A DNA stretch of 62,947 nt, the filler included, from Sphacelaria rigidula (lineage: Eukaryota), in NCBI GenBank assembly GCA_964200075.2. It is 11 parts of 11 records of this genome, joined end to end, with 100 filler letters (N's around TTAATTAATTAA, not from the genome) between each part and the next. Parts side by side here need not be neighbours in the genome. Positions count along the whole stretch, not along the records: positions 1 to 5,632 come from CAXNAA020025712.1; 10 more parts are not named here. The stretch is one strand, 5' to 3'. The translations under genes were made by a program, and so were the position numbers. The notes beneath the pieces were generated by a model. It saw only the letters and a list, made by a program, of their open reading frames with translations, made no database searches and had not been told where the DNA came from. Shown here one piece after another: positions 1-62,947 of this stretch. The first letter of the stretch is position 1. Each line of letters starts with the position of its first letter.

Positions 1-76
1 TTTAGGCCAGGGAAAGCACGACTTTTGAGTTGAACCTCATTTTTGTTTCAACCCCATTTTCGAAAATCGGCTGTTG
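1..76. mobile_element. Right terminus of foldback/MITE family (complete copy at 38441-38864)
   Basis: tttaggccagggaaagcacg...cgaaaatcggctgttg aligns with 38790-38865. Confidence 0.8.
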
Positions 77-103
77 ACTCGTTCTTGGCAGCGAAAGCTA
101 TCA

Positions 104-197
104 ATGGGTAGTTTGCCAAATCAGTCGATGACGACAACGACACCATCTTCTTCAGCAGTCGCTGCTGTCATATCTGAAATGACGTCCCAGCCTCGAG
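104..197 (+). CDS. Putative first or upstream exon of the Arg-rich protein (MGSLPNQSMTTTTPSSSAVAAVISEMTSQPR)
   Basis: ATG at 104 (or acceptor ggcag| at 91). Ends G|gtttct in phase 1, matching the phase-1 start of exon 273-434. The donor is weak and the intron is only 75 bp. Confidence 0.4.
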
Positions 198-272
198 GTT
201 TCTTGACGCGTACACAACGAGGGAAAAGGTTAAACGGCTAGTCATCCCTGCTGGAATTCGATATCACTGCAG

Positions 273-434
273 ATCTCCGTCGTAGAAGGAGGAGGAGGAA
301 CAGATTTCCTCGTCGGCGCCGCAACAGGGGTCGCCGCAACAGGGGTCGCCGCAACAGGCGGGGTCGCAAGAGGGCCCGGCGGAACAGGGGGCGCGGCAGA
401 AGAGGGAAGAAGAGCAAGAGGGACAATGACGGAG
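273..434 (+). CDS. Exon encoding an extremely Arg-rich, protamine-like segment
   Basis: Acceptor cactgcag|, donor GAG|gtatgt. The phase-1 frame reads LRRRRRRRNRFPRRRRNRGRRNRGRRNRRGRKRARRNRGRGRRGKKSKRDNDG (29 Arg in 53 codons, using CGT/CGC/CGG/AGA/AGG). Confidence 0.7.
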
Positions 435-1083
435 GTATGTCCGTCACTGTACAGCCGGGGTGGCGATACGGAGAAGCTCGTTGAGTTTAGAGAACAAGTT
501 TCGAGGTGAACTGATCGATGCAATATTTCTCTGTAATGCGTGAGAGTAACGAGTGCTGAAGGAACCGCACGGTAGTTCAGAACACCTCAGGCAGGATCGC
601 GTTTTCCGAAACTCATCGGGCCGGTTCCTGCGAGGACCATGCCCCTGACCCTAACCCAAACACTAGCGCTGACCCTAACCGTAACCCCAACCATGGAGGA
701 TATTGGCATCATCTACGATATAATATGCTTCTGCTCGAGCGAGGACATTGCTGGTGCATGCTGATTCCTTCCAGCATCTCACCGAAACCTCGAGCCACAT
801 TCTAATCGTGAAACATGCTATTTGTACGGCAAGACATGGGGACGAACTCTGCGTCAAATCTGTTGCACTCTTTAACACCCATCATTACGATCAGCCGGGT
901 TGTCAGTTAAATTAACGAGTCACCAGCTGGTCGGTGCTATCTGCATGCTTTCGAGATGATGCTCTGCTTAGGTCTACACAGACGCGTCAGTCTCGATGCT
1001 ATCATTTCAGTTATGCCACTTTTGTGCTGACAGTGGATCCATTCGCGTGTGGCTGGTCTGTTGTGGTGGCCCGTGTTGATCAG

Positions 1084-1169
1084 ACAAGAGGCGGAAGCAC
1101 CACGGAGATGATGACAAACACCGGAGCAGGAAGAACCGTGGGCACAAGGGCAAGCGAAGCGATGACTAG
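1084..1169 (+). CDS. Terminal coding exon of the Arg/Lys-rich protein (DKRRKHHGDDDKHRSRKNRGHKGKRSDD*)
   Basis: Acceptor gttgatcag| is phase-compatible with exon 273-434. TAG at 1167-1169, with a strong donor |gtgagt at 1176 (a 3'UTR intron in this model). Confidence 0.6.
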
Positions 1170-1470
1170 ACACCCGTGAGTCACATGGCATCGAGCAGGC
1201 TTTCGACTTTTTCTGCTCGGTCGTGCACGTACATCCAGTCAACATGGGATGACGTACAAGCGACGGTTTGGGTCGATACGAAGAAACAATTTTTCGCCAG
1301 CTGAATCTCGACCCTTGAATAGCTTCCCGGTGCCGTGTTGAGCACCAATGGTTGTTGCAGAATTCACATGCACCATTTCGCGGCCACACTGCAAAAAACA
1401 ATCAACGGATCGTTTAAACCCAGTTCAAGATATCGCCCTGCTGCTACTATACATTGATACCGTATCAATG

Positions 1471-2350
1471 TAGTAGTCAGCATCAGAAGTTTTCAGAATT
1501 CGCAGTTATGGTTCTTGAGGGTTTCTCGAGTATCATTCTTCATAACCTCTCGAAAGTGCTAGCTCCGGTAGATTTAGGGGAACGCGTAGGCCGCGCTCAA
1601 ACTGCATTGCCCAAGTTGGTGCTTTTGGGGAGATACGGACTAGATACTCCCTTCATCAGGAGGGTGTCATTGACCGTTTTTGGTCCGATGAAAACAGTTT
1701 CCCAGCTCTTCCGCAACGAAACAGTGAGTATTCAGATAACTGAAGATGTACACAATTCTTCACAATAACGATTGAGGTCGTGCTTCCCTCCTGTACTGCA
1801 CAGACGCCAGTCAAGCATTTTTTGCGGATGGCCTGATTTGTGTTTTTTATCGCATGCTATTCTCGATGAGCACTCGAAAGTGCTAGCGTCGATAGTTTTG
1901 GCAAAATCAGCAGACAGTGGTCAAATCACAATGCCCAAGTTGGTGTTCCGAGGGCGATACGGAGTGAAAGACCTCGTTTATCAGGAGGGTGTTATTGACC
2001 GTGGATGGTCCAACATACGAACTTTTCCGGTTGCAGCGCGGTGAACGGGTGCAATTAAAAAAAAGTAATCATTTTTCAGTCTTGACTTATATGATCGGGA
2101 TCGAGTCAGTCCACCGAAAATACCGAAAGGCTAGAACCTGGGGTTGCACTTCCGTAGGACCTCCGAAGATCGTTCAAATCCGTAACTCACTCAACATTGA
2201 TCGCAAATATATTTTCTTTCAACATTTGTCGGAAAAATAAAAGTATTTATAATCGTCACTGTGATGAGCGGAGGCAAGCGAAACAAATTTGTGAAATCTT
2301 TGAGAAACTAAGAAATTACGAATTCTGCATACTTCTGACGCTGACTACTG
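1471..2350. mobile_element. Tc1/mariner-type non-autonomous TIR element (~880 bp)
   Basis: ~35-bp imperfect TIRs (TAGTAGTCAGCATCAGAAGT.. / ..ACTTCTGACGCTGACTACTG) with TA after the right end. Internal direct repeat with ~320-bp spacing (1550-1690 vs 1872-2012). Other copies at 5733-5803 and 28071-28560. Confidence 0.85.
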
Positions 2351-2493
2351 TAGTTTCCGCCGTTTGGCGAAATACATGTTTGAACCTTGAAAGGGTACCG
2401 GCCGCCTGAGAGACCCCGCACACGAACATGCAGCGACCGCGTGCAGTCGTTTAACGCAACTATCAACTGTTCTCGTTCTTGGCAAACAAACAG

Positions 2494-2571
2494 GTGAAAG
2501 CGCCTCCTCACTCGAGTACGGGAGGGAGTCTGTGGCAACTAGTCGCGGGGCTTTTGTCACTGCCCCGACAG
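2494..2571 (+). CDS. Possible isolated exon, unknown product
   Basis: aaacag|GTGAAAGC...CCGACAG|gtgcta. 78 bp, open in two frames, no recognisable motif. Confidence 0.3.
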
Positions 2572-5500
2572 GTGCTAGACTGTGCGGCGGTTTGCCAGGC
2601 GCTTGGTGGAAGCTATGAACCTAGCTTGTTGTGTGTTTGTTGCACCACACAACTCAGTGTTGTAGGCAATTCCTGTACTGTCGCTGATTCTGACAAGAAA
2701 GGCACCTGAAGGTTGTCTCGTACGCATTTCATATATTTTGTAGCGGCTCCCGTTGCTGGGTGGAGGGGGGGGGCTCGGTAAAGGAACGTCCTGGGTTGTG
2801 ACAAACATCATTGCTTTCGTCGCAGCCACTGTATCGCTAACGTTTCTACTTTTCCTTCTATCGAGTTGAGCCCCATTTTGTAATGAGCACTGTGGATTTC
2901 GTCGCAACGACTGTGTGGACTGATACTTGTTTTGGTTCTTTCCCCCTGTTGTCATGTCGGGGATATGTAGGGGAAGTCCGATCACGGGCCGCGTTTGGGG
3001 GTAAGGGTGTATGTAGTCCAATTATTTGAGTCAGATACCCAAGTAAGGTACCTGTCAGCTCCACAATCGTATTCCACACTGAGCGAGTATATAGAGTATG
3101 AAGATTGTCGCCAGTAGTACGCGTTGAGTGAGGGTTTTAAAATATTCGTGAAAACGTGTGGTCAACGATGTTGCCCGCACGAAATATTCCGTTCAAGATA
3201 TTTACCCTGGGGTCTGAGACTTGTACCGTACATCGGAGATGGGGTTTAGATCATCGGATGCAGATGCTGTTGGAGCAAACAATGTTTATTATTAGTTACA
3301 TACCGCGGTTGATATAAAAAATATTATCTATCTCCAGATGGCGTCAAATTGACATGAGGCTTCCCTGTCCTCCCACCAGGTAAACGAGGAGAACGGCAGA
3401 GATTTTGCACTCGCAAGTAACACTCGCGGCGAAACATACAGCTTCTCCTCTATGAAATCCTGCGTTTTCCAACCTGTAAATCGTTTAATGCTCGTTGCTT
3501 TCTAATAAGAACCTTGAACCGTCAATTTCTGTTCCGTCCTGTACTGATTGCGGTATTCGCATGTCATGAAAGTTTGGTGTTGCTGCTTTACAGTATCTTC
3601 GAACGTGTGGGACGGACTCAAAGCGGCCGCTTTCGCTCAGATCACAAGAGACATTGTAATCGTGTTTACGGCGACGAAAGCTAGCGATGATCGGGTTTGC
3701 CTGCCGTACTTCTGCCAGCGGTGCTTGAAAGCCACGGGCCCTTTGAGGTTGGCGGTTGATGGCGTGGGTGTCAAATGCAACAAGTGGTAAGATCATGGAG
3801 TACCCTTGTTCTTCGTGGGTTCATATGTCGCCCAAGGTGGTGACGCGTGATCTCGTCACATCGGAATTCATTCTTGAAAGCTGCTGTACCGAGGTGTTCA
3901 CGCACCCAGCGCGTGCTCCAGATTGCAGCATGGATGCACCCCTCTGCACCACGCTCGCAACGGTTCGTCGATCACTACCACAGGTATCTTTCTTCACTCC
4001 GCATGTCAAGAAGATCTCCACAAGGTCTTGATTTCTCACACACCCTTCCTCTTCCCCAACTGGCGTCTCGCACGCCGTTGTCGTTGGGCATCCATAGGGT
4101 CGCTCACATGAATGTCGGGTGAAATCAATGATGAACGAGACCCCTCAAGTTCAAATTGGATATATCTGTTGGTTTCGCCGCACCACCGCCCTTGCTGGCA
4201 TGTGTGTGACAGAGAACAGTAGTAGCGGCGACGGGAACATTGCCCTATTTTTCAACGACATGTTTTTCAGCGCACAGAGGCGCGTCCTGTCCAGAAGGAG
4301 AGGCAGAGAAAAATCGATCTTCGCATTCGTGAGCTCGACAGGCACTTGTAAGACGAGAGAGAATCTCTCGGCAGCTCGATGTTTCGACACCCCGAAAATT
4401 GGGTAAATGCCGGTAACGTCAATGATGCCAGTCTCGAGCGATTTGTAATCGCCGGGCGAGGACACAAAGGACACGGGCGAGGAGCTTCCTCTCTGTCGTT
4501 GCTTCTCTCGGCTTACTCGCCCCGGAGTAGGCAACCTCAGTACACCTTTGCCCTGATATGTTTTCACGAACAGAGGCTCAAGCCGTGTGTGCCAGGCGGC
4601 AAGCGAAGCTGCGCAGTAACAACCGACTCAGATCCAAATCCAGTTGTCACAGAAATTGGTTATCTCCTTATACTTTACAATAAGAACCAGAGCCAGTAGT
4701 TTCCCCACGATCACAAACCTCTCTGGTGAGGACTCACTTGGAACTCAGAGCAACGGCGGCAAGGCTGATGATATCCTGGGCTCAAGATAGAGTGCTCATA
4801 GGAGGGCTCTGGGCGACCGCGTGACTACCTTTCGCAGGAAATATATCCGTATTACATCAAAACAAAATGACCAAAGGGCAGAAACCCTCCATCCAACGAA
4901 CGTTCCGGGAACACTATCCGTTGTGCACATGATCATTCAATGTGCAACAGACATCAACCATACCGTATCTCCCATCGACTATTCGGAACATGAAATTGGA
5001 TCTTTCAACAAACTGACATCCCTCGGCGGCCAATCAAGAGTCATATCCGACGTTCATTTACTCCGACATCTGTGTGTCCAGAACGCTGCGGTACCTTATC
5101 GACGCTAGTCCCTTCAAATACCATAACAATAGCCCACCCTGAAAGGTGAGCATGCAGACGCTCGAAGACGCCGCTGTGTATGACGGTATGGTCAGGGTAT
5201 TTGCGTAATCTCGAGCTTCGAAGGCTCACGTTTCACCATCATCTCCCACACCACAAAAATATTTTAGATGAAAATAAAACAAGGGCAAAGGAGAAATCCC
5301 GCATCATGGCAAATAACGGAGTTTCAGCTTCGGCCTGCCAACCACAACCTACAAGACAAGCACGTCACCCGGACGGTCAAATTATACTCATCAGCATGGA
5401 ATACAAAAAAAAACTACACGCCGTCGATAAAGTCAGCGCGTTACTCGGATGGTCTCACGACCAACACTCTGGAAATCCACACAAACCAGACTATTCCTCA

Positions 5501-5632
5501 GGCGACGAGAACTGTACGACCCACGGTCGAACGAATATCAAGGGGGAGCGCAACAGTCAACAACAAATTGTGCGAATTGAGGTTTAACTCCGAGATGAGG
5601 TTCAAGCCTAAAACAGTGCTTTCCCCACACTT

Positions 5633-5732
5633 NNNNNNNNNNNNNNNNNNNNNNNNNNNNNNNNNNNNNNNNNNNNTTAATTAATTAANNNNNNNNNNNN
5701 NNNNNNNNNNNNNNNNNNNNNNNNNNNNNNNN
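5633..5732. other. Artificial contig-joining spacer (first of 10)
   Basis: N44+TTAATTAATTAA (stops in all six frames)+N44. The same spacer occurs at 11365-11464, 17097-17196, 22829-22928, 28561-28660, 34293-34392, 40024-40123, 45755-45854, 51486-51585 and 57217-57316. Confidence 0.99.
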
Positions 5733-5803
5733 AAAACAAATTTGGACAATCTTTGAGAAACTAAAAAATTACGGATTCTGCATACTTCTGACGCTGACTA
5801 CTG
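5733..5803. mobile_element. Right end of the Tc1/mariner-type element family
   Basis: Near-identical to 2281-2350 and followed by TA. Confidence 0.85.
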
Positions 5804-6976
5804 TATTCATTTCTCATCCAGAGCATGAAAATCGTACCGTGACTGTTGTACTACCGATTTTTGTCTGAGCGCAGATAAAGAAGGTCTACCAGAGGTTCCT
5901 GCAAGCCCTTCTTGGCTTGTCTGAAGAAACAGTCCATGATATTCGGGTGCGAGACCACTCCAACCATCGGCACATGCGACATTTTCCGGACAGGATTCGA
6001 AGTCTTTGGCAGGTATTTTGTGTAGTCGCTCGTCCTGATGATATGTGTCATTTGGTTTGAGGTTGACGTTTCGCAAAGACACGCCTCCGTTTGTTTATTT
6101 TTGCTCTCCTGCTTTTGCGTTCGAGCTGAGGTCTTGCCATAAAAAAATCATTTTCCACTTTGATGATCGACCGCTGCATCCCACCTCTCTTCACTGTGTA
6201 TTCGAAGAGTGAGCGCAGAAGTTTTGGCATGCGAAAGCAGGGTGCCTTATGCTCGGCGTTTGCATAGTACCACCGTCGTGGACGCAAATGTGTTGAAATT
6301 CGAGCGTTGCCACGGCGTATTGAATCGTTGCACCCACAGCATTTTTGCACCGCTACTCCAAGTTGTATCAGTCTGAGTCGTTGACTTGGTTGCCGGAATT
6401 TCTGCATTATTCGAGGTGGTTGACTCGAGATGTATCCCTTGATTTCCCTTTGATTGTTCAGCCTTCGTGACATCTTCATGATAGGTGCGCGCGTGAATGG
6501 CTGATGAAAGCTTGCAAAGTTAACCCTTTTGGCACCGGGCCTCCATAACGACCAATGAGGCTGGTTGGGAATGACGTGTCTGGCGTCTGCACAAAACAGT
6601 GGCGTGTTGCTGAAAATCCACGTATGTAACAGCCGCATGCAGGGTTAGGAGGAAGACCGAAAGTTGGATCCAATCTTTTTTTCAGGTGCAAATACAAACT
6701 GTGATCCGGGTGGGTTGCGCATTAGGTGATGTAGTGTACATCTCATCAACGAGCACTATGGATCCCCGTAGAGAGCTTTCAACATGGCGGGGCGCCCGCC
6801 ACTTGTGGCTTTGGATAATATTGTTGTCCCCATTACGTTGCCACACAGCCCTTTGCGGTCGGGGTGGGCCGCGATTTGCCTCTATGTTGCAAGCAGCATA
6901 CTCTCTTCGAAGGGTATGGGCATTGCGGCGCACATAAATACATTACATACAGTACAGTGCAGTACGCCTCTCCGAC

Positions 6977-7165
6977 TGTAGCAGTAGCTACCGCTGTATA
7001 CTCCCTTGCACGTTCTGGGCAGTTGTCAGCTACCGAAATCAGCTGCCTATACACAGCTTGTTCATCCCCACCCACTACATATATGTTCACAGTGTTCTGC
7101 AAGTCATCGGCAGAGGGATAAGCGAAATTCATTACGGTAGCTCCTTTTGTCTTTCCACGGCCCAC
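6977..7165 (-). CDS. Exon of an uncharacterised protein (VGRGKTKGATVMNFAYPSADDLQNTVNIYVVGGDEQAVYRQLISV...)
   Basis: Acceptor cactaaacccag|GTG in phase 0, in frame with exon 7369-7505. The 3' boundary is uncertain. Confidence 0.55.
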
Positions 7166-7368
7166 CTGGGTTTAGTGCCTCGTGAAAATGACCACACTGG
7201 GGCGTGTACACCCCTTCCCAATTTTTCCCACTCCACCATGTGTTGGTGTAATTACTACGTTTGAGTAAAGGCTGGCGACCCAAAAACACTCCCGGGAAAC
7301 CCCGGGGACGCTATACTGAATGCAAGTAATACGTAAAGCTATTCTCCGAGCATCCTGGATTTGCATAC

Positions 7369-7505
7369 CTGGGAAGGCTTATCTGGGCCAGGGATAGGGC
7401 CCCACACGATCTTTGCTGTGACATCACACTCGGTGACAGTCCCCGCGCTGGTCGTTCGGGTCTGGTCGATAAACTTCGCCTCGCCATGATCGAGCAGGTC
7501 GCTCC
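7369..7505 (-). CDS. Exon of an uncharacterised protein (SDLLDHGEAKFIDQTRTTSAGTVTECDVTAKIVWGPIPGPDKPSQ)
   Basis: Acceptor atgtcag|, donor CAG|gtatgc. The phase-0 end matches the next exon. Confidence 0.6.
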
Positions 7506-8648
7506 CTGACATATTTTTTATTATTTCACCCACACAAGGTCAACCCCGTGTTAGCGGGGGGTCGGTCCCAAAATGGTTCATGTAGAAATCATCAACACAC
7601 GTAGGTGCGAACCAATGCCAAGCTAATGAGCGCATGTTTCCACACGTGGTGACGGCACATTGTTGTACAAGGCAGCGGTGTCGACACTTGAGGCGTGGCG
7701 TCCGATTTCATTTATGTCTACATTCAAGATACATACAGAGGGTTTTTACCGGTTCTCTATCCAATGATTGCCGGTCACTGCTTCAGGTGCTACAGGCCTT
7801 CTCTTTGAGGTAGCGACTACGCGAAATCGCGGCAATCTTACTGCGCTACGCTCCTTCTGTTTTTGCTCACGCTTTTATAACGCAGCTTTCGCTCTTTCGC
7901 TCTGCCGCCTTTGTGTTTCGTGCCTGAACGCTCTCGTATGTGTACCTACTAATGTCATAAGTTGCGGCCAGACGATGGCGGTTTTCCTATAAGGTGTTCA
8001 GCTCTCAGATGAAGTGCTTCGAAGTATGTAATGCGATATTTACGCCTATTTTCGGAAAGAGGAAGAAGCACCGCAAGCATCCTTCAGCCTGCTTTCACAC
8101 GACATGCATACGGCCGTCAGTAGATGATTGAAACACCCGTTTCTGCTGCGTGCGCACCACTGGATGATGATTTGTTCACGCTCTCAGGCCGAGCCGTGCA
8201 TGTTGGGTGGCACTGCGGACCCCGAGTTGATATTTCGCATGGGAGAAGACGCTCGCTCATGTATGGCAATACGGCTTCTCTGTTTCATTAACAACCGCGC
8301 GCTTCTGGGGTAGGCACTGTAAGCATTTTTAGTTGCTTGATTGCGCGTGGTGTGACGCTTTCCTCCCCGCATTGTTGTCCGTCGTTCAGTGTGCTGTTTT
8401 ACTGCTGTTTTACTTGCATCTCGAGGTTGGCATGCTCATATTGCCATTTGTTTTGCTTGTTCAAGTGTTGGAGATGTTCAGCGGGTTGGCTTTTTTGCAT
8501 GTTGCGAAAGTACTTCATATCAATGTGTTGTAAAATACGTGTAGCCGTTGTAGAGAACATGTCATGGTGCCCCGTAAGACGTGAAAGCGACGGTATTGCA
8601 AGCAGTAAATACTACTCTTGGTAGAACAGAACTTTCGCGGAATATTCG

Positions 8649-8896
8649 ACACTCTCTACGATAGCCCCCCCCCCCAAAAAAGTGCATGCTTTTGGAACGA
8701 AAAATCTTCACATGAATCGAAATGGGAAAAGCCGAGCACAATGAGCAGCTGAGAATTCCCCCGCCTGGGTTCGTTTCAGCCAATGTCGCCAATATGAGGC
8801 GCTTCATGCGGCGTGAACTCCAGCACCAGGCGCTGTATGACCATTTTTTTGTGACATTTTTCGACTGGTTTTGCGGGGGGCTATCGTAGAAAGTGT
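8649..8896. mobile_element. MITE with ACACT..AGTGT termini (copy 1)
   Basis: ~20-bp TIRs ACACTCTCTACGATAGCCCC / GGGGCTATCGTAGAAAGTGT. Inverted homologue at 36803-37047. Flanks tattcg/gattct. Confidence 0.85.
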
Positions 8897-8939
8897 GATT
8901 CTTACTTGACTGGAGGGTAGACACAGAAATTCGAATGCT

Positions 8940-9150
8940 TGGTGGGACTGACAGTCCGAAGTAACCCTGGCGTGCGTAGGACGCGTTTTCGTGTAAATTT
9001 CCGCCGCAGACGCTGATTTGAGGTCTGTCAACACCGCGCCTTGCCCAGGGAATACTTTGCAACCCCCTTGTTCGAGGGTTCTTATACGCCTTGCTTGGGA
9101 CTAGGGTTAGGGTTAGAGTTATTTCGAGGTCATATATTTCCGAGAACGCT
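8940..9150 (+). repeat. Dispersed repeat carrying a telomere-like (TTAGGG) tract
   Basis: Aligns by eye with 54040-54290 (+), 46960-47115 (-) and 61135-61320 (-). Contains CTAGGGTTAGGGTTAG. Confidence 0.65.
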
Positions 9151-9908
9151 ACCAAGTGGTAACATGACCTCACTGCATGCTCTGACCGCCTCACCCATGG
9201 ACTGTATCCACTATTCCCCTGGCTTTGTTAATTTGCTTGAAATTTCTCAAAAGTCGCTTGATTGCCTTCCACAGTCTTTTCCACTTGACAATAGACACAG
9301 GGAGCTGAAAGTGCTGTGTTTTTGCGTCTTAAGTTGTTCTGCTGCCCACCCTCGCGCGCGCTGTTGCCCATTCGCCAGATGAGATCCTCGTGGAAACAAG
9401 TCTCCTTTCTATGGTACATCTATGACCCCATATCTTCGTGCACTACGGGTGACCTTTGTTCGGGTTGGGGCTAACATAAGGGAGGGTACTGGTACTACTA
9501 CCCTTAGCCGTAGACCATGAGGGCAACCTATTTCGGTATTCTTCTGGAAAACTGACATGAACCCGGCAGAGTGATAACCGCTCTCTGAACATGTTAATTA
9601 TCCATGTTCAAGGTCAAGTTGCGTCATAATGCCGTAGGTACTCGCCAGGGTTGGGCATGAGGTTGATGTGGCCAAATGTTTCCGCTTCCCGGTGTTAGTA
9701 GACGTAGGCCGATGGATACATGATACATGCAACATCGCAATTGGCAAGAATAGTTATGCAACTGCTCGTTTGAATGTTTCAGTGATTATCTCAACTAGCG
9801 CTGTATCCATACATTCAGGTACCTCCTGCAAGGCAACGTTCGCCTCGTGTGCGTGCAGTCGGAGGTTGGACGCATGGAGGCTCGAGCGGTGATACGATTA
9901 TTGCTCAG

Positions 9909-9987
9909 GAAGGACACGATGGCACCCGTCCTTTTCATGGAGCCTGTGCACTACAATAAGGAGCCTTGTGCCGACCTCGAGGAGCAG
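9909..9987 (+). CDS. Exon of an uncharacterised protein (KDTMAPVLFMEPVHYNKEPCADLEEQ)
   Basis: ttgctcag| ... CAG|gtccga. The phase-0 end joins the exon at 10201. Confidence 0.5.
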
Positions 9988-10200
9988 GTCCGATGTCTCG
10001 CTAATGCTTTGTTGTTTTGTGTTCTTGCTGTGCAGTGCACGTGTTGCCTTGCCACAGTTTACAGTAGCACCTGATGTCACGTCTCTGTGTCGGTTCTTTC
10101 GATGTCGCAGCTCGCAAACTGCTTTCGTGCGGATGCCTTGTGCTCACGCAAATACGCTACCGTGCGTCCTCGTGGTCGGCGTTTCTCTGCTGTGTTGAAG

Positions 10201-10422
10201 GTCGTGCTGCAGGCGAAAGAGATAAGCGAGGCACTAGAAGTCCCGATTTACCGCGCCGGCGACACTATCCCCAGGAATCAACCCCCCACACCTTCCTTCG
10301 GCCCCACGAATGACGGCGAAGATGGCGATGCTGCGCAGGAATCTCGGAAATCTGGTGGTGACGCCTCGGCCGATGTAGGAACACCCCTTGACACGTTGCC
10401 GCAGGCTAGAGATTTCGGGTAG
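10201..10422 (+). CDS. Probable terminal exon of an uncharacterised protein (VVLQAKEISEALEVPIYRAGD...)
   Basis: Acceptor tgttgaag| in phase 0, open to TAG at 10422, with a low-complexity acidic tail. Confidence 0.55.
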   Translation, partial: VVLQAKEISEALEVPIYRAGDTIPRNQPPTPSFGPTNDGEDGDAAQESRKSGGDASADVGTPLDTLPQARDFG

Positions 10423-11294
10423 TCTTTCGCGTGTGGTTTATCACTGTGTGCAGGGGTGGTGGCCAGTTCTTGCCTGCAGTGGTGTGGCTTCTTGACCGCA
10501 CATGAGTGAGCTAGGTGGATTCATCAGTATTTCGGGCAAATTATGTGTATTTTACGCATCTGCGCCTCTATATTTCGTACGTAACGTACAGTTAGAGATA
10601 CTCATCGGGCCCCACAAAGTGTCCGGGCTGTTCGACGACACAATTCCGACCATAGACAACTCATCTATTTTTCCTTTGATTTTCCCTCTAGGATGCTTTA
10701 CCTGGATACATTTGATTTTATAATCCACTCTCTTGATGGGTTAATCGTGCGGTCAGGCCATGCCCTCCCTGTCCAGACGCTACAAACCTCCACACCTTTA
10801 ACACGGAGCCGGCCGTACTGGTTTTTTTCCAGTGCTCTTGAAGCGTACCCTCAAAACCCAGAAAAAAGTCGGTTTCCAGCTTATTCTGCTGACCGCTTGA
10901 GGTTTTTCTGAAGTGGCTACCGTAGCGTTCTGCACTCGGGTTAGACAAGCACAACGCAAAAATCAGCGCTCGAATCGCACAAGTCGCCGACGAGAACCGG
11001 TTTGGCAAATCCGGCCTCTCTGTGGAGTGTCTCGAAACAAGCCACAAATCGAGGGGGCTGGGGCGGAGACCTCCGAGGAGAAGTCTGATGCGGAGTAACT
11101 TTGTTCAGGATCGGGCCTGTATGTGTACGTGTCTACGCGATGGAGTTTTTTACGGAGTAACTTGCTTTGTTTCGGCGCGTGCTTGTGCTTATCTTATGCG
11201 TGTGTATGTGTTTCTCATCCGATCCTCGTTATCTGATTGGCTTGCTCGATTTTTCCGTCAGGAAAATCCAAGGCATCTTTTAAAAAAGTACATC

Positions 11295-11364
11295 TGGCCG
11301 GTCGCCCCGGTGGCTCAGTTGGTAACCTCGTAACCTTGTGATGGTTGAGTTGGGGGGTTCGATT
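11295..11364 (+). mobile_element. 5' head of tRNA-derived SINE family A (truncated by contig end)
   Basis: tggccggtcgccccggTGGCTCAGTTGG...GGTTCGATT (Pol III A/B boxes). Same start as 47144. Confidence 0.8.
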
Positions 11365-11464
11365 NNNNNNNNNNNNNNNNNNNNNNNNNNNNNNNNNNNN
11401 NNNNNNNNTTAATTAATTAANNNNNNNNNNNNNNNNNNNNNNNNNNNNNNNNNNNNNNNNNNNN

Positions 11465-11540
11465 GTCCCGACTCTGTAGGGATGCGAGGTTAATGGTCTG
11501 ATGACTATGGCACGCATGATCATGAGTACACCCCCCGCTC
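11465..11540 (+). mobile_element. 3' end of the direct-repeat/LINE-tailed non-autonomous retroelement
   Basis: gtagggatgcgagg...catgatcatgagtacacccccc matches 28705-28780 and 29080-29155. Confidence 0.75.
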
Positions 11541-12950
11541 TTTATGCAGTATTCGCCCAAGACACCACCCACTCGGTGGGGTCGACACAAGCAACCCTGA
11601 CTCAGCTGCCGGGCAAGGAGGCACAGTCCCCAAAGTTAGAAAAGGCTCGTCATGGGCGAGGCTGAGGGGGTGGGAGAGGGGTGGGGGGAGGCAAGTTTTC
11701 AGGGGTGGATACCCCCTGAACACCATGGATACCCCTGAATACCATGGATAATGGCTCCATTACACGGATACGATATTAGTGTACACCAACGGGCACAGGC
11801 CGAGGCAAGCGGTTTGTGTGAAGAACACTAAACGGAACTGATTATTGACCGCCCTGGAACCAAGGCCGGAACCAATAAGTACGTAGGCATCGGTCAATAC
11901 TGAAAGCAAGCATGTATTGAATATACTACATGGGTTCAGGTACTTCCTCTGTTCCATAAGTAAGTCAAGTTCGTTATGATCACACGGGCTCTTAACCGTG
12001 TCCAATGCCGCAGGCGATATATTTTTGAAATCTTCAGTGCTTTTCTAGTTGAATCGCGTCTCCCCCCTACCTGTTTGTGCAGCACCCGGCGTACTCGAAT
12101 GACCGATAAACGATCCGTATGCCCAAAAATGGCCATATTTCACGCCTTTTCTATAATATAGAGAAAAGGAGAAGAAGCCTGGCAACCCGAAGAACGGCCA
12201 AAATCGCGGAAAAAACTCAAAGTGATACCGCATACATACAAGGCTGGTCGGCCGGAAAAGTGGGTTGCTACGGGGCCTAAACGAAGCGCAAAACGTTGCC
12301 CGGTTGTCAGTGCGCGTCACAAGGTTCCGAGATGCACCCGAGAGGTAAAAGTGTGCTCAACACTTCAGGTCATACAGCATCGCGTACAGGCTTCCGCAGG
12401 AGAAAGCGCCAAAATCCACAGATAACTTGACTTCTCGACAAGACGGGGTGCCTCAATCGAATGTTTTTGGTTCCTTGTTGGGCAAGCATCAACAATAGCA
12501 GGACTGTAGTCGGGGACGTCCTGCGCGATGGAATCAAACATAATCTTCTCCATCGCTGCACGTTTGCCATTTTCATTTCGCCTACGTATTGAATTCGGAA
12601 ACATTCATGACTTTTTTCCCACCGCGTTGTTCGTTTCCACTCCCATTTTTCGAAAAGTGAGCAGCCCCGAAAATCGCCGCTCCCGCTCGTTTCATGCCGT
12701 TTGGGGCACGCACCACCCGCACAACACTGCCCAATGACTGCATTGCTCTGCGTGTAGAACTGGCCCTTCTGTTTTTGCGCGTGACCGTGATGTTGTTGGG
12801 TGGTGTGCTACTGCCGTGACTCCGTGGGATTGGATGAGGAACGTCGGGCGTGGGTCGAAAACTGTTTAGCACGAAATCATCGTTTCCCTACTTCTATGGG
12901 TCGAAAATGCGAACGTCCATGAGAAGTTTGCACAACTGTCCGCACAGTTA

Positions 12951-13262
12951 GCTGTTGCGCCCCGGTGGTGTAATGCTTAAAGGTTTGGTTTGTCACGATT
13001 AGGGTGGAGGAGAAAACGTGCGTTCGATTCCAGACGCGTTGGTTTCTGTCTTCGAAATGTCTGATTTCCACCGTCGAAAGCGTGAGTACGTGAGTAAACA
13101 AGAGTTAGCTGACTGAGTTCGTTCGACGACAGCTGACGCGACGCGGGAGTGCTGATTCAATCCGCGAGACCAGAATGCAAGGCGTGTAGCGGGGAGAGAT
13201 GGGTTGGTCCCTTAATACCACGGAATCGTCCCGAGAGAGGCCAGGAGTTCAGAGTGCGAATG
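12951..13262 (+). mobile_element. tRNA-derived SINE family B
   Basis: A-box TGGTGTAATG, B-box GTTCGATTCC, and a body homologous to 18559-18860. Confidence 0.75.
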
Positions 13263-13892
13263 TATATGATAAACAATATCGAGAACGGCCCGTACTTGTG
13301 TAGTACTTCCGGCCCAACGCGGTAGATTGAGCACACGTTATTCGTGGTTTGCAGCTGTGCGAACATGTCATTGCAACCTCATTCCTTGACGGATCGAAGC
13401 CAACGCACGCACACCGTGCGTGGTTGAGTAGGTGTTAGTTGTAGTAGGGGCTATCGGCTTGCAGTGATGCACGCTGATGTATTTGCGAGATCAATCAGCA
13501 GTGCAACATCACACCGTGGGGTGCGTGCCTTCGATCGTTGTTGATCGAAACTGTAGTTCAATAGTTGTTGATGCGTGTCGAAACAGCTCGGAGGCCAGGG
13601 TTGGGCTCAATATTCGATATCAGTCTCATTGGAGACAACGGCCGGGGTCAGGCACCCTGACAATAAATAATGGTACTCTCGACTTTTGATAATGGCAGGC
13701 GCAGGATTGGTTTTTATAAGTTGCAAAACCACGGGGTTCTATGAATGACCGCTTCAAATGGAAGCCATGGGTTTATGAAGTCTACGCAAGAATACTCAGC
13801 TAACTCTCATGAAAATTCTCTCAGGAAAAAAAACGACTTCTATTAAGACGCGTACATGTTGTTGTTCATCTAGCATATACAATATCACGTGA

Positions 13893-14105
13893 TAGCCCCG
13901 GTAGCCAAGCTGGTAACCTCGAAACTTCCTCACGGTTAGGACCTGAGTTCGAATATCGGTTAAGTCACACGGTCTGAGATTTTTTCTCACATCATGTCCA
14001 ACAGTGGAGAGCGCGACCTTCCTCCTGTTTGACCTGGGCTGATGCGCCCAGATATACCAAAGGTGAAAACTGGTGTGAAGAATAGATGGGGTGACAACAC
14101 ACGCA
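13893..14105 (+). mobile_element. tRNA-derived SINE family A, internally shortened copy
   Basis: Head gccccggtagccaagctggtaacctcg, shared block catgtccaacagtggagagcg, and 3' end agaatagatgg..caacacac as at 47144-47513. Confidence 0.75.
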
Positions 14106-14816
14106 GAGAGAGAAAATCACCAGATTTGATAGGAACAAATGGGCTCGATAGCAGGAGACAATGGACTCATTTCACACCGATAACAGCCGAAAAAAACAAA
14201 TGAACACGAGAGTACAACTACTACTTGGGAAACAGTGACCGTAAAACAGGCACACCTTGACTGAGCAAAGATCCTTGGATCTTACAGCAAGAGACTCAAA
14301 CGAACCCCAGAAGAAAGAAGCACCAAGCAATACTAGCCAACGGGGTCCGTTGCTGAGGAGAGCGACGCTCATCTACACTGCGGCTAAACCCTCAACCCGG
14401 CGCCCGTGAGTTAGGAGTTGCATCTCCAGCAGCCTCTTGTTCTTCCCGTAGAGCCAAGCGGTAGTGTTGCTCCCTGCAAAACAAAGGGGGAAACCAGGGA
14501 GGTACAACAGGGAGCAGAGCTTTTACCTGGGGGACGTCAAACGAAAACTGGCAAGATCGGTAACATGCGACCAACGCATGTCGGTCGAAAGAAAAAGAAA
14601 TAATTTCAGAAAATCGGTAATTCAACGAGATCCTGCGCCAGCCAAAAGAGGATACTAGAGCTCCAGTAGGTGTGGATGATGAGCGGCCCCTGATATTCTC
14701 CGATCGTGGTCCGCTGTAGGTTGTTCTTTTGTGGATGTCGTAGAGGCTGGTCCTAGCAAAAAGGATGGTCAGAGTATCTGAAGAAGAGAAAGAAAAGTGG
14801 CAGTAACGGGCGTGGG

Positions 14817-17029
14817 TCAAAGCGGTGCGTAGACGTCGTGGATGACGTCGATGTTGCGCTGGATACCGCGGCGAAGTCCTTCGGAATTGAGTCGCTGAAG
14901 CCACCAAGATCCGCGTGGTGCAGATGGGCTAGTGGTACATAGCGCTGGCCGGAGCTTGAGATGTATGGGTCCAGGGCCATCCATGAAGCGCACAATGTAT
15001 GTGTCAGGAGAAAACCAGGTCGGTGGAGGGGGTTCACCTGAGGTCGTAGCTGCCTTTGAGCCACAGGTAGCTGCCCTAGGGTAGTACTCGCTGGTGGGCG
15101 AAGAATTTTGCTTTACAAGTCTTGGTGGGTACAAGTCCGTAGTCATCGGCGACAAAGGGTAGTCCTTTGTCGCGGTGGAGTTCGCGGACTGCCGCACCAC
15201 GACGCATGTTACGATATCTCTTGTTGTGAGCAAGATGTTGCTGTTGGGGTTGCGTCCAGTGCAGGAAGATTGCACGGCGCTGCAATTGGAGGTCGGATTT
15301 GCGTTCCCAGGATGCTCTCCGAAGACCTTGCTAGTGGGTGGTATACGTTGCAGCAATTTTCCTCCTCGACCACGGGTGATCTGATGGCCGGAGATGGTGG
15401 ACACGGCCAGTCGAAGGGGTTGTTCCGTCACATCGTCTGTTGTAAGGTGATAAGGCGGTGACTTGGTCGAGTAACTGTTGAGGACGTACTGCGTGAGGCC
15501 GGCAAGCAGGTATTTCGGCACGTCAGATATGTCATGCGGGTTTGTGCAGGGTTTGCACCGGTGCACGGAGACGCGGGCTTATGTATCACTGCCTTAAAGG
15601 TCGCGAGGCAGGTCGTAATATAGAAACTTATCGCCAACGGGCTCTTCATCCGGTGAAGTTGGCGAGGGACCAACGGTCAGGATTTTGAACGACCCTGTCC
15701 AATTTAGGGGCAATTTTGTCGTCAAGACTGTCTCGTTGGCTACTTGTCCGGTGCCTTGGCGGATGGTTGACAAACTGTTGTAGATCCAAACCCATTCGCC
15801 GATCTTCCAGTGACCAATGCTTCGGTAGGGGTGCAAGTTTTGCGCAAAATCTTGCCTGGTTCAGGTGCTCTCAACGATTCTAGGTGCACAAGAATATGGG
15901 TTACGACATCCCCGTTTGCAAAATCATTCGGGATGTCCCTAGAACATTGGAATAGTAATCCTGGTGTACTCTCACATAACTCATGTGTCGTGTTTGGGAT
16001 GAGATCAAGGGCTGCTAACAATTCTAGACTCGGAAAATATTTGTGCACTCCTATCGTAGCATCCCTCCAGTTGGGGCGCTTGTGCATAAAGTTGTAGAGG
16101 GAAGTGTTGGATGTCTCAAGACGCGAGGCTTCCATAGCATGCTTTTCGTACACGAGAGTGAAAGCTTTTCGTTGTCGTGAATGCGCTAGTTCGTGATAGG
16201 ATATCTGATACTGATCCGATCCTTGTGGCCATCGAACGTTTGTCGCTCAAACATGGCGATGGGCAGCCAAGGATAACGTCCAAGATGAAGTTCGTTCGAG
16301 GAAAGGCCGGTGGCGGCGTCAACCGAGTCGTTGTAGGACAAGATGACATGCGAGAGATGGAGGTCCCAATCATTTTGGCGGTTGTTGACGACCATAGAGG
16401 GCATCTGGGCCATGGTATGGTTATCTCTTTCGGTACCACCGTTACCGTTCGGGTGGTAGATGCTCGTGGCACTTTTGCGGATGCCCAGGAACGTGTCAAG
16501 CTCGTGAGAGAGATCTGAGCAAATGTTTGATCATTGCCTGACAGGAGTCGTTTCGGGCAACCATAGTGCTTAATGTAGTCGTGGACCGATACACTGGCGG
16601 TTCCGGCGGCAGTGAAATCTTCAGCGGTTACTGCGTACATGGACGCGTGGCGGCTGAAGCGGTCGGTGAAGAGTAAGACGTAGGTGTTGGCGCGACCTGT
16701 GGTCGGTAGAGGGCCGAAGTGCTCGAAAGACACAAGGTGGCCCGGGGCATTTGGGGAGTCCCACAGAAATGACGGGCCAACGTACTGACTGCCGTGACGT
16801 TTTCGGAGCTTGGCATTTGAAGCAGCGTCGAATCCAGTAGCGAGTGGGGGTTCCCATGCCAAGCCACCAGTAGAAACGTCCAAGAAGCGCTAGGGTGCGA
16901 GTGACGCCAAGGTGGCATGACAAGTCAGTGTGGCAGCCTTTTATGGCCCAGGGGCGCATTAATAATGGAGCGTATAGACGTGTTGGTTCGTCGTTGAGTA
17001 GGCGTGCGTGGCGTCCCGTGGTTGAGGCG
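14817..17029 (-). mobile_element. Decayed Ty3/Gypsy LTR-retrotransposon pol 3' region (integrase with chromodomain-like C-terminal extension)
   Basis: HHCC zinc motif (GCHTDLSCHLGVTRT..FYWW..CFKCQ), rve core (FGPLP..YVLLFTDRFSR..YGCPKRLLS; YHPNGNGGTER), GPF-like NWTGSFKI, then VSTISGHQITRGRGG. Multiple frameshifts and stops. Confidence 0.93.
15812..16067. mobile_element. MITE with 4-bp TSD (CAGT), Sola2-like termini, inserted in the integrase
   Basis: TIRs GACCAATGCTTCGGTAGGGGTGCA / TGCACTCCTATCGTAGCATCCCTC. Removing it restores the frame KRPNWKIGEWVW. Confidence 0.85.
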
Positions 17030-17096
17030 GAGTGTGTGTGTGTGTGTGGTGTCGTCCCATCTATTCTGGACGCCGGTCTACACCTTTCGGTATATG
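17030..17096 (-). mobile_element. 3' end of SINE family A with (CA)n tail, inserted in the Gypsy element
   Basis: Reverse complement of 47443-47510. Confidence 0.85.
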
Positions 17097-17196
17097 NNNN
17101 NNNNNNNNNNNNNNNNNNNNNNNNNNNNNNNNNNNNNNNNTTAATTAATTAANNNNNNNNNNNNNNNNNNNNNNNNNNNNNNNNNNNNNNNNNNNN

Positions 17197-17585
17197 GGTT
17201 TTCGCCGGACCAGGCTCGCAGGTAATCACCAAGCGCGAAGCGCCATGATGTGTTCAGGGAGTCGCATGAAGGGTGAGAGCTGCATCCTGCTAAGATTGTT
17301 CGGCCCGAAGCTTACTGATTATCTTGCATTTGGATGAGAGCCTTCAATGAGTTGCTTCATTTTCTGGTACCACCACTTCCAGAGGCAGCCACGGCTGACA
17401 CACTGCTTCATGGGTGTCTCACGATAGGCATTATGCAGTATGATCATCCCCTGTGCGTGGAGATGAGGTTTTCTCACCCCGCAAAAAAATATTTAGGTAG
17501 ACTATCATCATGGTTGCCGCAAAAATATACGCAAGCGTGCAAAAAAACGGTAACCTGGTTGCTTAGCTCACGCAATGGGTGGCGC
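17197..17585 (-). mobile_element. Body of the direct-repeat/LINE-tailed non-autonomous retroelement
   Basis: Homologous to 57860-58110, 28915-29075 and 22950-23095. Confidence 0.75.
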
Positions 17586-17639
17586 AGGAGGCAGCACGGA
17601 GAATTTTTTCGGACATGTCGCCCCCCCCCCCTGGAGGCC

Positions 17640-17995
17640 ATTTTCTCGAAAGTTGTCACGATGTTTTCGTTTTTTTCGTCAACTTTGTCGCAAGAAATTG
17701 ATCAATGAACACTAGTTCGATTTTTTTCTGGTAATTTTGTTGCAAAAAATTGATCAATAACACTGACGAAAGCCGAAAAGGCTGGTAGTCTTTGCGGGGT
17801 TTGTATATCTGCTTCTGCTCCTTGCTCGCTCTGTCCCGATGAACTCAGATGCCGGAGGGCATTTTTTCGAAAATCATCCTGATTTTTCGGATATTTTTCT
17901 GTCAACTTTGTTGCACCAAATTGATCGATGAACATTGGCAAAATCCGAAAAGTCTGGTGGACTTTGCGCGGTGTATATTTGCTTCTGCTCCTTGA
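17640..17995. repeat. Degenerate repeats of a tcaactttgttgca..aaattgatcaatgaacac motif
   Basis: The motif recurs near 17680, 17735 and 17903, with a ~170-bp duplicated block. Probably the subterminal region of a DNA transposon. Confidence 0.5.
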
Positions 17996-18558
17996 TATAT
18001 TGTATACATATGTATACAATATAATATAAGGAGCATATATATACGTATTATAGCATATATTATAATATAGTATATACTGCACCTTATGATATTTTCATTT
18101 ATATAATATAAATATATATATTATATAATACAAGCCGTACAAGCCGCACGGGATCCGGGGCTGCGCCCCGGTCCCGTCCGTCTTTTTCGAGTGTCTCGGT
18201 ACTCTTGCCTTGCCAAGCCCTCGTGAGAATAGATCCTCTCTCGAAATGTTCATGCCCGCCGGAAATATTGCAGGCCCACCGCGATCGCGCCTCCGTTCGA
18301 ACGGTCGCGAACGCATGTGTACCCCCGCACAAAGTAAAGCACGAATTCGCTAAGCGGGTCCCTAGCATTGGCATTAGCCCGAACAGTCATCTCCTGGGGC
18401 GGGTGCGGAGGAGCTTGCACACTAAAATCAGCATTGAATCTCGTGGACGTCTCGTTACAAAGTATGCTTGACGCTCGTGAGTTCGAAATATTCTCTCTCT
18501 CTATGTATACTATATGGAGCATACATAATATAGACCTATAATTTATCATATTTTAATT

Positions 18559-19015
18559 GCCGCTGCGACCCGATGGTGTAATGGTCCGACTGTCGTCATC
18601 AGGGTGGAGAGAACGAGGGTTCCATTCCCGATGCGATGGGTAATTCTTCGTAATGAATGATCACCGTCGAAAAACGAGTACGTGAGTGAACGAAAGAGTG
18701 GTTGGCTGCATTTGTTCGATGAGAGTTGATGCGGTTGCGGGAGTGTTGACCCAATCCGCGAGACCAAAATGTAAGGCGTATACCGGGGGAGAGATGGGTT
18801 CATCCCTTGAGACTACGGATTCATCCTGAGGAAGGGGAGAGATTCAAAGTGCGAGGAATATATACATATAATATATGATACATAATACATACAAGGGTGG
18901 GAGTGCTGACCCAATCCGTGAGACCAAAATGTAAGGCGTATACCGGGGGAGAGATGGGTTTATCCCTTGAGACCGCGGACTCATCCCAAGGAAGGGGAGG
19001 TTCAAAGTGCGAGGA
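18559..19015 (+). mobile_element. tRNA-derived SINE family B with duplicated 3' part
   Basis: A-box TGGTGTAATGG, B-box-like GGTTCCATTCCC. The 3' ~120 bp is repeated at 18897-19015. TA-rich tails. Confidence 0.8.
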
Positions 19016-19219
19016 AAAAAATATTTAGGTCGAAGTATATATAATATATTATACATAATATATGTAAGGGTCTCTACTGTTCATGGCAGCTGACCGCATC
19101 TGGCAACGCTTCGGCAATAAACCAGGGAACACACGGCTGGGTGTCCCCCCCCCCCCCGTCAAAAACTCAGATTTTCAATCTTGGGGCCTATGTATCCTGA
19201 AAAAAAATCGCTGCCCGCT

Positions 19220-19330
19220 GGGTGGCGCGTTTTACAGCGTCATTGTCAACCGACGCCAACCCCATAGGGGGTTCGTCCCTACAAAGCCGGGTCGGAGCAC
19301 GCCGGGTTTTCACAGGGCCGGGCTAAGGCG
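19220..19330 (-). mobile_element. 5' direct-repeat end of the LINE-tailed retroelement
   Basis: Matches 23085-23180. Its 50-bp core matches 28675-28725. Confidence 0.65.
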
Positions 19331-20180
19331 GGACGGCGGGGCGGGGCGGGGACGGCGTTCTCCTGGGCCAACTGCCGTGTATGTATACCATTTCCTTCAC
19401 CACATAGTCATGTATATTGTATGTAAAAATTATATTGTCCTTACGAAAATGGACATGCAGCTACTACGGGTCAAGAAGTGAATGATATATTTATATATAT
19501 ATATATACCGTGGTTCGGCTGTGCGTTTTTTCATGTGTGGAACCATTAGACAGTCATTGGTCAGGGTGAGGGACTGGAGCGATTTGTGGGTCGACCTTAT
19601 CCTGGGAGTATGGTGTGTTCAAGCTCCGGGCAACCGCCCCCGTGGATCACGAAGGATGTGATCCACCGTGGCCCCGCCGCGAACTTATCCTTCTTGTCTG
19701 CGGGTGGCTGAAATGATTAGGGGCTAGAGTGAGGAAGAGGGGTGACGTGTGGGTCGACCCTTCCCAGGGAAAATGATTTGTGGTAACTCGGTTGCATGGT
19801 GGTTCGATGCAACGGAGAATCCACTTTTGGCGAACGGTGCCACATCTACGCGAGGGAAAACCTCTCCCGGAGTGTATATGCATTTGTATGCGGCAGTCTC
19901 TGATACACTCACACCACTCCCTCGGATGACGAATATAATGGTGCTCATTCAGCCGGCCACTGTCAAATTTCTTCGTAGTAGTTTGGGGTAGTTGATACAA
20001 GCTTTAAGTATAGCCAAAGCTGTAGATAAGTCCTAATCATATTGGTGGATGAACGGATGATCTGAAAACGAAAAAAACAAGTACTGGCTATACATGTAGC
20101 AAATAAATATACGAGCCACTGGACATGTTAATGTAGATTTATGTTCAGAACCAGAGGGAACAACATCTTCTTCAAATCTT

Positions 20181-20420
20181 CTGAAGTTTGGACACGAGAA
20201 AGATGTACACGGATGGAGATAACTTGGAATATATGGATGTGTTTCAGCATGATGACGCACATGGCACCGTGAAGGTTCGCGCCTGATACTCACAACTAGC
20301 AAAATTCGGAAACGAGAAAAACGGACATGGATGGAGATAACCTGGAGGATATGGACATGTTACAGCATGATGAAGCACATGGCACCGTGAAGGTTCGTGC
20401 ATGAGACTCACACTCCTAGT
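20181..20420. repeat. Tandem duplication, ~120-bp unit x2
   Basis: ggatggagataac..tatgga..cagcatgatga.gcacatggcaccgtgaaggttcg occurs twice. Confidence 0.8.
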
Positions 20421-20801
20421 AGACATTATCATATCATATCTACGTTACAAAACGTAACAGGCGCCTGTCGTTGTCAGTAGGCTGGCCATGTTACGGTGTA
20501 CAGTGACGGGTGATATTGGTTTGTTCCTACTTCGGCACTGCAAACGAAGGACGGATCTACTTATTCGCTCTACTACTGTATTTTGCTGCCTATCTAACCT
20601 AACGTCTAAATTACTATCTGTTCTCTTCACCTTCAGAGTAAAGCTTGAGACAGCAATGATCGTGCCCGGTGCATTGGCTGTTCTCGACTGTCGCTCACCT
20701 CATCGAATAGCTAGGTAACTCTGCAACAACCCATCTATTGAACACCGTGCTTCTAGTGTATTTCTAGTTTACTAGACTAGGAGTTCTATCAGCTTCTAAT
20801 A

Positions 20802-21485
20802 CTATCGAGGAGTGAATAATTCTTCAACGGACGTGACTTCCCTTACGACCTCGTCTTGTGTCGATATATCTTGCTGATGCGGAAAGTCATCATCTCCATG
20901 TCGAGTCGAATCAGTGATACCGATCACTTCGGGAGGGTCCCATTGTGATTCTCCTGTGACCTGATTATACCAGAAGATTAAACCAGTGGACGCGTCTTGA
21001 AAAGCTCCCCAGTCCCCGGTACCTGCGGCCGATGTCTCCCCGGGATCGTCTTCGAAGTTGCCTTTGTCCGTCCGTCCCACTGATTCAGCACGTGGCGACA
21101 GTTGATCAGGCCGCTGCCACTGAAAATCATTGGTGCTATCATTGTAGTAGAACACGTTGCCGTCTGGAAGCGTATACTCTATCCAGTCGCCTTCCCGCCT
21201 CAGTCTCATCGACGAGTTTGCAGCATGTTTCATGCTGATGTCGCGCACGCTGGATGGTGTTTCCCACTGCGACGTCTGAGTAACGTGGTTGTACCAGAAC
21301 GCCCTCTGGGCGTTTTGATCTTCATATGCAATCCAATCCCCCCAGTGCTTGAGTCGCACAGATCTTCCTCGGTTCAGAGACAACATCGATTCCGGGCGGG
21401 AAAGCGGGTCATCCTGTAACGTAGGAACTCCGATGCTTGCGCCTACTTCGTGCTGCGCAAGGGCCTCTTTGCATCTCCTATGTCC
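20802..21485 (-). CDS. Terminal exon of an ankyrin-repeat / triple-WW-domain protein
   Basis: Acceptor aaagcag|GGA in phase 0. Three WW motifs (GDWIAY..FWYNH.TQTSQWETP; GDWIEY..FYYND.T..FQWQRP; GDWGAF..FWYNQVTGESQWDPP). Stop at 20802-20804. Confidence 0.92.
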   Translation of the reverse strand, partial: GHRRCKEALAQHEVGASIGVPTLQDDPLSRPESMLSLNRGRSVRLKHWGDWIAYEDQNAQRAFWYNHVTQTSQWETPSSVRDISMKHAANSSMRLRREGDWIEYTLPDGNVFYYNDSTNDFQWQRPDQLSPRAESVGRTDKGNFEDDPGETSAAGTGDWGAFQDASTGLIFWYNQVTGESQWDPPEVIGITDSTRHGDDDFPHQQDISTQDEVVREVTSVEELFTPR

Positions 21486-21858
21486 CTGCTTTCGGGGGAA
21501 GATAAGAGCGATCTGCAGATTTTCTGGCGTACAGAAGGACAAAACGTTGGTGTCATGGGTAAAGTCGGTCTACGGTTAAGGGGTAGGCCGCCTCCTTGGT
21601 TGCAGTAATATCGAGGATAGCAGGGTGAGAGTACCTATATCATTCCGCATTTTACACGGTATCTTCACCACTGCTGCACTTGATAGTACGCTATAGTACG
21701 GGATATGGTCAAGTTAGTTGGAGTCAAGGCGGTGACAAGCGTACGGATGGTATCCTGCCCCCATCGAATATTGACGAACGCCAAGACCACTGCAACCGTT
21801 GAGCAAAATTACTCTGTTGAGGTTTCATGGTTGCCGCACACAGGTACTTGAAACGCAC

Positions 21859-22209
21859 CTCCAGAGTAGCTAGAAACAGCACTGAGTCGAAGTATGAGTT
21901 GTTTACGTGATGATGTAGCTGGTACTCCATGAGAATCTTCTCACACGCTGACTGCCCTTTGCGAGAGGCAAGGTCGATTGGTCGGAGGCCTTTGGAATTT
22001 CGCAAATCTGGTGCTACACCGTATTGAAGTAGGAGCAGGAGGCACGCTGTGCTGCCGTTGCAGGCGGCCGCGTGCATCGGAGTGTCTCCACGCTTGTCTG
22101 TTTCCCCCAGGTCTTGACCGCCACACTCAAGAAGCTCACACAGAAATTCAGCTTTCTCCAGGCGATCCGTCGCACACGCAACGAACAAAGGTGTCCGCAT
22201 ATCCACATC
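21859..22209 (-). CDS. Ankyrin-repeat exon of the same gene
   Basis: catcag|...GAG|gtgcgt, 117 codons. Ankyrin motifs RTPLFVAC, GDTPMHAAACNG and GLRPIDLA. Confidence 0.92.
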
Positions 22210-22393
22210 CTGATGACCGCACGAGGAGCGCACTTGTTCAGCAGTCGAAGGTTAAATGGGTACCAAACAGCCGGGTAATATGGAACGCAGTTTTCTGACT
22301 GGCTCGCAGTAACATAGGGAAATCTGATCGGACGATACTCCTTGGTCAACGGCTGACGTCATCCATGGCCCTTTAAAGCGAAGGGACTTTGGG

Positions 22394-22590
22394 CATGGCT
22401 GACGTCACCCGGTGGATTTTGGTATCTGAATCATAATTTTAAGGTATAATCTCCCGGAAATGTATCAGACAAACAAAGCGTATGCTATCAAACGAAGTGA
22501 GTGGGACGCAGTATTAGAATGTGTCGACGCTCTTGACCGGTTGCTCTGATTGGTCGCAACAAAATGACGTTGGAGATCACGTCAGCCATG
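22394..22590. mobile_element. Possible small TIR element
   Basis: CATGGCTGACGT..ACGTCAGCCATG inverted termini. No TSD seen. Confidence 0.4.
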
Positions 22591-22949
22591 GTATTCTTTT
22601 CATGGATAAGATCATCTCCGAAGTTACCCCCAGGGAATAACTCGCTGAAAAAAAATCGCGGGAATGTCTTAGTCGGTTGGGATTGCGGCGTGTTGCGATA
22701 TAAACCGACGTCAGTTGATAGTAGACTGATCAAAGATAAAGGATGTACAATAAAGCATTCACGGGTAGGACAAATATTGATTCGTCAGGAAATCACTTGG
22801 TTTTAGTATGATAAGTTGACTCGTGATGNNNNNNNNNNNNNNNNNNNNNNNNNNNNNNNNNNNNNNNNNNNNTTAATTAATTAANNNNNNNNNNNNNNNN
22901 NNNNNNNNNNNNNNNNNNNNNNNNNNNNGAGGGGGAAAAAAAAAAGTAC

Positions 22950-23180
22950 GATCATCCCCTTTGTGCGGAATTGAGGTTCTTCCACGCTGCACAACATGAT
23001 CTAGCTCGACTACCATCACAGTTACCGTAAAAAACGCAAGCGCGCAAAAACATTCGGTGATCTGGTTACCTAGCTTACGCAGTGAGTGGCGTGTTTTATA
23101 GCGTCATCGCCAACCAACGCAACCCCGTCGGAGGTCCGGAGGTCCGCCCCTACAAAGCCGGGACGGAGCACGCCGGGTTC
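22950..23180 (-). mobile_element. 5' part of the direct-repeat/LINE-tailed retroelement
   Basis: Links body sequence (17440-17585) to the 50-bp repeat core. Confidence 0.7.
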
Positions 23181-23775
23181 TCATTTGTTGCTTGCCTTAG
23201 TCGTTTGGCCATTGACCACGCATCCCTTGCAAGACGGAGCACCGTTCCTACTCCCAATAGAGACATCTTCAAGATTTCGGTGTTGATTACGTTTCTTCTG
23301 TGCATGACATAAAAACCTTTTACATATCCTATCTCCGTCCTGTTTCGCCGTCTGTGGCCGCCTATCTTCTAGTTTAACCATCGTTTTCTGCCTACTGTCT
23401 ACTGCATCAAACGATTCCACGCCATCTTCGTTCACGTCCCGCATTTCCCCCTCTAGCAAGTCCCGTTCCTCCTTGTATAGCATTCTGTCACTATGAGTTC
23501 TGCTCTATATTACTTCGTCACAGGGGCAATTCTGTTCATTTACTTCTTTATTCTCTCGACTACTCGTATATTTCTTTCTTTTCCCTGCCGGGTCCAGGTC
23601 TCCCGCCCTAAATCGCAGCTTCAACTATTTCGCCGCGTTCATTGGGCCATGCAAATATGTTTTCATCACCATCTCCTCCTTCAACCCCCCAAATATCTTC
23701 AGGTGTTCTTCCTCGTCTACTTCGCGTCTGAGCATTTCATTTCCCTTGTTTCCATGATGTATTTTTACTTTTGAG
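23181..23775 (-). mobile_element. 3' end of non-LTR retrotransposon (LINE family 1) ORF2, decayed
   Basis: KTYLHGPMNAAK*LKLRFRAGDLD..NCPC..SRTH..LYKEERDLLEGEM..GSRNGAPSCKGCVVNGQTTKASNK*. Cys/His-rich LINE-type C-terminus with stops and frameshifts. Confidence 0.85.
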
Positions 23776-24331
23776 GACTGGTTGGGGCGGGGGGGGGGGG
23801 GGCTATCGCGGCATTGCTCGAAGTGTGTTTTATGTTTCCTGTGATGAGACCGAAATATTCGGTGGTCGTTGTGGGAAGGCAAGCTACCTTGCTTGCTCCA
23901 TTTTGGCTTAATTTATCGTCTCGACAAGTCACAGCGGTTCATATGTCGAGAAGACAGGAACCTTCAGACTAACAAAAGCCAGTATTATTGTGCTTCAGAG
24001 TCGAATCACCTGCAAATCCCCAAAACTTACCTCGCGCAGCACCTGGTATTGCTCGCTTGTCTTTTCGCGTCCATAAACGCTTCATGTACTATACCCCACG
24101 ATTGCTTGGTGCGCCGCTACTATTCTCATCGTTGTGTACCTTGCCGCCGCCCTGTAGGGCAAATTGTCGGGGCCTGGTTGCGCTGGGAGCCAAAGCGACG
24201 GCTGAGCGACAGAGCGGTTCAGTCAGTGAATCCCGTACCTTGTGCCGTTCTTTTCAGGTTACCTTTTGGCAGCTTCCTGTGTCGTTTGCCAACCGTCGCG
24301 CGGTGTGTCAATCACCCCGCAGAGGTCTCGA

Positions 24332-24545
24332 GTCTCTAGGCCATAGAAAGAGGTAAAGAGAAGTGTGGGCTCTTGCGTCTCCAGGCAGTAGAAAGAAGTA
24401 AAAATAACCGTGGGCGCTTGCGTCTCCAGGCCGTGAAAAGAGGTGAAAATAACCGTGAGCTCTTGTGTCTCCCAGACGCAGAAAGAAGTAAAAAGAAGCG
24501 TAGGCTCGTGCGTCTCCAGGCCGTAGAAAGAGGTGAAAAGAAGGG
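24332..24545. repeat. 45-bp minisatellite, ~4.7 copies
   Basis: Unit gtctccaggccgtagaaagaggtaaaaagaagcgtgggctcttgc starting at 24332, 24377, 24422, 24467 and 24512. Confidence 0.9.
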
Positions 24546-24984
24546 ATGAAGAAGTTCGTCGTCCACTCGGTTTTGTCCCGTGCGCCGCGTTAGACGCGGG
24601 CTGTTGAGGCCCATATTGGTGAAATAGAGGTACACATTGGACATAGTGTGAGACAGCATAAGACAGGATGGGGTACGGGATAAATTTAGTAGTGTTTGCG
24701 GGGTACACCTACCCCCATCGTCGGACAAAGCGAGGTACACTTCACGACCCTCGTTTCCCGCGGCGCTGTTCCGTCGTCAAATCGCGCTCTTTTCTTGCGA
24801 AAGGTGGTGGACATGCTCTGCATGGGCCGTGGACGCCTTGCCTTCCGCGTCAGGATCGTTTTTTGAGTGGTTGAGTGAGTCTGGAATGGGCAGCTCCAAC
24901 TTGCGCGGTCATCTGTACCTACGCTTCGGCTGATTATATGGGGGACTGTACCCCCTTGTGTCTACTTCCTTTACTATTTTCCCG

Positions 24985-25140
24985 TCATATTTTCAACTCC
25001 CACCGGTACATGCCTTACATTTTGGTATATCGCGGATTGGATCAGCAGTACCGCGCCGCATCGACGCTCCTCAGACAATTTTCTTCCTACAAACTTGTTT
25101 ACGCTCATCAATAATTCACTCATACGCAAAAATTCACGAC
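24985..25140 (-). mobile_element. SINE family B-related fragment
   Basis: The reverse complement contains gctgatccaatccgcgatataccaaaatgtaaggcatgtaccgg. Confidence 0.6.
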
Positions 25141-27079
25141 ATCTTTTGGCGTTAGAGTCTGAATACCGCACACATATACTGTGGGTCATTGCAAAACTTT
25201 CACACGTAGGACAGGTCATGAGCTAGCTCATCTGCGGGCGGTAGCTCACTTGTAGTCACACGTGTACATGCGAGCTACGTCCGATAGCTCAACACAAGGC
25301 AAACGTGCGCTGATGATTCAAGAGTTGGTAGCTCACTTGTAGTCACACATGTACATGCTAGATACGTCCGATAGCTCAACACAAGGCAAACGTGCGCTGA
25401 TGATTCAAGAGTTGGTAGCTCACCCAGCAAAAACATGCGTAGCTCATCCAGCTCTGATAGCTCATCCAGGACGAATCTGAGCTGATGAGCTACGGGTTCG
25501 TAGCTCACCCATCGCAAACGTGCGTAGCTCACACAGCTCCCACAGCTCACTTAGGGCGCATATGAGCTGATGAGCTAGGGGTTGATAGCTCACCCAGGGC
25601 AAACATGTGCAGCTCATGTAGCTCTCACAGCTCACCCCAGGGAGAACATATGCGGATGAGCTACGCTCGATAGCTCACCCAAGGTAAACATGTGTAGCTC
25701 ACGCAGCTCTTGTAGCTCACCCGGGAAAAACATGAACGGATGAGTTACGCCCGGTAGCTCACCCTAGGGACACATGGTTGTGGCTCACTCACGTCATATG
25801 CCTAGCTCGCCGCGGGCCAACCCCGTGTCGCTCATGACGCAACATTCTTGTTCGAACGGATGGTGCCACATATCATTAGGTTGTGATGTTTTACCTCACT
25901 CTTTGCGATAGGAAGAAAATAAGCCAACACATCCTCGTTCGCTTGGTCGGATGGTCAAAAAAATTATTAGTATTCAGTGTCTACAATAATCGACTGATTC
26001 ATTTCTTTCGATCGGTTGACTGCGAGGGTACGAGTCCATCTGTTTATGCATACGTTTTTCAAGTGAAATTGGGGGCGATTCAACAGATGACTTAAGCTCG
26101 CTGTCAAGGGGTTAGCCCTTTGACCGCGAGGGTTGGCGATCTCGTATATCAGCATAATTCACTTGATTTTTCGGGTGTGAATGATGCCGATTCAGAGACC
26201 TACTCTCGCGGTCAAAGGGATAGGCAATCGTAGCTCTCATAGCTCTCATACTCATCTAGGGCAAACATGTATAGCTCATGCATCTCTTACAGCTCATCTA
26301 GGGCAAATATGCGTCGATCATGTATCTCTTACAGCTCATCCAGGGCAAACATGGGTAGCTCATGCATCTCTCACAGCTCATCCGCGGCAAACATGTGTAG
26401 CTCATGCAGCTCTCATAGCTCACCCAGGGTGAGTATGAGCTGACGGGCTACGGGTTGGTAGCTCACCCAGGGCAAACATGCGTAGCTTATGCAGCTCTCA
26501 TAGCTCACCCAGGACGAATCTGAGCTGATGAGCTACGGGTTGGTAGCTCACCCAGGGCAAACATGCGCAGCTCATGCAGCTCTCACAGCTCACCCAGGGA
26601 AAACATATGCGGATGAGCTACGCTCGATAGCTCACCCAGGGCAAACATGTGTAGCTCACGCAGCTCTTGTAGCTCACCCGTGGAAAACATGAGCGGATGA
26701 GCTACGCCCGGTAGCTCACCCCAGGGACACATGGTCGTGGCTCACTCACGCCATATGCCTAGCTCGCCGCTGGCCAACCCCGTGTTGCTTATGATGTAAC
26801 ATTCTTGTTCGAACGGATGGCGCCACATGCCATTAGGTTGTGATGTTTTGTCTCACTCTTCGCGATAGGAAGAAAAGAAGCCAACACATATCCTCGTTCG
26901 TTTTGTCGGATGGTTAAAACAAATATTAATGTTCAGTGTCTACAATAATAATCGACCGATTCATTTCTTTTGATCGGTTGGCCGCGAGGGTACGAGTCCA
27001 TCTGGTCATGCATACGTTTTTCAAGTGAAATTGGAGCCGATTCAACAGATGACCTATGCTCGCCCCCAAGGGGTTATAA

Positions 27080-27186
27080 CCCTTTGACTGCGAGGGTTGG
27101 CGATCTGATAAATCAGCATAATTCGCTTCATTTTTCGGGTGTGAATGTTGCCGATTCAGAGACCTCCTACCCTCGCGGCCAAAGGG
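27080..27186. mobile_element. Tiny piggyBac-like MITE
   Basis: ATAA|CCCTTTGACTGCGAGGGT..ACCCTCGCGGCCAAAGGG|ATAA. Paralogue near 26116-26219, and a related end at 46060-46091 finishing in GGG|TTAA. Confidence 0.65.
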
Positions 27187-27515
27187 ATAAGCAATCGTAG
27201 CTCTCACAGCTCTTATAGCTCATCCCGGGCAACTGTTTGCAGCTCACCTAGCTCTCATAGGCCATCCAGGGCAAATATGTGTAGCTCATGCATATCTCGT
27301 AGCTCATCCAGGGCAAACATGTGTAGCTCATGCGTCTCTCATAGCGCATCCGGGGCAAATATGCGTAGCTCATGCAGCTCTCAAAGCTCACCCAGGGCGA
27401 ATATGAGCTGATGAGCAACGGTTTGGTAGCTCACCCAGGTCAAACATGCGTAGCTCATGCGTCTCTCATAGCTCACCCAGGACGAATCTGAGCTGATGAG
27501 CTACGGGTTGGTAGC

Positions 27516-27799
27516 TGTGACGAAATCACGCCTTCACGTTGAGTAAATGGTGATGATTGGATGATGACTTGGGATTTGTAGTGATGATATGGATGATGAG
27601 ATGGGCACAGGGGTGTTAATCTGATGTGATTTCTGGAGCTCATGTGCCTGGAAGGCACTCCAGTAATGATAAGGTGTTGTGAAGGCTGACAACTGAGACC
27701 TTCAGGCCAGTGGAACTGGGGAGTCCCTTAACAGCATTTAGACGCTGCAGTACTAGCAAGCTGCTAGCGTCACAATATCGATATTGTGACGCCATCACA
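27516..27799. mobile_element. Solo LTR-like insertion (TGTGA..TCACA, 4-bp TSD TAGC)
   Basis: Removing it restores the host repeat unit gggttggtagctcacc. Contains a perfect 26-bp palindrome at 27767-27792. Confidence 0.85.
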
Positions 27800-28070
27800 T
27801 AGCTCACCTATCGCAAACGTGCGTAGCTCATACAGCTCCCATAGCTTACTCATGACGAATCTGAGCTGATGAGCTACGGGTTGGTAGCTCACGTGCGGTA
27901 AACATGCGTAGCTCATACAGCTCTCATAGCTCACCCCTGGAAAAACATGCGTAGCTCATGTAGCTCTCATAGCTCACTAGGGAGCTACGCTCAAAAAGAG
28001 CTAGCTCGAGCTATAGGGAGCTGACCTGTCCGACGCGTGGAACTTTTTACCGACATCACCCTCTAGTCTA

Positions 28071-28560
28071 TAGTAGTCAGCATCAGAAGTTTTCAGAATT
28101 CGTAGTTGTCCTTTTTTCTGAGTTTTTTTCGAGTACATTTATTCTTCATTACTACTTGAAAGTGCTAGCGCCGGTAAATTCAGGGGAAAAGGGTAGGCCG
28201 CGCTCAAACTACAGTGCTCGCGTTGGTGTTTTTGGGGCGATACGGACTTGATACCCCGTTTATCAGGAGGGTGTTATTGACCGTTTTTGGTCCAATATAA
28301 GCACTTTTCCCGTTTTTCAGCGACGAAACGGCAAATATTCAGATAAATTAATACGTGTAAAATTCTTAACAATGACCATTGATATCGTGTCTCCCTCCTA
28401 TACTGCACAGACCTCAGTCTAGCATTTTCTGCGGATGGCCTATTTTCGTCTTTTTTTGCATAACATTTCCCATGAGCACTCGGAAATGCTAGTGTCGATA
28501 GTTTTGGCAAAATAAGCAAACCGTGCTCAAATCACAATCGCCCAACTTGGTGTTGTGGGG
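28071..28560. mobile_element. Left part of the Tc1/mariner-type element (family of 1471-2350)
   Basis: TA|TAGTAGTCAGCATCAGAAG, colinear with 1471-1950. Confidence 0.85.
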
Positions 28561-28660
28561 NNNNNNNNNNNNNNNNNNNNNNNNNNNNNNNNNNNNNNNN
28601 NNNNTTAATTAATTAANNNNNNNNNNNNNNNNNNNNNNNNNNNNNNNNNNNNNNNNNNNN

Positions 28661-29160
28661 GGTGATTGAGAGCGAGCCTGGCCCGGCGAAAACCCGGTGT
28701 GCCCCGTCCCGGCTTTGTAGGGATGCGAGGTCAATGATCTTATGACTATGGCATGCATGATCATGAATGCACCCCCCACCTACAGAATAACGGGTGGGCG
28801 CAAGGCTTCTCCCTTCTCCTCCCTCCGCTCCGTCTCAGAAGGGATGCGTGGTCAATGGTCAAACGATTGAGGCAAGCAACAAATGAGTACGCCCCCCCCC
28901 CCTCCCTCCTCCCGTCATTCATTGGAGGATGACATCCATATGCAAGATAATTGGTATGCTTCAGGCCAAACAATCTTAGCAGGATGCAGCTTACCCTTCA
29001 TGCGGCTCGCCGACCACATCACGGTACTTTAGCGCTTGGTGATTGAGTGCGAGCCTTGTTCGGCGAAAAGCCGGCGTGCTCAGTCCCGGCGTCTTGGGGA
29101 TGCGAGGTCAATGGTCGCCATGACTACGACATGTAAGATCATGAGTACATCCCTTCTCCT
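28661..29160 (+). mobile_element. Cluster of retroelement 3' ends (two LINE-tailed element ends and one LINE family 1 tip)
   Basis: 28661-28780 and 28915-29160 match the direct-repeat family. 28822-28905 is gggatgcgtggtcaatggtc..aaatgagtacgcccc. Confidence 0.8.
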
Positions 29161-29290
29161 CCTTCCTATCTGGTGTCCACTTTATTTCGACTTCAGTTTT
29201 TCTCGAACACAACGCACGCATGTCACGACAAGATCTGAGCAGGCGGCCGGCACACACACCACGCCGCATACATCACAAGCGACATGAATT

Positions 29291-29487
29291 CCGCCGCGCC
29301 TCGGAGGTGTGAATTAAATCGGTCCGGCTGTCACCCTTAGGGTGGAGAAAACGAGGGTTCGAATCCCGATGCGTTGGGTTTTTACTTGGAAGCATCTGAT
29401 TTCCACCGTCGACATGAGCGTTAGTACGCGAGCAAACAAGAAATTAATTGACTGAGTTTGTTTGACGAGAGTTGACGCGGTGCGGGT
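29291..29487 (+). mobile_element. SINE family B, 5' half
   Basis: agggtggagaaaacgagGGTTCGAATCCCgatgcgttggg, as at 18600-18640. Confidence 0.7.
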
Positions 29488-29809
29488 TCAGGGTGAACGA
29501 CCGTTTTTTACTCCCCAGCGATTGTTCACACCGTTTTGGCGAGTGAGATCCTGAAACTTCGCACACGGGTGCTCTGAGATATTTAGGAAGCCTGCGTGAA
29601 CAGGATCTTTCGATACTTTTGTGTTTTTTTCGCCAGATATCTGGGGTCCCCAGAGGCGATGTCTGACCTAACCCCCCTGTACCTTCACGCAAAAACTAGA
29701 GAAAAAAAAAATTGAACCGGAGGCACAACTTTGTGTTGTATTGTTCAAATATTTTCATTGCATGACACGACTAACCAAGAAACAAACACAACAATGAACA
29801 AAAAAACAG

Positions 29810-29940
29810 GAAATTTCTGGATCTTGGATGCGGACGGGCTGATCACCGAGAGTCGCACGAGGAGCATGGAGCCGTACGTTCGGCGATTTGCTAGACCCAG
29901 CGGCCCGGGGGAGGTGCAGGATTGTGCTGGAGTCGAAGAG
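29810..29940 (+). CDS. Exon of malic enzyme (NAD(P)-dependent), nucleotide-binding domain
   Basis: Branch ctaac, aaacag|...GAG|gtgaaa. NFWILDADGLITESR..PYVRRFAR..GVEE resembles the malic enzyme FWxxDxxGLI..R..FAR..EVV segment. Confidence 0.72.
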
Positions 29941-29999
29941 GTGAAAAAAAGTTGTCCGTGCTTGCGATATTACTATCATTGTTTCCGCACATTAGCCCG

Positions 30000-30245
30000 A
30001 TCTTTCGAATCGGTGACCACAGACTTAAGCTCGCCTTTTTCCAGTACCGTCAATGCCGTTCCTTACATGAGATACAAGCGTTTATCAAGCGTTTTTTTTT
30101 CTGAGACTCCAAAACAAAACGAAACAAAATAAAGCAGCGAGAGAAAGATACGTCAACGAAACAGGAAACAGAAGATGAAGAAAAGAAGAGAAAAAAACTC
30201 CTCCCGAGTTGGTTGTGGTGTGTTGAAACGACATAATAAGAGCAG
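30000..30245 (+). repeat. Dispersed repeat (second copy at ~43615-43860)
   Basis: Shared blocks gctcgccttttt.cagtaccgt and cccgagttggt.g.ggtgtg.tgaaac. Confidence 0.55.
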
Positions 30246-31261
30246 ATCAGTTAAGGACGGAACAGAACATAATGAGTCGACATGGAGGAATTTTAGTGTG
30301 GTTTCTCCGATATACCAGTCCTGCGCCGAAAAAAAGCAAAACAAAAATACACCGGAATGCCCGCGCTATATTTGTGACTGCCCGCACTTGGCTCGCACAC
30401 CAAAATCTTTGCGCTTTTGAACGGAAACTTTGTTTGTGCATTTCTCGACCGTGGGAAGTCGCCACCGTGAAACTTGGTGCACTATTGATAGAAGGACACG
30501 TTGCAGGCAGTATGTGCACCGGAGAACAGCTCCTCTCGGCCACCAAGAAAAATAAGCAAAGCGAGTACCGATGCCGATGTATCATGGATATGCCCTCGAA
30601 ACGGTTATCTCGACGCCCAGAGCCCAGAATCGGTGCACTCAGTGAGAGCATACTGTATGTGGACATGGTGGTGCACTCACTTTCACTTCATGAGCACCTG
30701 GGAGGGTGTAATGCTGGCAAACACAGATAAGTTCTAGCACACTCTGGATAATGACAATATGTAGAAAGGTCGTCCCGGTATCGCCTGTGAAGATGATGAG
30801 CGCGAGAGGCACCGTCGTACACGCGCTGTCGTCGCTACAAGGCGCTGAAACTTCGGCCATATCCAGTGTATACCACAATCAACTGGCGCATGTGGCTGGA
30901 TTTTGGGTTGGGCGTTGCAATAGTGCGCGCAAGGGGATGAAAAGAGCTCAGATTCTGTTCCGAAACACTTTTTTTTTTTGTTGCTTCAATTATTATTTTG
31001 GCGCTGGACTGTACACCTTTCGACATGACCTGTGCTGTGGCATCGGTTTTCTCAGAACATGTGAGCAATAACGGCTGGATCTGAGGGATCAGCCGATGTG
31101 CGACAATCGATCAAAATGAATGAATCTCAGCACAACGTAACGGGGTTTGTGTGCCGTACACGGACCCTTGCGTGCCGTTCTAGAAACGTTACACACACAG
31201 CCGAACATTATATGCTACCAGACAAATCATCACACCTTCAGCACCCAAGTAATGAGGCTCA

Positions 31262-31640
31262 CGGCCGCCACGGCTCGGTGGTCTAATTGATTCGAGCGGA
31301 AGGCTGCGCGTTCAAGCTCCCGCGTATGGTGTATTTTTTTTACTTCGTTTTGTTCTGATCCTTTTTTTTCCCCCTTTTTTCCCCCCTTTTTTTTCTTCTT
31401 TTTTTCTTCTCTTTTTCTCGTTTTTTAGTCTACTCTTTCTGCTCTACGTTCCTGTTTCTTTCACTCTTCTTCAGCGAGTGGTTCCAATTTGTTTTTTTCA
31501 TCTCGGTTACCAGTATGATTTGACCACGGCTGGATCCCTATGGGATCAACTCAAGTGCCACAATCAATCAATTTAATCAATCAATCAAGCAAGCAATCGA
31601 GCAATCCATAAATCAATCAATCAATCAATCAATCAATCAA
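31262..31640 (+). mobile_element. SINE family C with (CAAT)n tail
   Basis: Degenerate A/B boxes, T-rich body, and 3' block ccacggctggatccc..gggatca..gtgc.acaatcaatc. The same 3' block occurs at ~31070, 32335, 33190, 35945-35985 (-) and 58750 (-). Confidence 0.65.
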
Positions 31641-31948
31641 CGAAGCCATCAAGATCTGGTTCCCGTCGCCGAAAACGCGAGGAACCGAGTTCGGCGAAAG
31701 TGGACGGGGTGCAGGAGTGCTGACCCAGTCCGCGGTAGTAAGTTGTCAGGGAGGTGGGTATATAAAATATGCGACGGGAAAAAGAAGTATCTCAGTCCGT
31801 CGAGACTTCTCGGTCTGGTGACGAGGAATGGGGGGAGATTGGAAACTATGATGAAGCACACACGCACACAAGGAGATAATTATCGATCCATCATGCTCTT
31901 GAACATGTGTTTTTTTTTGCGGAACAGGAGAACCGTTGTGTCGATGCC

Positions 31949-31949
<1 letters not shown>

Positions 31950-31981
<32 letters not shown>
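31950..31981. repeat. (CTG)n microsatellite
   Basis: About 10 perfect units. Confidence 0.95.
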
Positions 31982-33244
31982 ACTTACTTGTACTTCTAAA
32001 GAGTGTCGATTTGATGAACGCGCTAGGCAGAACAAAACGCGACAGAACAGTTAGTGTACCGACGCTGATGAGTCATTCTGCAACACGTGCTATAGAACGG
32101 TATCTGTGCTTCTGTGTCTTTTTGACTCCGCATGAGTTTCCCTTGCTTCTTGCTCATCTTTCTTAGGGTTCTTGCTTATGTTCTTGCCCATGTTCTTGCT
32201 GATTTTCTTGTTTTTGTTCTTGCTTCTCAGTTTGTTGTTTTTTTTGTATTATTTTTTCCTTGCATTTTGTTTTCTGGAGCTAGAGTTTCTGTTTTGTTTA
32301 TCTTGGTTACTGTAAGTCTATCTTGTGAATCGTGACCACGGATAGGTTCCTCGGGGATGAGCTAATGTGCGACAACCAATCAAATCTGTCAAATTAGTAA
32401 GAAAGGGGAAACCTTTTGAGTACCTGTTTTATGTCTTAATTTTCCCAGGAAGATTCCCTGGAACGTTTCCTGTTTTTTACAGGCTCCTGCTCCACAGACC
32501 GACAGGAGTGCCATAATATTGTGTAAATCATGTTTTGCGTGATGTATGTATGAGAAACACCCGAAATCGAAGATGGACGATTGCTGAGTTTCACTTGACA
32601 TCGCACAAGTAGGGACCATTATCCAATGACAAACGGGGCCAGTTCAGTGGATCGAGCCTCTCCGCAAGTCAGCAAACAATTTGGGTAAATTACTCGTTTT
32701 AAATTTCGCCTATCACTGATGTATACATTGCTTTTTGCATGAGTCTCACATGTGAACCGGGTAGGTATGCACTACTACAGTTGTTTTTGGCAAGAAAGCG
32801 GACGGCGACAATGAAAAACCTGTCCCTCAGCCAGGTAGATAGGTAATGCCTATTTTGGTTCAGGTTGCCAGGTTTTATTCTTTCCATGAGATATTGACAA
32901 ATTTGTGTGTTTGACATTTTTGTTTGCTACGATATGGCATATGGTGTGGTTTCGCTGGGTCTAACTTTGCCGTCGGTGAAAGTTGATCGCACGGGGTATT
33001 CCCGACTTTGTAGATTTCCCTTGTCCCAATTTCTGCGTGCACTTGGAGGCCTGACTTTTCCAGTTTTTCGTTTATTTTTTAGTGTTTGAGTTCAGCTTAC
33101 TTTGTTTCTTTCTATCCTACCTTTCTGTTTCATTCATTTTTCTTCAGCAACTGTGTCCGTTTTGTTCATCTCGGGTGCGTCCATCATCCTACCACGGCTG
33201 AATCCCCGAGGGATCACTTTTTTCATTGTTCATTTTGTTTTACT

Positions 33245-33345
33245 TGATTTTGATTTTGATTTTGATTTTGATTTTGATTTTGATTTTGATTTTGATTTTG
33301 ATTTTGATTTTGATTTTGATTTCGATTCTGATTTGATTCTGATTT
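33245..33345. repeat. (GATTTT)n microsatellite
   Basis: About 13 perfect units, then degenerate. Confidence 0.95.
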
Positions 33346-33699
33346 TTTTTTTATTATTCGTCGTGCGTTGAACCCCCCCCTTCCTCCCTCGGGCCGAGCC
33401 CGTGGTCTCAAGGGATCAACACATCTCTCCCCGGTGGATAGTGTTCCGTCTCGAAAGGGATGCGTGGTCAATGGTCAAACGACTGAGGCAAGCAACAAAT
33501 GAGTACCCCTCCCCGGTAAATAGTGTGCGACAATCAACTAGCCCTTTTGGGACCGGAGTCCCAGAAACATGGTGTTCGCACGCAGGGGTCCTTGTCTTAC
33601 TCCGGATAATCGTCAGTCGTAACAAAAAAGCCCTCGCGTGCAAACACCATGTGTCTGGGAGTCCGGTCCCAAAAGGGTTGATTTTTAACTAACTACGCG

Positions 33700-34292
33700 A
33701 TAACCTTTTTCATCTCTTATCCCCTTCCTGTTCCGCCGTCTGTCACCACCACCTCTTTCCTAGTGTGCCTATTGTTTTTTTTATGCTACTATCCAGTGTA
33801 TCAATCGTTTTCATGTCACGTGCGTTCAGTTCCTTCATCTCCTCCACTAAGTCGTCCCATTCCTCCTTGCATAGTTCACATTCTCCCACTAGTGCGCGGG
33901 AGGGGAGCAGGGCGAGGGCCTCCTCATTTGTTGCTTCCCTAGTCATTTAACCATTGACCACGCATCCCCCTCGAGACGGAGTGCCGTTGTTACTCCTAAT
34001 AGAGGCGCCTCCAACATTTGAGCGCTCACTACGTTTCTTCCGTAGATTGCACAGTAGCTTTTTCTCATGTATAGTTAACATCCTACCACTATATGAATTC
34101 TGCTCCCTGTTGCTCTGCCAGGGGTGCAATTCTGGGAAACTACTCCGTCCTCCACCCGACTACTGGTTCACCTATTCTTATTTCTGGCAGGTCCTGTTCC
34201 CTCACCCGAAATCGCACTAGCGAGACGGGGGGGGCGGGGCGTACTCATTTGTTGCTTGCCTTAGTCGTTTGACCATTGACCACGCATCCCTA
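33700..34292 (-). mobile_element. LINE family 1 3' fragments
   Basis: VGECELCKEE..LDSS..LGKRWW and KKRSERSNVGGASIRSNNGTPSRGGCVVNG are homologous to 23181-23775. A further 3' tip lies at 34225-34292. Confidence 0.85.
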
Positions 34293-34663
34293 NNNNNNNN
34301 NNNNNNNNNNNNNNNNNNNNNNNNNNNNNNNNNNNNTTAATTAATTAANNNNNNNNNNNNNNNNNNNNNNNNNNNNNNNNNNNNNNNNNNNNGGGGTAGG
34401 CGCTTCAGCGCAGCAGCGATATGGTCATGTATATATCGGACTGATTCGGGAAACTCGAGGAGTACTCACTGGAGCATCAGATGCCCTCCAGAGGATTCGT
34501 TTATGTCCATTCCAGAGGGTCATTTACCCTCCAGAGGATGAAAATCACGATAGAGGATTTCCAAACAGGAGCCGAATGACCGCGTGTGCAGTGCCTGGAT
34601 CAAATAACTCCATCGACACTTGGTGTGCTTTCGTTTTTTTCTTGCCGAACATAATCTATTCAG

Positions 34664-35573
34664 AACTCCCTGGGGCCTATCGAGGAAATCCAGCAAGGAT
34701 AACTTGCATGACGGCCGGGTCTCCGACATTTCCACTAATGTCAGCAGGAGGGAAGGGCATCCTTTTGACTCACTCAAGGACGTATTTTCTTCTGACGATA
34801 GCAGCTGTAGCATTGCGCGACGTCTCAGCACTTCATGTCCCCGCACCAGCAGCGGAGTCTCCTCCAGATACCGAACAAGAGTCCAACGCGATCACAAAAA
34901 CGACTATGCACGTGACGACAGTTCTCCTGAAGGTCTTGCGTACGAGAAACCCTGCCGACCTGTAGAGTGCGATGCCGCTATTTCTGCGGATCATGACACA
35001 CACGCACCACGTCTCGCTTCTGCAGTAGTTGGCCAAAACGAAAGTACTACCCGACTTCGGAGTATAGCCCAGTCATTCCTCCACGCGGTCGAGTCTGACA
35101 GTGCAACGGCTGCGATAGTTGACACCAGTGAAGACAGGGTTTGTTTGGCAAACTTCGGCGGCGGTGGCGGCGGTGGTATCGGCAATAGCGACCGTGTGCA
35201 TGGTGGACGCAAACGGAAGGGGAATACTTCGGATGTGCTGAAGGAGAAAGGAGGTCTGCACAAACAGCAAGGTGCCAATGAGGAGCTCGAGTTCTCGTCA
35301 TCATTGGAGGACAGTAACGAAAACGACCCGAGGTTTGGAACGCTGGTTATGTTACCGTTGGAACATGGGTTTTCTAGCGGTGATTGTGGTCTCAGCAGCG
35401 ATGACAACGGTCTTGATTATGGGGTTGCGGGCCGCGCGGAGGGGGGGAGGATGGCAGGGATTGAGAGCGACGGGGGGCTGGTGGATTCCTGCAAAGACGA
35501 CAGCTCTGACGACGATCTGGACGAGGAACAAAGCGTGGCGGACGTTACGAATTCCCTCGACTTTCTATGCGAC
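34664..35573 (+). CDS. Large exon of an uncharacterised low-complexity (Ser/Asp/Gly-rich) protein
   Basis: ctattcag| ... GAC|gtaagt, 303 open codons. Confidence 0.8.
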
Positions 35574-36499
35574 GTAAGTTTCAATTGACAGGAAGCTGGG
35601 TGGAGTAGCATAAACACATCTGCGGTACACACCACCAGCGCCACACTACAGCAACATTCGAGTAAATACTCAAAGCACAATTCAAGTACATGCGAACGTC
35701 GGAACCATGTGCTTGCTGTTAGAGAAAAACGTCGGCAAAGTTCCTTGGGGTACCCTCCGGACGGACGTTCGAAGGTTTGAAGCTTTCTATAATTGACGAT
35801 GCTTGCCCCAGTTGGTCGGGGCCTTGTCAGTACGATTTCCCCAACAAAGACGTCGTAGGGGGATGTAATATGGTTGTTGCTGCATTGATCGATTTCATTG
35901 ACCGGTACTATAATATATCGTTTTTAATTGGTTCATTGATGTGACTGATTGTCGCGATTAACCCCCGAGGGATTCAGTCGTGGCGGTCATTATCCACATG
36001 ACAGACGTACCCCAAACGAAAACAAATGAAGCGCTCGCTGAAGGAAAAAAAAAGGCAGAACAGGTTGAACAGAACAACAGAGTAGACAAAGGCAGGAAAG
36101 GAAATATATGAAAATAAACGGACGGGAAAGAAATGGTAGGCCTCTGCCACATGGCTTCGGCGGAAAGATCCTACGCAGAACTATACTCATACCCAGCTGT
36201 AGGAAACAACAAGTCGTGGGAAACGAGAAGATTGCGACTCATCTACTGCAACCGCACCAATCGGGGGTACAGACCCCCTCATTCATGGACAAATACGATG
36301 AAGCGAGGTACCACACTGCTGTTATACACCGGCAGGAAAGTACACCTATATAGAGAGATGAATTGGGGGGAAGTAAGAGCAGAGAAAGGGACTCCAGAGG
36401 GCAGTAGAGCTGATACAGGCACACAGCAGGGAGCACCGCAGAGCCACCGACAAAGGACACAGTCAACACCCGATAGGGGCGAACATGATTCTCCAACTG

Positions 36500-37130
36500 G
36501 CGGCTCTCGACTCAGCATCCTCTCGTTTGTGACGGCGGTCCGGTTGCCGTTTGTCTTCGCGTCGCCACGTGTCCTCAACATTTTCCGCTCCCTTTTCGAC
36601 CCCAATAAGCTATTTGCCCATGTTCTTCGCCGCAGTGAACTGATCATATACACCGTTATCCTCGACGCCGTAGACGCATTATTTCCGTCGTGCTCCTTCG
36701 TGCGGGACAACCCCTAGTCCACGTAGGTCCTCCTGAAGGCGTTTCTCTCCTCGTTTGGGGGGGCAGCGAGCCTCCCTGGACCCCTGTGCGGTTAACCGTC
36801 CGACACTTTCTACGATATCCCCCCCCCTAAACCAGCCCAAAAGTGTCTCGAAAAAATGGTCATTCAGCGCCTGCTGTTTGGGTTCGGGCTACATGAAGCG
36901 CCTCATATGGGCGACATTGGCGAGAACCAACCCGAGCGTGGGAATTCCCAGCTGCTCGTTTTGCTCGGCCTTTTCAATTTCGGTTTACGTGACGATTTTT
37001 CGTCCCCAAAACAGGAACGCTTTTCGGGGGGCTATCGTAGGAAGTATCGTCCGTTCATGATGTGTTTAGGAAGGTGTGCTACCTTCTGCCGGATAAAGTT
37101 CCCCGCGAACCAGAGCGTTTCAATGCAGTA
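36500..37130 (-). mobile_element. Decayed RTE-like LINE 3' ORF fragment (family 2), interrupted by a MITE
   Basis: IETLWFAGNFIRQ..LPKHIMNGR|LTAQG..LQEDLRGLG..TAAKN.G....VEKGAE..WRRED resembles the RTE-clade RT C-terminus (LrwaGHv.R..RLPK.v..G). Confidence 0.7.
36803..37047. mobile_element. MITE with ACACT termini and perfect 6-bp TSD CGTCCG (copy 2)
   Basis: cgtccg|ACACTTTCTACGAT..ATCGTAGGAAGTAT|cgtccg. Excision restores LINE codons MNGRLTAQ. Confidence 0.88.
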
Positions 37131-37814
37131 CGATAATTGATGCATCGATTCGTGCGCAGTAATTTCTCGGCTTTCTGATCGGATGATCTCAACTCCCCAA
37201 AATTGTTTTTTCATCCACGACCCCAACATGTCGGTTATTTATCAGGATCCAAATTTGTATGGCGTGTAGTAGGTGTCAGTAGCTACCAGTAGGTGAAGAA
37301 GTGGAATTATATTTCGAATATTTGGTGTGGATACGAATATTTCAGTTTTCCGGGTTCTGATCCTCGATAAAAAATCCACCCCTAATTAGAAAAATCCCGT
37401 GTTATCCAGCTCAATCATTGTGAAAAAAAACGTGCAATCAAGGGTCGAATGGATAGCTGAAAACGTAAACGACTACCGTGTTTCGTGCGCACTATCATAC
37501 GATGGTATTTTGTAATCTTCCTCCAAGGTATGGGGATGAAGGAGTCATTCACATGCTGAAAGCCTGAAAACAGTTCAGGGAAAAATGCGTGGAAAGTGCT
37601 CATCGTCAGCCGACGAGAAACTCACCCATAAAGCGCCACACACAGAACATGTCGGGAAGTCAGAGGCTACCTACAACAGGTGTAAACTACGACCACTGTC
37701 TGAAGAAGACAAAACGGTCTGTTCGCAGTTGACACCTGGAGAATCAATTCGTCACCATCTTTTCAATGTGATTTATTGGTGTGTACTGGCAACTGAAACC
37801 ATGAAACGGCACAG

Positions 37815-38075
37815 ATGGTGATAGAAGAAGACCTGGATCTCCAACCCCTCACGACCAAGGAGATGTTGAATATTATCAACGGCACAAGTGTTTCACATGG
37901 AAGTATATCTTCCACTGGATGGTCAGAACGAACTTCGGGATTGCCAGGCAGCTTCAACCGGAGCCCGAGAGCCGGCTCTGTGGCCAGCGTGAACAGCAGC
38001 TCTAGTTGTACGACCGCCAGGCCCATGGGGACATCACGTATCGGGCATGTGCAAGCCAGAACATGGGCCGGCCAG
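37815..38075 (+). CDS. Exon, probably of the same gene as 34664-35573
   Basis: ggcacag|ATG...CAG|gtaaag, phase 0/0. Joins to give LDFLCD-MVIEEDLDLQPLTTKEMLNIING. Confidence 0.7.
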
Positions 38076-38440
38076 GTAAAGATCGGTTGATTGAATAGGG
38101 GGACAAGTGGAATATCAGGAGAGAAATAACAGAGTAGTATATAGCGGGAATGAAGGGAAGAAAAGAAAAGAAAAGTGATGAACGTCAGGTCATATTCTAG
38201 CACCGGCTTCAAGGGAAACCCTCGGCGGGCCCCTGCTAGAAGTAATGCCGTGCGAGCAGGTCGGGATTTGGGGAGGAACCACATTATTCGGGCATGAATC
38301 ATCCGCCAGCTCTGCAGGGGTGGCAAACATATATTGAGACCGCCCAGAGAAAGGAAAATAACAGGAAGAGGGAAACGAAAGAAGAGAAAGGAAGGGGATT
38401 GAAAGTAGTCCAAAAGAAACAAATCGAAACAAAAGCAGCA

Positions 38441-38864
38441 AACAGTGGATTTTCGAAAATGGGGTTGAAAAACAAAATGAGGTCAAACTCAAAAGCCGTG
38501 ATTTCGCTGCAACCTAAATTCATGAGAAATAACTTTCATACGGACGACCTCCTCCTTCCCGATCTCCCAAAACCTATTTCGGGGGGTTCCTAGCTTATCG
38601 TTCCCCCAAAGGATATGTGCGAAAGCATAATTTTACCTCGATTTCGGAGTGGAAAAAGGGCGTTTTGGCCCAAAAACCGAGCTTCCGCAGATACCCCTTG
38701 CGGGAACGGAAGGCTAGAAATCCCTCGAAATAGTTTTAGGGGGATCGGGAGGGATGAGGTCGTCCATATGAAAGTCATTTGTCATTTTATTTAGGTCAGG
38801 GAAAGCACGGCGTTCGAGTTGAACCTCATTTGTTTTTTAAGCTCATTTTCGTGAATCCGCTGTT
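38441..38864. mobile_element. Foldback-type MITE with ~190-bp inverted arms
   Basis: 38441-38627 is an imperfect reverse complement of 38680-38864. The end of a second copy lies at 1-76. Confidence 0.85.
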
Positions 38865-40534
38865 GGCAATTGGAAGGAGACGGAAGGAGACGAAAGGGAA
38901 AGAAAGAAACCGAAAGAAAACAAAAGAAAACAAAACGAAACCCTGTTGGGCGCACTGTGCAGGGTGCGTACAGGGTCCTCCACAGTCTTTGTGAAAAAAC
39001 CCTGACAGTGAAATGCAAAATCTATACCCATCGCAGCGTTTTGATAGGGTTTTCCCCAGGGTTGGATTTGCAGCCCTGTGTAGACACGTCAGCAAAGCCC
39101 TGCACAATTATGTGGTAGTGTTTCGGTGAAAAACCTCAAGTTTTTTTTTCGAAAATTCAAAATATTTTGGTACAACATTTGTAAATTTATTTATCTTCAA
39201 TACCTTGTCCTCCTGTCCGAGGTAAATTCCTCTTCACCTGATTTGAGTCGAGCGGAAGAAATTCATTTTGGACACCAGGTCAATCTAGATCCAAAACAGA
39301 TCCTTTTCTCGCCCGGTTAATTCCGGCAAAGAAAAGGATTTATTCAGAACAGCAGAAGAAGCTGTTCAAGATCGACAATTTTTTCGCCCATTTTCGAGAT
39401 GAGCAAAAGAGAATCTATTTCGAACAGCTCCTTTTGCTGCGCAAATCCCATGCACACTGGCAGATTCGGAATTTGACCGGCAGAAGAAGCTCGAAATAAA
39501 TATTTACTTTTCCCTCCAATTCATCCAGAGATTGGGGGAAAATAAATTCATGGCGAGCAGCGTCAGCTGCTGGGCAAATCCCGCATACTGCATCGTCACC
39601 GGCGCATGGGATCCGACACGCAGAAAAATTTGCTGAAAGGTATTCATCCTTTTGCCCCCGAGTCGATGTGTACATGGGCTGAAGGATGAATAGCTCTCAA
39701 CCGCTTTCGCTGAACAGAGATCCCACACGTTGATTACGTGTGTGTGTCCACACCAGTGCTTCGTGTGAAGCCCCTGGGAAGGTGGGAAGATTCCCGATGA
39801 TCGGGTGTACCTCGTCAATCTATGTACATTTTCTCCAAAACCCCTTCTTCCGTTGTCTACTAACACGAACCATGTTTAGAAAATATCACTTAATCAATCG
39901 TATATGACTAGTATATATCTGGACCATCACTCCGTGTATTTATCACCGCACACAAATCGAACATCACCAAAAGCACCCGCCCGCACAACAGTGCTATTAT
40001 TCCGCCCAGCTATACCACCACAANNNNNNNNNNNNNNNNNNNNNNNNNNNNNNNNNNNNNNNNNNNNTTAATTAATTAANNNNNNNNNNNNNNNNNNNNN
40101 NNNNNNNNNNNNNNNNNNNNNNNCATCATACTAAAACCAAATATTTTACAGACGAATCATTATTTGTCCGACCCGTGCATCCTTGTGTGCTTGGTGAAGA
40201 GCGGTCTGATCAGGTAATCGATGTCACGGCTTCATTTTGCTTGATTTTATCGCAAGACTAGTGGAAGTTTTTCACACCGTGAGTAATAGATTACACTGTC
40301 AGAAATTATACTGTACTGTACGTAGTACATCGTACACTTTTCTGACAGAATGATTTCTTGTCCAGGATTTGAATAATTTATTCTCTCAATCATCCCACCC
40401 ACCTGTATATATTAATGTATACACTTTGAGGCTAGTAGACCACGGACTCGTCCCGAGGAAGGAGAGGGGTTCAAAGTGCGACAAATAAGTGAAAAAAAAT
40501 GTATGCATATCTATATTTCTGCATTTTGTCTCGT

Positions 40535-40715
40535 TTTTTGTGTTCACTGATTGTAGTTGGATAGACACGGATGGATATTTTGTTTCGATTTTTGTTGCCC
40601 TTGTCTCGTATTTTGTGCGTGTACTGACTCTACTTGGATAAGCATATCGTTTGTTTGTTTTTTGCCTCATTTTTTGTGTACTGACTGTAGTTGGATAAGT
40701 ATATCGTTTGTTTAA
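40535..40715. repeat. Short degenerate tandem repeat x3
   Basis: actga.tgtagttggata..atatcgtttgttt recurs at ~40546, 40622 and 40680. Confidence 0.6.
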
Positions 40716-41656
40716 TGTGACTTTTTACACACTATCCCTTCTCGATTTTGTCTTTATGTTGTTATCTTGTGTCATGGGATAAAATGTGTTTTGTCACTGT
40801 CACTGAGAGTGTTGGTCCGAGTGCAACGGGTCCCTGGGCGGTGAACGTACTAGTTCCCACGAAGTGCCTATGGAAATTCCGGTCCCCTTTACAACATCCC
40901 ACGATAGGTTATTCCTCACTGCCCAAGAGCTTGCTAGCTATCCGGTTCCTAACCGGTTACTGCAGGCCTCTCTGTGCTGCACTCCGATTGATTGATTGAT
41001 TATCTCACATTAGCTGATCGCAACAATCTAGCCCGTGCTCAGGAGCAGCAGAAAAGGACAGAAAAAGAAAAGAAGGAAAGAAACAGAGAACGAAAAAGAC
41101 CGAAGCAACAGCCACAGAAAGGAAAGAAGAAAGGAAACGACGACAACACCAACAAACAACAAAACAGCAATACATCCATAACAACTATTAATATGTGCAT
41201 GTAGTACGTACATCCACGAACCGAACCTCTTTAACCACAGTTGAGCGCTGGTGACAGCATTCGCGGTTGCTAGCCTTTCGTGGGAGGACATCGTCGTGAG
41301 ATACACGAGGAAATGCCAATGTCTTTGCCCGAATGCTCCATATCGTCACTTTTTGCTGTTGTAATTTATTCATCGTTGCTATTATTTACCGATTGTCGTT
41401 TTTATTTTTTAAATTTAGTTGAATTTCGTTTTATTAGTTTGATATTACTCATTCCTTTTTATCGTGTTTCACTTTCTTCATTATATTTTATGTTGTTTTT
41501 GTCACTATCGTTATTATTCATTCATGTTGATTTTTTAGATGTAATTTTGGGATTTTCATTGTTCAATGTTGCCACCGTTGCCGTTGTTCTCATTTGAATC
41601 ATTCATTCGTCGTCATTTGTCATTATTGTCGTCTCATCATGTATATCGTTTCGCAG

Positions 41657-41797
41657 ACAGCGCCATCGTTGGGGGGGCAGAGTAAGCGAGACGAACTCTT
41701 CGGGGGTAAGCGGGATGTGGAAATGGGATCCGGAACCGCCGAGGGAAAACTGGACGAGGCGGATCACATCCAGGACAAGACAGAAGAAGCATATAAG
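41657..41797 (+). CDS. NPSN/VTI1-like Qb-SNARE, exon
   Basis: ttcgcag|...AAG|gtttaa, 47 codons: KRDELFGG..KLDEADHIQDKTEEAYK. Confidence 0.85.
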
Positions 41798-41859
41798 GTT
41801 TAATGCGAATTTAGTTGAATGTTTGATTGGTTAATTGATTGATTGGCTCGTTTGTTAGT

Positions 41860-41965
41860 ATTCGCAAAGAAGCGCTTCCCGCGTGGTCTCCCACCGTGGT
41901 ACCATGTCACGTAATTCGCAGAGCTGACGGGATGTGGTGCAACTGACCTGAGGACAGTTGAACGC
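41860..41965 (-). pseudogene. 5S rRNA-derived copy (pseudogene or SINE3 head) with internal deletion
   Basis: The minus strand contains GCACCACATCCCGTCAGCTCTGCGAA and GTACCACGGTGGGAGACCACGCGGGAA, both conserved eukaryotic 5S blocks. A CAAT-type tail follows (41821-41847). Confidence 0.75.
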
Positions 41966-44365
41966 TGCATGTTTCAATTCTTGACTGCACCGTAACAACC
42001 TCACTGAGTTCTGCTCGTTTCATGCGTGGAGAGCGCGTTCCTGATGTCCCCGTTGTTTTCGTGATTACGGTACCTGAGATGAATTTTGTTCCTCGTGATT
42101 ACGGTACCCTAGAAAAAAGCTCGGTTACGGTATTTTTCGTATGGATTCCCTGTTCTTGTTGCACAAGCATGATGGGCAGACCATAACACGTTTTAGACAT
42201 GATTTCATCCGTGAGCGACCGAGCGCTCTTCAAGATGATGATATTTTGTCTTGCAGGATATATACATACGTATACATATATGATGTGTTTGTTATGTGCC
42301 GTGTTTTTCACACGCTGGACAATGGATTACAGTGTCGAAGAGTGTACTGTGCACAGTATGGGATCTATTGTTTATTGAAATGTACGCAGTAGTAGATACT
42401 GTACCCAGTACACTTTTTGACAATGGAATTTACTGTCCAGGGTGTGATATTTTTTTTACGTTGCGGGGTTTTTTTATATTTCGCCTTGTGCATGCGAGAA
42501 CGGAAGAGAGCCATATTCGTATTCAATTTCTTTCCATGGTGTCCTTGTGTGGAAGGGAGAAATGAAGGGAGATATCCATATTCGGATTGACTCCCGTGGC
42601 CCACACGGCAAACGTGGCGAAACAAAATCCACCATCACCCAGGATAGCATATCGCTGCTCTTTGCTGCCCAGACAACCGGGACATGGTGAACTGACACGT
42701 GTCGACACCCTGAAGCCGATTGTGTGTATATCTGCGGAGAATTTTTGGATCTTGAGTGCAGGAAAGGAGCCTCTCGTACTCTCAAAAACCTTGGCGCAGG
42801 GGGGGGGGGAGGGGGCTGAAGCTCAGGGCGTGTCCCATCAAATTATTTTTTGATCGAAAACGTGCGGTGGAAAAAGCAAAATTGCGATCTGATAGGTCGC
42901 CATTTATGTCCACGTCATTCATGTTGAAGTAAAGATCTGTCAGATAGTAATTTTGTTTTTCCCACCACACGTTTTCCATCAAAAATATTTTGCATAGAGG
43001 CGCTCTCACAAGTCAGTTTTCAACGAGGTAACGAAGAACCGCACGCTAGATAACACCCCCTTGAACAAACATCCTCGGAGGATGGTACGTACTTAGGCTG
43101 CTTTTTGGCACCATGTCGTTACGAGCCGTCCTTACTGTATGAGGGTCTGTTGAATATCGCCCCCTGCTAAAGGATGAAGGATGATGAATACGAGAGTACG
43201 TTGTGGAACGAACAAAAGGATAAAATGACAGGCTCCTGGGTTAAGGCGGAAGGGGGGGTTGATGTCGCCATGGTACCAAATGGCTTCTGCGATGAAGCCC
43301 ATGGTTCATTCAAATGATCCCTATGCTTTTTTGTTCTATTTTTAACCTTTCCCCCGCACCCTCCTTCCTCGGGACGAGTCGGTGGTGTTGAGGCATGAAT
43401 CCATGTTATTTTTGCCTCGGAAACTTTCCCGCCTTTGACCATTTTATTAACCGAGTGTTCAAATAGCACTTCCTCAGCGCGGCGACTCTCGTCTATTTTC
43501 GGGTTGGTTGATCACGGCTGTTGCGCTTTCCATAAGAGAAGATGATCAAAATAGTGTCGAGATTCTAATCCTAACACTCCTTACTTTCTTCTTGTTTTTT
43601 TTGCATATGAGCTCGATCTCTCGAACCCGTGGTGACAGACGGAGGCTCGCCTTTTCAGTACCGTAACAGCAAATTGTTACGTGGGATGAATCTCTCACTG
43701 CTCCTTTTAAGACACAAATGAAGCAAAAAGAGAGAGGCAGAGAGATAGAGGTACCGATACAGAAACAGAGACAAGGACGGACGTGACAAAAAGTGAAAAG
43801 AAAAAAGCCTGCCCCCGAGTTGGTCGGGGTGTGGTGAAACAAACGCATGAGAACTGCCAATAAAGTGAACACCGAAAAAACTAAAAATATAGGGAAGAGG
43901 ACAAGAATGAGCTGAAGGGGATTCCAAGCGAGAGGTAATCAACAAACGCAGGTACCCTCATAGAACAACTTCGGTGTTGTTCGGAAGATGGCCGACGCAC
44001 TAGCGAAGGTACTACTCGCCGGTCTAGTCGTCACATATCGGTGGTCCTCGATAGATGCAGAGGAAACGCTAGCGGTAACACAGCATACGGGTCCTGAGTA
44101 TGGCGCGCCTTGATACAGACTGTCATGTACATCTAATTGGTCCCCTCCTCTATGATCCGGCATCATGATATTCTGCCCAAATTGACCGTCCGGGTGAGTT
44201 ACTCTTGGAAGTGTGACGAAACAATCAACGTGTCCCCTTCCCCACCCCACCCCATCCTACCTCCACGCATTCGTGTCCGCATCTGTACCTCTCTCCCTTC
44301 CATAAAAATATAACTCCATCGACTAAATGTACGATGGAAACATGAATGAAATATTATCTCCACAG

Positions 44366-44542
44366 AACATGATCGGAGTACTCCAGGAGACGGAGCAGTC
44401 GGCGAACACGACAGCTGTTGAACTGACGAATCAACGGGAACAGATCGGACGTATAACGGAAGACGCTATCGAGATCGACACGTTGTTGGGGAGGGCCGAC
44501 CGGCTGGTGAAGGTGTTCTCAAAGCGGATGATGACCGATAAA
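44366..44542 (+). CDS. NPSN-like Qb-SNARE, SNARE-motif exon
   Basis: ccacag|...AAA|gtgagc. ETEQSANTTAVELTNQREQI..IDTLLGRADRLVKVFSKRMMTDK has the central Gln layer and an NPSN-type R..TDK end. Confidence 0.9.
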
Positions 44543-45356
44543 GTGAGCGATGTACTACACCTTGGGTTCGTGGTGGCGAATTTTGTTGGAAGTTAATGTT
44601 TTTTTTCGTCCACGTATCTGATATATATGTTTCTCTGTTTTTTTTTCCGTTTTTCTTCCTACTTTTTCTTTTATCTTCAATTTTTCAACTTTCCAGCACC
44701 TCCCAATAAACAAATGTCTTACAGTGGTTCCCAGGGTCGATGGCCCACTTTTTAACATGGTTTGACACGCGCTAGAAACGAGAGTGAAAACCCACGTGTG
44801 ACGGAGAACGGTATTCAGAACCGTCCTGGGCACGTTCTTTTAGAAAGGTATCACGACGCGTGACCCTGATACTCACGCACAACGCCTCACCACTACCTAG
44901 CGTAAAACGTTTTTTCTTGTCGCTTGTCTTGGTTCAGTTTACTCCGTTCGTTTTGTGTTTCTTTTTTCGTCTTATCCTTTTCTCGGCTTTCCTTTTCAGT
45001 GAGACGTCTATCTTGATTGGAGCAATTCATGTGCGACAATAACTCAATCAATGAAAATCAATCAGTGTCGGTTAGCATCAGTCAGTACATTCAAGAGTCC
45101 CCAACGATGAGATATCTCACTAAAAGTATAGGGATATAAGAGAGTTGAAAAGTAAGTCAAGATCTGTGTGAGCAAATACACTGGGATATGACGATAAACT
45201 AGTGCATATCGCTACATTGAAACTGATACTTCGTATTAACCAGTACTCCTCAACCCTCCCCTCCCCCTCCACTCCCTCCTCCACCCCTGTCCCACGCTCC
45301 ATCGCTCTCGCTCATCGTGGGGTATGACGTACTCGTTCGCTGTCCTGATAACGCAG

Positions 45357-45485
45357 TTTATCCAACTTTTCAGTTGCTTGAACGTTTCGGCGTTATTGGC
45401 CATCATTCTGTACGTGCTGATCGAGAAAGTCGGTCTGCCCAGCAGCGATGACGCGGACGACCCACCGGACCCGACGGATGCTTGA
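45357..45485 (+). CDS. NPSN-like Qb-SNARE, terminal exon with transmembrane helix
   Basis: aacgcag|TTT in phase 0: FIQLFSCLNVSALLAIILYVLIEKVGLPSSDDADDPPDPTDA*. Confidence 0.88.
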   Translation, partial: FIQLFSCLNVSALLAIILYVLIEKVGLPSSDDADDPPDPTDA

Positions 45486-45697
45486 TACAGCATACTACTA
45501 GTTTGATGAAGTGAAAGTGTGCAACGATTAATAGCATGTGTTTCTTTCTCCAGTTGTGTGTGTGTGTGTGTGTGTGTGTTTTTTTTCTCGTCCTCGTTTG
45601 TCCTCCTGTTCTCCTTGTTTCTTTCGTTGTGCTGTCAAGCCATTTTTATTGTTCGTTTCGAGTTTTTGTTGTTGCTTTTTTCCCTTCCCTCTCCCCC

Positions 45698-45754
<57 letters not shown>

Positions 45755-47143
45755 NNNNNNNNNNNNNNNNNNNNNNNNNNNNNNNNNNNNNNNNNNNNTT
45801 AATTAATTAANNNNNNNNNNNNNNNNNNNNNNNNNNNNNNNNNNNNNNNNNNNNGACGTAAAAGCTCCAAAAAGACATTTTTCCGGGTTTTTATTTTTGT
45901 CTATTATAGGAAGCGGCCTAACTACGGTATCGACGAGGGAAAAGAGGCTGTCGGACTTTTTCTCGCGATAAAAGTGAAGGTAAAGAGGAAGAAAAAATAG
46001 CTTACACCGGGGTGCGGGTAGTCCATCTTTTCCCCAGTGAAAATTGATGCCGATTCAGCAGGTGACTTACCCCTCGCGGTCCAAGGGTTAATAACCTGAC
46101 GTTCCTCCCGTATGATTCTGGCTGGTGTTTCCACATGTATCGAAACGTGCAGACGTCCAATATGAATGAGACGAAAGAACGCACATACACGTACGCGTAT
46201 ATATATATATATATATATATTACATGCATATATAGCTGTCTTTTTCCATCGGATCATCCGGATCCATCCGCCGAACTAGAAGATGACACACGGTGAACGT
46301 TTGGTTGGATTATTTGATTGATTGTCACGGTACTGTATAGCGAACGTATGACCTTATGGAATATGACTGCGGTCAGCTCGCCGAAGATCACGTCTTGATG
46401 ACGGGGTATGGTGGTGCTGGTCCAGTCCTTAGCGTCGGAATATCAGGAGGGTCAAAACATATCCAAGTGCTGAATGATACGTCCTACTGTATCGTGAAAC
46501 GTTTTTAACGCCTGGTTCGTGTGCGTTATTGCAGAATAGCTTTTCGGTATTTATTTATCTTGTTCCCTCATTCCAAAAAATTAAAAAAAATCCAAACCAC
46601 CACACCCCAACCTAACTCGAACCCCAATTCCCCCCAGATAGTGAATGGAGTTTGAACCTAATACCCCCTTCAAGTATAAATAATTTACAATTTTGTCATT
46701 TCATCTATATGAACTTAATTTTAATGTACATTAATTGAAATTAATTTATTAATTGGTTGGTTGGTTGGGATCGGAATTGTTGGTTGTTTGTTTCGTTCAT
46801 GAATGATTTAATTTTATTTTTAGGGCAAGGGAAAGGCAAGATATATATCATCATCCTATCGGCCGTGTATGTATTTATAGCACGTCTTGGATTCCCGTCT
46901 GTGTTACTGCTGTGAGAGGTGCGTCTGACCCAACTCGGCTACAAACTGTCTATTCATGGTTGACAGACACATTATTTGAAACAACGCTGAACCCCAACCC
47001 TAACCCCAACACGAGGCATACCGAGAGGTTGTTGCAAAGGGTTCCCTGGGCAAGATGCGCGTTGGCAGACCTCGAACCGGCACCTGACTTACATAAAAAC
47101 GAGCTTTGCACACGCTATTAATAGGAGCACTTGGCACTTCATG

Positions 47144-47513
47144 TGGCCGGTCGCCCCGGTGGCTCAGTTGGTAACCTCGACACCTTCTGACGGTTGGGTC
47201 GTGGGTTCAAATCTCAGAGCGATATGGGTTTTTCTCACACCATGCCCAACAGTGGAGAGCGACTATGTCGTGGGTACACAAAATTCGCCGTAACGGTCGA
47301 CGAGAAAAAGGGACTGCTGACCCACTCTCGCGATGAAAAAGAACGGCAAACACCGCAGAAGGGAGACGGAGTACTGAAAGCAAGCAACAAGAAAAACTGC
47401 TGTGTTGACCGTCCTCCTGTGTCACCCCGGCTGGTGCGCCCACATATACCGAAAGGCGTAGACCGGCGTCCAGAATAGATGGCACGACAATACACAACAC
47501 ACACACACACACA
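47144..47513 (+). mobile_element. Full-length tRNA-derived SINE family A (~370 bp, (CA)n tail)
   Basis: A-box TGGCTCAGTTGG, B-box GGTTCAAATC, unique body and CA tail. Three other partial copies are in the window. Confidence 0.85.
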
Positions 47514-47847
47514 TACTTGGTACTGTCAACCTGGGTAAAGATCCGAACATCGGTGTTCTCACTCAAAATCAAGTAATACCAAAAAAAATCATGGGAGGAT
47601 TGTACGTACGTTGCCAGACGGGGACGAACTCTACTGGTTCTGTACAGTATGTATTATAATAGTCCGTTCTGCCGGCAGTTTGAGGTGTGAAGGTTTTATC
47701 TCATACACACACTACACTTGGTTGATGTCGCTACCCATCTATATAGCCAGGCGTTTGGCATTTTTTTTTTCATTTTTTTCCCGTGTTATCGTGATTGAGA
47801 TACGATATCTTGTGTTTGTGTATGTTGTGTGTATGTCTTGTGTGCAG

Positions 47848-47990
47848 GCACGCTTTCCAGCCCGCAGCGAAGCACCTCAAGCGGGTTGTGGTATTGTTGC
47901 GAGACCCTGGAGCTGATTATCGAGCTCGCGGAGGCGTGTCCATCGTTTATTCGACCGCGGGTCGCTCAGTTTGTCCGGGGCATGGTGCAG
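47848..47990 (+). CDS. Exon of an importin-beta family (importin-5/4-like) HEAT-repeat protein
   Basis: tgtgcag|...CAG|gtgagg. ETLELIIELAEACPSFIRPRVAQFVRGMVQ resembles the importin-5 LxxLIELAxxxPKFLRP segment. Confidence 0.65.
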
Positions 47991-48230
47991 GTGAGGGGCA
48001 TGTTGGAGTTGGAGTGCTTTTGCGGTACGAGCTGGGCCAACCTAAACGCGGATTCGAAGTTTATAGGCCCATGCGCCGGCCAATATTTCGAGTTGGAGCG
48101 TATAATTTGGTATGGGTATTGCATGCATAAGGCATGATATTTTTTTTGACGAAAGCACCAAATGTTTTATTTTTCTTTCCATGAGTTGAGGGCATTTTAC
48201 TGATATACCTGAACACTGGTTGTTGCCCTT

Positions 48231-49437
48231 GAGCTAAACTCTCATGCATGACAAAACGAGTGTCAGAAAACGCGTTTTCCGATAACATGTGAAAAAAAAA
48301 ACTCTTCTTTGCGTGATCAGAAAACGCGTTTCACGATAAGAATTTTTTTATAACATTTTCCGAAAGCCCAAAGTTCTCAGAAAATCTAATTTTCTGATAA
48401 CCTTGGCTATCAAAAAATGTTATTGAAAAAGCGTTTGAACACCCCTTACAGCCCACGACAGCACCCGTGATGGCTTGGCTGCCATCTCTACTGCTGTCGT
48501 TGGTGCCCGCGGGCATTCAGCGTGTTGCATCACTGTCCTTTGTTCGCCAGTAGCGTGGTGGCCCTTTACCCAATGAGAATAGCAGAGAGCAGGGTCGATG
48601 ACGAGTGCTGTACAGACAGGACAGTCTGTATGTGGTCCATACAATATTGTAGCTGAGTTTGGGTCTGTGCACGCAGCGTGTTGCGAACAGCCGTCGCAAT
48701 GCTCCACAGACGGCCCACGCACCCAAGCCTTGTAGAGACAGGATCGGACTGACAGTAGACACAAGACTATGAGATAATAGGTGCTACTAGTGTAGTACAT
48801 CCAATGCATACAACACAGTACTGTGTGTACTGTTGTCCGTGCTGCCCATACAATTGAGCACCACAGTGCAGCGAGATTGCAGCATAGTTCAGGTCTGTGC
48901 ATTCAGCGTGTTGCGAACAGACGTCGCTGTCCAGTACGGACTGCCTATGCACCCAAGCCTTGTAGGTACAGTACAGATAATACTGTGAGTAGTGCTACTG
49001 TTGTAGGTACTACAGCCAATGCATACATTTCAGCATTGTACTATTGTCCGTGCCGTCCGTACAATCGGGTTCTACGGTGTAGCGAAAAAGCCCAACCGTC
49101 AGCTCCACATTCACTTGGTATAGCAAGGTGGTGCTCTATTGCTCGTGTTGCGTCACGTAGCCCACCATGTATTGCGCGGTAAATATATTACAGTAGTACA
49201 GACAGACAGTGCGGACCGTACATCACGACACGACAGCAGAGTGTTATATCTCTCTCGCGCGCCCCAGAATTCGAAATTATGCCCCCTTGCCTTGTAGAGA
49301 ACGGTGACCACTACTTTTTCAACGTTAAAAGCGTCAATCATGTGAGGAGGGCTACTTCAAAACATTCTGTGGAACAACGTGCTGTTGAAAAACGGCTTCT
49401 TTGATGACATTTTTTCAGTACATGAAACAGTAGCCTC
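48231..49437. mobile_element. 1.2-kb nested insertion with weak GAG..CTC TIRs and internal tandem repeats
   Basis: Absent from the paralogous copy (empty site gcccttaactcat at 59257-59269). Repeated cagcgtgttgc and cacccaagccttgtag blocks at 48510-48965. Confidence 0.65.
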
Positions 49438-49755
49438 AACTCATAGAAAAAAATCTCTCGGTGCTTTCGTAATTTACTTTTTTTTGCCCCATGCATTATC
49501 CACACCAATGTTTACGATCGTACTCTGAATATTGGTCGGCGCATTCGCCTTTTAAAAGCCGGGTGGGTAGAAATTCGGAACAGTATTTCGCAGGCCACTC
49601 ACCTGCCCACGTTTGGTTTTTTGTGTATTGAAGTTTGTTTTGGCTCTCGCTAGGGCATAATTAACGAAACACAGTGGGTCATTTTTTGTATTCGCTGGTT
49701 TAGGGCGTTCTAGTATAGTCGAGACCAATTTTTCACGAGAATGCCCTCACCTCTA

Positions 49756-50309
49756 CGAGCTGGGCCAGCTTCAAAGCGGCTAAAAGTTGCTCACACCACA
49801 GCTTTCCCAGTTTCCCGAATGAACCCGATGTAAGCATACCACCATGAAGTGCAGACCAACCTGGTGACACACAGCACCGCCGCTGCATGAAAAAAAAATG
49901 GAAAAAATGTCCTGCATAATGTATGACCTTAACGATGCACGGAAAAAAAAGAGAATCTGTCGGGATTCGAACTCATGACCTCCATGATAGGAGTCTCTCA
50001 TCACTTGAATGATAGGGGTGCAGCAGCGTCACGCGAAACGTTACACGCACGGCCCAATTCAATGACTCTTGAGCTGATTACACGAAGACCTTCTGCACCC
50101 AAGGAAATTATACATCACGTGAGCAGCTGCAGGTTCTCATTTTTTCGTGGATTCATGACATTAATAACTTTTTTTTCCTTTGCTGCTCACGTGATGTTTT
50201 GCGTGTCCATCATGCAAAGCTGCTGACAAAATTTCAGCGTCCAACTTCTGATATCGCGCCGTGCGTCGCCTGAGCGAGTAAACGACCCATTGTTGGCGGG
50301 CCCAGCTCG
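49756..50309. mobile_element. Mariner-type MITE with TA TSD nested in a related element
   Basis: TA|CGAGCTGGGCC..GGCCCAGCTCG|TA. Absent at the paralogous site near 59592. Confidence 0.85.
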
Positions 50310-50387
50310 TATGGAAAAAAAAATGATGGCCCATACATATTTTTTTCGGCACACCTTCGTGGTTCTCCATCCTAAGTTTCAAATGAC

Positions 50388-50720
50388 AGTTCTAAAGATT
50401 GAGCTGAGAATTGAGATGAGCCCCGAGAGCAATGTTGATTAATCCTCGAAATTCCACTAAAACACAAGAAAAATGAAGGAAATTGAAGAGAAAAACGATA
50501 AAAGAGGTTTTACACCTGTACTTTATTTTTATTTCATCATGCACAGGCGGTCTAAGGCAATTCTAAAGATTGAGCTAAGAATTGAGATGAGCCCCGAGAG
50601 CAATGTTGATTAATCCTCGAAATTCCACTAAAAACACAAGAAAAATGAAGGAAACTTGAGAGAAAAACGATAAAAAGGTTTTACACCTGTATTTTATTTT
50701 TATTTTATCATGCACAGGCG
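50388..50720. repeat. Tandem duplication, ~170-bp unit x2
   Basis: Near-identical ttctaaagattgagct..catgcacaggcgg blocks. Single-copy in the paralogue. Confidence 0.9.
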
Positions 50721-51074
50721 GTTCTCCGCACGAAATTTCAAAGTATAACTCTCAAAAACCGAGACGCGATATCCAGATTTAGGCCATCTATTGCCCCTGC
50801 TAGTGCCCCTGCTCGTAATCTACTGGCTTTAGTATGGAGAATTATGTGCGCCGTATCTCGAGATCGATCACAAATTAGGTGAAGACGAGGGTATCTATCG
50901 TTTCCCCGTGCTCCAGGAAAGGTCCACGCCAAAAACCGTCATCATCCGCTGAATGAACCGTTCGGGGTTTCATAGTGATTTTAGTGTAGACGCTATCTCC
51001 GTACGGTATAGGAATGACTAGACATGAAGTTTAATCAACGAGTAAATGTTGGCCCAAATTTTTCAGGGAGGGAT

Positions 51075-51260
51075 ACGTGACAGGTGACACAGCGTGACAC
51101 GTGACATGAACGCGACTTTTTGGGCGTCACGTTCACGTCACGTTAAATTTCCAGATGGCACGTTCACGTCACCTTAAATTTCACAAACGTTCATATCACG
51201 TATTATGTGACGTTTCATGTCACGTGCCACGTATATGACATACACGTTACATGAAGTGGT
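51075..51260. repeat. CACGT/GTGAC-saturated repeat (probable TIR element remnant)
   Basis: Dense gtgac, gtcacg and cacgtt motifs in both orientations. Confidence 0.55.
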
Positions 51261-52299
51261 GAACACTTCAACTCTGCAATGAAATTTGAAATCCTAGAAG
51301 ATTTAAGATTGTGCTTCAAGATACACGTGTGAGTTAGAATGAACAGGTATAGAACATACTCTGGCGGCGAGTTCGCGCTCTGCCGCTCTGCCCCACAGCT
51401 GACATTACAAGTCATCATCGCAGCACAGCACCACAACATCATAATCATCTCGACCATATTCATATCAAGATATCAAGGAACCAGGNNNNNNNNNNNNNNN
51501 NNNNNNNNNNNNNNNNNNNNNNNNNNNNNTTAATTAATTAANNNNNNNNNNNNNNNNNNNNNNNNNNNNNNNNNNNNNNNNNNNNCACGGCGCCTTTCCG
51601 CTCCCCCGCTCCCCACATTTTTCCCCCCCGGGCCCCACCTGTGTTTTTCGCCAACAGGGGGCCCCCCCCCCCCCCCCCGCCTACAGAAGATCCCCTCCAT
51701 GGTTTGATGGTTGATGCACCTCTGAGAAGTTGATTCTGCATGCACAACGATATTTGACAAGCTCGAACTAATAGTGGGTCACTTGAGTTCGATTAGACTC
51801 GACGCACCCTGTACATGGTATCGCCATGCTCCACGAGAAGGGTGTGTGTGCATCGTGCTACGTGTAGCAAGACATGTAAAGAAGTGCAGAGGAGTGAATC
51901 CAACACCAGGAGAGTGGTGTTTTTCATGCGTGGTTGCGGGGGAATTATCTATACCTCGGTCGCGGGTCTGGATACGAAGACTATGGCAAAGGTTGAAAAA
52001 GGGTTGTGGTATACAACAGTAGGGAGCGGCGGTCTTCCACTGCCACCTGCTGGTCTGAGAGACGGGACTATGTGGAAAAATAAAAATAAAATCCGAGAGG
52101 GCGCCGTATCCGGGATTGAGGCCAGGGTTTGTCTGATGTATCAGAATATCCTGCCTGCTCATACGAAAGTGGCATACGTTTGTGATGTGCCGCCACGTGT
52201 TCTTGTTTCGACACTTGCTTGATATACCCCGCGCTCCTCGCTTTTGCTTTTGTGCTTCGATGATCATATTGATCCTTCTCTTTAAAAAGAAACTGAAGT

Positions 52300-52581
52300 G
52301 AGTAATGCTACGGTAGGGGTTGCACTGTTTTAGCGAAAACGTTTCTCGGGGCTGCTCGGTTGTGTTGGACGGGTCATTTGGAGAATCGGCATCATTTTTA
52401 CTTGTCCATTTAAAGGACTGAAAATGATGCCGATTCACGAAAAGGCCCCTCCGTGCAAACAACATGTTTCTGAAAGTCCGGTCCCCGGAGATTTGGGTAG
52501 CACAGTAAGCCTCATATATTCGTGCTCCTACAAAAAAGAGACCCAGAAACAAAAAGTGCAACCCCTACCGTAGCATTGCTC
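52300..52581. mobile_element. MITE with GAG..CTC termini and 4-bp TSD AAGT (Sola2-like)
   Basis: aagt|GAGTAATGCTACGGTAGGGGTTGCACT..AGTGCAACCCCTACCGTAGCATTGCTC|aagt. Confidence 0.9.
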
Positions 52582-53382
52582 AAGTATAAGAATTTCCGCT
52601 GACGTGGAGCGGGGATCAGATTCGTGTGGTCAACCTGCTAGTAGCAAGGGGGGAAACAAGGATCACAATCACTTATCGTCTGAAACCTGAAACCACAAAA
52701 GCGGAACTACCATATATCTTTCCCTGCTAGTATCGTCATTATCTATTGAAGGTTTTTGAGGATCTGGCGCACCCAGTGTTCAATTGGTGATGCTTACCTC
52801 TGGGGTGTTCCCAGTTGAAGAGGATGTCGGATGGCCTTTGAAGGTGGCGATTTTTTTTTTCAGATTCGATTATAAGATTGATGAAAAATATGAGGAACGA
52901 TCTTTGATTCGTAATCCTTTTGTGATCACATCAAGAACATGGTGGAATCGCCTGCTACCACAGCGACGTAGCGACGTATACGCACCCTTGTGTTTTCTGT
53001 TTCTGGATTGAATGAAAAGCATATATCTGTCCTTTACCGACAAGTCTTGGACTGAATTTACCACAGTAGACCGTCACCTTGGGATGAGTGCCTCGTGGCC
53101 TGTCCTGCGTAGTATGGCATCCGCTTTGTCCTGCATTGTATTGGCATGCTCCATAAACTTACCTGTCATCCTGCATTATATCGGTATGCTCCGTATGTCG
53201 ATATTGACAGTCTTGACGCTGTAGCGCCGATGCCCAACGGGGGCCGACGACGCCTGGGAGACATCTTGGAAGCCATGGCAAGGGAAGCGCGGGTGCCAGA
53301 TCTGTGAGTTCGAAGTATTCAAAAATACGCCTGTTTTTGCTGGGAAATATCTGGTGGCGGGATGAACTATAAATGAGCAAAT

Positions 53383-53945
53383 GCCGGTGCGCCCCTGGTG
53401 CGACTGGAGTTATTTATGGCGGGCGATCTCGGGGGTCGAATACCGGCAGACGTGAATTCAGGGTTTCTGTTATGAGATGTATCTGATTTTTGCCTGTCAT
53501 TGAAAGGATGTGAGGATGCGAGCAGCAAAGAGAACATTTATTCGGCAAGAGTCGACGCGGTGCCGTGCGGGAGTGCTTCTAGTCATGATCCAATCCGCGA
53601 TATCAGAATGTAAGAAGGCGCGTACCCGGGGCAGAGGAAGGTTGGAAAGGTCGGACATATAATCGATGCTTCGAATCACCACATCTACGATTTCTTGCGC
53701 CTCACTGCTCGAACGAGAGAAAGACGTTGACGGTGCGTCAGAAAAGTCTCTACGCTGCTCTACGCGCGTGACGTGCGCGTACCTTAACCTGGGGTGCAAA
53801 CCTGAAAACAAAGCCAGCCCGAGTATTGATTCGTACGTTACGAATCAATCACACTAGAAAAGCATTTAATTTTCAGATCCTTGAAAGATTGATCCCTCGA
53901 GACTATGGACTCATCCCGGAGGAGGGGAGGGATTGGCGGTACAAT
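53383..53945 (+). mobile_element. Diverged SINE family B copy split by a ~240-bp insertion
   Basis: gatccaatccgcga..aatgtaag at ~53590, resuming with atccctcgagactatggactcatcccg at 53892. Confidence 0.6.
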
Positions 53946-54039
53946 ATGACAGTAGTGTTTACCACTTGGTCGATTACCGTAGAACCTTCTGGAATTTTAT
54001 TACTTGACCTGAGTGTAAACACCGATATTCGGATCTTTA

Positions 54040-54290
54040 GCGGGGCTGACAGCCCCAACTGCCCCTCGCGTGCGCAGAACGTGCTTTCGTCAAAATTGGC
54101 GCCTGCGGTGCTGTTTTGAGGTCTGCCAATGCCACACTTTGCCAAGGAAACGCTTCACACACCCCTCGCCCGAGGGTTCTCGGTATGCCTTGGGTTAGCG
54201 TTAGCGTTAGCGTTAGCGTTAGCGTTAGCGTTAGCGTTAGCGTAAGCGTTAGCGTTATTTAAAACAAGATTTTTCCGAGAAATGTCTGCA
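54040..54290 (+). repeat. Dispersed repeat with an expanded (TTAGCG)n telomere-variant array
   Basis: About 10 GTTAGC units at 54194-54257, at the position where paralogues carry TTAGGG-like units. Confidence 0.8.
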
Positions 54291-55334
54291 TCGACCCAGT
54301 GGTAAACACGCCTCCGATATGATAAAAAAAAAAAAGTGACGCGGTCCGGTACTTTGTGTCAAAAGCAGTGGAGCACGGTACTTTCTAACAAGCGAAGCGC
54401 AGTTGGGTCTGATGAATGCTCTGCCCAGTAAGGCACACGAGCTTTGCCTACATAGGGCGTTTTTCACCGAAGCAAGGATAGCCTAGATCCAGCTCTCCCG
54501 ACAGACAGTCTGTATGGTTGGAGTTGAGGTTGTCGGGTTAGCGTTGAGGTTGGGGTTCTCGGTGGCATAGACAAGCGGTGGTGGAATCTCCTGTTCATGA
54601 GAATGACCAGAATCAAGCCCAATATTGGCACAATAAAGGTATAGGCCTGGGAGGAAAATGTCTGAAGTAGGTACGTATCAGGCTTGTCATCTCGATCAGA
54701 TAGTCGGCTACTTTGGTCAATCAGATGGCGCAGAAATTGGGCCGATTACACGGATGTGCTGAGTTGAGGTTGTACCTGTTCTTGACCCAAGCATCTCGAG
54801 GAATACCTCATGGTGTCGTTTGTCTCATCATGAAAGCCTTCGGGGTAGGCATTTTGGGTCTACACGCTGAACGCAGCGTTGCAAGTGCTCGTACTACACG
54901 GTATGTCGCGAGCCCTCTAACTGTCGATCGTGCAGCCCTTCTTTTTTTTTTCTCTTCCTTTTCTCGTTTCTTCAGGCTAGTCCGCATTTTCTCTTCCTTT
55001 CTTTATCTTTTTCCTTCCTCAACTTTTCTTCAGCGAGTGCCTCCGGTTTGTTTTCCTTTTGCCACGCCCATCCATCTTGTGACCACCGCTGTATTCCTCG
55101 AGCATCGATTAATGTGCAACAAGCAATCAAGCAACCGAGTATATCCTTTAACAAGAGAAAATATGCACATTTTATGTTGCCGAAATGTCATAAACCACGG
55201 GTCGCTCATGCCAATTTGTTTTTTCTCGGATTTGTCCAAATGCGTGAGTGTTAGTGCTGCTAGTTTTTTGCTTGATGCTCACTTTTCGGCTATCTAACTG
55301 GAGCTACACACACATATTTTGAAAAAAATGACAG

Positions 55335-55448
55335 ATTTCTGCTTGGAGAGTACGCGGCGATCCAAAAGGTGGCGGACGCTCTGCACGACGTGGATAATCT
55401 TACCATGGCGGAGCGCTTCGCTATCTGCCAGGCGCCCATCAACGAAAG
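55335..55448 (+). CDS. SUV3: SUV3-like mitochondrial RNA helicase, C-terminal region exon
   Basis: atgacag|...AG|gttaca. FLLGEYAAIQKVADALHDVDNLTMAERFAICQAPINER matches the SUV3 pattern YFL..KVA..L..V.GLSL.DRF.FC.APVN.R. Confidence 0.78.
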
Positions 55449-55600
55449 GTTACAAAAAGATTGGAGGATGGCCCCTGTGGTGTGTTGACACGTGATCGGC
55501 GAAACAGTGGATCACGACACTGTGTTACGTGTACAGTATTGTGACGAGAGCTAATAGTGCTCCCACTACCGCAGCAATGAGTATTTCACACATTTCCGAC

Positions 55601-56266
55601 CAGTCATGACTCGTGATGACTCACTGGCCCCAGACGAGTCATGGGGGAAGATGAGATGAGTCTGACTCGAGTCTTTCGAGTCATGCGGGAAGATGGGAAC
55701 GAGTCTGACTCGAGCCTTTTCAATCATTTGAGAAGATAAGGATGAGTCTGACTCCAGTCCTACGAGTTGTGCGGAAAGACGAAGACGAGTCCGACCCAGA
55801 TCCTAGGAGTCATGGATGTTTTTCGTGACTCTCAGGCACCAAGTCCTACGGAATTCAAGTACTATGAGTTATGATCGTGGTTCATGACTCATAAGACTTG
55901 AGTCTCAAATGGGCTTGAAAAACTCCAACACGTCGTTCGGGGAAACGAGAATGAGGCTGACCCGAGCCCTATGGGTCATGATTGTGGCTCATGACTCGCA
56001 AGACTTGAGTCCCGTGGGACTTGACATATCCCATTACGTGTCGTTTTGGGAAAAGGAGAACGAGTCTGACTCGAGTCCTGCGCGTCACTAAAAAAAATAT
56101 GAGGACGAATCTGACCCAAGTCCTACAGGCCATCATTTGGCTCCATGACTCGTAGGACTTTGGTCTCAGGAGTCATTCGAGAAACGCGAGAGTGAGTCTG
56201 CTGCGAGTGAGTCGAAGAAATTATTGAGCTTGAGTTAACAGAGTCTGAGTCACACGAGTAAGACTA
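55601..56266. mobile_element. GAGTC/GACTC-saturated non-autonomous element with imperfect TIRs
   Basis: Dozens of GAGTC/GACTC motifs. Ends CAGTCATGACTCGTGATGACTCA / TGAGTCACACGAGTAAGACTA. Lies within the SUV3 intron. Confidence 0.65.
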
Positions 56267-56822
56267 GCACTCGTTCGATGTGTTGAGTATTTTGTGTGTC
56301 GGGTTGTCAAGATTTGACCGCATGCGATTTCATGGAGTCTACGATGTGTGTGCTCGGTCGGCATTTGTTCTATACGTCACTTTAATCCCTGCGCTACTTG
56401 TGTATGTCAGGAAATCATTCCAAAAAAATACATGACGACCAGTTGTATGTCTGTTTTAGTTCAGCATGCAGTACTTTCGTACTTGGTCGTACTCTACTAT
56501 TGCTGTACTTTTCGCATATTCCAATTCATTCATATTCCGATGTGGCTGTCATCTGGTCACATGCCAGTGTCGTTGCATTTGATCAATTTCCATAACAGTT
56601 TTATGTTATTTTCCATGCATTCATATTCCAATGCTATCGATTGAATGATTGAATGATTGATCATGGCATGTTACTGATACCTGCAGGACTCTCAGCTGCG
56701 GTCGCGATATGTGCGTACCAAAGGTAAACTAAAACGGAAGGTGTAAATTATTGTTATATTCCAATGTTGCATCTTGTCATGTTCCGGTGCGCGTTCTACT
56801 TTGCCCCCAAAACTGCGGATAG

Positions 56823-56931
56823 GAATGACGACCTCGTGAAAGCCGTTGCGCAGTTCGCGGTGGCCCACTCCGAGCGCCTGCCGGCCTTCATCAACATGCA
56901 CCTGCCAGCACGAGGCGTACTGCCAAGAACG
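56823..56931 (+). CDS. SUV3: SUV3-like helicase, next exon
   Basis: ggatag|...ACG|gtgagg, phase-2 join: NDDLVKAVAQFAVAHSERLPAFINMHLPARGVLPRT. Confidence 0.78.
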
Positions 56932-57776
56932 GTGAGGGGAAACACTATTAATACCATCATCGTCTCGTTCGATCCAACCAACGCACACGGCTACCTTAGC
57001 GTTGCGCAGTGTGTTATTGTCAGTCATTATCCAGAGGCCGGATTGTGGCCCCTGAGCCAAGGAATCCTGCTGTACAAGCTGTAGGCCGCGACCTACGGCC
57101 TCAATTTTAGGGGAAAAGCTCGTATAGACGAAGCCTGAGGAGGGAGGGGGGGGGGGGGGGGGGGGTTATTTTTTTTTTGCCTTTGTTTTTTGTTTTACCC
57201 CCCCTTTTTTTTGGGGNNNNNNNNNNNNNNNNNNNNNNNNNNNNNNNNNNNNNNNNNNNNTTAATTAATTAANNNNNNNNNNNNNNNNNNNNNNNNNNNN
57301 NNNNNNNNNNNNNNNNCCCCCCCTCGCCCCCCACCGCTGAATATGGTTCACACACCGCGGTGATAACTTGTCGAATCGAAAAAATATCATGCCCTGAGCG
57401 ATAGGTGGTCGATAGTTGCAGTAGAGGGAAAGTGTTTGGCGTGAGCTATAGCCTATTCTGCATATGGTGTCAAACAACGTGAAGCAATCTATCGGCGGAC
57501 CCGTTATTCTGAGACGATTGCGTTATTCAGGTGGCCAGCACGCCTGTTCAAATGAGAGAAAAAATACCCGAATCAAGCTACCGACACATCTGTTCACTCG
57601 ACACAATGTATCTACAATATGTGTCGACCGTATGTGCACGTGTATTCCCGCTGTGGAGGATCAGCTCATTTTCAGACCATGCGTTGATCGATGTTATCGG
57701 TAAATTGACCGATCAATTGATCGGTCGATTGGTTGGCTGATTGTCGCACATGAACTTGATCATGCTACGATAGAGA

Positions 57777-58112
57777 GGGGAGGTGTACTCATGATCATGC
57801 ATGCCCTAGCCATATGACCGTTGACCCCACATCCCCACAGAGCCGGGGCTGAGCACACCCTGTTTTCGCCGGACCATGCTCACGATCAATCACCAAGCGC
57901 GAAGCGCCGTGGTGTTTTCGGCGAGTCGCATGAAGGGCGAGCGGCATCCTATTGAAATTGTTGGGTCCGAATCGTACTGAATATCTTGCATTCGGATGAC
58001 AGCCTGCAATGAGTTGCGTCATTTTCTGGCATCGCCACTTCCAGAGACAGCCACGGCTTATACACTACCTCATAGTTGTCTCACCATGTAAACACTACGT
58101 AGTATTATCATG
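57777..58112 (-). mobile_element. Direct-repeat/LINE-tailed retroelement, 3' 330 bp
   Basis: Homologous to 17197-17450 plus the tail ..catgatcatgagtacacctcccc. Confidence 0.8.
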
Positions 58113-58397
58113 CCCTGTGCGCCGAACTGAGATTCTCCCACGCTACCAAAGGGTCTGGGTGTGTGTGTGTGTGATAGATTCCACGAAAGGCAGGGGCTCA
58201 CAGGTGACCAGACGACGGAACTGCTCGCGGTGCCTTTGTATTTGGGTGACAACGTGGTAGCGTGGTATGAATGAGTATGTCTCATCGGTGACAAGCGCGT
58301 TCGAGCAAACGCTGCTGCTTTCAACGACCATTTGAGGTGGGATGTCGGGGAAGAGATGGCCCAAATACCCTTTCCCCCCAGTCCCCCGTCCCCCGTA

Positions 58398-58730
58398 CGG
58401 TGCTCCGTCTCGAAAGGGATGCGTGGTCAATGGTCAAACGACTAAGGCAAGCAACAAATGAGTACGCCCCCCGTCCCCCGTTGTACCAGGGGCGTGTCCA
58501 ATAATACCACCTGAAAACGGATGAATCGTCGCTGAGACACGTATCCACTTCACAGTTCAATCGTACTGCCCTACGGTGTAAGTGACGCTACAAGGTTATG
58601 AATCTCACCCAACGTTTGGGTGCTCCGTCTCGAAAGGGATGCGTGGTCAACGGTCAAACGACTAAGGCAAGCAACAAATAAGTACGCCCCCCCGCCCCCT
58701 GCCCCCATCCCCATCCCCCCAATCCCTCCC
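58398..58730 (+). mobile_element. Two extremely 5'-truncated LINE family 1 tips
   Basis: ggtgctccgtctcgaaagggatgcgtggtcaa..gagtacgcccccc at 58399 and 58619. Further tips at 33443-33515 (+) and 61015-61105 (-). Confidence 0.85.
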
Positions 58731-59066
58731 TGTCGTAGCATCACACAACTGATTCCCAAGGGATTCACCCGTGGTCTCAACCCATGAGTGAATCAATCAG
58801 GTCATCAGTGCATTCCAGACGAGACACCGAGCGATCTGTGGTTGGATGCGTTAGCTTTTAGGCAACAACGTATACTAATCGACTCCAGCAGCACAGGATC
58901 AGTCCATTTGACGCTATGGCTATGAATACACTGCCTACAAGAATTAATCTGCAGAGCTTGTTCTCTTGTACCGGTCATTCATTCCATTGAGGTGGGTTTA
59001 CGCCAGCTCGCCTCCGAATTATCCATGGTTGACACGTCCTTAGAATAACGCCAACGTTAACCCTTA

Positions 59067-60255
59067 CGAGCTGTGCAAGCCAAGAAGCGATTCTGTAGTT
59101 TGCAGGCCCATTATACGGCCAATACTTGGAGTTGGACCCTGAAATTTAGTATGGACAATGAGTAGGGCATAATAAAAACAATTACTAGTGAACACAAACT
59201 TTTTTTGTTTTCCCATGAGTTAGAGGCATTTTACCGATATCTGAAAACTGATGATTGCCCTTAACTCATGAAAAAAACAAGAAAAACTTGTGTGCACTGG
59301 TAGTTTTTCTTATTATTCCCTACTCATTGTCCGTACCGCATTTCAGGGTCCAACCCCAAGTATTAGCCGTATAATGGGCCGTTTAGTGACCGGGTCAGAA
59401 GAAATTCGGAACAGTATTCCGCAGGCCATTTACCGGCCCACGTTTGGTGTTTGTGTATTGAAACTTTGTGTGGGGCGTGGCTGGGGCATAATCAACAAAA
59501 CAAAGCGGGTGAGATCGTTTTTTTATTTTCTTCATTGGTTGAGGGCGTTTGAGTCTGGTAAAGACAATTTTTCCACAAGAACGCCTGAACCTCTCCAAAA
59601 AAAACGAAGGCCCATTTATTTTCTGTTTTTTTCTCACTTCCGTGGTCTTCCATGCTGAGTTTCAAATTACAATTCTAAAAGTTGAACTAAAAAATTGAGA
59701 TTAGGCCCAAAAGCAGTCTTCATTTCTCCTCGAAACTGCCCCCAAAACCCGAAAAAAATGAAAAAAAGCTGTGTTTATGAGCTTTATTGTCAACTAGCGG
59801 TTCTCCACACGAAATTTTATAGCATAACTCTCAAAAACTGAGGCGCGATATTCAGGTTCAGCTAATCTAGCGCATCTGCCCGTAATATACTGATTTTAGT
59901 ATGGAAATTATGTGCGCCATATCTCGAGATAGATTACGAATTAGGTGAAGTTGAGGGTATCTATCGTCTCCCTGTGCTCCACAGAATTTCCACACCGAAA
60001 TTCGTCGTCATCCGCTGAATGCATCGATCGGGGGTTTCATGAGAAGTTTTAGTATTGACGCTATCTCCCCTACGTATAGGAATAACTAGACATGGGGTTT
60101 AATCAACGAGAATATATGGGCCCAAAATTTTGAGCAGATGGGCACCTTCCCCTTGGTAAGACGTTAATACAATATGCGGATCATGGCCCAACTCGTCCGT
60201 GTTGACGAGATTTTGCTTTTAGAGCTTAAATCCGTGTCTAGGCTGGCCCAGCTCG
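59067..60255. mobile_element. Complete Tc1/mariner-type non-autonomous element (1189 bp)
   Basis: TA|CGAGCTGTGCAAGCC..GGCTGGCCCAGCTCG|TA. Internal hairpin 59105-59200/59290-59380. Confidence 0.85.
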
Positions 60256-61890
60256 TACCCATCAAGCGTCGCCTCGGAACAGTTTCACAGGGTGACAGTC
60301 CAGGTTCATCTGAGGGTTCGCAGAGAGCGGGGGGTGGGGGCAGGAGGGGGGTGGGGGGGGGTCGAGAGGGGATAGGGACCTGTTTGCAGGACAGCCGAAA
60401 AGTTCATCTCGTCAACCATGTATGCTCGGAACTTTCTCAGGAAAATGATGAGCGAGGAACGAGGCCCGAGAGGAGCCGAAATACTTTTTTCTGACCAATC
60501 ACGGAAATCAACATGGTGTATTTTGTTCCCCTGCAGGTGGACTTGAGGTGGACTACTTCGCCGTCTAGCCGCATTTCTCACGTTTATACTCGGAGTTCAA
60601 CCATAGATGACATGGACATAAACAACGTGCTTATTGGCTCTTGCTCGTAGTGCATGCCGCCTGCTTGCCACCTCATGTGTTGCCAGCATAGCTTCACACT
60701 GCCTGTAGTAATATTAATGCGGAACACTATTATGGGCAGAGATATCAGCAGAGCGTGCAGCAGACTGTACTTGGAGAGCGATGGGACGCTGTATTTTTCT
60801 CGCCGTTGTGCCCAGCGAAGACATGCGAGTACAGCGCACACACTGGCTCTGCACTAAAATTGACTGCAGGTTCAACACCGGTCAGCCGTTCTCCGGGACT
60901 AATTTCTGCATAGATGCCATACATCCACGTGTTGACGAAAGGCGGGCGTTTTGTGTCGCGAGAAAAAAGCTGCTGTGAACCCCAAATGTGGCACAGTCCA
61001 TCTCAGTCCACCTGCGGGGGCGTACTCATTTGTTGCTTTCCTTAGTCGTTTGACCAGTGACCACGCATCCCTTTCGAGACGGAGCACCGTTCGTACTCCT
61101 AATAAAGTCCGCCTGTGGGGGGGGATCGCTGATAAAGGGTTAACCCTTACCCCAAGCCAAGGCATACCAAGAACCCTAGGACAAGGGGGACGCAGAGGGT
61201 TCCTCCAGGTAAAGGGTGCTTTGGCGGTCCTTGATTCGGCGGCGCCGAAAGCGCAGATTTGGGCGAAACAAAAACGTGTTCTGCGGCACGGTTGTAGCAC
61301 TCGAGACTGTCAGCCGCACTGAAGTTCTGAATTTTAGTGTTCGCACTTTTCTGTTGCGCAAGACTTTTCCCACCCTGAGGCCATGTTGCAGAGGCCGACC
61401 ATACACTGTTTTTTTCTTCAGTCTACTCTTTGTTTTTTGTTCCATCACCTTTCTTATCATCGCTATGGTTGGCGATCTTGGTCCCTGAGTTGGGCTCCCC
61501 TCCTGTGAAGAAGTGGGAAAAAAATAAAATGTAATCAGACCGCGAAAAACTTAACGCGGGCGCAATATAAGAACAAAGGAAAAGGAATTATATACGCAAG
61601 CGAAGAGAACAAATAAAATATTAACCTCATGAGTTCCGGTGTCAAGGGAACATTCGGACTGCTGGACGCAGTGTATATAGGGCACACTCTGGATAATGAC
61701 GATAGAACACACAATCAAGGAGCGTACTGCGTACATAATTGATTCTTGCGCGTATTGCAAATGACGAAATATTCCATACTGTACGCTGTACATTTTTTTC
61801 ACGAGAGAATCTATCGTCCAGGGTGTGGTTTGGTGAGAGACAAAGAATACACCAACGTACCAAAACTCTCGATCGAAAAATGAATGTCAG

Positions 61891-62040
61891 GGGACGGGGC
61901 AAATCAGCGGCCATCGGGATGTGCCTCGCCGGCGCGATCGCCTACGGGTACAGCAACATATTCGTCACGGCCCCCTCTCCGGAGAACCTGGCGACTGTCT
62001 TCGAGTTCGTTCTCAAGGGCTTCGATTTGCTGCACTTCAG
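61891..62040 (+). CDS. NAT10: RNA cytidine acetyltransferase NAT10/Kre33, helicase-domain exon
   Basis: atgtcag|...AG|gtgagt. RGRGKSAAIG..AIAYGYSNIFVTAPSPENL..FEFVLKGFD carries the Walker A motif and the NAT10 signature. Confidence 0.96.
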
Positions 62041-62632
62041 GTGAGTGAGCTCCTCAATATGCATGTACGTTCGCATACTGTCGTTTTCCGGTCTCTGTCT
62101 CTCTGTCTTTCCGTTTGTCTGTCTATCCGTTTGTCTGTCTCTCGCCATCACGCCCTCTCCCTCTTTCTGTGCGCGCATGCTTCTCATTTGCAGTACATCG
62201 TGTCTGGTTTAGGAGTGGGGGGGGGGGGGGGGGGGGGAGGGGCGTTAATGATGTTCGTATGCGGCTTGCTCTCTGTTTTGGTTGAGATTTTGTTTTCGTG
62301 TGTGTGTATGGTCGTGCCCACCCGCGTGTGCTGCAAAACGCGGTACGGTTTTCTTGAAGTGTGTTTGTGTGTTTATTTGCGTTCGGTTGGGGACGGCGTT
62401 GGTTTCTGTTCTCAGGCTGAGTTTTTTTGTATTCCCAATCGCAACAAGCTTTCTTTTTTATTGTACGCGGAAAAAATGATGAAACTGTTATCTTTTGGCC
62501 AAATCCACCCCTATTTCCCTCTCCTGGCCCGCCGTCGTGCGCTCCCACGTGCGTGGTCATCCCTTCTTGTCTCCTCTTTTTTTTTCTTTCGCTGCTGTTG
62601 TTGCGGTGGTTGTTGTTGCTGCACGCCTGCAG

Positions 62633-62752
62633 TGAACATTTGGACTACGAGGTGATCCAGAGCACAAACCCAGACTTCAACAGGGCTGTCGTGAGGATAA
62701 ATGTGTTCAAGGATCACAGACAGACGATCCAGTACATACAGCCGCACGACAG
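62633..62752 (+). CDS. NAT10: NAT10/Kre33, next exon
   Basis: cctgcag|...AG|gtgaat, phase-2 join: EHLDYEVIQSTNPDFNRAVVRINVFKDHRQTIQYIQPHD. Confidence 0.96.
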
Positions 62753-62947
62753 GTGAATAATCAAGTAATCAAAAGACTTCCTTCGACAGAGCAGGTCGCA
62801 CACATGAAATCACATGTATCATTCACCCAAGATCCTCTTCCCCCTCTCGCCCCCCCCCCCCCCCCCCCCTGACACACCCCCCCCCACCCCCCCCCCCCCC
62901 CCCCCCCCCAACACAGACCCCCACCAACACACCCACCCCAAACCACC

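What the first reader, a model, noticed from the sequence alone, without database searches (positions are those of the whole stretch)
104..1175. Hidden spliced gene for a protamine-like, extremely Arg-rich small protein
Seen: an exon with strong splice sites (cactgcag|273..434|gtatgt) whose phase-1 frame is LRRRRRRRNRFPRRRRNRGRRNRGRRNRRGRKRARRNRGRGRRGKKSKRDNDG (29 Arg and 4 Lys in 53 codons). It includes a 15-bp RRNRG tandem repeat. It splices in phase to 1084-1169 (DKRRKHHGDDDKHRSRKNRGHKGKRSDD*) and, through a weaker donor, from an ATG exon at 104-197, giving a ~113-aa protein. Arg is encoded by five different codons and third positions are mostly G/C. The only other open frame (ISVVEGGGG..) has many A-ending codons, so the Arg frame is favoured. 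The ORF track shows only antisense shadows here. Established: Arg-cluster proteins of this composition are typical of protamines and sperm nuclear basic proteins in animals and some land plants. Inference: this may be a DNA-condensing gamete protein in a stramenopile (I know of no characterised brown algal one), or a nucleolar/RNA-binding tail, or a polycation binding anionic wall polysaccharides.
Basis: partly seen in the sequence, partly recalled or inferred. Interest (0 to 1): 0.75.

Follow-up and report, generated by a model that had tools for sequence, protein, structure and literature searches.

The report
Secreted algal protein with polyarginine tail
The arginine-rich exon is real and spliced, but it is most likely the tail of a much larger brown-algal protein that is predicted to be secreted and would cling to the negatively charged cell wall, not a sperm protamine.

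Summary
The Arg exon (273-434) and its splice to 1084 are real: transcript-like contigs show the GT..AG joint, and the Arg frame is under purifying selection against paralogs (pN/pS 0.31). The proposed ATG exon (104-197) and the 113-aa protamine are not supported. Three of 3 paralogs have a stop in that ORF, and the transcript's upstream exon ends CAG, not GAG. The true 5' half lies on contig C16015, split from the window at a transposon. It gives a 418-aa ORF: predicted signal peptide, 18-Cys acidic modules, a 190-aa Pro/Thr stalk, then the Arg tail. Paralog C2103 carries all these exons on one contig, and a public gene model (P0001) has the same layout. No Pfam family, fold match or annotated homologue outside this family was found. 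Best reading: a small, apparently lineage-restricted family of secreted wall or mucilage proteins whose polycationic tail would bind alginate or sulfated fucans and present cysteine-rich modules on a stalk. That function is inferred, not tested. Adhesive and defence roles are live rivals; protamine is about 2%.

The parts
1..75 (.). One end of a high-copy terminal-inverted-repeat element inserted in the intron before the Arg exon. The assembly breaks here. The 5' half of the gene is outside the window on G000:C16015 minus strand: exon A 4975(ATG)-4891, A2 4079-4011, B 3595-3461, C 3004-2942, D 2453-2367, E 1917-1348.
   Evidence: C16015 ends in the same terminus, inverted, 93% over 74 nt; the two flanks join to give the uninterrupted paralog intron with a 3-4 nt duplication; exon coordinates
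76..272 (+).
   Evidence: in-frame TAG in 3 of 3 paralogs; transcript contigs start matching at 270
273..434 (+). Exon F, phase 1-1, 54 codons: Arg-rich block (29 R, 4 K, 3 acidic)
   Evidence: pN/pS 0.31 over three copies
435..1083 (+). Intron F-G (GT..AG, 649 nt), with a dispersed repeat at about 526-711
   Evidence: joint in X3 and X1; repeat hits
1084..1175 (+). Exon G: 28 codons rich in K/R/H/D, stop TAG at 1167-1169, 6 nt before the donor GTGAGT
   Evidence: pN/pS about 1 on few sites
1176..2493 (+). Intron G-H, holding a repeat element at about 1468-2352
   Evidence: X6 loose end; BLAST map
2494..3270 (+).
   Evidence: 73-80% conserved in 4 paralog contigs

Best explanation
The Arg exon is spliced and conserved for its arginines, and it is most likely the C-terminal tail of a 418-residue protein that is predicted to be secreted and would be held on the anionic wall polysaccharides by that tail. 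Steps: (1) shown: exons F and G are spliced in the Arg frame. (2) Strongly inferred: six upstream exons on C16015 belong to the same gene. (3) Predicted from sequence: residues 1-25 are a cleaved signal peptide, so the protein enters the secretory route. (4) Inferred: the 18 cysteines fold into three small disulfide-bonded acidic modules, and the 190-aa Pro/Thr repeat is an extended, probably O-glycosylated stalk. (5) Inferred: the tail (net charge +36 over 82 aa) binds alginate carboxylates and fucan sulfates electrostatically. This would keep the protein in the wall or mucilage, where it cross-bridges polysaccharide and presents the variable cysteine modules to an unknown partner.
For: Upstream CDS is 1009 nt, phase 1, and reads without a stop into the Arg frame for 418 aa. 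X3 record 8 has 272 nt before window 270, that is 275 nt of upstream exon; the last repeated 30-mer in exon E starts exactly 275 nt from its end, where a 31-mer assembly should break. C2103 has all exons in order on one contig, and public model P0001 (238 aa) has the same layout. The signal-peptide-like start is kept in 3 of 3 copies that hold exon A: basic N-region, the most hydrophobic 11-mer at residue 10, small residues before a conserved Gln, no 19-residue membrane segment. No KDEL/HDEL or hydrophobic GPI-type end is seen in the sequence. Exon F is the most constrained exon: pN/pS 0.31 (Fisher p 0.001-0.027 for three non-independent pairs) against 0.47-1.26 for the others. Brown algal walls are built of alginates and fucose-containing sulfated polysaccharides (PMC12223506, passages). 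Plant chimeric Pro-rich wall proteins bind polyanions through basic stretches (PMC4132260, passages).
Against: No binding, location, glycosylation or secretion was measured, and no signal-peptide predictor was available. The 272 upstream transcript letters were not displayed (193 loose-end rows not shown), so the E-F join for this copy rests on length, three matching letters and the transposon ends. X1's 128 upstream nt are not explained by a repeated 30-mer (nearest is a 20-mer at 127). Paralog C8761 lacks exon F and has only a Gly/Ser/Arg tail; C23631 and C8761 stop earlier in exon G, so the tail is not fixed in the family. The cysteine modules evolve near neutrally between the cysteines (pN/pS 0.64-1.26), which suits defence as well as structure. 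The many RR sites could be cut in the Golgi (recalled: kexin/furin-type proteases), which would separate tail from stalk.
Confidence: 0.55

Rival explanations
1. Secreted defence precursor: dibasic cleavage frees a protamine-like cationic antimicrobial peptide and small knottin-like modules that act on epiphytes, microbes or grazers.
For: Fixed cysteines with fast-changing loops (module B 53-66% identical in 5 paralogs against the C16015 copy; pN/pS 0.64-1.26). Nearest ESM Atlas clusters for module B are knottin-type peptides at 0.78-0.83, a lead only. Multi-copy family (6 module-B loci of 7 candidates).
Against: The modules are acidic (17 D/E against 8 K/R). No Pfam hit, no Foldseek match at E<=0.001 and none at Z>=2 among 48,161 chains, on a weak model. 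No basic sites lie between the modules and the stalk (0 K/R in residues 147-336). pN/pS above 1 is not significant on 20-45 codons.
Confidence: 0.18
2. Dedicated adhesive protein of rhizoids, propagules or settling spores: the poly-Arg tail forms a complex coacervate with alginate or sulfated fucans and gives cohesion, as KR-rich regions do in flatworm glue.
For: Flatworm adhesives combine KR/GRK-rich, Thr-rich and Pro-rich regions with Cys-rich domains (PMC6745481, passages). Kelp adhesive is protein-rich and its proteins are unidentified (PMC13485184, passages). C8761's tail is a Gly/Arg repeat.
Against: No tissue or stage data. No Tyr or Trp for catechol-type chemistry. No annotated homologue from other brown algae was returned, although all must attach.
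Confidence: 0.15
3. Decaying duplicate family: transcribed and spliced, but the window copy makes little or no functional protein.
For: Introns near the exons are as alike as the exons (76-88% against 76-89%), so the copies are young; transposons sit in several introns; most exons show pN/pS near 1.
Against: 418-codon open frame, intact splice sites, all indels in frame, every cysteine kept, significant constraint on exon F.
Confidence: 0.06
4. Protamine-like sperm nuclear protein, made either from a short transcript starting at 104 or by cleavage of the tail from the long precursor.
For: Tail is 43% Arg in clusters. Liverwort protamines are cut from longer H1 precursors (title of a reference in PMC10858212; that paper itself not read).
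Against: ORF 104-197 is broken by a stop in 3 of 3 paralogs; the transcript's upstream exon fits exon E; a signal peptide would take the precursor out of reach of the nucleus; the whole protein is 10% Arg; Fucales sperm are reported as histone-type (PMC10858212, passages).
Confidence: 0.02

Closest known systems
Plant chimeric Pro-rich wall proteins of the AtAGP31 / NaPRP4 / TTS type (PMC4132260, passages)
   Same: Secreted; Pro-rich spacer with Pro-Val and Pro-Thr motifs; a Cys-rich domain; a basic stretch thought to bind polyanionic wall polysaccharide in a non-covalent network.
   Different: No PAC domain or any Pfam hit; reversed order (Cys modules first, basic part last); poly-Arg instead of a His stretch; no sequence homology found; brown alga.
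Flatworm adhesive proteins Mlig-ap1 and Mile-ap3 (PMC6745481, passages)
   Same: Secreted proteins with K/R- or GRK-rich low-complexity regions proposed to interact with polyanions.
   Different: Those systems are large and carry CTL, vWD, C8, TIL and EGF domains; none was detected here; no adhesive-tissue evidence.
Inhibitor cystine knot (knottin) and Dickkopf-N/EB-like Cys-rich repeats
   Same: Module B spacing C-x6-C-x11-CC-x5-C-x13-C; C+D module with CC and CxC; weak Atlas neighbours of these kinds.
   Different: No significant sequence or structure match; acidic; fused to a stalk and a basic tail; disulfide pattern unknown.
Protamines and protamine-like SNBPs
   Same: Arg clusters on mixed codons in an 82-aa block.
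   Different: The block is a tail of a 418-aa protein with a predicted signal peptide; not small; no histone H1 domain found.
P0001 (NCBI CAM9290096.1, 'unnamed protein product', source label Sphacelaria rigidula)
   Same: Paralog; matches the exons of G000:C2103; same exon order; 52-54% identical to the window model.
   Different: Short stalk (43 aa against 190) and shorter tail through a new donor in exon F; no function assigned by its source.

Membership tests
Protamine / protamine-like SNBP | Low molecular weight | tested here: not met
   418-aa ORF; paralog model 238 aa; definition from PMC10858212 passages
Protamine / protamine-like SNBP | High arginine content over the protein | tested here: not met
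   10% over the whole ORF, 43% in the tail only
Protamine / protamine-like SNBP | Nuclear protein without signal peptide | tested here: not met
   signal-peptide-like N-terminus in 3 of 3 copies with exon A, judged by inspection and hydropathy; no predictor run
Protamine / protamine-like SNBP | Expression restricted to male gametes | not testable with these tools
   runs carry no library or tissue record
AtAGP31-type chimeric Pro-rich wall protein | Signal peptide | tested here: met
   by inspection and hydropathy only
AtAGP31-type chimeric Pro-rich wall protein | Pro-rich repeat domain | tested here: met
   86 Pro and 45 Thr in 190 aa
AtAGP31-type chimeric Pro-rich wall protein | PAC domain | tested here: not met
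   no Pfam family at E<=1 for six exons of the window gene plus exon A, or for P0001; exon A2 of the window copy was not scanned
AtAGP31-type chimeric Pro-rich wall protein | Hydroxyproline O-glycosylation | not testable with these tools
   needs mass spectrometry
Knottin / inhibitor cystine knot | Six cysteines with an adjacent CC pair in knottin-like spacing (pattern recalled) | tested here: met
   six Cys invariant in 6 of 6 genome copies and 6 of 6 further database proteins
Knottin / inhibitor cystine knot | Knotted disulfide topology | tested here: inconclusive
   model pLDDT 61; no Foldseek match at E<=0.001; no VIA match; best PDB sequence hit E 1.8
CBM1 / hevein carbohydrate-binding modules | Exposed Trp/Tyr residues for sugar stacking (recalled) and a Pfam match | tested here: not met
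   0 Trp and 0 Tyr in the 418-aa model; no Pfam hit
Flatworm KR-rich adhesive proteins | KR- or GRK-rich low-complexity region in a secreted protein | tested here: met
   35 R and 10 K in 82 aa
Flatworm KR-rich adhesive proteins | CTL, vWD, C8, TIL or EGF domains | tested here: not met
   no Pfam hit
Flatworm KR-rich adhesive proteins | Expression in adhesive cells and presence in footprints | not testable with these tools
   no tissue data

The most novel reading that the evidence does not exclude
This family is a protein component of brown algal glue: a secreted polycation whose poly-Arg tail coacervates with alginate and sulfated fucans while a Pro/Thr stalk presents knottin-like modules to the surface, convergent on the KR-rich adhesives of flatworms. 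It would be a first named structural adhesive protein candidate for a brown alga.
Probability: 0.15. Interest if true: 0.7.

Novelty: new variant of a known kind. Interest (0 to 1): 0.38.

Why it matters
It removes a false lead for a stramenopile protamine. It also defines an uncharacterised family of secreted brown algal proteins with a selected poly-Arg tail. [quoted passage not shown] The tail is easy to synthesise and test against alginate and fucoidan. Trypsin would shred the tail and leave the 190-aa stalk uncut, so standard proteomics could miss most of the protein.

Tried and rejected
No RNA holder was listed as such: runs X1-X6 are 'RNA?' by guess. I laid 4 of 10 listed runs and no DNA run as a control. 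Their contigs skip both introns at GT..AG, and all genome hits for exons F and G (4 and 5 loci) sit in intron context, so a processed DNA copy is unlikely but not excluded. Window 81-240 had no cover in 4 of 4 runs; recorded here only, as a hole proves nothing. Gly/Ala/Thr frame: open in exons F and G of all copies, but rejected by the phase of exon E and by codon-position counts; the exon G alternative-frame rows are invalid (offset absorbed by a leading gap) and were dropped. A 7-nt micro-exon at 191-197 (YAG acceptor kept in paralogs) was considered; it ends GAG and does not fit the contigs' CAG. One search's model (395 aa) missed exon A2; one search picked early donors for A2 and D (412 aa); one search has the corrected 418 aa. 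Scripts started exon H one base early (2493), after the stop, with no effect on the protein. Homology searches: Arg exon, longer proteins, 0 of 1047 candidates; module B, no candidate; P0001 27-146, only itself among 7; JGI metagenomes, 0 of 51 pattern hits; Pfam none except one sub-cutoff hit on P0003; Atlas no usable feature hit and TM by query <=0.34. AlphaFold on P0001 alone gave pLDDT 49.6, with the Cys region under 50 and the Arg block as a helix; no fold search was run on it. No complex prediction was sent. Nine paper searches listed no description of this family; subscription papers on brown algal AGPs and wall proteomes, and all supplements, were not seen. Earlier scan findings: nothing.

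Full report
Setting. The window is a string of contig pieces about 5.6 kb long separated by N spacers. Places 1-5632 are G000:C25712, which begins at window base 1, so anything upstream of the finding is cut off. A DNA search with 1-1300 found four other contigs with 70-77% identity over exons and introns alike: C23631, C9195, C2103 and C8761. Exon F occurs at 4 loci and exon G at 5.

The observation. Exon 273-434 has the stated splice sites, 29 Arg on five codons and GC3 39 of 53. Four of 10 listed runs were laid as contigs; all four are RNA by guess only. X3 and X1 show the joint 434/1084 (GT..AG; depth 52 and 61). X1 shows a second form with the 3-nt-shorter exon G start seen in C23631. X5 and X6, from two other studies, show the same junction as loose ends. 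X6 continues behind 1179 with 30 letters equal to window 2498-2527, so exon G ends at 1175 and splices to 2494; the stop lies 6 nt before that junction. The contig lengths leave 759-777 nt for this 3' UTR exon.

The frame. Exon F is 162, 129, 117 and 132 nt in the four copies. Against three paralogs pN/pS is 0.21-0.39 in the Arg frame, 0.57-0.99 in the Gly/Ala/Thr frame and above 2 in the third; only 1-2 of 17-23 changes fall on codon position 2. Fisher p is 0.001-0.027 for three pairs that are not independent. These are uncorrected proportions on about 40 codons.

The first exon is wrong. The ORF from ATG 104 is stopped by TAG at the homologous codon in 3 of 3 paralogs that hold the region. 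The transcript contigs match from window 270 with no mismatch, so the exon before ends in CAG; 104-197 ends in GAG. X3's contig carries 272 further letters upstream; the letters themselves were not displayed.

The real 5' half. Searching with the intron upstream of exon F in C23631 found C16015. It ends in the same repeat terminus with which the window begins, inverted, and the two flanks join into the uninterrupted paralog intron with a 3-4 nt duplication. C16015 cannot be C23631's 5' half, because the two overlap in homologous intron at about 70% identity. On its minus strand lie six coding exons, all ending in phase 1: a signal-peptide-like exon, four cysteine-rich exons and a 570-nt Pro/Thr exon ending CCAG|GT. 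Joined by coordinates they give 418 codons without a stop, in the Arg frame. An independent check: the last repeated 30-mer in exon E starts 275 nt from its end, and X3's contig holds 272+3 = 275 nt upstream. X1's 128 nt are not explained this way. C2103 carries all exons on one contig. A profile search of 1.84 billion proteins with module B returned 7 proteins. The best, P0001, is a public 238-aa gene model of the C2103 copy with the same layout, unnamed, labelled Sphacelaria rigidula by its source, so G000 is likely that species or very near it. The other six are 89-153 aa calls on contigs of 0.6-2.4 kb; they keep the six cysteines, look like single-exon calls, and carry no organism.

Anatomy. 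Residues 1-25: basic N-region, hydrophobic core, small residues before a conserved Gln (signal peptide by inspection). Residues 26-146: 18 Cys in groups of 4, 6 and 8, acidic (pI 4.1). Residues 147-336: 86 Pro, 45 Thr, 14 acidic, no K or R. Residues 337-418: 35 R, 10 K, 4 H, 9 acidic. No Trp or Tyr anywhere, and no membrane segment. Across paralogs the stalk varies from 14 to 190 codons, the cysteines are fixed while the loops change freely (pN/pS 0.64-1.26), and the Arg exon is the most constrained (0.31). C8761 lacks exon F and ends in a Gly/Ser/Arg repeat. The family has about five genes of this layout (window, C10015 probably with C23631, C2103, C9195, C8761) and two more distant module-B loci; C9195 and C2103 are 88-95% alike and may be recent duplicates or haplotypes.

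How it most likely works. Shown: splicing and frame of F and G. Strongly inferred: the join to C16015. Predicted: secretion. Inferred: the polycationic tail binds alginate and sulfated fucans, the matrix polymers of brown algal walls (PMC12223506, passages), and so retains the protein, while a glycosylated stalk presents disulfide-rich modules. Plant AtAGP31-type proteins work this way with a His stretch and a PAC domain (PMC4132260, passages), and flatworm glue uses KR-rich regions (PMC6745481, passages). I give 0.55 to a general wall or mucilage tether, 0.18 to a defence precursor, 0.15 to a dedicated adhesive, 0.06 to a decaying copy and 0.02 to a protamine. Nothing here measures binding, location or expression pattern.

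Known families. It is not a protamine (size, Arg share and signal peptide fail; PMC10858212, passages, reports histone-type sperm proteins in Fucales). It is not a member of the AGP31, CBM1, hevein or flatworm adhesive families by domain content. Knottin membership is open: the spacing fits, but the model is weak (pLDDT 61) and no structure match was found (Atlas 0.83). A brown algal genomics preprint notes that many genes gained early by brown algae encode secreted proteins (10.1101/2024.02.19.579948, passages); the passages seen do not mention this family, and its supplements were not seen. Nine paper searches listed no description. The searches are weak for short Cys-rich modules, so the apparent lineage restriction is provisional.

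Verdict. It is a new variant of a known kind (secreted chimeric Pro-rich, Cys-rich protein with a basic anchor), with no detected homology to named families. Interest 0.38; 0.7 if it proves to be an adhesive component.

Noticed in passing
L040 (G000:C11161) 2510-2980 +: Intronless ORF with the cysteine modules back to back, and a second decayed copy on the minus strand nearby; possibly a retrocopy of this family.
   Followed up: partly
L029 (G000:C2103) 9094-9225 and L028 (C9195): A G-to-T change creates a GTGAGA donor inside exon F; the public model P0001 uses it and has a shorter Arg block. The older donor is GTGTGT in these copies.
   Followed up: partly
L031 (G000:C8761), exon G: This paralog lacks the Arg exon; its last coding exon is a Gly/Ser/Arg repeat that stops at the same TAG as C23631, six codons before the window's stop.
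   Followed up: partly
window 3355-4472: A dispersed element that lies downstream of the gene here and, inverted, inside intron E-F of C9195 and C2103.
   Followed up: no
window 273-434 in run X5: A run labelled as another organism holds the exon at 1 mismatch with one 15-bp repeat unit missing, at depth 2.5: the Arg repeat number varies.
   Followed up: no
window 20802-22251 -: ORFs with WW-like and ankyrin-like motifs, recognised by eye.
   Followed up: no
window 14817-17148 -: Broken ORFs that look like a decayed LTR retrotransposon integrase region, recognised by eye.
   Followed up: no
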